A DNA stretch of 41,083 nucleotides from Candidatus Moraniibacteriota bacterium (GTDB lineage: Bacteria > Patescibacteriota > Minisyncoccia > Moranbacterales > UBA9337). Positions 1 through 41,083 of the stretch are shown in pieces. The position numbers and the translations under genes were made by a program. The notes under the pieces are model-generated. The model saw only the letters and a list, made by a program, of their open reading frames with translations. It did no database searches and had not been told where the DNA came from. Location: the NCBI GenBank assembly GCA_034003925.1, contig JAVEXR010000005.1, positions 1 to 41,083 of the forward strand, written 5' to 3'. The stretch's first letter is position 1, and each line of letters begins with the position of its first letter.

Positions 1-114
1 AAAAATTTATCAGTATTAATCGAACCGATTTTGATTGTAGGACTGGGAATTGGTGTAGCTATATTAGCGTTCTCTATACTGTTGCCAATTTACAGCGTGA
101 TTCAACAATTCTAA
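1..114 (+). CDS. pilC: Type IV pilus / T2SS platform protein PilC (GspF family), C-terminal fragment running in from the window edge
   Basis: Frame 1 is open from base 1 to TAA at 112-114. The translation KNLSVLIEPILIVGLGIGVAILAFSILLPIYSVIQQF resembles the last TM helix and C-terminus of GspF/PilC proteins. It lies directly upstream of the pilin genes. Confidence 0.6.
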   Translation, partial: KNLSVLIEPILIVGLGIGVAILAFSILLPIYSVIQQF

Positions 115-198
115 TTTTATAAATTTGCTAAAATTTAATTTGTATTTTTTAGAAATAAAAAATAAAATTTTTACCTAAGTATATTTTCTAAAATAGTA

Positions 199-226
199 TT
201 GTGTTTCGGGTGTAGCGTGGTATAAT
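199..226 (+). promoter_or_regulatory. Candidate sigma70 promoter with extended -10 for the major pilin
   Basis: TTGTGT (199-204), 16-nt spacer, TGgTATAAT (218-226). It lies about 95 nt upstream of the ATG at 326. Confidence 0.5.
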
Positions 227-325
227 AAATCCATTGGTTAAATTAAGACTTCAAAAAATAAAAAATAAAATTAAAATAAAGAATGTTTAAAAATAAAAAC
301 AAAAAAAGAAGGGAGGTGAAATCAA

Positions 326-703
326 ATGAATAAAACAAAAAGAGGTTTCACTTTAATCGAACTTTTAATTGTGATTGCAATTATTGGCATTTTGGCTTCT
401 ATAGTTTTAGTAAGTTTAAGTAGCGCTAGAGAGAAAGCAAAAATAACAGGATTCAAAGCCCAAGCTCATTCACTGCAAGCCGCATCTGTTTTGGCTTGTG
501 ATAGCGAGGCGCTTTCAGATACTGTTCCTGCACAGCCAACAGGTGGCACTATATATGTAGATGGAACAAGAACATTTACTGAGAATAGTTGTGGAGCAAC
601 TGGTAGTGGAAGTTTTTCTTTTACAGTAACTTCTGGAACTACTCTAACTACTGAATGTACTGCAACTATTACGGATGAAGGTGTGACCTACAGCCCTTGT
701 TAG
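326..703 (+). CDS. Type IV pilin (major pilin candidate 1)
   Basis: The N-terminus [31 protein letters not shown] is a prepilin class III signal with the G/FTLIE cleavage and N-methylation motif. A strong SD, GGGAGGTGA, sits at 311-319. The C-terminal domain has 4 Cys. Confidence 0.93.
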   Translation: MNKTKRGFTLIELLIVIAIIGILASIVLVSLSSAREKAKITGFKAQAHSLQAASVLACDSEALSDTVPAQPTGGTIYVDGTRTFTENSCGATGSGSFSFTVTSGTTLTTECTATITDEGVTYSPC

Positions 704-733
704 AGACGGAGTGCTTTAAATGTTGAATTTTTG

Positions 734-770
734 GTCTGTCAAATTTTGATAAAAACATTTTTTGACAGAC
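734..770 (+). promoter_or_regulatory. Intergenic stem-loop between the two pilin genes; possible partial terminator or processing site
   Basis: GTCTGTCAAA (734-743) pairs perfectly with TTTGACAGAC (761-770) around a 17-nt loop. No U-tract follows. The right arm contains TTGACA (762-767). Confidence 0.4.
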
Positions 771-793
771 TAATAAATTTAATATTATAAAAA

Positions 794-1201
794 ATGAAAA
801 AAGGCTTTACTTTAATTGAACTTTTAATTGTGATTGCAATTATTGGCATTTTGGCTTCTATAGTTTTAGTAAGTTTAAGCAGCGCTAGATTGAAGGCCAA
901 AAATGCTGATTTTAAAAAATTAGCTGCTTCAATAAATTCCGCTGTTATGATGTGTTGTTTTGATGAAGGGGTGATTCAGAGTTCCCCGGGGGGCGCTGTG
1001 TGTAGTTTGACAGCTATAGACTCAATCTATCCAGACGCTTCTAAAATTGGAAGTATTACCGTTAATTCTCCAGCTGGAGGTGACTGTTTTGGTGCAGATA
1101 ATATTTATGAGGTAATTGTAACGCCTGGAACAAGTAATCTTGGCACTTGCACTAGCGCGACTTTAAATCAAGATGGAGTAGTTGGTTTCACTGACTGTTA
1201 A
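794..1201 (+). CDS. Type IV pilin (major pilin candidate 2, paralog of 326..703)
   Basis: The N-terminus [32 protein letters not shown] matches the upstream pilin. The 5' region is nearly nucleotide-identical to it. The C-terminal domain is divergent and has 6 Cys. Confidence 0.93.
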
Positions 1202-1212
1202 TTTTTTTAATT

Positions 1213-2010
1213 ATGATATTGATTATTTTTTTTATTTTAGGCTTAATTATTGGCAGTTTTCTTAATGTGATTGTTTATCGCTTGAGACTAATGGACACTA
1301 TCTTAGGGAGATCTCGCTGTCAACATTGCGCTAGTCAGATTCGCTGGTATGATAACATTCCCTTGTTTAGCTTTATTTTATTAAAAGCTAAATGTCGCGA
1401 TTGTAAAGGTAGGATATCTTGGCAGTATCCAGTGGTGGAGTTTTTTACAGGACTATTCTTCGCTCTAATCGGTAGATATTTTTTTAACTTTTTGGATGTG
1501 GCTAGTTTATGGGAAACTGGCTTCTATCTGATTATTTTTTCTCTTTTTATTGTTCTTTTGGCTTATGATTGGCAATATATGGAAGTGCCAATTTTAATTT
1601 TTTGGGTTATTTTGGGAGTAATATGTCTAAATTTTGCTTTCAATGGTTTATCTGAAATAAGGATGGGATTGGATTTTAAATCCTTGAGTTTGTATTATAA
1701 TTTATTGGGCGGATTTGTATCTTGGCTCTTCTTTTTTAGTTTAGTTTTTCTTTCTAAGGAAAAATGGATGGGTTGGGGAGATGTTTATGTAGGGCTTTTG
1801 GTGGGACTTGTTTTAGGTTGGCCCAATATTTTATTGGGATTATTATTGTCTTTTACTATCGGAGCGTTTTATTCGATAATTATAATCATGCAAAAAAAGG
1901 GGACGATGCAAAGCCAGATTCCATTTATTCCATTTCTCGTTCTGGGAACATTCTTATCAATTTTTATTGTCAGAGAATTTCCATCTATTCTGAATTATGT
2001 TATTTTTTAA
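1213..2010 (+). CDS. pilD: Prepilin peptidase / N-methyltransferase (peptidase A24, PilD family)
   Basis: A multi-TM protein with the N-terminal CxxC...CxxC region (CQHCASQIRWYDNIPLFSFILLKAKCRDCKGRISWQYPVVE) typical of A24 peptidases, plus a GWGDV motif. It is adjacent to the pilin genes. Confidence 0.9.
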   Translation: MILIIFFILGLIIGSFLNVIVYRLRLMDTILGRSRCQHCASQIRWYDNIPLFSFILLKAKCRDCKGRISWQYPVVEFFTGLFFALIGRYFFNFLDVASLWETGFYLIIFSLFIVLLAYDWQYMEVPILIFWVILGVICLNFAFNGLSEIRMGLDFKSLSLYYNLLGGFVSWLFFFSLVFLSKEKWMGWGDVYVGLLVGLVLGWPNILLGLLLSFTIGAFYSIIIIMQKKGTMQSQIPFIPFLVLGTFLSIFIVREFPSILNYVIF

Positions 2011-2036
2011 TAAAAAAATAGTAAAGAAACAATTTC

Positions 2037-2511
2037 CAAGAAACAAGGATACAGACAAATTTCAAATTAAAAATATGTCAGATATTAAAAAGCAATATGA
2101 TTTAGAAGACAGGACTACAGAGTTTGCAAAAAGAGTAATAAGATTATGCTATGCCTTACCTAAAAATTCAATGAATAATCGATTAGTTGGACAAATAGTA
2201 GGCTCGGCTGGTTCAGTGGGCGCAAATTATCGCGAAGCCAATGATTCCTTGGGTAAAAAGGATTTTATCCACAGATTGAAAATATCAAGAAAAGAAACCA
2301 AAGAAACAATTCATTGGTTGGAACTAATTGGGGAAGCTAATAGAGAGTTGGAATCACGAATGGATGATATAAAGAAAGAAGCTATTGAATTGAGAAATAT
2401 TTTGTCGTCTATAATTATGAAAGCTGAAAATAAAAACAATAAATAGGAGGTAGCAGATGAATAGTTGCTTGAAACTTGTGGATTGAAATTTGTCTGTATC
2501 CTTGTTTCTTG
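2037..2511. mobile_element. 475-bp cassette bounded by perfect 29-bp inverted repeats, carrying the four-helix-bundle gene
   Basis: CAAGAAACAAGGATACAGACAAATTTCAA (2037-2065) is the exact reverse complement of 2483-2511. The cassette sits between pilD and the next pilin-like gene. Confidence 0.55.
2075..2446 (+). CDS. Four-helix-bundle protein (TIGR02436 family, also called 23S rRNA intervening-sequence protein)
   Basis: The translation from the ATG at 2075, MSDIKKQYDLEDRTTEFAKRVIRL...GSAGSVGANYREANDSLGKKDFIHRLKISRKETKETIHWLELI, carries the hallmark motifs of this family. The upstream part of ORF 1997.. reads through the left inverted repeat and is probably not coding. Confidence 0.85.
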   Translation: MSDIKKQYDLEDRTTEFAKRVIRLCYALPKNSMNNRLVGQIVGSAGSVGANYREANDSLGKKDFIHRLKISRKETKETIHWLELIGEANRELESRMDDIKKEAIELRNILSSIIMKAENKNNK

Positions 2512-2553
2512 TGTCCTTGTGATTTATTATTCTTTCCCAGAAATGAAATTATG

Positions 2554-2562
2554 TGTTATAAT
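2554..2562 (+). promoter_or_regulatory. Candidate extended -10 element for the downstream pilin-like genes
   Basis: TGtTATAAT lies just after the right inverted repeat of the cassette, 40 nt upstream of the ATG at 2602. No good -35 box is present. Confidence 0.35.
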
Positions 2563-2601
2563 GATTTTATTGGAAATGTCTTTGCAAAAATAAAAATAAA
2601 T

Positions 2602-3084
2602 ATGTTTAAGATAAAAAATAAAAAAGGAATGACTTTGATAGAGGTGGTGGTACTGATTGCCATTATTGGGATAATAAGTGCAATTTCCATAGTGTCATTA
2701 ACTACTTCTAAAAGGACCTCAGAGCTGGATGTAGCTGCGGAAGAGGTATCAGCAGTTTTAAGGGAGGCTCAAAATTATGCTTTGACTGGAAAAGATATTT
2801 CAGCTAGTTGTGGAAATTACGTGGTGGATTTTACCAATGGAACAGGAAATTATAGGTTGCACAATGGTGGAGGAACATGTTTATTAAATCGTCTCTATAC
2901 ATTGAAAAATGGGGTGATTGTTTCTGGTTCTACTGATACTATATTTATAGCCCCGCATGCTAATATTTCTGGTATGGGGGCAGGTTGGAGGGTAATAACT
3001 TTAACTAAAGGTGGTGGGTCTAGCTATGTGTGCATTAATTCAGCCGGTCTTATTAAAAAGTCTTCAAGTGCTACTTGTAATTAA
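2602..3084 (+). CDS. Pilin-like / pseudopilin protein with prepilin-type N-terminus
   Basis: From the ATG at 2602 the protein starts MFKIKNKKGMTLIEVVVLIAIIGIISAISIVSL, a G/MTLIE class III signal. The longer ORF from 2476 would read through the right inverted repeat. Confidence 0.85.
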   Translation: MFKIKNKKGMTLIEVVVLIAIIGIISAISIVSLTTSKRTSELDVAAEEVSAVLREAQNYALTGKDISASCGNYVVDFTNGTGNYRLHNGGGTCLLNRLYTLKNGVIVSGSTDTIFIAPHANISGMGAGWRVITLTKGGGSSYVCINSAGLIKKSSSATCN

Positions 3085-3097
3085 TTTTTAAAGAAAA

Positions 3098-3697
3098 ATG
3101 TTTAAGTTAAGAAATAAAAATAAAAAAGGTTTTTCTATAGGAGAAGTAATACTTTCAACTTTTGTATTAGGAGTTACGATGGTTTCAGTTTTATCGCTCT
3201 ATAATCAGGGATTGAAAAGCTTTCAGGATGAAAGAGACAGCATTATCGCTTCAATGCTTGCCCAAGAGGGGGTGGAGTTGGCTAGGAATGTGAGGGATAA
3301 TAACTGGGCAAGGAGATCTGGTGTTGATGACACTGATCCTGCTACTTTCGCGAGTTTTGGTGTTTCTGCCGGGAATACGGAAAATGATTGTCGCATAAGC
3401 TATAATTCATATGTTATGAACGGTGAGGAAATTGATTATGGTTCAGGGATTTTATGTGCTGGCGCTAGTTATGCTCTGTATGTTAATGCTGCTGGGTTTT
3501 ATACTCATAATAGCACAGGGGCTACTGCTACAAAATTTAGGAGAGCAATAACTTTGGACTATAGCAATAGTGATGATATAGTGGTAACTAGTTTTGTTTC
3601 GTGGGATAATGGTAATCCTGATACCTCTAACTGTACAACGGCAAACAAATGTGTTTTTTCTCAATCAACTTTGACTAATTGGGGGACGGGAACATAG
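3098..3697 (+). CDS. Minor pilin-like protein (prepilin-type N-terminus)
   Basis: MFKLRNKNKKGFSIGEVILSTFVLGVTMVSVLSL has a G/FSxxE motif followed by a hydrophobic helix. The gene lies in the pilin cluster. Confidence 0.8.
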   Translation: MFKLRNKNKKGFSIGEVILSTFVLGVTMVSVLSLYNQGLKSFQDERDSIIASMLAQEGVELARNVRDNNWARRSGVDDTDPATFASFGVSAGNTENDCRISYNSYVMNGEEIDYGSGILCAGASYALYVNAAGFYTHNSTGATATKFRRAITLDYSNSDDIVVTSFVSWDNGNPDTSNCTTANKCVFSQSTLTNWGTGT

Positions 3698-3742
3698 TTG
3701 TAATTGATAAATTTAAATTTTAAATAAATTCAATAAGCTGAA

Positions 3743-4351
3743 ATGGCAATAAATAATAAAAAAATAAATAATAAAAAAGGATTTACGCTAGTGGAAGTAG
3801 TGGTGGCTATAGGTATGTTTGTCATAATCATAGCTGCTTCTTCGGGTATTTTTGCGAGGTTGTTTAAGTCTTACAGGGGCGCTAAGAATGTCAATGAAAA
3901 TATGAAAAATGCTCAATTTGCGCTTAATTTAATGAGCAAGACATTTAGAACCAGCTCTGTAAAATACTACATAGCAGGAGGGGGTAACATTATCGTTGTG
4001 TATGATTATTCACAGTCAAGTTGTATTAGATATGTTTTTAATGGCACCGCTCTGACAAAAGCTAATACTACTATTGCTGTTACAGAGTCTAATTGTCATA
4101 ATGGAGCCTCCTTTGTATCGCCAGCAATAGTTATGACATCTGGCGCAGTAACAGGGTCTTTTTATGCTAGGGATAGTAGGGGAAATGATAGTAATAATTC
4201 AAGTACTAGAGTTGGCTTAGTAACAGTTAATATGAGAATAACTAGTGGCGGTGCTGTAGACACTGGCAGTAGTGCTAGGATTCAAAGTACCTCATCTCTT
4301 CGAGATTACACTGTTTCAAATGTTGGTATAGATCCAAATAATGCTCCATAA
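3743..4351 (+). CDS. Minor pilin-like protein (prepilin-type N-terminus)
   Basis: The N-terminus is NNKKGFTLVEVVVAIGMFVIIIAASSGIF. The gene lies in the pilin cluster. Confidence 0.85.
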   Translation: MAINNKKINNKKGFTLVEVVVAIGMFVIIIAASSGIFARLFKSYRGAKNVNENMKNAQFALNLMSKTFRTSSVKYYIAGGGNIIVVYDYSQSSCIRYVFNGTALTKANTTIAVTESNCHNGASFVSPAIVMTSGAVTGSFYARDSRGNDSNNSSTRVGLVTVNMRITSGGAVDTGSSARIQSTSSLRDYTVSNVGIDPNNAP

Positions 4352-4865
4352 ATTTATGAAAAAAAATAAGAAAAAATTATCAATAAGACGAGGGTCAGTT
4401 TTAGTGTTTTCTCTTTTTTTGATGATGATATCGCTGATTGTAGGTATAGGCTTGATGTCAACTTCAAATATCGGGAGAAAGAGTACTTTGTCATCGGCAA
4501 AATCAGTTAATTCTTTTCAGGTAGCCGATAGTGGAATAGAATATGCTTTCACTAAGATAAGAGATTATAGATGGAATGAAACTACTGATACTAATCATGA
4601 GCTTGAAGCTGCTGATTTATTGAGCCATGTTTTTGGTTCAGATTGCCAAGTTGAGAATAGTCTTGCGGTGGTAAATGGTACTGTTGATGGCGGAGGAGAT
4701 TTTAAAATTTATTTTTTTAGAGGAGCGGGAGGGGTAACTCCGATAACAACTTGTAATACATTGGTTTCTTCTAGTGTGGAATTGGTGACAAAAATCAAAT
4801 CTGTCGGAACCTACAACGAAATAACTCGATCAGTTGAAGCAACAGTTGATTTGTCTAAGCTTTGA
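4341..4865 (+). CDS. PilX-like pilus-associated membrane-anchored protein
   Basis: The basic N-terminus plus helix RRGSVLVFSLFLMMISLIVGIGLMS lacks the conserved Glu5, as in PilX-type proteins. An alternative start is at 4356. This is the last gene of the cluster before a terminator. Confidence 0.65.
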   Translation: MLHKFMKKNKKKLSIRRGSVLVFSLFLMMISLIVGIGLMSTSNIGRKSTLSSAKSVNSFQVADSGIEYAFTKIRDYRWNETTDTNHELEAADLLSHVFGSDCQVENSLAVVNGTVDGGGDFKIYFFRGAGGVTPITTCNTLVSSSVELVTKIKSVGTYNEITRSVEATVDLSKL

Positions 4866-4894
4866 TTTTAAGTACTTAAAGATTTAGCACCAAG

Positions 4895-4921
4895 CCCTTT
4901 TTATCCGTAAAAAGGGTTTTT
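4895..4921 (+). terminator. Rho-independent terminator of pilus cluster 1
   Basis: CCCTTTTTA-TCCG-TAAAAAGGG followed by TTTTT. Confidence 0.75.
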
Positions 4922-5005
4922 AAATTCAATCTTTCATATTTGCTATATTAAGAGGTTGATATGTTGATATACTAACCTCTTGCAATTAACTGGTGGATGG
5001 CAAAG

Positions 5006-5035
5006 CTGACAGTTTAGTATGATTTGTGATATAAT
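5006..5035 (+). promoter_or_regulatory. Candidate promoter for ligA (extended -10)
   Basis: CTGACA (5006-5011), 18-nt spacer, TGaTATAAT (5027-5035). The -10 box ends 7 nt before the ATG at 5043. Confidence 0.45.
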
Positions 5036-5039
5036 TTAA

Positions 5040-7154
<2,115 letters not shown>

Positions 7155-7200
7155 TACAGCTTATTATTTAATGAAGCAAGGAGCTAATAAAATAATTTTT

Positions 7201-7316
7201 TAAGAAACAAATCACAAGAAACAATTTCCAAACAAATTCAAAATAACAAGTAGAAGGCATGCCCGTTAGTTGTTTGAAAATTCTAATTTGAGATTTGTCC
7301 GTGTCTTGTTTCTTAG
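7201..7316. repeat. Gene-less imperfect palindrome related to the termini of the 2037..2511 cassette (MITE-like)
   Basis: The outer arms TAAGAAACAA (7201-7210) and TTGTTTCTTA (7306-7315) pair. The 16-mer AAGAAACAATTTCCAA at 7216-7231 is identical to 2024-2039. The right arm 7293-7314 matches about 20 of 23 nt of 2488-2510. Confidence 0.6.
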
Positions 7317-7349
7317 AGTTTGGGGTTTTAAAAAATAAATTTTTTTATT

Positions 7350-7640
7350 ATGTTAAAAAAAGAGGATATTATACACATTGCGGAGTTAGCCAGAATCGGA
7401 TTAAGGGAGGAAGAAATAGAAAAATATCAGAGAGAACTTTCTCTTATTTTAGATTATTTCAAAAAATTAGAAAAAGCTGATACTGAAAATATTGAGCCAA
7501 TAGGACACATTACCGGATCGCATAGTGTTGTCCGAGAAGATGTGGCGAATGATTGCGCAGCAGAAACAAAAAAAGAAATTATAAACAATTTTCCCGATAA
7601 ACAAAATAATCAAGCTAAAGTAAAAAGTATTTTGGTATAA
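7350..7640 (+). CDS. gatC: Asp/Glu-tRNA amidotransferase subunit C
   Basis: 96 aa starting MLKKEDIIHIAELARIGLREEEIEKYQRELSLILDYFKKL, typical of GatC. It lies immediately upstream of gatA. Confidence 0.93.
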   Translation: MLKKEDIIHIAELARIGLREEEIEKYQRELSLILDYFKKLEKADTENIEPIGHITGSHSVVREDVANDCAAETKKEIINNFPDKQNNQAKVKSILV

Positions 7641-7643
7641 CTT

Positions 7644-9086
7644 ATGATAAGAGAACTACACGAAAATCTAAAAAATGGAAAAATTACTTCCTTGGAATTA
7701 ACTCAAAATTATTTTAGTGAAATTGAAAAAAAAGATAAAGATATCTTAGCTTATTTGACTTTAGATAAAGAAATTGCCCTAGCTACTGCTCAAGAGATGG
7801 ATGAAAAAATCAAAAAAGGAGAAGAGTTTGATTTGTTGGGCGGTATCCCAATGGCAATAAAAGATAATATGTGTGTGGCGGGAGGAAGGACAACAGCAGC
7901 TTCAAAAATATTAGATAACTATATTGCACCTTTTGATGCGACAGTGGTGAAAAAACTTAAAAAACAAGGAGCTATCATATTGGGTAAAACCAATATGGAT
8001 GAGTTTGCGATGGGGGCATCAACTGAATCCAGTGCTTATCAAAAAACTAAAAATCCTCATGATTTAAGTCGGGTACCTGGAGGTTCTTCAGGTGGATCAG
8101 CAGCAGCTGTGGCTGGAGATATGGCTGTTTATACCTTAGGTTCAGATACTGGTGGATCAGTGCGTCAACCTGCTTCATTTTGCGGCGTAGTGGGACTTAA
8201 ACCTACTTATGGGAGAGTTTCTCGTCACGGACTTTTAGCGATGGCCTCTAGTCTTGATCAAATCGGTCCCATAACTAAAACCGTGGAGGATGCAGCTATC
8301 GTCTTGTCGAGGATTGCTGGCAGAGATAAGAAAGATGCTACTTCAGCTAAGAGCGGAGGAAAACTTTACGAGGATTATCTAAGAGGTGATATTAACGGAA
8401 TGAAAATAGGGGTACCTAAGGAATATTTCAATGGTGGCTTAGATTCAGAAATAAAGGATATCGCCATTGGGGCTTTAGAAAAATTTAAAAAGCTAGGGGC
8501 AACATTGGTGGAAATTGATTTACCCTATAGTGAATATGCTTTGCCAGTTTATTATATTATTGTTCCATGCGAAGTTAGTTCTAATATGGCTAGATTTGAT
8601 GGCATCAGATATGGATTAAGTATTGATGATCAAGAAAAATCAAAAATAGGTGGCGGAAATTTACTAGAAACTTATTTAGATACTCGTGAAATCGGATTTG
8701 GAGCTGAAGTAAAAAGAAGAATAATGCTTGGAACTTATGCGCTTAGCGCTGGGTATTATGACGCTTATTATAAGAAAGCTCAAAAAGTAAGAAGACTTTT
8801 ACGACAGGATTTTGAGGAGGCTTTCAAGAGTGTAGATTTAATTTTTTCTCCTACTGCTCCTGAGCCAGCTTTTAAAGTGGGTGAAAAAACTGTTGATCCT
8901 CTTCAGATGTACTTATCTGACATATATACAGTAACAGCTAACTTGGTGGGTGTGCCAGCTATTTCATTTCCTATTGGGACGGTAATACGAGACGGAAAAA
9001 ATTTACCTATTGGTGGACAGTTGATGGGGCGCTGGTTTGGAGAAGAGGAATTATTGAATGCAGCCTATGCTTTTGAGAAAAATTAA
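7644..9086 (+). CDS. gatA: Asp/Glu-tRNA amidotransferase subunit A
   Basis: 480 aa with the amidase signature (GIPMAIKDN..., GGSSGGSAAAVA, GSDTGGSVRQPA). Confidence 0.96.
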   Translation: MIRELHENLKNGKITSLELTQNYFSEIEKKDKDILAYLTLDKEIALATAQEMDEKIKKGEEFDLLGGIPMAIKDNMCVAGGRTTAASKILDNYIAPFDATVVKKLKKQGAIILGKTNMDEFAMGASTESSAYQKTKNPHDLSRVPGGSSGGSAAAVAGDMAVYTLGSDTGGSVRQPASFCGVVGLKPTYGRVSRHGLLAMASSLDQIGPITKTVEDAAIVLSRIAGRDKKDATSAKSGGKLYEDYLRGDINGMKIGVPKEYFNGGLDSEIKDIAIGALEKFKKLGATLVEIDLPYSEYALPVYYIIVPCEVSSNMARFDGIRYGLSIDDQEKSKIGGGNLLETYLDTREIGFGAEVKRRIMLGTYALSAGYYDAYYKKAQKVRRLLRQDFEEAFKSVDLIFSPTAPEPAFKVGEKTVDPLQMYLSDIYTVTANLVGVPAISFPIGTVIRDGKNLPIGGQLMGRWFGEEELLNAAYAFEKN

Positions 9087-9097
9087 AATATAAGTTT

Positions 9098-9625
9098 ATG
9101 GAAATAGATGTAGATTCTATTATCGTGATAATTTTGCAAATAGTAAATTCTTTTCTGAATTCTGGATTTTTTTGGTTTGTAAAATTTATTTTGGCTATTT
9201 ATGTTTCGGTTCTTTTTATTGATATAGTTTTACTTTTGGTGCTAAGGGGTGTAGGCGTGGATATTCGAGATACTATAAAAGGTTCACAAATGCCACTTGC
9301 TTCTAAAAAGAAAATACAAAAGCGATGGCTAGAGATAGAAAACAGATTGAAATTGGAGAATAATATGCAAAATAAAATAGCTATCTTAGAGGCTGATAAA
9401 TTGGTGGATGAGATACTATTAAATATCGGCTATACTGGTAGTAATATGAAAGAGAGATTAGAAAAAGCTAATGCAAATCAAATTGAAGAAATAGATAATC
9501 TTATTGAGGCTCATGATGTCAGAAATAAAATAATTTATGATGATAAATTCTATTTAGACAACGAGGAATCACAAAGAGTAATCCGATTATATCGAGAGTT
9601 TTTAGATAATTTGGAAATAATTTAA
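9098..9625 (+). CDS. Hypothetical membrane protein (N-terminal TM helices, helical C-terminal domain)
   Basis: A long ORF with no competing frame. It has a hydrophobic N-terminus and no motif I recognise. Confidence 0.6.
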   Translation: MEIDVDSIIVIILQIVNSFLNSGFFWFVKFILAIYVSVLFIDIVLLLVLRGVGVDIRDTIKGSQMPLASKKKIQKRWLEIENRLKLENNMQNKIAILEADKLVDEILLNIGYTGSNMKERLEKANANQIEEIDNLIEAHDVRNKIIYDDKFYLDNEESQRVIRLYREFLDNLEII

Positions 9626-9655
9626 AATCATATAATAACTAAAGAATATAAAATT

Positions 9656-10582
9656 ATGGCCGAAGAAGAAAAAATAGTTTATGACTTGATTATTGTAGGA
9701 GCTGGTCCAGCTGGTTTGGGAGCTTCTATTTATTCCTCTCGTTATAAACTAAAGCATTTGGTAATTGGCGAGGAAGTGGGTGGTCAAGTAGTAGAGGCGT
9801 CAGAAATAGAAAATTGGGCTGGAGAAAAAAGTATTTCTGGCAGTGATTTGATGAAAAAGTTTATTGATCAAACTGAAGGTTTGGGAGCCACAATCATTCA
9901 GGAAAATGTTAAACAAATCGAAAAAAAAGAAGAGAGCTTTGAGGTTATCACTGATGGAGGAAAAAAATATTTAGCCAAGACTATTATTTTAGCCCTAGGT
10001 ATGAAACCTCGAAAGATGAATGTAAAAGGAGAAAAGGATTTTGTAGGCAAGGGAGTTTCCTATTGTGCAACTTGTGACGCGATGTTTTTCAGAGACAAAG
10101 ACGTGGTAGTGATTGGCGGTGGAGATAGTGCTGCTATGGCTGCTCAGCACCTGACAGAATTTGCTAAAAAAGTTTATATTTTACATCGTTGCGAGGTGGC
10201 CTGGGAGCCTTCTCGAGAAGAGGCTATGAAAACAAGTGGTAAAGTGGAATTTATCTGTAGTGAAAATATTACAGAAATTAAGGGTGAAAATAAAGTTAGT
10301 AGCGTAACCTATGAGCAAGAGGGAGAAATTAAAGAATTGCCGGTAGAGGGAGTTTTTATTGAGGTGGGAACTGTGCCAGGAGTGGTGATTGCAAAAAATT
10401 TAGGAGTAGCGCTGGATGATAAGGATTATATTATTGTGGATCAAGCCCAAGCTACTAATGTGGAGGGAGTTTGGGCAGCTGGGGATGTCACTACGGGATC
10501 AAATAAGTTTCGTCAGATTATTACCGCGGTGGCTGAAGGTGCTGTAGCCTCTGGAAGTATCTATAGAAAATTGAGACTCTAG
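9656..10582 (+). CDS. trxB: Thioredoxin-disulfide reductase
   Basis: FAD motif GAGPAGLGASIY, redox-active CATCDA, second dinucleotide motif VIGGGDSA, and C-terminal GDV...QIITA. Confidence 0.93.
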   Translation: MAEEEKIVYDLIIVGAGPAGLGASIYSSRYKLKHLVIGEEVGGQVVEASEIENWAGEKSISGSDLMKKFIDQTEGLGATIIQENVKQIEKKEESFEVITDGGKKYLAKTIILALGMKPRKMNVKGEKDFVGKGVSYCATCDAMFFRDKDVVVIGGGDSAAMAAQHLTEFAKKVYILHRCEVAWEPSREEAMKTSGKVEFICSENITEIKGENKVSSVTYEQEGEIKELPVEGVFIEVGTVPGVVIAKNLGVALDDKDYIIVDQAQATNVEGVWAAGDVTTGSNKFRQIITAVAEGAVASGSIYRKLRL

Positions 10583-10647
10583 ACCCGTAAGTATATCAGT
10601 ATTTTGGCATCAGCAAAGGGGAAAATGTAAAAATATTGAAAATAAAA

Positions 10648-10675
10648 AGTATCCACCCAGGGTGGATACTTTTTT
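10648..10675 (+). terminator. Rho-independent terminator after trxB
   Basis: AGTATCCACC-CAG-GGTGGATACT followed by TTTTT. Confidence 0.8.
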
Positions 10676-10755
10676 CATTTGATTTTATTTGAATAAGTGC
10701 GATAATGGATAAGGATTTAAGGAGGATTTTTAATTGGTATAAGTAATAAAAATTT

Positions 10756-11877
10756 ATGACAGAAGCGATAAAGTTATCCAAAAAAATAGGGGGAAAAATT
10801 GAAATTAACTCTAAAGTAAAGCTAACTAAAGATAATTTAAAAGTTTTATATACACCGGGGGTAGCTAGCGTTTCTAATGCTATTGCCAGAGATAAGGATT
10901 TGTCTTTTCAATATACTATCCGTAAAAATACAGTGGCAGTTATTTCTGACGGTAGTGCAGTTTTAGGTTTAGGCAATATCGGACCAGAAGCAGCCTTGCC
11001 AGTTATGGAGGGAAAGGCTCTTTTATTTAGAGAATTAGGAGGAGTAGACGCTATTCCAATTGTAATAGAAACTCAGAGTTCAGATGAAATAATTAAAATT
11101 ATTAAAAACATTGCTCCTACTTTTGGTGGGATAAATCTGGAAGATATTTCAGCTCCAAGATGTTTTAAGATTGAAGAAAAATTAAAAAAAGAATTAAATA
11201 TTCCTGTTTTTCATGATGATCAACATGGGACAGCTATTGTGGTTTTAGCTGGTCTTATCAATGCTCTTAAAGTAGTTAATAAAAAGGTAAATAAAATTAA
11301 GATTGTGATTAGTGGAGTGGGGGCCGCTGGAGTAGCTATTGCTAAGTTATTAATTGCTCATGGGGCTAAAAATATTGTAATGGTGGATAGCCAGGGCATT
11401 ATTTTTAAAGAAAGAGCGGGAGGACTCAATGACTCCAAGATAGAAATTGCTAAAATCACCAATCCTCAGAATTTGATGGGTACAATTAGAGATGCTCTTT
11501 GCGGGGCGGATGTTTTTATCGGAGTGTCTGCTCCCAACGTGGTTAATAATGTGGATATTTCCAAGATGGCTAAAGACGCGATTGTTTTTGCGATGGCTAA
11601 TCCGGTGCCTGAAATTATGCCTGAGTTAGCCAAGAAAGGCGGTGCCAAAATCGTAGCTACAGGAAGGTCAGATTTTCCGAATCAGCTTAATAATGTTTTG
11701 GTTTTCCCTGGAATCTTTCGGGGAGCGTTAGATAAAAGAGTGCGAGAAATAACCATGGCGCATAAATTGAAGGCAGCTAAAGTGTTGGCTAGTATGGTAA
11801 TAAAGCCAACTGCCAATAAGATTATTCCTAACGCATTGGACAAAAGGGTGGCTAAAAAAATAGCAGGAATTTTTTAG
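10756..11877 (+). CDS. NAD(P)-dependent malic enzyme (short form)
   Basis: Motifs LYTPGVA, VISDGSAVLGLGNIGPEAALPVMEGKALLF, FHDDQHGTAIV and GVGAAGVA, as in bacterial malic enzymes. Confidence 0.9.
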   Translation: MTEAIKLSKKIGGKIEINSKVKLTKDNLKVLYTPGVASVSNAIARDKDLSFQYTIRKNTVAVISDGSAVLGLGNIGPEAALPVMEGKALLFRELGGVDAIPIVIETQSSDEIIKIIKNIAPTFGGINLEDISAPRCFKIEEKLKKELNIPVFHDDQHGTAIVVLAGLINALKVVNKKVNKIKIVISGVGAAGVAIAKLLIAHGAKNIVMVDSQGIIFKERAGGLNDSKIEIAKITNPQNLMGTIRDALCGADVFIGVSAPNVVNNVDISKMAKDAIVFAMANPVPEIMPELAKKGGAKIVATGRSDFPNQLNNVLVFPGIFRGALDKRVREITMAHKLKAAKVLASMVIKPTANKIIPNALDKRVAKKIAGIF

Positions 11878-11890
11878 CTTCACTCTAGGA

Positions 11891-11919
11891 TTGATTACTA
11901 AAATAAATTATGTTAGTAT
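11891..11919 (+). promoter_or_regulatory. Candidate promoter for ppa
   Basis: TTGATT (11891-11896), 17-nt spacer that includes a TGt extension, TAGTAT (11914-11919). Confidence 0.4.
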
Positions 11920-11955
11920 AGGGGATGTAATAAATTAAATATTAAATAAAAAGAT

Positions 11956-12513
11956 ATGCAAGAAAATTATGTAGCTTCTCATTTTCACACTATCCCGCAA
12001 GATAAGGCTCCTGAAATTTTGAACCTAATCGTAGAAATCCAAAAGGGAGATATGAATAAATATGAATATAATAAAGAATTTGGAGTTCTAGAATTAGACA
12101 GAGTGCTCTATGGTCCTACTTTTTATCCAGTTAATTATTGTGATGTGCCTAACACTTGGAATACAGGTGATGAAGATCCATTGGATGCGGTTGTGTACAG
12201 TTCAATGCCAATAATTCCCGGAGCTCTTGTTAAGGGAAGAGTGGTAGGTATAATGGAGATGGAGGACAATGGAGAGGTGGATCATAAAATAATTTGCGTT
12301 AACGCCAAAGATCCTCGTTATGAACATGTGACTCATGTGGATGAGCTTACTCCCTATGAAAGAAAAGATTTAAAAACTTTTATGGAAATTTATAAAATTC
12401 CTCAAACTGGTAAAGATAGTGTAAAGGTGGGAAGATTTTTGGGACCAGAGGAAGCTCATAAGGTTATCATTGAAGCACAAGAAGAATACAAAAAGAAATT
12501 TATGCAAAAATAA
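11956..12513 (+). CDS. ppa: Inorganic pyrophosphatase (family I)
   Basis: EIQKGDMNKYEY...LDRVLYGPTFYPVNYCDVPNTW..DEDPLDAVV are family I PPase active-site motifs. Confidence 0.93.
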   Translation: MQENYVASHFHTIPQDKAPEILNLIVEIQKGDMNKYEYNKEFGVLELDRVLYGPTFYPVNYCDVPNTWNTGDEDPLDAVVYSSMPIIPGALVKGRVVGIMEMEDNGEVDHKIICVNAKDPRYEHVTHVDELTPYERKDLKTFMEIYKIPQTGKDSVKVGRFLGPEEAHKVIIEAQEEYKKKFMQK

Positions 12514-12544
12514 AAGTTTTCTTTCGGATATAAAAATGAAACAC

Positions 12545-12576
12545 AAAAAAACAACTCATAAAGAGTTGTTTTTTTG
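12545..12576 (+). terminator. Rho-independent terminator after ppa
   Basis: AAAAAACAACTC-ATAAA-GAGTTGTTTTTTT. Confidence 0.75.
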
Positions 12577-12652
12577 GAGACGCGGCATTGTTTCATCTTC
12601 TCTCGTTTTATTTTTGGTTATAAGTTATAATGATAGATGCAAGAATTAATTT

Positions 12653-13522
12653 ATGTTTAAAAATATGTATGATAAAAAAATAATAGTGGCTAAAAATGCT
12701 GGATTTTGCTTCGGCGTCAAGAGAGCGGTGGATATGGTGAATGATTTATTGAAGGAAAAAAAGGAAATTTATATGATTGGAGAATTGGTGCATAATAACC
12801 AAGTAGTTGAAACTTTAGAGAAAAAGGGGCTAAGGACAGTAAAAAATTTAGACGAAATTCCTAGTTCAGGAGTAATGGTTATCAGGAGTCATGGCGTATC
12901 AATTGATATTATTGATGAGGCCAAAAGAAGAGGTATTGAAATTATTGATGCGACTTGTCCTTTTGTAAATAAGGCTAGGATAGTAGCGCGAGATTTTTAT
13001 AAAAAAGGCTATGAAACATTGATCTGTGGAGATAAAAATCATGTGGAGATAATTGGAATTAATTCTTTGACTGATAATTCAGCTAAGATTGTAAGCAGTG
13101 TTGATCAGGTCAAAGATGTTAATTTTGAAAAAAGTATTATTGGCGTAATGAGTCAAACTACTTATAAACTTAGTTTCTTAAAAGATGTCGTCCTAGCTCT
13201 GATGGATCAGGGATACAAAAAAATTGTAATGGAAAATACTATTTGTTTGGACAGTGCTACTAAGCAAGCGGAAATAAAATCTTTAGCTAAAGAAGTGGAT
13301 GTTATGATTGTGGTGGGAGGAAAATCATCTAGCAATACTAACAAACTGGCGGAAATTAGTGCGGCCGTTGGAACAATGACTCATCATATTGAAACTGCCA
13401 ATGAATTAAAAAAAGAATGGTTTGCTAAAGCTAATAATATCGGAGTGGCAGCTGGAGCTTCAACAGCTCAATTTCTCATAGATGATGTGATTACAAGAAT
13501 AAATAAAATTATAAAAATATAA
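12653..13522 (+). CDS. ispH: 4-hydroxy-3-methylbut-2-enyl diphosphate reductase
   Basis: NAGFCFGVKRAV, IVHN-type motif (ELVHNNQVV), DATCPFV and MSQTT, with three conserved Cys positions as in IspH/LytB. Confidence 0.9.
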   Translation: MFKNMYDKKIIVAKNAGFCFGVKRAVDMVNDLLKEKKEIYMIGELVHNNQVVETLEKKGLRTVKNLDEIPSSGVMVIRSHGVSIDIIDEAKRRGIEIIDATCPFVNKARIVARDFYKKGYETLICGDKNHVEIIGINSLTDNSAKIVSSVDQVKDVNFEKSIIGVMSQTTYKLSFLKDVVLALMDQGYKKIVMENTICLDSATKQAEIKSLAKEVDVMIVVGGKSSSNTNKLAEISAAVGTMTHHIETANELKKEWFAKANNIGVAAGASTAQFLIDDVITRINKIIKI

Positions 13523-13577
13523 TGGGGCTAAAATTTTTCACAAAAACTTTTTTTGTTTGCAATAAATCGGGCCACTA

Positions 13578-13586
13578 TGATATAAT
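13578..13586 (+). promoter_or_regulatory. Candidate extended -10 element
   Basis: TGaTATAAT lies about 75 nt upstream of the ATG at 13660. Confidence 0.35.
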
Positions 13587-13659
13587 TAGTTCAATAGAGG
13601 AACTAAAATAAAGTTCATAAATTATACATAAATAATTTTTTGTTTTAAAAATTATAAAA

Positions 13660-14247
13660 ATGGACACAAAAACAAAGATATTTTGGTGGACGATGGGATT
13701 TTTAGTTTTCATCTCTTTTGGTTTGGTCGCTTATCGCTATTTGATAAAAAAAGATTACATTATTCAGGCTCAAGTAGATTGTGATCCATACAATGAAGCT
13801 TGTTTTGTCTGGAATTGCGACCCTGAGAGTGATGAAGAGGGGGAAATGTGTACCGGTGACCCAGAAGAAGACACGTGGTATTTCAAAGTTATCAATAAAA
13901 ATGCGAGTCAAATTTCATCTTGTGATGCGAATGATGAAGGTTGCGAAGCTCTAATTTGTGAGGAAAATGAGCCAGAATGTGATTTTACTTTGTGCAATGA
14001 AGATAATAAATCAGAAATGGATTCTCTAGAATGCAGCGATCCGATAACCTATTCAGTAGAAAATCCAATAGGGGAGGAATGTGAGGAGGGTGATGAAGGA
14101 TGTCTCGAAAGTGATGATGAAAGCTCAGCTGAAGATGGGACGGAAGAAGAACCAATGATTCAAACTACGGAAGATATGATTTCCGCCCAAGAAGAAACTG
14201 GAGAAGAAGTGGGCAACGCAGCGGGTGTTCTGCCAATTGAAGAATAA
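13660..14247 (+). CDS. Membrane-anchored, Cys-rich, highly acidic hypothetical protein
   Basis: One N-terminal TM helix (IFWWTMGFLVFISFGLVAY) is followed by 12 Cys embedded in D/E-rich sequence and an acidic tail. I recognise no family. Confidence 0.6.
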   Translation: MDTKTKIFWWTMGFLVFISFGLVAYRYLIKKDYIIQAQVDCDPYNEACFVWNCDPESDEEGEMCTGDPEEDTWYFKVINKNASQISSCDANDEGCEALICEENEPECDFTLCNEDNKSEMDSLECSDPITYSVENPIGEECEEGDEGCLESDDESSAEDGTEEEPMIQTTEDMISAQEETGEEVGNAAGVLPIEE

Positions 14248-14339
14248 ATAAGATTGAATAAAATATCCTTTTATTCAATTTTTCTTATATTAAAAGACTT
14301 TTTAGCTAAGAATAGAACAGTTTAAATAGGCGATGACCA

Positions 14340-14368
14340 TTGACAAATCACAAGAAATGTAGTACACT
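14340..14368 (+). promoter_or_regulatory. Candidate sigma70 promoter
   Basis: TTGACA (14340-14345), 17-nt spacer, TACACT (14363-14368). It lies upstream of the ATG at 14484. Confidence 0.45.
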
Positions 14369-14483
14369 TAAAAGTTATTTTTAAAATATTTAAATTATTA
14401 CTTGAAATATAACTTAGTAATCCAATGTATTAATTTTTTATGTTGGAGGTAAAATTTTCACTTAATTTTCTTATAATTTTATT

Positions 14484-15782
14484 ATGAATGTATTGTTTAT
14501 TTCTTTGGATTTATCTGGTGCAGATTTAGCATATCGACTAAGAACCGAGGGACATCAGGTGCGTTTTTTTGTCGAAGAAAAATCTCAAAAATGCAATTAT
14601 CAAAGAATGATAAGCAAGGTTAAAGATTGGAAAAAAGAATTGGATTGGGTGGGAAAAGCAGATGGTTTGATAATTTTTGATAGTATCGGTTATGGAAAAG
14701 AGCAAGACAAATTGAGAAAAGAAGGATATGCGGTAATAGGGGGTTGCGAGCTTGCGGATAAATTGGAACATGATAGGCAATATTGCAAAAAGGTTTTTGC
14801 TAATTATGGTGTGCCAGTAATTCCGTCTAAGGGATTTACTAATGTGGATGATGCAATGGATTATGTAAGAAAAAATAAAGGTCCTTGGGTGGTAAAACAA
14901 AATGGACATGCTGATAAAATTTTTAATTATGTGGGTAATTTTGAAGATGGGCGAGATGTAACAGATGTCTTAAAAAATTACTATCGTTATAAAAACTCAG
15001 AATGTACCACGATTGATATTCAAAAGAAAGCTGTTGGTATAGAGATAGGGGTAGCAAGGTATTTCAATGGTGAAGATTGGGTAGGTCCAATTGAATTAAA
15101 CATTGAATATAAAGATTTATATTCGGGAGGATTGGGTCCTAAAACATACGAGATGGGAACTTTGATGTGGTTAGTAGATGATGAAAATAATAAATTGTTC
15201 AAAGAAACATTAGATAAACTTAAAAATTATTTAAAAAAGATAGATTTTAGAGGAGATGTGGATATTAATTGTATTGTTGATGGAGATAATGTGTATCCAT
15301 TAGAAGTAACAACACGCTTTGGCTGGCCTGCCACTCATTTACATGTGGAATTAATAAAATCTCCCGTTGGAAAATTTTTAAAAGCTGTAGCTGAGGGGAA
15401 GCAGTATGATTTAAAATATAAAAAAGAATTTGCGACTGCCGTTTTAGTGGCTACTCCTCCTTTTCCCTATGATATAAAATTAAACAAATATTCCCCTAAG
15501 GGAGAGTTTATTTATTTTAGCTCTGATTTTACTGTGGAGGATTTGAGTCATGTTCATTTTGAAGAGGTTTCCAAGGATAGGTGTGGCAACTTTTTTATTT
15601 CTGGAAGTTCCGGCTTCGTGTTGCATGTGACGCAAAGTTGTAAAACCGCTAAGGGAGCACAGAAAAAAAGCTTAGATATAATTAAAAAGATAGTTATTCC
15701 TAAAAAGTTTTATCGTAATGATATCGGCTCAGATTTTCATCTTAAAGATAGGAAGACATTAAAAAAATGGGGATGGATTTAG
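14484..15782 (+). CDS. ATP-grasp protein, divergent phosphoribosylamine-glycine ligase (PurD)-like
   Basis: 432 aa, PurD-like in length and block order: LEHDRQYCKKVFANYGVPV, GPWVVKQNGHA, GGLGPKTYEMG (compare GPNTGGMG) and EVTTRFGWP (compare E.N.RFGDPE). It lacks the canonical N-terminal GGREHA motif. Confidence 0.6.
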   Translation: MNVLFISLDLSGADLAYRLRTEGHQVRFFVEEKSQKCNYQRMISKVKDWKKELDWVGKADGLIIFDSIGYGKEQDKLRKEGYAVIGGCELADKLEHDRQYCKKVFANYGVPVIPSKGFTNVDDAMDYVRKNKGPWVVKQNGHADKIFNYVGNFEDGRDVTDVLKNYYRYKNSECTTIDIQKKAVGIEIGVARYFNGEDWVGPIELNIEYKDLYSGGLGPKTYEMGTLMWLVDDENNKLFKETLDKLKNYLKKIDFRGDVDINCIVDGDNVYPLEVTTRFGWPATHLHVELIKSPVGKFLKAVAEGKQYDLKYKKEFATAVLVATPPFPYDIKLNKYSPKGEFIYFSSDFTVEDLSHVHFEEVSKDRCGNFFISGSSGFVLHVTQSCKTAKGAQKKSLDIIKKIVIPKKFYRNDIGSDFHLKDRKTLKKWGWI

Positions 15783-15888
15783 TAAATTAAAAGTGTGAAA
15801 CTAAAATTAAAAGCTTAAAATAAATAATTGGACGAAACAAAAACACCTTAAAAATAAGTCTTGAATAATTCATACAAAATAAAATTTT

Positions 15889-15924
15889 AAAAGACCACCA
15901 GAGAATATATCTCGGTGGTCTTTT
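15889..15924. terminator. Bidirectional terminator between convergent genes
   Basis: AAAAGACCACC (15889-15899) pairs with GGTGGTCTTTT (15914-15924). A/T runs flank both sides. Confidence 0.7.
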
Positions 15925-15949
15925 CTTGACTGCGAACGCAACAATTTTT

Positions 15950-16714
15950 TCAAAAAGTCCAGGTAATACCGGATGCCATAAGCCATTCCGTATCGCGATC
16001 ATCAGCGTCTATGAGAGGCGACGTAATTTTACCCATTAGATCAAGGCTTAAATTTTCCCTAAGGGCATAACTGAGTGTGGTTTGAAATAGGCCAATTGTG
16101 CCAGCATCAGTATCTTTGCCATCATCGAAGATGATAGCAATTTTATTGCTGAGAAAAAAATCCTCATTGATTGCATGGCCATGAACTAAACCCATCAATA
16201 GATTGGAACTAGTATCACCCATGCCAATTAATTCATTCCATTCCAGTCTGATATAGGGAGTAAGAGTGTCGCCATTTTCTCCAAGAGAGAATTCGTGGTT
16301 GACATCGATGATCCACTCAGCTACATCGCCTTCTTTGTTGCCAAGCAACTGCGCACAATCGATATAGTCGAACCCAATTTGAATAAGTGCCCATTTGAAA
16401 TTTTTTTGCCAAGAAATGATATAATCTATTTCATTGGCATATTCATCACGAAAAGTCCCTTCAAATTGGAAAGATCCCCAGAGCTCAAGACTAAACAGTC
16501 CAAATCGAGAGTCATAGGCTAGATAAAAATCAGGCTGGTATATAGCCTTGCCTGCGCTGGCGTTAATTCCGCTGTCTGAAAGGTACTTGTCGGCAAAGAC
16601 TATTCCAATACTTCCAGAAAAGGGGCTTTCTTCCTCAGCCCATCCTGTTGAATTAATCGATAAGCTAAAAATAATAACCATTGCGACCAATGCAGACTTT
16701 TTAAGTGTGTTCAT
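15950..16714 (-). CDS. Secreted beta-barrel outer-membrane-protein-like protein (possibly TorF/Gcw_chp-like porin family)
   Basis: It has a signal peptide (MNTLKKSALVAMVIIFSLSINSTGWA), alternating hydrophobic beta-strand patterns throughout, and the C-terminus GITWTF (an aromatic-x-aromatic-x-F beta-signal). It has its own SD, GGGAGA. The family assignment is from memory of the sequence pattern only. Confidence 0.55.
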   Translation of the reverse strand: MNTLKKSALVAMVIIFSLSINSTGWAEEESPFSGSIGIVFADKYLSDSGINASAGKAIYQPDFYLAYDSRFGLFSLELWGSFQFEGTFRDEYANEIDYIISWQKNFKWALIQIGFDYIDCAQLLGNKEGDVAEWIIDVNHEFSLGENGDTLTPYIRLEWNELIGMGDTSSNLLMGLVHGHAINEDFFLSNKIAIIFDDGKDTDAGTIGLFQTTLSYALRENLSLDLMGKITSPLIDADDRDTEWLMASGITWTF

Positions 16715-16807
16715 CTCTTTTTCTCCCGTGTTTGCTTGTTTTTAATAGCTCTTTATCATGCCTAGTGAGCTAAGGTTATTTGTAATAAGAACTTGCATGA
16801 ACGCTAG

Positions 16808-16836
16808 ATAATAGCATGAAATAGATAATTTGTCAA
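16808..16836 (-). promoter_or_regulatory. Near-consensus sigma70 promoter for the OMP-like gene
   Basis: On the minus strand: TTGACA (complement of 16831-16836), 17-nt spacer, TATTAT (complement of 16808-16813). Confidence 0.65.
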
Positions 16837-16855
16837 ATTGATTCAGCTGTCAAAT

Positions 16856-16884
16856 TTGACTTTCAATCTGTTTTGGTGTATAAT
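16856..16884 (+). promoter_or_regulatory. Near-consensus sigma70 promoter for the 16992 gene
   Basis: TTGACT (16856-16861), 17-nt spacer, TATAAT (16879-16884). The -35 box overlaps the perfect palindrome GTCAAATTTGAC (16849-16860). Confidence 0.65.
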
Positions 16885-16991
16885 ATCAAGTTAGTGAATT
16901 GATGACTGTAGCTTGAAAATTGAATAATAAATGAGGGTTTAAAAATGATTAAATCTATTTTTATCCCCAACAAAAAAAGAAGAGGCTTGAA

Positions 16992-17789
16992 ATGGAAAGA
17001 ATAATCAGAATTACAAATTTTTTGGCACATTTGATTGATGAATTAGTAGGTGCTTTTCTTGAAATTGAAGATAAATCTTCTAACAAGGTTGTTAAAAAAA
17101 TCAGCTTGAATTTTATTGGCAGATTTTTTTACGGAGTGACTGATTGGATGGTAGCCTTTGGGCTGGGGTCATTCTCTTTCTGGATGATGTTTAGACGAGA
17201 TATATTTCTCACTGAACAGTCTATTTTTGCAGGTATTTTTCTTTGGGATTTTCTCTGGGCATCCATATTTTTTTGGATAAGCCATAAGAGTAAAATGGAT
17301 TTTACCTGGGGAGCTGCCTACAAGAGAGTGGCGGATGTTTTGTGGCGATATGGTTTTTGGGGAAAGACGGCTTCTGTTTTTTACAGTATCTACTTTTCTA
17401 TAAAGGCGATCGCTTGGGAGGGTCCGGAAGTAATTACTTGTGCTTATCAAAAAAAACTCAAAAGCAGGGAAAATATTTGGGTATCATTGTATTTCCTCTC
17501 TACCCTTCAGGGTTTTTGCGGTTACTGGATGTACAAAGTGGCCTATGGTTTGGCAGAAAAACATAATGTTAATTTTAACAATGGCGTTAAAGTTGCTGCC
17601 TTTGGTGTATTGGCCTCAATTGTTTTATTGGGAGTATTTTCTCTAATTGGTAAAATGTTTCGCTTGCTAACTGTACTTTTACGCAATGAGGATGTTCATC
17701 CAATAATAAGAATAATGGTTTTCCTAAATGGTCTTATTCTATTGTTTGGATTTATAGCCTTCATTGCTTACAACGGATTATCAAGATAA
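16992..17789 (+). CDS. Hypothetical polytopic membrane protein
   Basis: 265 aa with several hydrophobic helices. The SD GAAGAGG sits 6 nt upstream. No family is recognised. Confidence 0.6.
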   Translation: MERIIRITNFLAHLIDELVGAFLEIEDKSSNKVVKKISLNFIGRFFYGVTDWMVAFGLGSFSFWMMFRRDIFLTEQSIFAGIFLWDFLWASIFFWISHKSKMDFTWGAAYKRVADVLWRYGFWGKTASVFYSIYFSIKAIAWEGPEVITCAYQKKLKSRENIWVSLYFLSTLQGFCGYWMYKVAYGLAEKHNVNFNNGVKVAAFGVLASIVLLGVFSLIGKMFRLLTVLLRNEDVHPIIRIMVFLNGLILLFGFIAFIAYNGLSR

Positions 17790-17833
17790 TAATTTTATTA
17801 AATCATTTATATCCTGAAAGGAGAAGGAGTGAT

Positions 17834-18361
17834 ATGTGTCTAATAATAGAAGTCATCTATGGTTTCAATGGTGATGTCTTAAGGGGCATTCTTGAGCTGG
17901 AAAAAAGAGTGTTTCCTTCTGACTGGCAATTTGAGGACGCCGAGAATTACTTTAAGGAAAAACTTGAGAATCCTCGAAATGTAAATATTGTCATGAAGGA
18001 TGAATGTGGTGGGATTGTTGGATATGCAATGTCTGTTCCATATAGTGATGCCCTCATAGAGATTGCAGAAGATGATCCAGAGATGTTAGCGATAGAGGAT
18101 TGCTACTATATTGAAGCCTTTGAGTTGGATCCTGAAAATCAGAAATTTAAAACATTTTCCCCCTTGTTGGAAAAATTGATTGATGAATCCATAAAGAGGG
18201 GGGCGAAAAAGTTGTCGATGCATGCCAGGGTCTCAGTAGGTGCCAGTAGTATTATAAGAAAACGTTTTAAAGGTAAGATAGTGATTGCTCGTAGGATTGA
18301 CAATTGGGTCAACTATGCCGGAAAAGAGCCAACCGACTACATTGTCGTGGATTGTTTTTAG
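17834..18361 (+). CDS. GNAT-family N-acetyltransferase-like protein
   Basis: 175 aa. GIVGYAMSV...YYIEAFELDPENQ...LLEKLIDESIKRGAKKLSMHA resembles the GNAT beta4-alpha3 core. A strong SD, AAGGAG, sits 4 nt upstream. Confidence 0.5.
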   Translation: MCLIIEVIYGFNGDVLRGILELEKRVFPSDWQFEDAENYFKEKLENPRNVNIVMKDECGGIVGYAMSVPYSDALIEIAEDDPEMLAIEDCYYIEAFELDPENQKFKTFSPLLEKLIDESIKRGAKKLSMHARVSVGASSIIRKRFKGKIVIARRIDNWVNYAGKEPTDYIVVDCF

Positions 18362-18369
18362 TTGATTTT

Positions 18370-18413
18370 GAGGCGTGAAGTTGCATTGCAGCTTCACGCC
18401 TCGTTTTATTTTT
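18370..18413 (+). terminator. Rho-independent terminator (GC-rich stem)
   Basis: GAGGCGTGAAG (18370-18380) pairs with CTTCACGCCTC (18392-18402), followed by GTTTTATTTTT. Confidence 0.8.
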
Positions 18414-18528
18414 GTTTGTGATATATGATAATATTAATTTAAGCTCGTTTTAGATAAAAAAATAGATTTTAAAAAAGACTTCGGCTACATTAAAATAGTC
18501 TGATTATTTTTCAGATAGGCGCTCTTTC

Positions 18529-18558
18529 TTGTGTTTAATTTTGTATTTATGGTATAAT
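18529..18558 (+). promoter_or_regulatory. Candidate promoter for the histidine kinase (extended -10)
   Basis: TTGTGT (18529-18534), 18-nt spacer, TGgTATAAT (18550-18558). The TTGTGTTT and TGGTATAAT blocks are the same as in the pilin promoter at 199-226. Confidence 0.5.
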
Positions 18559-18629
18559 TTTAGAAATAAAGATTTAAACTTTTTAATTCAATTTGATTAA
18601 TTGAATTAATTTAAAATAAAAATAAATAA

Positions 18630-20348
18630 ATGATTTGTCCAAGTTATTCAGATCCAATATATTTTTTATTTTCTACAGATGTTCCTGCTTTGCTTTATTA
18701 TTCTCATTTTACAGCTATTGGCATTTCCCTTTTATTGGGATTTTTTGTTTTTTTAAAAAACAGACAATCCTTAGAGGCAAAGATTTTATTTTTAATTTCA
18801 ATATGCTTTTCTTTTTGGGCATTTATAAATCTCATAACATGGACCAATAACGAGAGTAGTCTGATAATGTTTGTCTGGAGTTTTTTTGGGTTATTCTTTT
18901 CTTTGATTTGTATTCTTTCTTTTTATTTTGCATATGTCTTTGTTAACAAAAAAGATTTGCCAATGAAGATTAAAATTTTATTGGCGCTTATGTTTTTTCC
19001 TATAATATTATTTCTTCCAACCAGATATGCATTGATGAAGTTTCATACTAGCTTATGTGGAGTTGAGGAAGGTTTTTACTATACTAATTATTATTATATA
19101 TTGGGTTTGATAATCTTTTTTTGGAATTTAATTATCCTCTCTAAGGGTTATTTGAAATCTGACTATAATTTTAGAAAGCAAATATTAATATTTGGCACAG
19201 GAATTGAACTTTTTCTATTATCTTTTTTTTCTAGTGGATATATAGCTAGTCTATTCTTGGAAAATTCATATAATGTTGAGTTTGTTGGTTTATTTTTTAT
19301 GACATTTTTTATGGGAATGTTGACTTATATGATTGTGCGGTTTAAGACTTTTAATATTAAGCTTATTGGAGCTGAAGCTTTGGTGGTTTCGTTGTTCATA
19401 TTGGTTGCGGCGCAGTTTGCTTTCATTCGAAATCCAATTAACATGATTTTGAATGGAGTGGCTTTGTTTTTAATAACTATTTTCGGCTATATTTTAATCA
19501 GAGGTGTTAAACGAGAAATAGCGCAAAAAGAAGCCTTGGCTATAGCCAACGAGGAAATTAGTGAAAGAAAAGATCAATTGCAGAAAATTTCTGATCATTT
19601 GGCAATAGCTAATGATAAGCTTAAAGAATTGGATACAGCCAAGACAGAATTTGTTTCTATAGTGGCGCATCAACTCCAGGGTCCACCTACTACTGTAAAA
19701 GGTTATTCTACGCTTTTATTGGAAGGTTCTTATGGAGAAATAAATGCTGAGCAAAAAGATGTTTTGCAAAAAATATTTAATGCTAACGAGCAACAGATTG
19801 AATTCGTAAATGATTTATTGAGTGTTTCTCGATTGGAGTCTGGCAGGGTTATGTTTGATTTTGATAATTGTCAGATTCAAGAAATCTGCCAAGAGGTTAT
19901 TGATAATTTATTTATTAAAGCCAAAGATAAAGGTTTATATTTAGAACTCATTAAATCAGATGAGTTAATTCCCGAAGTTAAAATTGATAGAGCTAAGATA
20001 AAAGAAGCTATCACAAATTTAGTAGACAATGCTGTTAAATATACAAAGCGTGGTGGGGTAAATATTTCTCTTCAGGTTTGTTCTCTGAAAAATGACAAGT
20101 GTTTGCCAAATAATCATTTGCGAATAACAGTTTCAGACACGGGAATAGGTATTCCAGCTGACGAAATGCCTAGGATGTTTTCTAAGTTTTCTCGAGGTAA
20201 AGATGTAAAAAGATTAAACGCTGGCGGGACTGGGCTGGGTCTTTATGTGGTTAAGATGATTGTAGAGGGAAATAAGGGTCAGGTTTGGATAGAATCTGAC
20301 GGAAATAATAAGGGTTCGAGGTTTATTATAGAATTGCCGATAGCATAA
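18630..20348 (+). CDS. Sensor histidine kinase with large polytopic N-terminal sensor domain
   Basis: About 290 aa of TM helices, then a coiled coil, an H-box (FVSIVAHQLQGP), an N-box (DNAVKYT), a G1 box (DTGIGI) and a G2 box (GGTGLGL). Confidence 0.92.
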   Translation: MICPSYSDPIYFLFSTDVPALLYYSHFTAIGISLLLGFFVFLKNRQSLEAKILFLISICFSFWAFINLITWTNNESSLIMFVWSFFGLFFSLICILSFYFAYVFVNKKDLPMKIKILLALMFFPIILFLPTRYALMKFHTSLCGVEEGFYYTNYYYILGLIIFFWNLIILSKGYLKSDYNFRKQILIFGTGIELFLLSFFSSGYIASLFLENSYNVEFVGLFFMTFFMGMLTYMIVRFKTFNIKLIGAEALVVSLFILVAAQFAFIRNPINMILNGVALFLITIFGYILIRGVKREIAQKEALAIANEEISERKDQLQKISDHLAIANDKLKELDTAKTEFVSIVAHQLQGPPTTVKGYSTLLLEGSYGEINAEQKDVLQKIFNANEQQIEFVNDLLSVSRLESGRVMFDFDNCQIQEICQEVIDNLFIKAKDKGLYLELIKSDELIPEVKIDRAKIKEAITNLVDNAVKYTKRGGVNISLQVCSLKNDKCLPNNHLRITVSDTGIGIPADEMPRMFSKFSRGKDVKRLNAGGTGLGLYVVKMIVEGNKGQVWIESDGNNKGSRFIIELPIA

Positions 20349-20414
20349 AAGCATTTTTAGTATATTATATCATGTTAACATTTTAGTAATAAATCATAAT
20401 TGAGTTGATTTTTT

Positions 20415-20444
20415 AAAAGTATATATCCAGGTATATACTTTTTA
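20415..20444 (+). terminator. Rho-independent terminator after the kinase gene
   Basis: AAAAGTATATA-TCCAGG-TATATACTTTT. Confidence 0.65.
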
Positions 20445-20515
20445 TTTGGTTGGTAAAATGCTCACCTAAAAAGTGGTCATTGTTAATATGTTAACGTGAT
20501 AAAATGCTTCTCCTC

Positions 20516-20544
20516 TTGATAAAAAAAGAAATCCAGGGCATAAT
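20516..20544 (+). promoter_or_regulatory. Candidate promoter for aspS
   Basis: TTGATA (20516-20521), 17-nt spacer, CATAAT (20539-20544). Two further TGnTAAAAT elements lie upstream at 20451-20459 and 20497-20505. Confidence 0.4.
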
Positions 20545-20602
20545 GTATTTTAGTAATATAAGTGGTAAAAATGATTACCGTTAAAGCAATAAAACTGTAA
20601 AT

Positions 20603-22396
20603 ATGAGGACACATACATGCGGAGAATTAAATAAAAAGAATGTGGGCGAAAACGTGACTTTGGCTGGTTGGGTGCACAGGCGCAGAGACCATGGTGGGAT
20701 AATTTTTATCGATTTGAGGGACCGTTACGGACTAACTCAAATTAAATTTGATCCAGCAATTAATAAGGAAGCTTGGCAGGAAGCCGATAAATTGAGAGGC
20801 GAATGGGTGATTAAGGCTAGCGGAAATGTTTTAGCTCGTCCAGATGATATGCTTAATTCAAAGCTAAAAACAGGGGAGATTGAAGTAGGCATTGATGCTT
20901 TGGAAATTTTAAATAAGTCAAAAACTCCTCCCTTTGAAATAGATGAAGAGAAATCTGAAGAGGCTAATGAAAACTTGCGACTGCAATATAGATTTGTGGA
21001 TTTAAGAAGACCAGAACTACAAAAACTTCTAGCTTTGAAAGATAAATATATTCAATATATGCGAGATTATTTTCATAATCTTGGATTTATTGAAGTGCAA
21101 ACTCCTATTTTGGCCAACTCTTCTCCAGAGGGAGCCAGAGATTTTTTGATTCCTTCTAGATTGCATCCGGGAAAGTTTTATGCTCTCCCTCAAGCGCCAC
21201 AACAATTCAAACAACTTTTAATGGTGGGTGGCATGGATAAATATTTTCAAGTAGCTCCTTGCTTTAGAGATGAAGATCCTCGAATGGATAGGCACTATGG
21301 AGAATTTTATCAATTGGATATGGAAATGAGCTTTGTGAGCCAAGAGGATATTTTTGAGATTATGGAACCTCTGATGATTGAAATTACTGAAAAATTTTCT
21401 AATAAAAAAATAATCAATCTAAAAGAAGATGGTAGATTTGTACAATTGCCTTGGCGAGAAGCTTTGACAAGATATGGAAGTGATAAACCAGATTTGAGAT
21501 TTGATTTGGAAATTAAACCTATCACAGAAATGGTAAAGGGCTGTGGTTTTTCTGTATTTGCTGAGGTAGCTAAAAAAGATGGTGTGGTACACGCTATGAA
21601 AGTTGATGGAGGCGCTAAGTTAACCAGAAAAGAAATTGATGAGTTGACTCAATTGGCTATAAGTAAGGAGGCTAAGGGGTTAGCTTATATAATTGTTAAG
21701 GAAGGTGGTGAATTGCAATCCCCGATTGTTAAATTTTTAGGAGATGATTTAGCTAGCAAAATTGTAAATAAAATGGGGGCCAAAGCGGGAGATATTATTT
21801 TCTTTGGAGCGGATACCTGGAAAGTTGTGTGTGCCAGTTTGGGGGCGGTCAGAAATGAATGTGCTTTAAAACTTGGACTAAAAGATAATACTAAGGCAGC
21901 CTGGTGTTGGATTGTAGATTTTCCGATGTATTCTTATTCTGAATTGGATCCAAGGAAAATTGATTTTGAACATAATCCCTTCTCTATGCCTCAGGGAGGA
22001 ATGCAAGCGCTGGAAGAAAAAAATCCTTTGGAAATTTTAGCTTATCAATACGACTTAGTTTTAAACGGTTTTGAAGCTTCCAGCGGAGCGATTCGAAATC
22101 ATAATCCGGAAATAATGTATAAAGCTTTTGAAATAGCCGGTTATGCTAAGGAAGAGGTGAATACTCGTTTTGGAGCTTTGATTAAAGCTTTTCAATATGG
22201 AGCTCCACCACATGGAGGTAACGCCCCTGGAATTGATAGAATTTTAATGGTGCTTTGTGATCTTGATTCTATTCGAGATATTTATGCTTTTCCCAAAGAC
22301 GGAAGAGGCAGGGACTTGATGATGGATAGTCCTGGGGAGGTAGATGGTAAATTACTCAAAGAGGTAAATATAAAAACCATAAAGCATGGAGCATAA
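20603..22396 (+). CDS. aspS: Aspartate-tRNA ligase (bacterial type)
   Basis: MRTHTCGELNKKNVGENVTLAGWVHRRRDHGGIIFIDLRDRYG, class II motifs (FRDED..., GAPPHGG.A.G.DR) and the bacterial insertion domain. Confidence 0.97.
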   Translation: MRTHTCGELNKKNVGENVTLAGWVHRRRDHGGIIFIDLRDRYGLTQIKFDPAINKEAWQEADKLRGEWVIKASGNVLARPDDMLNSKLKTGEIEVGIDALEILNKSKTPPFEIDEEKSEEANENLRLQYRFVDLRRPELQKLLALKDKYIQYMRDYFHNLGFIEVQTPILANSSPEGARDFLIPSRLHPGKFYALPQAPQQFKQLLMVGGMDKYFQVAPCFRDEDPRMDRHYGEFYQLDMEMSFVSQEDIFEIMEPLMIEITEKFSNKKIINLKEDGRFVQLPWREALTRYGSDKPDLRFDLEIKPITEMVKGCGFSVFAEVAKKDGVVHAMKVDGGAKLTRKEIDELTQLAISKEAKGLAYIIVKEGGELQSPIVKFLGDDLASKIVNKMGAKAGDIIFFGADTWKVVCASLGAVRNECALKLGLKDNTKAAWCWIVDFPMYSYSELDPRKIDFEHNPFSMPQGGMQALEEKNPLEILAYQYDLVLNGFEASSGAIRNHNPEIMYKAFEIAGYAKEEVNTRFGALIKAFQYGAPPHGGNAPGIDRILMVLCDLDSIRDIYAFPKDGRGRDLMMDSPGEVDGKLLKEVNIKTIKHGA

Positions 22397-22504
22397 AACT
22401 GTGTGATGATATTATGATACTGGCGCATTGTTTATTGATGCAAGTGTAGATTGTAGCTAGCTAGACGGAAATTGTTTAAATTTTTTATACATAAATTTTG
22501 TCTT

Positions 22505-22885
22505 ATGGAACAAACACAAGGTAAAAAAATATTAATGATAGAAGATGAAGATGTTTTTATTGATATGTTTGGGGGTAAATTGACTCAAGATGGTTTCGAT
22601 GTGACTTTTGCCAAAAATGGAGCGTGGGGCATCAAAGAGGCAACAGAACAAACTTTTGATTTAATTGTAGTGGATATGGTGATGCCAGCCATGGGAGGCG
22701 AAGAAATAATCAGTAGATTAAAATTAGAAGAAGAAACTAAAAATATTCCAATTGTGGTTTTATCAGCTTCAGTAGATAATGAAACCAAGGAAAGAATAGA
22801 GACGATGGGAACAGCAGCTTTTTTTCTAAAAACACGCATTGTGCCCAGTGAGCTTTCAGAAAAAATAAGAGAAATATTGCAATAA
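22505..22885 (+). CDS. Stand-alone response regulator receiver domain (CheY-like)
   Basis: From the ATG at 22505: KKILMIEDED...LIVVDMVMPAMGG...PIVVLSA...K. It has the acidic pocket, the phospho-acceptor Asp, and conserved S and K. There is no output domain. Confidence 0.88.
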   Translation: MEQTQGKKILMIEDEDVFIDMFGGKLTQDGFDVTFAKNGAWGIKEATEQTFDLIVVDMVMPAMGGEEIISRLKLEEETKNIPIVVLSASVDNETKERIETMGTAAFFLKTRIVPSELSEKIREILQ

Positions 22886-22896
22886 AAATTCAATGC

Positions 22897-22929
22897 AAAA
22901 ACACCGAAATAAAAAATCGGTGTTTTTTT
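22897..22929 (+). terminator. Rho-independent terminator
   Basis: AAAAACACCGA-AATAAAAAA-TCGGTGTTTTTTT. Confidence 0.75.
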
Positions 22930-23030
22930 AAAGGCTAATTTATTAAATTATAAAAAATTAATTTCTAATTGTTTTCTTTTTTGTCTTTTTGGTGTAAAAT
23001 TAAAATGGAATTTTTCTTTAAGGAGGAAGG

Positions 23031-24425
23031 ATGAAAATAAAAAAAATACTTAAAAATAAAATTAAATATTCCCCCCGAGGAGTTTCTTTGATAGAGGCGT
23101 TGATTTTGATTTTTATTTTTTCAGTAGTGACAATGTCTTTTTACTCCGTCTTTGCGGTGGGCACAAAATATATCTTAAATTCTAAAAATAAAATAATTGC
23201 AACATCATTAGCTAATGAAAGGATGGAGATGCTTCGCAATTTAGCTTACAACAATGTAGCAACGATAGCTGGTATCCCCAATGGTCCTATTGATCCGGAT
23301 GAGACGGTTACAGTGGGTGACAAAACTTTTCGAGTCACTACTGATATAAGATTTCATGATGATCCAGATGATGGAGTTGCTGGCGGATCCCCTAACGATA
23401 GTGTTCCCACTGATTATAAAATTGTAGAGGTGATAGTTCGTTGGGGAGGGGAAACAGAAAGTGAAAGGTCTACGTTAAGCTCTAGATTCGTGCCCCCAGG
23501 GGTGGAGAGTTCTGTGGGCGGTGGAACTTTTTCTATTAATTCCATCGATTATGCTGGCAATCCAGTTCCTAATGTTAATGTTAACATTTTTAATGATCAG
23601 GTATCACCTAGCGTTAATTATTCTACTCATACAGATAGTAATGGAAATCTTCTCTTGCAAGGAGTTCCAGCTGATTCTGTCCAAAACTATAAAATTACCA
23701 TGAATAAATTAGGTTATGAAACGGTAGTAACTTATTCTCCTTTGACCGCGGGTTTTTTACCCGAGGATGCACATAGTAATATTATTGAAGGAGCTTTAAA
23801 TGAAAAGACTGTAATAATCGACTTACTTTCTGATGTGGCAATTAATTCTAAGAATTCATTCGGAGAAGATCTTCCCGGCGTTACTCTCGATATGACTGGT
23901 GGCAGAAGATTGGATGATGGCACAGTTTCTCCTGGTGTATACAGCTATATGGATGTAGTTACTACTGATAGTAATGGAGAATTTTCAGTGAATGACATAA
24001 ATGCTGGTACATATACTTTGGGAGGATTCACTTTTTCTAGTGGGGATTACACATTTAGGAAAATTGTTAATGGGAGTGATTTGGTAACTAATACTTTTAA
24101 TTTAGTACCAGGCGCAAGTTTTTCTACGGAAGTGATATTCATGGATAACAATATAGATTCAGCTTATGTAATCATAAAAGATGCGAGCACCACATCAGTT
24201 ATCGCTGGAGCAGAGGTCAAACTTAGTAATATTGCACTAAGTTATGATGTGACTTTAATTACCGATAAGTATGGTTGTGTTTATTTTCCTGAAGCTATTA
24301 TTGCACCACTTGTAAACGGAGAAACCTATGAAATATCAGTTTCGGCCACTAATTACCAAAATAAAACAGATAATATTATTATAAATAAACTTACTACCAA
24401 AGAAATATCTTTGGATGCAATTTAA
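23031..24425 (+). CDS. Large pilin-like protein with prepilin N-terminus and repeated carboxypeptidase-regulatory-like (Ig/transthyretin-like) domains
   Basis: PRGVSLIEALILIFIFSVVTMSFYSVF is a class III signal. Three segments of the type G.V.V....TDSNG.F....G.Y fit CarboxypepD_reg-like folds. A strong SD, AGGAGG, lies at 23021-23026. Confidence 0.8.
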   Translation: MKIKKILKNKIKYSPRGVSLIEALILIFIFSVVTMSFYSVFAVGTKYILNSKNKIIATSLANERMEMLRNLAYNNVATIAGIPNGPIDPDETVTVGDKTFRVTTDIRFHDDPDDGVAGGSPNDSVPTDYKIVEVIVRWGGETESERSTLSSRFVPPGVESSVGGGTFSINSIDYAGNPVPNVNVNIFNDQVSPSVNYSTHTDSNGNLLLQGVPADSVQNYKITMNKLGYETVVTYSPLTAGFLPEDAHSNIIEGALNEKTVIIDLLSDVAINSKNSFGEDLPGVTLDMTGGRRLDDGTVSPGVYSYMDVVTTDSNGEFSVNDINAGTYTLGGFTFSSGDYTFRKIVNGSDLVTNTFNLVPGASFSTEVIFMDNNIDSAYVIIKDASTTSVIAGAEVKLSNIALSYDVTLITDKYGCVYFPEAIIAPLVNGETYEISVSATNYQNKTDNIIINKLTTKEISLDAI

Positions 24426-25071
24426 TCTTAAAGTATTGAATAAATTTAATTTTAAAAAAATATATAAAAAATCTTGTTTTTCAGTTAGACGGGGAATGAC
24501 TTTTTCTGAAGTAATCGTTACTATTGGAATATTTTCTATTATTATGGTTGGGATAAATCAACTCTTTGTTAAATCTTGGAAAAATTATAGTTTAATTGTA
24601 CACACTAGCGAATCTTCTATAGCAGCCAATCAAGGGGTTAATGGAATTATTAATGTTTTAAGAAGGTTGGGCGCGGGTGATGATGGAAGCTATGCGATAG
24701 CTAGTGTTGGTAGTTTTGATTTAAAAATTTATAGTGATATAGATAATGATGGAGTATCGGAAAAAGTCCATTATTATTTAAATGGTACCGATTTAATGGT
24801 AGGGAAAAGTAATCCTAGTGGATTTCCTGTGACTTATCCTGCTTCAGATAGTGAGACAGAAGTTTTAATTAAAAATGTGGTCAATGGTGGGACTCAGCCA
24901 ATATTTTATTACTATGATGGAGAGAATAATACAATGAGTGATCCAGCCAGTAGTTTAAATGAGATTAGAATGATTGAGGTAAATCTTTTCATTCAGCGCA
25001 ATGAAGGAGATTTAAATATAGAATCCTACGCTTCGCTGCGTAATCTAAGTGAGCACGATACTATAAAATAA
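24415..25071 (+). CDS. Pilin-like protein (prepilin-type N-terminus)
   Basis: RRGMTFSEVIVTIGIFSIIMVGINQLF. The gene overlaps the upstream gene by 11 nt. Confidence 0.8.
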   Translation: MQFNLKVLNKFNFKKIYKKSCFSVRRGMTFSEVIVTIGIFSIIMVGINQLFVKSWKNYSLIVHTSESSIAANQGVNGIINVLRRLGAGDDGSYAIASVGSFDLKIYSDIDNDGVSEKVHYYLNGTDLMVGKSNPSGFPVTYPASDSETEVLIKNVVNGGTQPIFYYYDGENNTMSDPASSLNEIRMIEVNLFIQRNEGDLNIESYASLRNLSEHDTIK

Positions 25072-25077
25072 ACTTTT

Positions 25078-26502
25078 ATGAAAAATTTTAATAAAGCTAA
25101 AGGTTCAATTTTGGTGTATACCCTAATAATAATTACGATTGTTTCCATATTTCTTACTGCCTCTTTGAAAGTGGTGGTAAGTAATATACAATTCGGGATT
25201 AACCGCGAATCCAAAGAAGAGTCGTTGCAGATAGCTGAAGCAGGAGTATATTTCTATCGTTGGTATTTAGCTCATCAAGTAGCAGGATTAACTAAAAAAC
25301 AAATACGACAATTTTGGGCGTCAGGCACTGCTTATGGTGTAGGTACAGCTTATGAGGATGATTTTAATGGAGTGGGCGCTTATAGTATCGAGGTTATTCC
25401 TCCAACATCTAACTCGACTATTGTTATCGCTCAAATAACAGGTTGGACATACAAAACTCCAGAGCTTAAGAGAATAATAAAAGTTCGTTTTCGGCAACCT
25501 TCTTGGAGTGAATATTCAGTTTTGTGTGATTCTGATATTCGTTTTGGTGAGGATACTAATGTGTATGGACCCCTACATTCTAATGGTGGAATCAGATTTG
25601 ACGGGGTGGCACATAACGTAATAAGTAGCGGTTTGGCTACTTATAATGATCCTGATCATTTTGGGGCGGATGAGTTTGGTGTGCATACTCACGATATTCC
25701 TGTAGATCCACTTCCGCCTAGCGCAGTACCAGCACATAGCGATGTGTTTATGGCAGGGAGGGAATTTCCAGCTCCAGTTAAGGATTTTAATAGTGTTGTG
25801 TCCGATATCGCAGATATGAAAAGTGAGGCAGGTTGTCCCAATGTGGGTTCTGTTTGTACCGGTGATGTTAATGGTATGAGTTCTTCGGCTAATGGAATTT
25901 ATTTTAATAATGCTAATTATGGTAGGCACATAGTTCTTAGAACAGACGGAACAATGCGAGTTTATCGAGTGACTAATTATAATACCACTTCAAATGATTG
26001 GACGAATCAGTCATCTTACACCTCTTATGCTATTCCTAATGATGGAATAATTTTTGTAGAGGATAATGTTTGGATAGATGGTCAGATAAATGGTAAGAGA
26101 GTTACGGTAGTTGCTGCTGATTTATCGGGTGGAGGAAGTAAGGATATTTTCATTAAGAATGATTTGCTCTATACTAATTATGATGGTAGTGATATTATTG
26201 GTTTAGTAGCGCAGAGGAATATAGACGTAACTAGAGGTAGTGAGGAGGATTTGAGAATAGATGGAGCTCTTTTGGCGCAAAGCGGAAGAATAGGAAGAGA
26301 GCAATTCAGTTCATCTTATAATAGGGATGTTATTACAGTAAATGGTTCCCTAGTTACAAAATTGAGATACGGTTTTGCTTATACTGATGGGACAGGCTAT
26401 ATTAATAGAAATTTAATTTTTGATAATAATTTGTTATATTATCCTCCACCTTATTTTCCTACAGGTACTGATTATGCTATAGACTCCTGGGAAGAATTAT
26501 AA
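25078..26502 (+). CDS. Large PilX-like pilus-associated protein
   Basis: The N-terminus KGSILVYTLIIITIVSIFLTASL is an anchor without Glu5. The 440-aa C-terminal domain belongs to no family I recognise. The gene lies within the pilus cluster. Confidence 0.65.
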   Translation: MKNFNKAKGSILVYTLIIITIVSIFLTASLKVVVSNIQFGINRESKEESLQIAEAGVYFYRWYLAHQVAGLTKKQIRQFWASGTAYGVGTAYEDDFNGVGAYSIEVIPPTSNSTIVIAQITGWTYKTPELKRIIKVRFRQPSWSEYSVLCDSDIRFGEDTNVYGPLHSNGGIRFDGVAHNVISSGLATYNDPDHFGADEFGVHTHDIPVDPLPPSAVPAHSDVFMAGREFPAPVKDFNSVVSDIADMKSEAGCPNVGSVCTGDVNGMSSSANGIYFNNANYGRHIVLRTDGTMRVYRVTNYNTTSNDWTNQSSYTSYAIPNDGIIFVEDNVWIDGQINGKRVTVVAADLSGGGSKDIFIKNDLLYTNYDGSDIIGLVAQRNIDVTRGSEEDLRIDGALLAQSGRIGREQFSSSYNRDVITVNGSLVTKLRYGFAYTDGTGYINRNLIFDNNLLYYPPPYFPTGTDYAIDSWEEL

Positions 26503-26530
26503 AAATAAAAATAAAACATAGTACAAAATA

Positions 26531-27601
26531 ATGAAATTTTTTAGTAAAAAAATAATTGACCTTAAAGATACTGCTGCCGGTTTTAGTATTGAAGATGACA
26601 AGCTTAGAATTGTCAGAGTTGAGGATAAGAAGATTAAAAGTTATAGCTCTGTGGTTATTCCGGACGGAGTTATTTCTGATGGGGAAATTTTAGATAAAAA
26701 TGAACTTTTCAGACTAATAGAAAAATTATTCAAGAGTGCTAAACCAAAAAAAATAAAAACAAAAAAAATTAGATTAGCTCTTTCTGAATCAAAATCTTTT
26801 TTACGTTTGATTTCTATCCCAGCTATGAGTGAAAAAGAAATCAACGAAGCTATAAAATGGGAAATAGAGGCCAATATTCCGCTGGCCTTAGATCAGGTTT
26901 ATTATGATTGGCAATTGGTGGGGGATATTTTTGCGGGTGATGACGAAAATGGAGAAATTAAAGTTTTGGTTTTGGCAGCAGCCAAAAGGATTGTGGATCA
27001 GTATTTGGAAGTTTTAGAAGAATTTGGATTGGAGATTATCGGAGTTGAGTCTGAAACAACAGCCTTAGCTAGAAGCTTATTAAGTGAAGAAGGTGAGTCA
27101 AAAACATCTTTAATAATGAATGTGGATAAAAATAAAACTAGTTTTATTTTTGCTATTGGAAACATCCCTTGTTTTACATCGAGCGTTCCTATTTCAGAAA
27201 AAAATATAGTGGGTGCTATAGCAAAAAAATTTAATATTTCAGATGAAAAAGCTCAGGAGATTGAAGAGAAGGATGGAATTGGATCATTTTTTGAAGATGA
27301 TGCATTATTTGAAGCTATTAGGCCGACTTTAGATGGATTGGTAGGTGAAACAAAAAAGACAATAGATTTTTATTTAGATGGCTTAAAATATTCAGATTCT
27401 ATTGATAGGGTTATTATTTGTGGAAAGATGTCAAAAGCTAAAGGTTTAATGCCCTATCTTTCCAGAAGCTTAGAAATTGAAGTTGTGGAGGGCGATGTAA
27501 GAGATGGAATGGCAGCTAGCATTTCAGATATTCCAATCATTGAAAAAGACAGAGCTATAAAATATGCCGTAGCTATTGGATTGGCGCTGGGGAATAAATA
27601 A
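26531..27601 (+). CDS. pilM: Type IV pilus assembly protein PilM (actin-like ATPase fold)
   Basis: 356 aa, with the length, position upstream of pilN and sequence blocks (KVLVLAAAKR..., GVESETTALARS, IICGKMSKAKGL) typical of PilM. Confidence 0.8.
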   Translation: MKFFSKKIIDLKDTAAGFSIEDDKLRIVRVEDKKIKSYSSVVIPDGVISDGEILDKNELFRLIEKLFKSAKPKKIKTKKIRLALSESKSFLRLISIPAMSEKEINEAIKWEIEANIPLALDQVYYDWQLVGDIFAGDDENGEIKVLVLAAAKRIVDQYLEVLEEFGLEIIGVESETTALARSLLSEEGESKTSLIMNVDKNKTSFIFAIGNIPCFTSSVPISEKNIVGAIAKKFNISDEKAQEIEEKDGIGSFFEDDALFEAIRPTLDGLVGETKKTIDFYLDGLKYSDSIDRVIICGKMSKAKGLMPYLSRSLEIEVVEGDVRDGMAASISDIPIIEKDRAIKYAVAIGLALGNK

Positions 27602-27620
27602 ACTTTTTAAATTTTTTGAT

Positions 27621-28184
27621 ATGAAAATAAAATTAAATCTTTTGCCCAAAAGCAGGGAGAGAAAAATAAAAAATAGAAAAATATTGAAGTTTGTGATTCT
27701 TCAAGAAATCATGATAATCGTTATTACATTTTTATTTTTTGGTGTAATAAAAGGAATCAACGCTGTGGCTAGTTTCCAGTTAGAGGGAGTTAGTCAAGAG
27801 ATTTCTCAAAATGATAAAAGAGACGATTATGTGGAAATAAAAAAATATGAAGATGGTTTAAGAGATGTAAAAAATAAGGTAGAGCTTATTGCTCGGATTC
27901 AAAAATTTGATATTAATTGGGTAATCTTACTGGAAAAGCTTTCGGTGATATTGCCTTCAGAAGTCGTGATTAAATCCATAGACGGAAATGGTTATAAATT
28001 AATATTAAAAGGCGTGGCTGAAAATAGAGATGCTTTGATAAAATCAAAAGATGAAATGCAAAAAGATAGTTGTTTCAAAAATATTGATGTTCCATTGAAT
28101 AATATAGTTTTAAGGGAAAATATTGAATTTGAGCTAAAATTTGAAATTGATGAGAATTGTCTAAATAAATATGAAAAAAAATAA
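27621..28184 (+). CDS. pilN: Type IV pilus assembly protein PilN
   Basis: From the ATG at 27621: MKIKLNLLPKSRERKIKNRK followed by a single TM helix. The (I/L)NLLP motif is characteristic of PilN. Confidence 0.8.
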   Translation: MKIKLNLLPKSRERKIKNRKILKFVILQEIMIIVITFLFFGVIKGINAVASFQLEGVSQEISQNDKRDDYVEIKKYEDGLRDVKNKVELIARIQKFDINWVILLEKLSVILPSEVVIKSIDGNGYKLILKGVAENRDALIKSKDEMQKDSCFKNIDVPLNNIVLRENIEFELKFEIDENCLNKYEKK

Positions 28185-28893
28185 TAAGTTTCTAGTAAAA
28201 TATAAAGTATATATAATTATCGGTATCCTTTTTGTTATTTGGGGATGCTTTGTATTTTTCGTTATCTTACCTTCCATTAAATTGTTGCAAGCTGATTTTG
28301 ATGCAGTGCAAATGAAATTTCTTGAAATGAAAGTTAACGATGAAAAGTTGGGCAATGTTTCCGTTTTAAAGGAGAAATTTGATAAAGTTGATAGTGAAAG
28401 AAATAATTTGGGGGTTATTTTTTCCAAAGATAATATCGTTGAATTGGTAAGGGAATTGGAATCAATAGCTCAAAAAACAGAAAATACCATCACCGTATCC
28501 GTTGACGAGGAAAATAAATCTTTGGTAGAGGTGAATAAAGGTAAGGTTGGAGCAAACTCAAAAGAAAATGAATTTCTTAAGTTGTTGCCATCAGAAAATT
28601 ATCTTACTTTAAAGATTGGATTAAAAGGAGATTATAATAGTTTGATGAAATTTATCGATAAATTAAATAGTATCAAATATTATAACACGGTTATTGGATT
28701 TAAAATCGTTTCAGAAAAAATTTCTCTTGAGGATAAAGATGAAATCAAAGGTTCTGGAGATGAAATCAACGTGCTCAGTTCTGGCGGTAATGAAATAGCT
28801 ATTGTGCCAAAAGAAGAGAAGGAAAAATTAATTCTGAGTTCCGATTTGAGTGTAATATTTTATTTATTAGAAAAAAATGAAAAAGGGAAATAA
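28171..28893 (+). CDS. pilO: PilO-like pilus assembly protein
   Basis: An N-terminal TM helix, a coiled-coil segment, then a globular C-terminal domain. The gene is translationally coupled to pilN. The assignment rests on position and architecture. Confidence 0.6.
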   Translation: MKKNNKFLVKYKVYIIIGILFVIWGCFVFFVILPSIKLLQADFDAVQMKFLEMKVNDEKLGNVSVLKEKFDKVDSERNNLGVIFSKDNIVELVRELESIAQKTENTITVSVDEENKSLVEVNKGKVGANSKENEFLKLLPSENYLTLKIGLKGDYNSLMKFIDKLNSIKYYNTVIGFKIVSEKISLEDKDEIKGSGDEINVLSSGGNEIAIVPKEEKEKLILSSDLSVIFYLLEKNEKGK

Positions 28894-28894
28894 G

Positions 28895-29224
28895 ATGAGT
28901 TTTAAATTTAATAGAGAAAATTTTGATATTTCTAAGATTAAGAATTCTATTTTTGATTTTTTTCTAAATCATTCAGAAATGATATTTATGATATTTTTTG
29001 TTGTTATTGCCACACTGAGCGGATTATTGATCTATAAATATATTTATTCTTCAGTTTGGAGCGAGGAAAGGAAGAGTGTTTATCTGCAAGAATTAAAGAA
29101 GGGAGATATTGATTTTAAGCTAGATGAATTTAACGCAGTAATTGATGGAGTAAAAGATAGGGCTTATTTGTATGAAAAAGAAAATTTAAATCAGGTCAGG
29201 GATATATTTGGAATAGAAAAGTAG
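28895..29224 (+). CDS. Small single-pass membrane protein, last gene of pilus cluster 2
   Basis: The ORF has one TM helix (MIFMIFFVVIATLSGLLIY). An alternative start at 28877 would overlap the pilO-like gene. Confidence 0.55.
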   Translation: MSFKFNRENFDISKIKNSIFDFFLNHSEMIFMIFFVVIATLSGLLIYKYIYSSVWSEERKSVYLQELKKGDIDFKLDEFNAVIDGVKDRAYLYEKENLNQVRDIFGIEK

Positions 29225-29293
29225 AAGAAATATTGTATAAAATATTTTGTATTTAACTCTGTAATATTGGAGTGTATGAAATATTTTATAAAC

Positions 29294-29323
29294 AAAAAAA
29301 CACCACAGCGATGGTGTTTTTTT
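29294..29323. terminator. Bidirectional terminator between pilus operon (+) and tRNA genes (-)
   Basis: AAAAAAACACCA-CAGCGA-TGGTGTTTTTTT, with A and T runs on both sides. Confidence 0.8.
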
Positions 29324-29339
29324 GCTAAGTTTCCGTAGG

Positions 29340-29411
29340 TGCTCTTGTCAGGACTCGAACCTGAAATGCTTGGTCCGAAGCCAAGTGTGATATCCATTTC
29401 ACCACAAGAGC
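29340..29411 (-). tRNA. tRNA-Arg (anticodon UCG)
   Basis: Manual cloverleaf: GCTCTTG TG GTGA AATGGATA TCAC A CTTGG CTTCGGA CCAAG CATT TCAGG TTCGAGT CCTGA CAAGAGC A. All stems are fully paired. CCA is not encoded. Confidence 0.9.
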
Positions 29412-29447
29412 AATTTCTAACGCGTATATTATAGAAATCTACACAGG

Positions 29448-29519
29448 GGCGATCACAGGGAATCGGACCCTGATACTCGGTACCACAAACCGATGTTCTA
29501 CCACTGAACTATGATCGCC
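29448..29519 (-). tRNA. tRNA-His (anticodon GUG) with encoded G-1
   Basis: G(-1) GCGATCA TA GTTC AGTGGTA GAAC A TCGGT TTGTGGT ACCGA GTAT CAGGG TCCGATT CCCTG TGATCGC C. G-1 lies opposite C73. The T-loop reads UCCGAUU. Confidence 0.88.
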
Positions 29520-29772
29520 ACTCTACAGACTTCTTATTTTTTTGTATAGCTAGCCAATAAATAAAAGACTATTATATAAAAATAGTACCTAAAAATGATA
29601 ACATAAGAAATAAGAGAAATCAAGAGCTGTAATATCGTATGAATAATATCATAGCCCAAGTCATCCAAATGCTTATTTGCCAGTCTCTTATAATTCTTTT
29701 AGTGGCGTTTCTTGCAAAAAGCACTTTAATAAAATACATCAATCTTTTCTAGATTGATGTATTTAAGATATG

Positions 29773-29852
29773 TGTTCCCTGTAAGGACTTAACCCGATAC
29801 TAACCAGATAAAAGTCCTGAAAGCTAGACACTTTCAGCTCCCCCAACGGGGC
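29773..29852 (-). ncRNA. tRNA-Lys-derived 80-nt RNA candidate, copy 1 (or tRNA pseudogene)
   Basis: It occupies the same position relative to the trailer and terminator as tRNA-Lys. See the finding for alignment blocks and folds. Confidence 0.4.
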
Positions 29853-29916
29853 TTCTCATAAAAAATACTTTAACAAAAAACATCAATCTTTTCTAGATTG
29901 ATGTATTTAAGATATG

Positions 29917-29996
29917 GGTTCCCTGTAAGGACTTAACCCGATACTAATCAGATAAAAGTCCTGAAAGCTAGACACTTTCAGCTCTCCCAACGGGGC
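29917..29996 (-). ncRNA. tRNA-Lys-derived 80-nt RNA candidate, copy 2
   Basis: As copy 1, followed on the minus strand by the hairpin at 29880-29904 and a U-run. Confidence 0.4.
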
Positions 29997-30060
29997 TTCT
30001 CATAAAAAACACTTTAACAAAAAACATCAACCTTTTCTAGATTGATGTATTTAAGATATG

Positions 30061-30140
30061 TGTTCCCTGTAAGGACTTAACCCGATACTAATCAGATAAA
30101 AGTCCTGAAAGCTAGACACTTTCAGCTCTCCTAACGGGGC
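30061..30140 (-). ncRNA. tRNA-Lys-derived 80-nt RNA candidate, copy 3
   Basis: As copy 1, followed on the minus strand by the hairpin at 30024-30048 and a U-run. Confidence 0.4.
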
Positions 30141-30162
30141 TTCTCATAAAAAACACTTTAAC

Positions 30163-30193
30163 AAAAAAACATCAACCTTTTCTAGATTGATGT
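30163..30193 (-). terminator. Rho-independent terminator of tRNA-Lys; the same element recurs in every repeat unit
   Basis: The minus-strand RNA reads ACAUCAAUC-UAGAAAA-GGUUGAUGU followed by UUUUUUU. Confidence 0.8.
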
Positions 30194-30205
30194 ATTTAAG
30201 ATATG

Positions 30206-30278
30206 TGCGCCGTGGGGGATTCGAACCCTCGACCATCAGCTTAAAAGGCTGTTGCTCTACCAACTGAGCTAACGGCGC
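30206..30278 (-). tRNA. tRNA-Lys (anticodon UUU)
   Basis: GCGCCGT TA GCTC AGTTGGTA GAGC A ACAGC CTTTTAA GCTGA TGGTC GAGGG TTCGAAT CCCCC ACGGCGC A. There is one mismatch in the anticodon stem (27-43) and one in the T stem (50-64). Confidence 0.85.
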
Positions 30279-30298
30279 ATATCATTTGATATTGTCTT

Positions 30299-30362
30299 TG
30301 CCCTTGCCAACATAAGTTTTTCCAATCGGAGAATTTACCAACTGAGACTGAATGAAGGGCGC
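30299..30362 (-). pseudogene. Decayed tRNA-Lys-like fragment upstream of the intact gene
   Basis: The plus-strand sequence TACCAACTGAGACTGAATGAAGGGCGCATAT parallels TACCAACTGAGCTAACGGCGCATAT at the real tRNA 5' end. A residual acceptor-like pairing GCCCTT/AAGGGC remains. No T arm is present. Confidence 0.4.
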
Positions 30363-30588
30363 ATATTTTTTAAAAAAATAAAATATCTCCCAAAAATGGG
30401 TTTGTCTATTTTTTATATATTTTATATCAGTTTGGTGCAAATATAGAATACTATAAAATTATATCTTTTTCAGAATAAAAGTCAACCCCGTCGGAGATTT
30501 GTGGTATATTAGGAGTATTTACCAAGAATTATTTAGTACTATTAGAGAATGGGAAATATTGTTTTTCTTTTAGATAGATGGATTTTTT

Positions 30589-30617
30589 TTGCGATTATAA
30601 TATAATTAAGATATAAT
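30589..30617 (+). promoter_or_regulatory. Candidate sigma70 promoter for the BNR lipoprotein gene
   Basis: TTGCGA (30589-30594), 17-nt spacer, TATAAT (30612-30617). Confidence 0.5.
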
Positions 30618-30645
30618 TAAAAGGATAAATTTTAAAGACCTTTTT

Positions 30646-31704
30646 ATGAAAAGATATTTGCAATGTTTGTTGGTATTTTTTTTCGTTGTAATTTTGTCTG
30701 GTTGCTCTCTGAATATAGGCACTAGCTCATCTGGGGAAACAGGTGGAATGCTGGTTTCAAAAAATTCTGGAGTAGCTTGGGAATTAAAAAATAGAGTTGA
30801 TGACAAACAGACTATATCTAAGGTAGATGTTTTAACGGTAGAGATTGATCCGGTAGATAATGAAAAAATTTATTTGGGAACAAAAGATAAGGGGGTAGTT
30901 GTTTCAAGAGATGGGGCGGAAAGTTGGGAAAAGGTTAAATTTCCAGCCAATAAAGTTTATGGTATTGCGGTGAATTATTTTAAGCCAAGTGATATTTATG
31001 CGTTGGGTGTTTCTGGTGAGCGAGGCAAGGCTTATAGGACCTATGATTATGGAGAGACTTGGGATGAAATCTATACTGAGCCAGCCAATGGAACTGTGAT
31101 AATTTCTTTGGCTATGGATAAGAATAATCCGATGGTGTTATATATGGGAACATCTGAGGGCGTTATATTAAAAACTGTCGATGGCGGAGAAACTTGGAGA
31201 AGTCTATATACAGCCAGCGGTCCCGTCACGGAAATAGTTTTTGGAGGAGGACTGGATAGACATATTTATTTTTTAGTGCAGGAGAGTCAAGTGTTAGTCT
31301 CGGATAACAATGGGGATAATTTTAAAATTATTTCAAATATTGTAAATGATGCTGAAAATAAAGGAATTGGAAAAATTTATTCCTTAGCAGTTAGCGATAG
31401 TGATGATGGGGCCTTGTATATAGGCACTGATGAAGGAATATTTCGAAGTTATAACGCAGGAGAGAGTTTGGAGGAGGTTGCTGTTCTAGCTACATCAAAG
31501 GGTTTTCCTATTCGATCTATTGCCATAAATCCAAAAAACTCTCAAGAGATTATATATAGCGCTGCTCAAGCGATATATAAATCTACCGATGCTGGTAAAA
31601 ATTGGTCAACTTATCAGTTAAATACTGGGAAATTGATTTCGGAAATTATTTTTAAGCCTAGCGATGTAAACATAATTTATGCAGGATTAAGGAGTTTCAA
31701 ATAA
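30646..31704 (+). CDS. Lipoprotein with BNR/Asp-box repeats (Ycf48-like / sialidase-like beta-propeller)
   Basis: It has a lipobox, LSGCS, after a signal peptide. Repeated S/T-x-D-x-G-x-T/S-W motifs follow (SRDGAESWE, TYDYGETWD, TVDGGETWR, STDAGKNWS, and others). Confidence 0.8.
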   Translation: MKRYLQCLLVFFFVVILSGCSLNIGTSSSGETGGMLVSKNSGVAWELKNRVDDKQTISKVDVLTVEIDPVDNEKIYLGTKDKGVVVSRDGAESWEKVKFPANKVYGIAVNYFKPSDIYALGVSGERGKAYRTYDYGETWDEIYTEPANGTVIISLAMDKNNPMVLYMGTSEGVILKTVDGGETWRSLYTASGPVTEIVFGGGLDRHIYFLVQESQVLVSDNNGDNFKIISNIVNDAENKGIGKIYSLAVSDSDDGALYIGTDEGIFRSYNAGESLEEVAVLATSKGFPIRSIAINPKNSQEIIYSAAQAIYKSTDAGKNWSTYQLNTGKLISEIIFKPSDVNIIYAGLRSFK

Positions 31705-31725
31705 ATAAATTAATAAATAAAATAT

Positions 31726-32283
31726 ATGTATAAAAAAGCAATAGAAGACAAAAAAAACGACTTGGACGGAGCCATAGATCATTTTAAGACAGAGATGTCT
31801 AAATTGAGAACAGGTAGAGCTAATCCATCAATCATTGAGGATTTACTAGTGGATTATTATGGCGTCAAAACTCCCCTTAAACAGATAGCTAATATTAATG
31901 TCCCAGAACCAAGAACATTGCTTATTCAGCCTTGGAGCAGAGATAGTTTGGCCAATATCGAAGCTGCCATAAAAATTTCCGATTTAAACTTAAATGCCAA
32001 TAACGATGGAGAGGTTCTTAGGATTAATATTCCGCCACTAAATGAGGAAAGGCGTTTGGATTTGGTGAAAATGTTAAATAAAAAGGCGGAAGAGGCCAGA
32101 ATAGCAGTAAGAAATATCCGTGAAGATATTTGGCAGGAAATTCAAGAAATGGAAAAAAGAGGAGAAATCGCAGAGGATGATAAATTTAGAGGCAAAGAAA
32201 GATTACAAGAAACAATCAATGATTATAATAAGAAAATTGATGAATTAAGGGAGAAGAAAGAACAAGACATAATGACAGTTTAG
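31726..32283 (+). CDS. frr: Ribosome recycling factor
   Basis: 185 aa with LRTGRANPSIIEDLLVDYYG...NIPPLNEERR...R.IR, typical of Frr. Confidence 0.95.
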   Translation: MYKKAIEDKKNDLDGAIDHFKTEMSKLRTGRANPSIIEDLLVDYYGVKTPLKQIANINVPEPRTLLIQPWSRDSLANIEAAIKISDLNLNANNDGEVLRINIPPLNEERRLDLVKMLNKKAEEARIAVRNIREDIWQEIQEMEKRGEIAEDDKFRGKERLQETINDYNKKIDELREKKEQDIMTV

Positions 32284-32353
32284 TTGAATCGAAATATGGG
32301 TGGCATGTTTTGAGATTGAATAAAAAAGCGGTTTCTAAATTTTTTAACGCATT

Positions 32354-32842
32354 ATGATTAAATTAGTCAGCACAGTAGCTTTTATCATACTTAACGAAGA
32401 GAATAAAATTCTTTTTGTTAAGCGACTCAATAAAAATGTAGATGAAAAGTCTACAGAAAAAAGTTCTTTGGTATCAGTAAAAGATAAGGGAAATAATGAA
32501 GCCGGAGAATGGTCAATTCTCTTTGAAACTGTTGAGGAGGATGAGAATTCTAGGGACGTAATAAAGAGAGCGGTAAAAAAAACTTTAAATTGTGAAGTAG
32601 GAGATTGTAATTATTTTAACCTTTATTTTTATGATATTTCCGATAGTTTTATAAAAAAGGCTGGATATTTTTATGGAACAGTAGCTGGAGAAATTAAAGT
32701 GGATAATCGATTTTTAGAGACTGTATGGGTTAATTTAGAAAGTTCTGAGCTGGATGATTTGGATTTGATTCCAGAGCAACGAGGAGTTTTAAATGATTTT
32801 ATCAATTTTTTTCAAGATAAATTTTTAGAAAAGATGGAATAG
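32354..32842 (+). CDS. Nudix-fold-like protein with degenerate Nudix box
   Basis: VAFIILNEENKILFVKR is a Nudix-like first strand. In the box position GEWSILFETVEEDENSRDVIKRAVKKTLNCEV, the catalytic REx2EE residues are replaced (RAVKKT). Confidence 0.4.
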   Translation: MIKLVSTVAFIILNEENKILFVKRLNKNVDEKSTEKSSLVSVKDKGNNEAGEWSILFETVEEDENSRDVIKRAVKKTLNCEVGDCNYFNLYFYDISDSFIKKAGYFYGTVAGEIKVDNRFLETVWVNLESSELDDLDLIPEQRGVLNDFINFFQDKFLEKME

Positions 32843-33023
32843 CTGGGTGTTTTCTGACTAAATAAGTTCAACCAACTCTGGGGTTAAGTGTTCTCCAGTA
32901 GCGGTTTCTATTTGTTTTATTGCTTTTTGGAATTTGTGTTAAACATTTACTTTTTATCTTTTTGGTATTAAACTATATTTTGAAGGGGGATTTTAAAATC
33001 TTAATTAGTTAATGTTATAAAAT

Positions 33024-33632
33024 ATGTCTTCAGTGCAAGTCCTAGAGATATTATTTGGTTCTAAATCGAGAGCTCGAATGATGCGTTTTTTTATTTTGAA
33101 TAATAGCCAGGAGTATTCCTTTCCTGACATTATTACGAGAAATATTTTGAATTCTTCGGAGGCCAGAAAAGAACTGAATGCCTTTAAAAAGGCAGATTTT
33201 GTAAGAGAGAAAACCAGGAAGGGTAAAAAATATTATCATACCAATATTAATTTTCCCTTTTATCAAGAGCTAGAGAGATTAGTTATTAAATCCGATATTT
33301 TTCCACAATGTAGCAGTTTGAGTAATGTGAAAAAGATTGGGGATGTGAAACTGGTTTTAACTACGGGTGTTTTTATGAACTACGCTAAGGGAAAATTGGA
33401 TCTTCTTTTGGTAGTGGATAATGTGAGTAGGGTTAAATTGAAAACTTTGATTAATCATTTGGAAGCAGAAGTAGGTAAGGAGATTCGTTACATGGTTTTG
33501 ACTGGTGATGAATTGACTTATCGATTGAATATGCTGGATAGATTTTTAATCAATATTTTCAAAGAACCTCACGAGATTTTTTTTAGTAAAGTTCCAAAAA
33601 TAAAGCAGATTGTTTCAGTCTTAAAGAAATAA
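33024..33632 (+). CDS. Hypothetical protein (possible N-terminal winged-helix domain)
   Basis: A clean 202-aa ORF. The N-terminal ~80 aa resemble a small wHTH (FGSKSRARMMRFFILN...). No firm family is recognised. Confidence 0.5.
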   Translation: MSSVQVLEILFGSKSRARMMRFFILNNSQEYSFPDIITRNILNSSEARKELNAFKKADFVREKTRKGKKYYHTNINFPFYQELERLVIKSDIFPQCSSLSNVKKIGDVKLVLTTGVFMNYAKGKLDLLLVVDNVSRVKLKTLINHLEAEVGKEIRYMVLTGDELTYRLNMLDRFLINIFKEPHEIFFSKVPKIKQIVSVLKK

Positions 33633-33642
33633 CTCAAATATA

Positions 33643-33999
33643 ATGGATGACATCAGGCAATTTTTCAAAAATAAATTGTTATTAACCTTATTTGGCAGCG
33701 CGTTTTTGATAAATATTTTTAATTTTTTATTCTTATTTTATTTTGTTAGAGGGTTGAATAATTTGATAATATTGCATTATAATGTTTATCTAGGTGTTGA
33801 TTTGATGGGAGAAAGTAATCAAGTATTCCTTATCCCGGTGGTAGGAGCTTTTTTTGCTGTAATTAATTTGGTTTTGGCGATTTACTTTTTTTCTAAAAAA
33901 GAAAGGATGTTATCGCATATTTTGTCGCTTACAACCTTTATTGCTCAGCTAGGGATAAGTATCGCTGGCGGGGCTTTAATTTTAGTAAATTATTTTTAA
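33643..33999 (+). CDS. Small polytopic membrane protein
   Basis: 118 aa with 3-4 hydrophobic helices. Confidence 0.55.
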   Translation: MDDIRQFFKNKLLLTLFGSAFLINIFNFLFLFYFVRGLNNLIILHYNVYLGVDLMGESNQVFLIPVVGAFFAVINLVLAIYFFSKKERMLSHILSLTTFIAQLGISIAGGALILVNYF

Positions 34000-34014
34000 C
34001 AGTATTTATAACGT

Positions 34015-35694
34015 ATGTTCAATTTTCCCAGTCCATATCCAAAGGAAGAAAAAGATAAGCAAGCACAGCGAATACTGGAAGTCATTCCGGGTATTTTAAC
34101 TTGGTCAACCTTGATTGGGATGCCAATTCTGTCTTTCTTGCTGCCTGTATGGGTTTCAATTTTTATTATTATGTTTGATATCTATTGGATTCATAGAACA
34201 ATTTTTATTTCAACCTATTCTGTGTCAGCTTATAAAAAGTTATCTCGAGGTAAAAATACTGATTGGTGGAGGAGATGTCAAAATATAGGGAATCCTGAAA
34301 AATATCTAGAGATTTTATCAGAAAAGATAAACAATTTAAAAAAAGTTCTCTTGGAAGATATGTCTTTTTCGCAGAAGAGAAAAATAAAAAAAGAGATAAA
34401 GCTATTAAAAATAGAGTGTAAAGATGTTGCTAAGCTAAAGGGGCAAGAAAGTGAAATATGGGATTGGAGAAAAATTGTGCATGTAGTGATGTTGCCTACG
34501 GCTGGAGAACCAGCTAGCGTGATTGAGCCTACTATAAGGGCGATAGAAAATAGTAACTTTCCAAATAAACAAATCATAATATTACTAGCTACAGAGGAGC
34601 GAGAATCGGCTGAGAAGCGGTTGGAAAAAGTGAATTATTTGAAAAATAAATTCGAGGGTGTTTTTCGTGATTTTTTGGTTACTACTCATATTGTGGCTGA
34701 GGGGGAAATGAAATGCAAAGCCTCCAATGCGACTTTTGCAGCCAGGGAGCTAAAGAAGTATCTAGAAGAGCGGGAAGTAGATTTGGAGAAAGTAATTTTT
34801 TCTAATTTTGATTGTGATAGTGTTTGTCATAAAGAATACTTCGCGGCGTTAACTTATAACTATATAATTGATCCCAAGCGCCTACAGCGCTCCTATCAGC
34901 CAATCCCGATGTATCATAATAATCTTTGGGATACAAATGCTTTTGTGCGAGTGATTGTGACCAGTTCTTCTTTCTGGCATATGTTTCAGAGCACCCGAAA
35001 GGAGATGGTTACTTTTTCATCGCATAGCGAGCCTTTTGCCACATTGGTTAATGTGGATTTTTGGCCAGTTAATATGATCAGTGAAGATTCGATAATTTAT
35101 TGGAAATGCTTTGCTTTTTACAACGGTGATTATCAGGTAACTCCTATATATCTGCCGATTTCTTTAGATGCAGTTTTGGCTAAAACTTATTGGCAAACAA
35201 TTAAAAATCAGTATTTTCAAAAGCGTCGTTGGGCTTATGGGATAGAAAACTTTCCTATCATTATGCGCGCTATTTGGAAAAACAAAGCAATAAAGCTAAG
35301 TAAAAAATTGAGAATTGCCTTTGAGATGCTTGAGGGTCATCATTCTTGGGCGACAGCCCCTTTCATCTTGGCTTTTTTGGGTTGGATGCCATTGATTTTT
35401 GGAGGAAGCGAATTTAATGAAAGTGTGCTGGCGCATAATTTGCCTTTTATTACTCGAGGATTGATGAGCTTAGCAATGCTAGGTTTGTTAATATCGATGT
35501 CTTTAAGTTTTATCTTGATGCCAGAGCGACCTGCGAAATATTCCAAGTGGAAATACCTGAATATGTTTTTTCAGTGGTTATTGATCCCAATTATTGCTCC
35601 GACATTAGGAGCGATGCCAGCTATAGAGTCTCAAACCAGAATATTAATTAAGAAATATTTTACTGAATTCTGGGTAACACCTAAGGATAAGTAA
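34015..35694 (+). CDS. Membrane-embedded processive family-2 glycosyltransferase (cellulose/chitin synthase-like)
   Basis: N- and C-terminal TM helices flank a GT-A domain: VMLPTAGEP..., a D-x-D-type FDCDS motif, and the Q-x-x-R-W motif in QKRRWAYG. Confidence 0.8.
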   Translation: MFNFPSPYPKEEKDKQAQRILEVIPGILTWSTLIGMPILSFLLPVWVSIFIIMFDIYWIHRTIFISTYSVSAYKKLSRGKNTDWWRRCQNIGNPEKYLEILSEKINNLKKVLLEDMSFSQKRKIKKEIKLLKIECKDVAKLKGQESEIWDWRKIVHVVMLPTAGEPASVIEPTIRAIENSNFPNKQIIILLATEERESAEKRLEKVNYLKNKFEGVFRDFLVTTHIVAEGEMKCKASNATFAARELKKYLEEREVDLEKVIFSNFDCDSVCHKEYFAALTYNYIIDPKRLQRSYQPIPMYHNNLWDTNAFVRVIVTSSSFWHMFQSTRKEMVTFSSHSEPFATLVNVDFWPVNMISEDSIIYWKCFAFYNGDYQVTPIYLPISLDAVLAKTYWQTIKNQYFQKRRWAYGIENFPIIMRAIWKNKAIKLSKKLRIAFEMLEGHHSWATAPFILAFLGWMPLIFGGSEFNESVLAHNLPFITRGLMSLAMLGLLISMSLSFILMPERPAKYSKWKYLNMFFQWLLIPIIAPTLGAMPAIESQTRILIKKYFTEFWVTPKDK

Positions 35695-35773
35695 TAATAA
35701 GTTACAAGTTCTTAAAGTTTCTTAAAGCTCATAAGGTGCTAAAATTAAATTATTATTTAATTTAGAAAAAAAT

Positions 35774-36358
35774 ATGGAATTAAGAGAATATCTCAAAATA
35801 TTTAAAGATAATTATCGAGCCTTTTTTATTACAGTAGGAATTGTTTTGGCGATAGGCTTGGCTTTTCATCTATTATCTAAGGAAAAATATCGAGTGGAGA
35901 TGGATTTGAATGTCACACGAACAGGATATCAAAAAGATACTACTGATTATCGTTATGATGAATTTTATCGCTTACAGGCAGATGAAAGGTTTGCTGATAC
36001 AATTGTGCGTTGGTTGGGGTCCAAGGTTGTAGGAAATGATATTGAAAAAGAAGCTCATGGAGCTGAATTTGAAAAATTAAAAGCAGAAAGATTGTCCTCA
36101 CAAATGATAAAGGTTTCATTTATAGTTGAGGATAAAAATCAGGCTCAAAAAATTACAGAAGCTATTGATGGGGTTTTGAGCAATAAGGTTTCAGAATTAA
36201 ATTTAGAGCAGAAGAATCCTCAATGGTTTAAGATTTTAGTAAGCTATCCCGTAGTTAGTGAGCAAAAAATTAATCCGATGTTGCTATTGGCAATATTCTT
36301 AAGTGGAGGAATTTTTCTCGGTTTTTGGGTAGTTTTGATTAAACATTATCTAAAATAG
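35774..36358 (+). CDS. Wzz-like polysaccharide chain-length determinant domain protein
   Basis: It has an N-terminal TM helix after LREYLKIFKDNYRAFFI, a periplasmic-type helical region and a C-terminal TM helix, which is the Wzz topology. Confidence 0.6.
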   Translation: MELREYLKIFKDNYRAFFITVGIVLAIGLAFHLLSKEKYRVEMDLNVTRTGYQKDTTDYRYDEFYRLQADERFADTIVRWLGSKVVGNDIEKEAHGAEFEKLKAERLSSQMIKVSFIVEDKNQAQKITEAIDGVLSNKVSELNLEQKNPQWFKILVSYPVVSEQKINPMLLLAIFLSGGIFLGFWVVLIKHYLK

Positions 36359-36406
36359 GATAAATGTGCTATAATTTTCTGACGTTAAAATAATCATCTC
36401 ATATAT

Positions 36407-37570
36407 ATGAAAATAGGAATAGACATCAGGTGTCTATCCGAGGGGAGGAGGACTGGGGTAGAGGAATATACTATCAATCTTTTAGATAAAATTTTTCAAG
36501 AGGACAGTAAGAATGAATATGTTCTTTTTTTAAATTCTTGGAAAAAATCTAAAATAGACTTGCGTTGGATAAAAAAATATAAAAATGTAAGAGTAGAGAT
36601 ATTTAATTTTCCCAATAAAGTTTTAAATTTATTGCTTTGGTATTTTGGCTGGCCAAAATTGGATAAGCTTCTGGGAGGGGTGGATGTTTTCTTTATGCCA
36701 AATTTAAATTTTGTAGCGCTTTCTCGAAAGAGTAAGTTGCTTTTGACAATTCATGATCTTTCTTTTGAATATTTTCCAGAGACTTTTTCGCTAAAAAGAC
36801 AATGGTGGCATATGTTTATTAACCCCAAAAGGTTGATTAAAAAGGCAGATAAAATATTAGCTATTTCTCAATCGACCAAAGAGGATTTGATTAATTTTTA
36901 TAAAGTTAGTCCTAAAAAAATAGAAGTTGTTTATAATGGTGTTTCAGAAGAGTTTAGTAAAGTAGACAGAAACAATCCAAAATTGTTGGAAGTAAAGAAT
37001 CGCTATGGTTTGCCTTTTAATTTTATTCTTTTTTTGGGAACATTTGAGCCTAGAAAAAATATTACTGGAATTGTGAGGGCTTATGAATTTTTACGTGAAG
37101 AAGGTAACAAGGAATTAGATAGATATAAATTAGTTATCGCTGGTTCAGACGGATGGAAATCAAAAGATATTAAAAAATATATTCAAAATTCTAAATATAG
37201 TAAGGATATTTGTTTGGTTAAGTATATAGAAAACGATGACAAGGTTTACGTATATAATTTAGCTTCATTATTTGTTTATCCGTCTTTTTTTGAAGGTTTT
37301 GGTATTCCTCCTTTGGAGGCTATGAAATGCAGCGTGCCAGTAGTCGCTTCTAATAATTCTTCTTTAATTGAAACAGTTGGGGAAGGTGGAATTATTGTAG
37401 ATGCAGATCGTCCTGATGAGATTGCTTTGGCTGCCAGAGATTTCCTATTGGATAAAGCATTGAGTGAAAAATTTATCGTCAGAAGATTGAAACAAGTACA
37501 GAAATTTTCTTGGACAAAATCAGCGAAAAAGTTTTTAGAGGTCATTGACGAACTTGATAAGGACAAATAA
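36407..37570 (+). CDS. Family-4 (GT-B, group 1) glycosyltransferase
   Basis: YPSFFEGFGIPPLEAMKCSVPVVASN is the E-x7-E region typical of GT4 enzymes. Confidence 0.88.
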   Translation: MKIGIDIRCLSEGRRTGVEEYTINLLDKIFQEDSKNEYVLFLNSWKKSKIDLRWIKKYKNVRVEIFNFPNKVLNLLLWYFGWPKLDKLLGGVDVFFMPNLNFVALSRKSKLLLTIHDLSFEYFPETFSLKRQWWHMFINPKRLIKKADKILAISQSTKEDLINFYKVSPKKIEVVYNGVSEEFSKVDRNNPKLLEVKNRYGLPFNFILFLGTFEPRKNITGIVRAYEFLREEGNKELDRYKLVIAGSDGWKSKDIKKYIQNSKYSKDICLVKYIENDDKVYVYNLASLFVYPSFFEGFGIPPLEAMKCSVPVVASNNSSLIETVGEGGIIVDADRPDEIALAARDFLLDKALSEKFIVRRLKQVQKFSWTKSAKKFLEVIDELDKDK

Positions 37571-37654
37571 ATATTGGTGAGTTGATATTATTTATTATGG
37601 TGAATTAGGAAAGCATGAATCTTAGAAAGATATTTTATCGTTTATTGAAAAAAT

Positions 37655-37680
37655 AAAAAACCGCCCGAAGGCGGTTTTTT
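37655..37680. terminator. Bidirectional terminator between GT4 (+) and cspA (-)
   Basis: AAAAAACCGCC-CGAA-GGCGGTTTTTT. Confidence 0.85.
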
Positions 37681-37690
37681 ATTTTGTTTA

Positions 37691-37891
37691 TTACGCTAAA
37701 GCAACATTCACAGCATTAAGACCCTTAGGACCTTCTTTTACTTCAAATGTAACTGCGTCTCCTTCTTTAAGTTCATTGAACTCTACACCTTGTAATTCAG
37801 AAGCATGAAAGAAAAGATCTTTTTCTTCACCATCTTGAGATATAAAGCCAAATCCTTTGTCAGTAAGACGAGCAATTTTTCCTTTGTTCAT
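37691..37891 (-). CDS. cspA: Cold-shock protein (CspA family)
   Basis: From the ATG at 37891: MNKGKIARLTDKGFGFISQDGEEKDLFFHASEL, carrying the RNP1 (KGFGFI) and RNP2-like (FFH) motifs. The longer ORF to 37927 adds 12 residues atypical of the family. Confidence 0.93.
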   Translation of the reverse strand: MNKGKIARLTDKGFGFISQDGEEKDLFFHASELQGVEFNELKEGDAVTFEVKEGPKGLNAVNVALA

Positions 37892-38262
37892 CGTTTTTGT
37901 AAGATAAGCTTGGTTGATTAATTTCAAATCTATTGGACTGTTTGATAAAACTCGACTTTGCTTTTCTTACAGTTCCGATCTGATTAAGGGAATATTCTCA
38001 TATTTAAAGCTTTTTGTCAATAGTTTTTTAAATTCTACTATAGAAATAAAATATTTTCCCCAATGGTTTTTAGTCTATGATTTCTTGCCAATTAAAAAAT
38101 ATCAAAAAATTTGATTTTAAAGCATCCGATTTGTGAGGTTAGCTGGTGGTTTTTTTAATGCAATAAAGTAAAAGCCTTGTCAATATTGCAGTATTTAGTG
38201 TAATTGTTATACTTAGTATGTTTTAGGAGATATCTAGGAAATTAAATCTTAATATAAAACCT

Positions 38263-38595
38263 ATGGAAGATCTAGAAAAAAATGATATTAAAGATGCTCA
38301 AATCGAAGAAATCAACGATGATAAAAAAGAAAATAAAAAAAATTATCGCACCGAGATAGTTTTGATTTTTATTATCGGCTTGCTCTTGGGGATAATGATA
38401 AAGGCAGAATCTTTAAAAAAAGTCAGCATCGGTTTCAGTGACTATAAAGTTACGGGCGGAGCTCATGGATACGATTTAAATGAAATTGAAGAAAAAATGT
38501 TAGAAGAAAGCAAAGCACAGCAAGAAGCGGCAACTAATGGTGCTGCCAATCAAGAAGCACCCGCTCAAGAGGAGGGTTCTGGTGAAAGTGAATAA
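38263..38595 (+). CDS. Small single-pass membrane protein with acidic or low-complexity ends
   Basis: 110 aa with a central TM helix (IVLIFIIGLLLGIMI). Confidence 0.5.
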   Translation: MEDLEKNDIKDAQIEEINDDKKENKKNYRTEIVLIFIIGLLLGIMIKAESLKKVSIGFSDYKVTGGAHGYDLNEIEEKMLEESKAQQEAATNGAANQEAPAQEEGSGESE

Positions 38596-38683
38596 TAAAA
38601 ATTAAATTTTTAAAAAATAATATTATAATTAAATATTACTGTATCTTGTGTCCTGGAGACATTTAGATGATGGTAAAATTCTT

Positions 38684-39814
38684 ATGAGTGAAGAAAATAA
38701 AACAGAAGAATCGATAGAGGAAGAAGTGGTTACTGTTGAGGAAGATGCTAGTAATGATACTAAAAAAATAAAAAATCTAACTTCGATAGTTATTTTATTG
38801 GGTGGTCTATTTGTGGGAAGTCTGTTTGTTGATTTTTCTCAACTAATCAAAGGTGGTGGAATTTCTCAAAAGGTTTTAAACAATAAAGATGTTTTTCAAT
38901 TAGACGGAAAAACTTGGGTAGCTTATTCTGATCCAATGATTGATGTGACAATTATTAACGATGAAACTTGTGAAGAATGCAATGTCGATGAAATTGTTCT
39001 CTCTTTAAGAAAAGTGATGCCTACGATGCTTTCAAATAAAGTAGAATATTCATCGGAGGAGGGAAAGAAATTAATTGAAGATTTCGGAATAAAATCATTG
39101 CCAGCTTTTGTTTTTGGAAAAGAAGTTGAAGAAACTGATCTTTTCGAACAAGCCAAAGCTATCTTTGTTGAGAAAAATGGTAAATATGCTATGGATTCCG
39201 CGAAAGCAGGTTTACCTATCGGAAAATACCTACAAACACCGACAATTGGAGAAAATGTGATAAAATTTGGACCAGACGATGCTAAGGTTAAGTTGGTAGA
39301 GTTCTCAGATTTTCAATGTCCTTACTGTCAGTTATTCCAAAAAACAATGAATGAAATAGTGGCAGAATATGGAGATAAGGTTCAATTCGTATTTAAGAAC
39401 TTACCTCTAGAAGCAATTCATCCTCGAGCAAAAGCAGCTGCTATGGCAGCAGAATGCGCTAATGAACAAGGAAAATTCATGGAGTACTCTGATAAGCTTT
39501 TTGCTAATCAAAAAATTTGGGGAGAAACAAAAGACAACAAAGCTTTTATTGGTTATGCTTCACAATTAAAATTAAACACTGCTCAGTTTACTCAATGTAT
39601 GACTGATGAAAAGTATAAGGATAAGATAGAGAGCGATCTACAAGAAGCTAACGATTTTGGTATCTCAGGTACACCAGCAATATTTATTAATGATAAATTT
39701 AAAAATGGAGCAGTGGATGCAGCTGAATTAAAATCCATCATTGATGAAGAATTGAATGGTGGCGAAAGCGCTGAGCCAACAGAAAGCGAAGAAACTGTAG
39801 AGGAGACTAAATAA
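38684..39814 (+). CDS. Membrane-anchored DsbA-family thiol:disulfide oxidoreductase
   Basis: An N-terminal TM anchor, then a thioredoxin fold with FSDFQCPYCQ (CPYC active site) and the C-terminal GTPAIFIN cis-Pro loop. Start chosen at the ATG 38684; a GTG at 38648 is possible. Confidence 0.85.
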   Translation: MSEENKTEESIEEEVVTVEEDASNDTKKIKNLTSIVILLGGLFVGSLFVDFSQLIKGGGISQKVLNNKDVFQLDGKTWVAYSDPMIDVTIINDETCEECNVDEIVLSLRKVMPTMLSNKVEYSSEEGKKLIEDFGIKSLPAFVFGKEVEETDLFEQAKAIFVEKNGKYAMDSAKAGLPIGKYLQTPTIGENVIKFGPDDAKVKLVEFSDFQCPYCQLFQKTMNEIVAEYGDKVQFVFKNLPLEAIHPRAKAAAMAAECANEQGKFMEYSDKLFANQKIWGETKDNKAFIGYASQLKLNTAQFTQCMTDEKYKDKIESDLQEANDFGISGTPAIFINDKFKNGAVDAAELKSIIDEELNGGESAEPTESEETVEETK

Positions 39815-39840
39815 TAAATTTAAAAGTCTTTTATTTAAAA

Positions 39841-39868
39841 AACATCCCGATTTATCGGGATGTTTTTT
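39841..39868 (+). terminator. Rho-independent terminator
   Basis: AACATCCCGA-TTTA-TCGGGATGTT followed by TTTT. Confidence 0.8.
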
Positions 39869-39990
39869 GCTTTGTCATTGCGAGATAATAATCTGTCGTG
39901 ACAATCTCTTTCAACTACATATCTTCCAATATTTTTTGAGGCTGCTACTTAATTTTTGAGTGCAAAAATTATTTGCAGAGACACATGAAA

Positions 39991-41046
39991 TTAAATCTCT
40001 ATCTTACAAACTCTCCATTTGCTAGCTAAGTCTTTTTTAAATTCTATCTTTGCCTTGGAAAATTTTTTTCCTATAAGTGGTAGGAGAAGTTTTTTTTGTT
40101 CAGGACTTATTTCCATGAGGCATGTAATATGGAGCATGGAGTGGTTATTTTTTAATTCTAATATATGATTAAGAAGTTGATTGTAATGAGCAAGACCGTA
40201 ATTATCTGAGTAAAGGGCGGATCTGGGTTCGTATTTTTTTACATTGTCAGTGCAGGCATCATATATGTTTTTGGAGAGATAGGGGAGGTTTGCCAGAATT
40301 AAAAGTGAGGATTTATTATTTATAATTTTAGATTTAAGAATGGGATCAAGAAGGTTTCCATGGAGGAAGTTTATTTTTTTATGCACATAGTGATTTTCGG
40401 CATTTTTCTTGGCAATTCTTAAAGCTTCCTTAGAAATATCTACTGCGAAAAATTTCGAATTTTGAATTTTGAATTTTGAATCAATGCTTAAATTTTTTAA
40501 AATAGAAATTATAATATTTCCGCTTCCTGTGCCTACGTCAATCACTGCGGTGTCATCCCAGAAAGTAGATTTTTCCTGCGAAGTATGAGCAGTTGAAAAA
40601 TCACTTATCCGGGATCTGTTTTCTTTCTTGAGATCCCGGATAGTCGTATTTTCATGAAATCGCTTTGCTCTTTCGGAAATGCTAACTTCCTGGATGACAT
40701 AGGCGAGAGTTGCTTTGTTGTTTGCATATTCTTTTGTTCTTATGATTTTCAGCGCCAGTTCTACCATTAATTCCGTTTCGGGGCGAGGAATGAGAGTATG
40801 GCGGTTAACTTTAAATTCTAAGCCATAAAATTCTTTTTCTCCTAAAATATAGGCCAGAGGCTCATTATTAAGACGTCTGGCAATCATTTTATTGATGGTT
40901 GTTTGCTGCTTGTCGTTTACTATATGGTCCGGATGAATCAAGATAAATTCCCGTTTTTTTTTGATAACACGGCAAATCAAAAGATCAAGATCTAGGGAAT
41001 CTATTTTATGGGAGTATTTAATTTTAAGTTCATGAATAGAAATCAT
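39991..41046 (-). CDS. prmC: Peptide chain release factor N5-glutamine methyltransferase with two lineage-specific insertions
   Basis: LAYILGEKEFYGLEFKVNRHTLIPRPETE, the SAM motif VIDVGTGSGNI, and the catalytic-loop variant ANLPY (compare NPPY). It is about 70 aa longer than typical PrmC. Confidence 0.88.
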   Translation of the reverse strand: MISIHELKIKYSHKIDSLDLDLLICRVIKKKREFILIHPDHIVNDKQQTTINKMIARRLNNEPLAYILGEKEFYGLEFKVNRHTLIPRPETELMVELALKIIRTKEYANNKATLAYVIQEVSISERAKRFHENTTIRDLKKENRSRISDFSTAHTSQEKSTFWDDTAVIDVGTGSGNIIISILKNLSIDSKFKIQNSKFFAVDISKEALRIAKKNAENHYVHKKINFLHGNLLDPILKSKIINNKSSLLILANLPYLSKNIYDACTDNVKKYEPRSALYSDNYGLAHYNQLLNHILELKNNHSMLHITCLMEISPEQKKLLLPLIGKKFSKAKIEFKKDLASKWRVCKIEI

Positions 41047-41083
41047 TTTATTTTTTACTGGAGAAAAAATTAGTATTAAGTGA

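Follow-up and report, generated by a model that had tools for sequence, protein, structure and literature searches.

A canonical tRNA-Lys(UUU) gene on the minus strand of the window, by which is meant the whole stretch of 41,083 nt analysed, was followed on its 3′ side by three tandem copies of tRNA-Lys, truncated and remodelled and each with its own terminator, raising the question of whether these copies are decoding genes, relics, or a maintained RNA of another kind. The gene, with bounds at nt 30205/30206–30278 on the minus strand according to ARAGORN and Rfam (30206–30278; RF00005, 70.6 bits), did not encode CCA. At this gene began the one array reported by Tandem Repeats Finder (nt 29716–30207, period 144, 3.4 copies, 96% matches, score 905), and the three programs confirmed the head-to-tail repetition of a 144-bp unit beside a tRNA-Lys unit that had been described in an earlier note on this DNA. 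The bodies of the three copies, here termed S, were 79–80 nt long in the window and were located on the minus strand at nt 30062–30140 (copy A), 29918–29996 (copy B), and 29774–29852 (copy C). They had been judged by eye to be about 94–97% identical; the measured pairwise identities were 96.2% to 98.7%, while the body of copy A shared only 58.5% identity with tRNA-Lys. Copy A comprised a D-arm-derived 5′ end, hairpin 1 (30105–30125), and a window-specific hairpin 2 (30073–30105); the two hairpins lay at 29961–29981 and 29929–29961 in copy B, and at 29817–29837 and 29785–29817 in copy C, in which an A>G change turned one pair of hairpin 2 into G.U.

Each body, like the tRNA, was followed by a minus-strand flank of 65 nt made up of trailer, terminator, and spacer. 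The flank of the tRNA unit (30141–30205) contained the trailer CAUAUCUUAAAU, a terminator hairpin at 30169–30193 with a U-run (-10.2 kcal/mol), and a spacer with a terminal GAGAA, and was 97% identical to that of copy A (29997–30061, terminator 30024–30048). The flank of copy B (29853–29917, terminator 29880–29904) had an A>C change in the trailer, and that of copy C (29709–29773), in which homology faded at the end of the array, was 86% to 89% identical to the others. Divergence between copies was lower in the bodies than in the flanks. The terminator scan flagged the first three of these hairpins with their U-runs, whereas the fourth, at 29736–29760, was passed over because its U-run is interrupted. 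The same trailer and terminator had been described for all four units, and the stem is indeed the same in each. Predicted hairpin energies ranged from -10.2 to -12.6 kcal/mol (copy C hairpin, -12.6), with 6–7 U residues.

Upstream of the array, the sole good promoter-like site was found at nt 30458–30485 on the minus strand (TTGACT, 16 nt, TATAAT; 11/12 in the promoter scan) and was assigned to the tRNA-Lys transcription unit, and in the footprint alignment the block GGGGTTGACTTTTATT..TATAAT was kept in all eight aligned lineages. A leader element at 30366–30403 of the same strand, in which a U-rich run follows the small hairpin AAACCC-AUUUUU-GGG, was kept in seven of the eight. No conserved promoter was detected in the flanks of the S units, in the window or in relatives, and a promoter in each spacer was rejected as a candidate, none being conserved and relative L004, where S starts 3 nt past the U-run, having no spacer at all. 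Without a conserved promoter of its own and behind a reasonable terminator, each unit would depend on read-through to give a discrete RNA of about 80 nt, and S transcripts may be rare since the terminators look competent. Between leader and tRNA, the fifth and more decayed copy noticed earlier was indeed present as a degenerate tRNA-Lys-like remnant at 30299–30362 on the minus strand, closed by GCCCUU/AAGGGC (fold z-score -1.8). It had positional homologues in L003, L004, L006, and L091, the last being better preserved and still having hairpin 1, the D arm, and the 5′ strand of the acceptor; no such remnant was present in L009, L013, L093, and L100.

Alignment with the S elements of relatives supported the origin of the units from tRNA-Lys that had been proposed before, but by a different route. 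The body had been described as 7 nt longer than the tRNA, but by alignment A4 it is not a full-length tRNA with added length: S is tRNA-Lys lacking nucleotides 1–9 and carrying, where the D stem gives way to the anticodon stem, an insertion of 16–17 nt, and this insertion pairs with the former 5′ strand of the anticodon stem to form hairpin 1. As nucleotides 1–9 are missing, the 5′ end of S corresponds to the D arm and not to the acceptor strand. The likeness of this end to the acceptor strand (GCCCCGTTAG versus GCGCCGTTAG) is true by letters but is not homology, all relatives reading GCTCAGTYGGGAGAGC, which is the D arm. After the body, S carries a trailer, terminator, and spacer like those of the tRNA itself. 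This architecture is explained by a tandem duplication with its left breakpoint where the D arm starts.

In a related clade of Moranbacteria, a single copy of S was found right after tRNA-Lys. S occupied this same position in L003, L004, L009/L096, L013, L091, and L093, with a fragment in L006. The exact hairpin-1 pattern occurred in only six metagenome contigs, in all of which S adjoins tRNA-Lys, the tRNA of L096 lying past the contig end. Other relatives reached through the flanking protein (P0003, P0005, P0014, P0015) had contigs that end at tRNA-Lys or carry no tRNA cluster. The tRNA-Lys of the window was identical to the syntenic genes of L003, L004, L006, L009, and L013, and that of L091 had two differences, both at paired T-stem positions. 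The 5′ block of S, consisting of GAGAA, a D-arm-like segment, and hairpin 1, was kept across at least seven lineages although their flanking protein is only 67% to 90% identical. In the footprint alignment, its conservation was similar to that of the promoter and exceeded that of the neighbouring functional terminators, whose stems had changed in sequence with compensating substitutions; the spacers could not be aligned. In every lineage of the clade, S had GGGAGAGC at the position of GGTAGAGC in the tRNA, copies A and C of the window each being one A/G change off. These fixed differences imply that conversion from the tRNA does not account for the conservation of S. L043, with a flanking protein about 40% identical, had the same architecture and outer stem with a different apical hairpin, CCGCC-GAG-GCGG.

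Unlike this block, the 3′ half of S varied by lineage: it had a palindrome insertion in L003, L009, L091, and L093, was deleted in L013, and had decayed in L004 and the window, and in L006 S was cut to a 22-nt fragment. A 20-nt GC-rich palindrome in the T loop was present in L009 and not in L096. L003 and L093 each had one S copy plus one partial copy. L003, from assembly GCA_053613725.1, has two differing flanks, and all four flanks of the window match the type that follows S in L003. The amplification to three copies, hairpin 2, and the whole 80-nt two-hairpin fold were confined to the window genome. The earlier view that the derived state is older than the amplification was supported. Rearrangements of tRNA genes were also observed. 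In L006, an old tRNA-Arg is broken by insertion of a hairpin in its D loop and a new tRNA-Arg is nested in its anticodon loop, the dead gene bearing a hairpin, CU(G)AAAG..CUUU(C)AG, similar to hairpin 1. Close relatives, L033 and L035 among them, differ by an inversion of the tRNA-Lys cassette, and the cassette is missing from this locus in L016 and L018.

On the minus strand, the two strong hairpins described for the body proved to be the minimum-free-energy fold, its z-scores being -2.5 to -3.2 versus -1.7 for the plus strand. In the window the D stem and outer stem of the relatives are broken. Both substitutions between copies that had been cited for the minus strand, each compatible with G.U pairing, were present, and the remaining two in the bodies were likewise A/G changes, which retain A-U or G.U pairing with a CUUUU stretch in the fold of the relatives. 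All body substitutions and the one in the terminator stem are thus A/G changes with pairing retained on the minus strand, a pattern that favours this strand for the units. In relatives, hairpin 2 was not found, and z-scores of the S fold were unremarkable (-0.7 to -1.6) except where the GC-rich palindrome was present; the complementarity of the outer stem (UCAG with CUGA) is partly inherited from the tRNA sequence. Covariation was not detected in the S hairpins, no pair being altered on both sides and shuffled controls scoring as well, because hairpin 1 is almost invariant. Compensatory base changes, the mark of a conserved structured RNA, were accordingly found for none of the S helices. The earlier suggestion of a maintained small RNA family is therefore borne out as far as a homologous family exists and its 5′ block is kept despite diverged spacers, whereas only hairpin 1 is common to the relatives and neither hairpin covaries; the comparison of homologous loci that had been proposed gave conservation without covariation.

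Assignment to known RNA classes was attempted with covariance models and ARAGORN, as the earlier note had advised, and both indicated that the bodies are not tRNAs and belong to no Rfam family. At gathering score, Rfam 15 returned only three tRNAs in the window and only tRNAs in 15 related loci, no Y RNA being found. Permissive searches gave matches over the units at chance level (E-values ~5–9), and no match of the bodies to RF00005, whose gathering score is 29 bits, even with filters relaxed to E≤10. ARAGORN at default and at -ps80 reported tRNA-Lys alone; no tmRNA was found by ARAGORN -m in the window or in 96 loci used for comparison, or by Rfam. A CRISPR or guide-RNA array was rejected, the whole 144-bp unit being repeated at 96% with no variable segment. 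The ends of S form no 7-bp acceptor stem, since nucleotides 1–9 of the tRNA are missing (alignment A4). A T arm with a 5-bp stem and 7-nt loop is absent from the window copies, its sequence having been remodelled into hairpin 2, and only an imperfect closing helix of five pairs remains, in agreement with the earlier observation of a missing T arm and five of seven acceptor pairs. An anticodon arm having U33 in a loop of 7 nt is likewise missing, the 5′ strand of the anticodon stem being used in hairpin 1. A functional tRNA of unusual form, without a D arm, with a long variable arm, and with hairpin 1 as the anticodon arm (UCU in the window), might still be suggested by those five pseudo-acceptor pairs and by ARAGORN at 60% of its normal threshold (-ps60), which labels two bodies tRNA-Arg(tct). 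That relaxed run, however, also made plainly spurious calls, position 33 would be G, and the loop of hairpin 1 has 6, 7, or 8 nt of differing sequence in relatives and 3 nt in L043. The variation of this loop in length and sequence led to rejection of hairpin 1 as an anticodon arm, and the reading as a tRNA is effectively refuted.

In more distant Moranbacteria, the slot behind tRNA-Lys was occupied by a different element of about 130 nt, termed E, which starts 4–10 nt past the terminator U-run and is present in tandem in L033 (two copies) and L037 (three copies). Covariation of E was strong on the tRNA strand, with compensatory changes in 16 of 28 pairs and none of 500 shuffles reaching the values of E; a search against Rfam gave no family match. 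If E acts as an RNA, its transcription by read-through would be required, which makes read-through into this slot plausible for S as well. One local alignment of S, with the E copy of L032, was significant by shuffling (p ~0.004) and two others were not, so that a homology link between S and E is unproven. Tentatively, and with less confidence than is placed in the proposal for S below, S and E may be regarded as two occupants of one conserved slot behind tRNA-Lys and as an undescribed class of small RNAs, read through from the tRNA-Lys promoter, carrying fragments or mimics of tRNA-Lys, and acted on or recognised by the factors that process or bind tRNAs, of which the S of the window would have been reshaped into a two-hairpin RNA and tripled in dosage.

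The explanation we favour, to which about an even chance may be given, is that S is a maintained, non-decoding, tRNA-derived RNA module transcribed by read-through and amplified by unequal recombination between flanks bearing terminators. Lacking the acceptor stem, T arm, and anticodon stem, S is capable of neither decoding nor charging. Its transcription would start solely at the conserved tRNA-Lys promoter and continue past the tRNA terminator; S would be freed once the precursor is cut at the 3′ end of the tRNA, and the terminator of each copy would set where that copy stops. Constraint probably acts on the 5′ stem-loop domain of GAGAA, D-arm-like segment, and hairpin 1, and S might bind a factor recognising the D arm of tRNA. 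In the window genome, the 3′ half appears to have been remodelled into hairpin 2, after which unequal recombination between the 65-bp flanks would have amplified the module to three copies, presumably tripling its dosage, and would have overwritten the trailer and terminator of the tRNA itself with a flank of the kind found after S in L003.

Nearly as likely is a neutral origin, in which S is a dead, 5′-truncated tandem duplicate of tRNA-Lys with palindromic insertions, the three copies result from recent neutral unequal crossing-over, and no product is of consequence. The differences in copy number and 3′ half in every lineage, the truncation or loss of S in L006 and L013, the window-only hairpin 2 together with the lack of covariation, and the position of S without its own promoter behind a competent terminator are all expected of a relic. 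So is the turnover of tRNA genes in the clade, the broken tRNA-Arg of L006 being marked by a similar hairpin, and the truncated terminal copies of L003 and L093 and the lone fragment of L006 are still consensus-like though incomplete. Against neutrality, the 5′ block of S is better conserved than adjacent functional terminators across lineages with 67% to 90% identity in the flanking protein, its differences from the tRNA are fixed, so that it cannot owe its maintenance to conversion from the tRNA, L043 retains the architecture with a different hairpin, and all substitutions between copies keep pairing.

Far less probable than either is that the partial copies are attachment-site remnants of integrative elements or small cassettes that targeted tRNA-Lys by repeated site-specific integration. 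Partial 3′ copies of a tRNA sharing local tRNA sequence and flank were reportedly described by Williams in 2002 as the usual mark of integration into tRNA genes. Relatives do carry a copy of the local 3′ half, and the 3′ half of S tracks the T stem of the local tRNA (GGGGG/CCCTC in L091 versus GAGGG/CCCCC in others), and the inverted or missing tRNA-Lys cassette and the coming and going of the T-loop palindrome (L009 versus L096) would also fit. However, the would-be element between the copies in relatives amounts to no more than about 110 nt of trailer, terminator, and the 5′ block of S, and S extends back to the D arm, beyond typical identity blocks of attachment sites. For the window and its relatives, the precomputed Pfam families of the genes to a distance of about 5 kb, which include pilM/N/O-like genes, a BNR-repeat protein, frr, and a glycosyltransferase, recorded no integrase or recombinase. 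In L028 and L050, where the gap separating tRNA-Lys from the flanking gene is larger, a Pfam search of its ORFs gave matches to radical SAM and GH130 and to no recombinase. Two scans of viral contigs likewise gave nothing related, the hairpin-1 pattern having only chance matches in GC-rich coding DNA and the E core none, and the same content of the units fits duplication better than independent capture. Still less credence is given to an assembly artefact in which variants of one S unit from different strains were joined in tandem. Contigs from two other samples in which the flanking protein is identical, and one contig from a relative in which it is 84% identical, stop in or beside tRNA-Lys, indicating that the region troubles short-read assemblers; yet the three copies differ at specific positions, have regular 144-bp junctions, and lie inside a 41-kb contig, and independent assemblies also have tandem occupants of the slot, namely E in L033 (two) and L037 (three) and one S plus a partial copy in L093 and L003.

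Among known systems, S resembles tRNA pseudogenes and partial copies produced by tandem duplication, attachment-site remnants included, in being a truncated copy directly downstream of an intact gene with a shared 3′ end and flank, in being undetectable as a tRNA, and in varying in copy number between relatives; unlike these, it has a 5′ block with a specific hairpin insertion conserved across species, starts at the D arm, has a complete terminator for each copy, and is accompanied by no integrase or element. The tRNA-like domains of tmRNA, bacterial YrlA, and mascRNA, which also re-use tRNA sequence or shape outside decoding, keep the acceptor/T-arm module recognised by tRNA enzymes, whereas the S copies of the window keep neither acceptor stem nor T arm. 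With 3′ external transcribed spacer RNAs, such as the 3'ETS-leuZ that Lalaouna et al. reportedly described in 2015 from a tRNA operon of E. coli, S would share its nature as a segment between the last tRNA and a terminator that is freed by tRNA 3′ processing and may have its own function, but S lies beyond a first terminator and is itself tRNA-derived. No description of the S arrangement was found in searches of the literature, the nearest concept being tRNA-Other of Bacillus cereus. This RNA is predicted as a pseudo-tRNA beside a genomic island, is inactive in translation, and affects cell physiology, and it shares with S the status of a tRNA-derived, non-decoding bacterial RNA gene for which a regulatory rather than translational role is proposed (PMC3399842). 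S differs in lacking the acceptor stem, T arm, and anticodon stem, in lying behind a terminator, and in being tandemly repeated.

The locus is a clear natural case of the birth, death, and re-use of tRNA genes: duplication in tandem, insertion of hairpins, and changes in copy number can all be seen, along with inversion of the cassette and evolution in concert with the parent gene. E, as a separate motif of about 130 nt with strong covariation and not in Rfam, merits its own study. Patescibacteria are an uncultivated group with tiny genomes and few known regulatory RNAs; a tRNA-derived element kept by tRNA-Lys(UUU) in many of their species would offer one of the rare leads to RNA regulation, or to the quality control of tRNA-Lys, among them.

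The tRNA-Lys unit of the window lies on the minus strand. A sigma-70-type promoter (nt 30485–30458; TTGACT, 16 nt, TATAAT; 11 of 12 matches in a motif scan) is followed by a degenerate tRNA-like remnant (nt 30362–30299), situated between the leader and the tRNA, and by the canonical tRNA-Lys(UUU) (nt 30278–30206), called by ARAGORN and scoring 70.6 bits with Rfam. Downstream come a 65-nt flank and then three units, A, B and C, each of a 79-nt body plus a 65-nt flank made up of a trailer, a terminator hairpin with a U-run, and a spacer. Tandem Repeats Finder returned one array at nt 29716–30207 (period 144, 3.4 copies, 96% matches, score 905), which is far beyond chance and, with the tRNA-Lys call and the identity figures, confirms the 144-bp repeat described in an earlier note. 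The three bodies shared 96.2–98.7% identity; that of unit A had only 58.5% identity to tRNA-Lys, and its flank 97% to the tRNA flank. The four terminator hairpins ranged from -10.2 to -12.6 kcal/mol, with 6–7 U after three of them and an interrupted U-run after the last one. No ORFs of at least 40 aa were found inside the array.

The bodies gave no match to the Rfam tRNA model, even with permissive filters and E ≤ 10, and none above chance to other Rfam families; in the ARAGORN check likewise suggested in the earlier note, they were detected only at 60% of the normal threshold, together with plainly spurious calls. That the tRNA-Lys-derived module to which they belong, designated here as S, is an unusual functional tRNA is effectively excluded. 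The two-hairpin fold proposed previously was reproduced on the minus strand for each body (z-scores -2.5 to -3.2; plus strand, -1.7), and the two substitutions cited there for that strand are present. In all, the bodies contain three substitutions and the terminator stem one; every one is A/G and leaves A-U or G.U pairing intact on the minus strand, whereas the plus strand would have A.C mismatches. The GGGAG segment, the partner of CUUUU in the fold of the relatives, contains two of them, and hairpin 2, the 3′-half hairpin of the window bodies, contains one. Bodies differed less than flanks, in counts too small for a test.

Homologues of the flanking BNR-repeat protein (352 aa) are named Candidatus Moranbacteria (Moraniibacteriota), Patescibacteria, by their sources. 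For comparison, about 50 more loci of Moranbacteria were collected from species-representative genomes, and the gene order (pilM/N/O-like, tRNA-Arg and tRNA-His, tRNA-Lys, BNR gene, frr) was kept in relatives with 67–90% flanking-protein identity. S followed tRNA-Lys and its terminator in loci L003 (GCA_053613725.1; 90%), L004 (78%), L009/L096 (67%), L013 (69%), L091 and L093, and a fragment only was present in L006 (72%), percentages being flanking-protein identity to the window's protein. A metagenome scan for the exact pattern of hairpin 1, the S hairpin common to the relatives, returned six contigs, with S adjoining tRNA-Lys in all six, including L096, where the contig ends before the tRNA is reached. 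Between close relatives, the cassette as a whole (promoter, tRNA-Lys, and S or another element, E, described below) occurs in inverted orientation with respect to its surroundings, namely window nt 29700–30490 versus L006, L009, L013 and L093, and L033 nt 2800–3400 versus L035 nt 2900–3300, the latter pair with flanks about 90% identical and the cassette aligning reversed at 92%; it is absent from the locus in L016 and L018.

Contigs L001 (nt 1–40) and L002, from two other samples and with a flanking protein identical to the window's, end at tRNA-Lys, in its D arm or anticodon stem, as does L100 (nt 1–30; 84%-identical flanking protein), which fits a repeat uncrossable by short reads. L001 also departs from the window at its final base, and together these observations suggest an assembly-graph branch at this locus. 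That the copy number of three is an assembly artefact, a reading to which these three contigs lend some weight, is improbable.

Alignment with tRNA-Lys showed that S corresponds to the tRNA from the D arm onward, with nucleotides 1–9 missing and 16–17 nt inserted between the D stem and the anticodon stem; hairpin 1 is this insertion paired with the former anticodon-stem 5′ strand (CUGAAAG, loop, CUUUCAG). The 5′ end of S in relatives, GCTCAGTYGGGAGAGC, is the D arm and that of the window, GCCCCGTT, is two substitutions away from it, so the likeness to the acceptor strand GCGCCGTT, pointed out in the earlier note, does not mark the true homology. A complete tRNA followed by a 5′-truncated copy with the same trailer and terminator would result from a tandem duplication whose left breakpoint lay where the D arm begins. 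An S-like copy that retains the acceptor 5′ strand (GCGCCGTTA) as well as the D arm and hairpin 1 but is truncated within the T stem lies upstream of tRNA-Lys in L091 (nt 5716–5790, plus strand) and L095 (nt 670–600, minus strand), and hairpin-1 fragments thus occur on both sides of functional tRNA-Lys. L003 has two different flanks, and all four flanks of the window are of the type found after S in L003; thus, the array, including the tRNA's own terminator, was homogenised, possibly by unequal recombination or conversion.

A few blocks stood out as conserved in a footprint alignment of eight lineages: besides the tRNA, these were the promoter, a small hairpin in the leader, and GAGAA together with the S 5′ block as far as and including hairpin 1. 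All eight kept the promoter sequence (GGGGTTGACTTTTATT..TATAAT; window nt 30458–30490, minus strand), and seven kept the leader hairpin (AAACCC-N-GGG plus a U-rich run; nt 30366–30403, minus strand), which is located between promoter and tRNA-Lys. Three copies of ACGGGGTTGAC lie upstream in L003. Spacers were unalignable. Terminators changed in sequence with pairing kept, for example from CATCAATC/GGTTGATG to CACTAATC/GGTTAGTG or CACTATCC/GGATAGTG, so the S 5′ block surpasses a functional neighbour in conservation. At the position of GGTAGAGC in the tRNA, every S-clade lineage has GGGAGAGC in S, window copies A and C being exceptions by one A/G change each, and an S-specific T>C change is common to several lineages; with such fixed differences, conversion from the tRNA does not explain this conservation.

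The 3′ half of S tracks the local tRNA T stem (GGGGG/CCCTC in L091, GAGGG/CCCCC in others), a pattern that points to concerted evolution. It is deleted in L013 and decayed in L004, still more so in the window, and in L006 S is reduced to 22 nt. A 20-nt GC-rich palindrome (CCTGCCTGCCGGCAGGCAGG and G.U-paired variants) occupies the S T loop in L003 (nt 4149–4168), L009 (nt 4720–4743), L091 (nt 6006–6025) and L093 (nt 1924–1943), not in L096 of the L009 lineage. At other sites in genomes of Moranbacteria (L042 nt 7380, L027 nt 7274 and L026 nt 1269), similar palindromes lie within MITE-like elements whose terminal inverted repeats read TGTCATYCYGAG...

Pair counting on the S–tRNA alignment revealed no compensatory changes in S; hairpin 1 was 98.5% paired but invariant, so the count speaks neither for nor against structure. 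L043 (about 40% protein identity) has the S architecture and outer stem (UCAGUU with AAGCUGA) with another apical hairpin, CCGCC-GAG-GCGG, a hint of structural conservation, part of the outer-stem complementarity being already in the tRNA sequence. Hairpin 2 was found only in the window among the loci compared. Thus, of the maintained small RNA family proposed earlier, a family in relatives with a constrained part stands, but the 80-nt two-hairpin RNA and the three copies are private to the window genome, without comparative support.

No conserved promoter was found in the spacers, and the S of L004 begins 3 nt past the U-run; the tRNA-Lys promoter, by read-through, would therefore be the only source of S transcripts. 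Read-through into this slot is plausible, because in more distant Moranbacteria it is occupied by E, a GC-rich element of about 130 nt located 4–10 nt after the tRNA-Lys terminator U-run in one to three tandem copies (L033 nt 2878–3239, minus strand; L035 nt 3072–3233 and L037 nt 2606–2937, plus strand; L059 nt 3208–3355; L036 nt 3029–3169; L032 nt 2618–2761; L028 nt 568–710; L047 nt 3266–3361; L034 nt 2591–2678). Its first part is the local tRNA's T arm and acceptor 3′ strand in reverse complement, and its last part is the local acceptor 3′ strand with trailer and terminator. Covariation was strong: E was 94.7% paired with compensatory changes in 16 of 28 pairs, values reached by 0 of 500 shuffles (slid controls, 32–43% paired), and about 18 G.U cells favoured the tRNA strand. 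Without a match in Rfam, E is a candidate new RNA motif; if it acts as RNA, transcription through the tRNA terminator is required. Homology between S and E was looked for and not shown. Just after the terminator, within the 60–120 nt that follow tRNA-Lys, L023, L044, L045, L050, L036 and L059 carry the tRNA-Lys 3′ end once more as a solo inverted copy (e.g. GTGCACAGAGGGATTCGAAC); tRNA 3′ end, terminator and inverted copy form one long palindrome with arms of about 34 bp, which scored like a miRNA-precursor hairpin in a permissive Rfam search.

The main rival reading, in which turnover of tRNA genes left S behind as a neutral relic, is a real possibility, although not the one we prefer. It accords with a 3′ half that is plastic, with loss in some lineages, with the absence of covariation, with competent terminators, and with fresh tRNA turnover in L006. 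There (nt 3860–4110, minus strand), the tRNA-Arg(TCG) of the relatives is disrupted at two places, the D loop by a 35-nt two-tier hairpin insertion (TCCCGT..CTAAAG-ATTA-CTTTAG..ACGGGA) and the anticodon loop by replacement with a complete new tRNA-Arg(TCG) with flanks CCCGCA/TGCGGG, which is a nested tRNA gene replacement. Across about 525 kb of Moranbacteria loci, this broken tRNA-Arg was the only site with a hairpin like hairpin 1, CU(G)AAAG..CUUU(C)AG. The inverted and relocated cassettes would suit a mobile-element scar, but no recombinase is recorded among the genes within about 5 kb and nothing related appeared in the viral contigs scanned, and this origin is unlikely.

Functional 3′ external transcribed spacers of tRNA operons are among the concepts nearest to S. 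So are the tRNA pseudogenes that arise by tandem duplication, together with partial tRNA copies at sites of integration, and tRNA-Other of B. cereus, described as a non-translational pseudo-tRNA (PMC3399842). Three features set S apart from all of these: a hairpin insertion that is conserved, the loss of the acceptor and anticodon arms and, in the window, of the T arm, and a separate terminator on each copy. The reading we favour, held with middling confidence, is that S may be a maintained, non-decoding tRNA-Lys-derived RNA module, with a constrained 5′ stem-loop domain, that would be expressed by read-through and, in the window genome, was probably remodelled and then amplified to three copies by unequal recombination.
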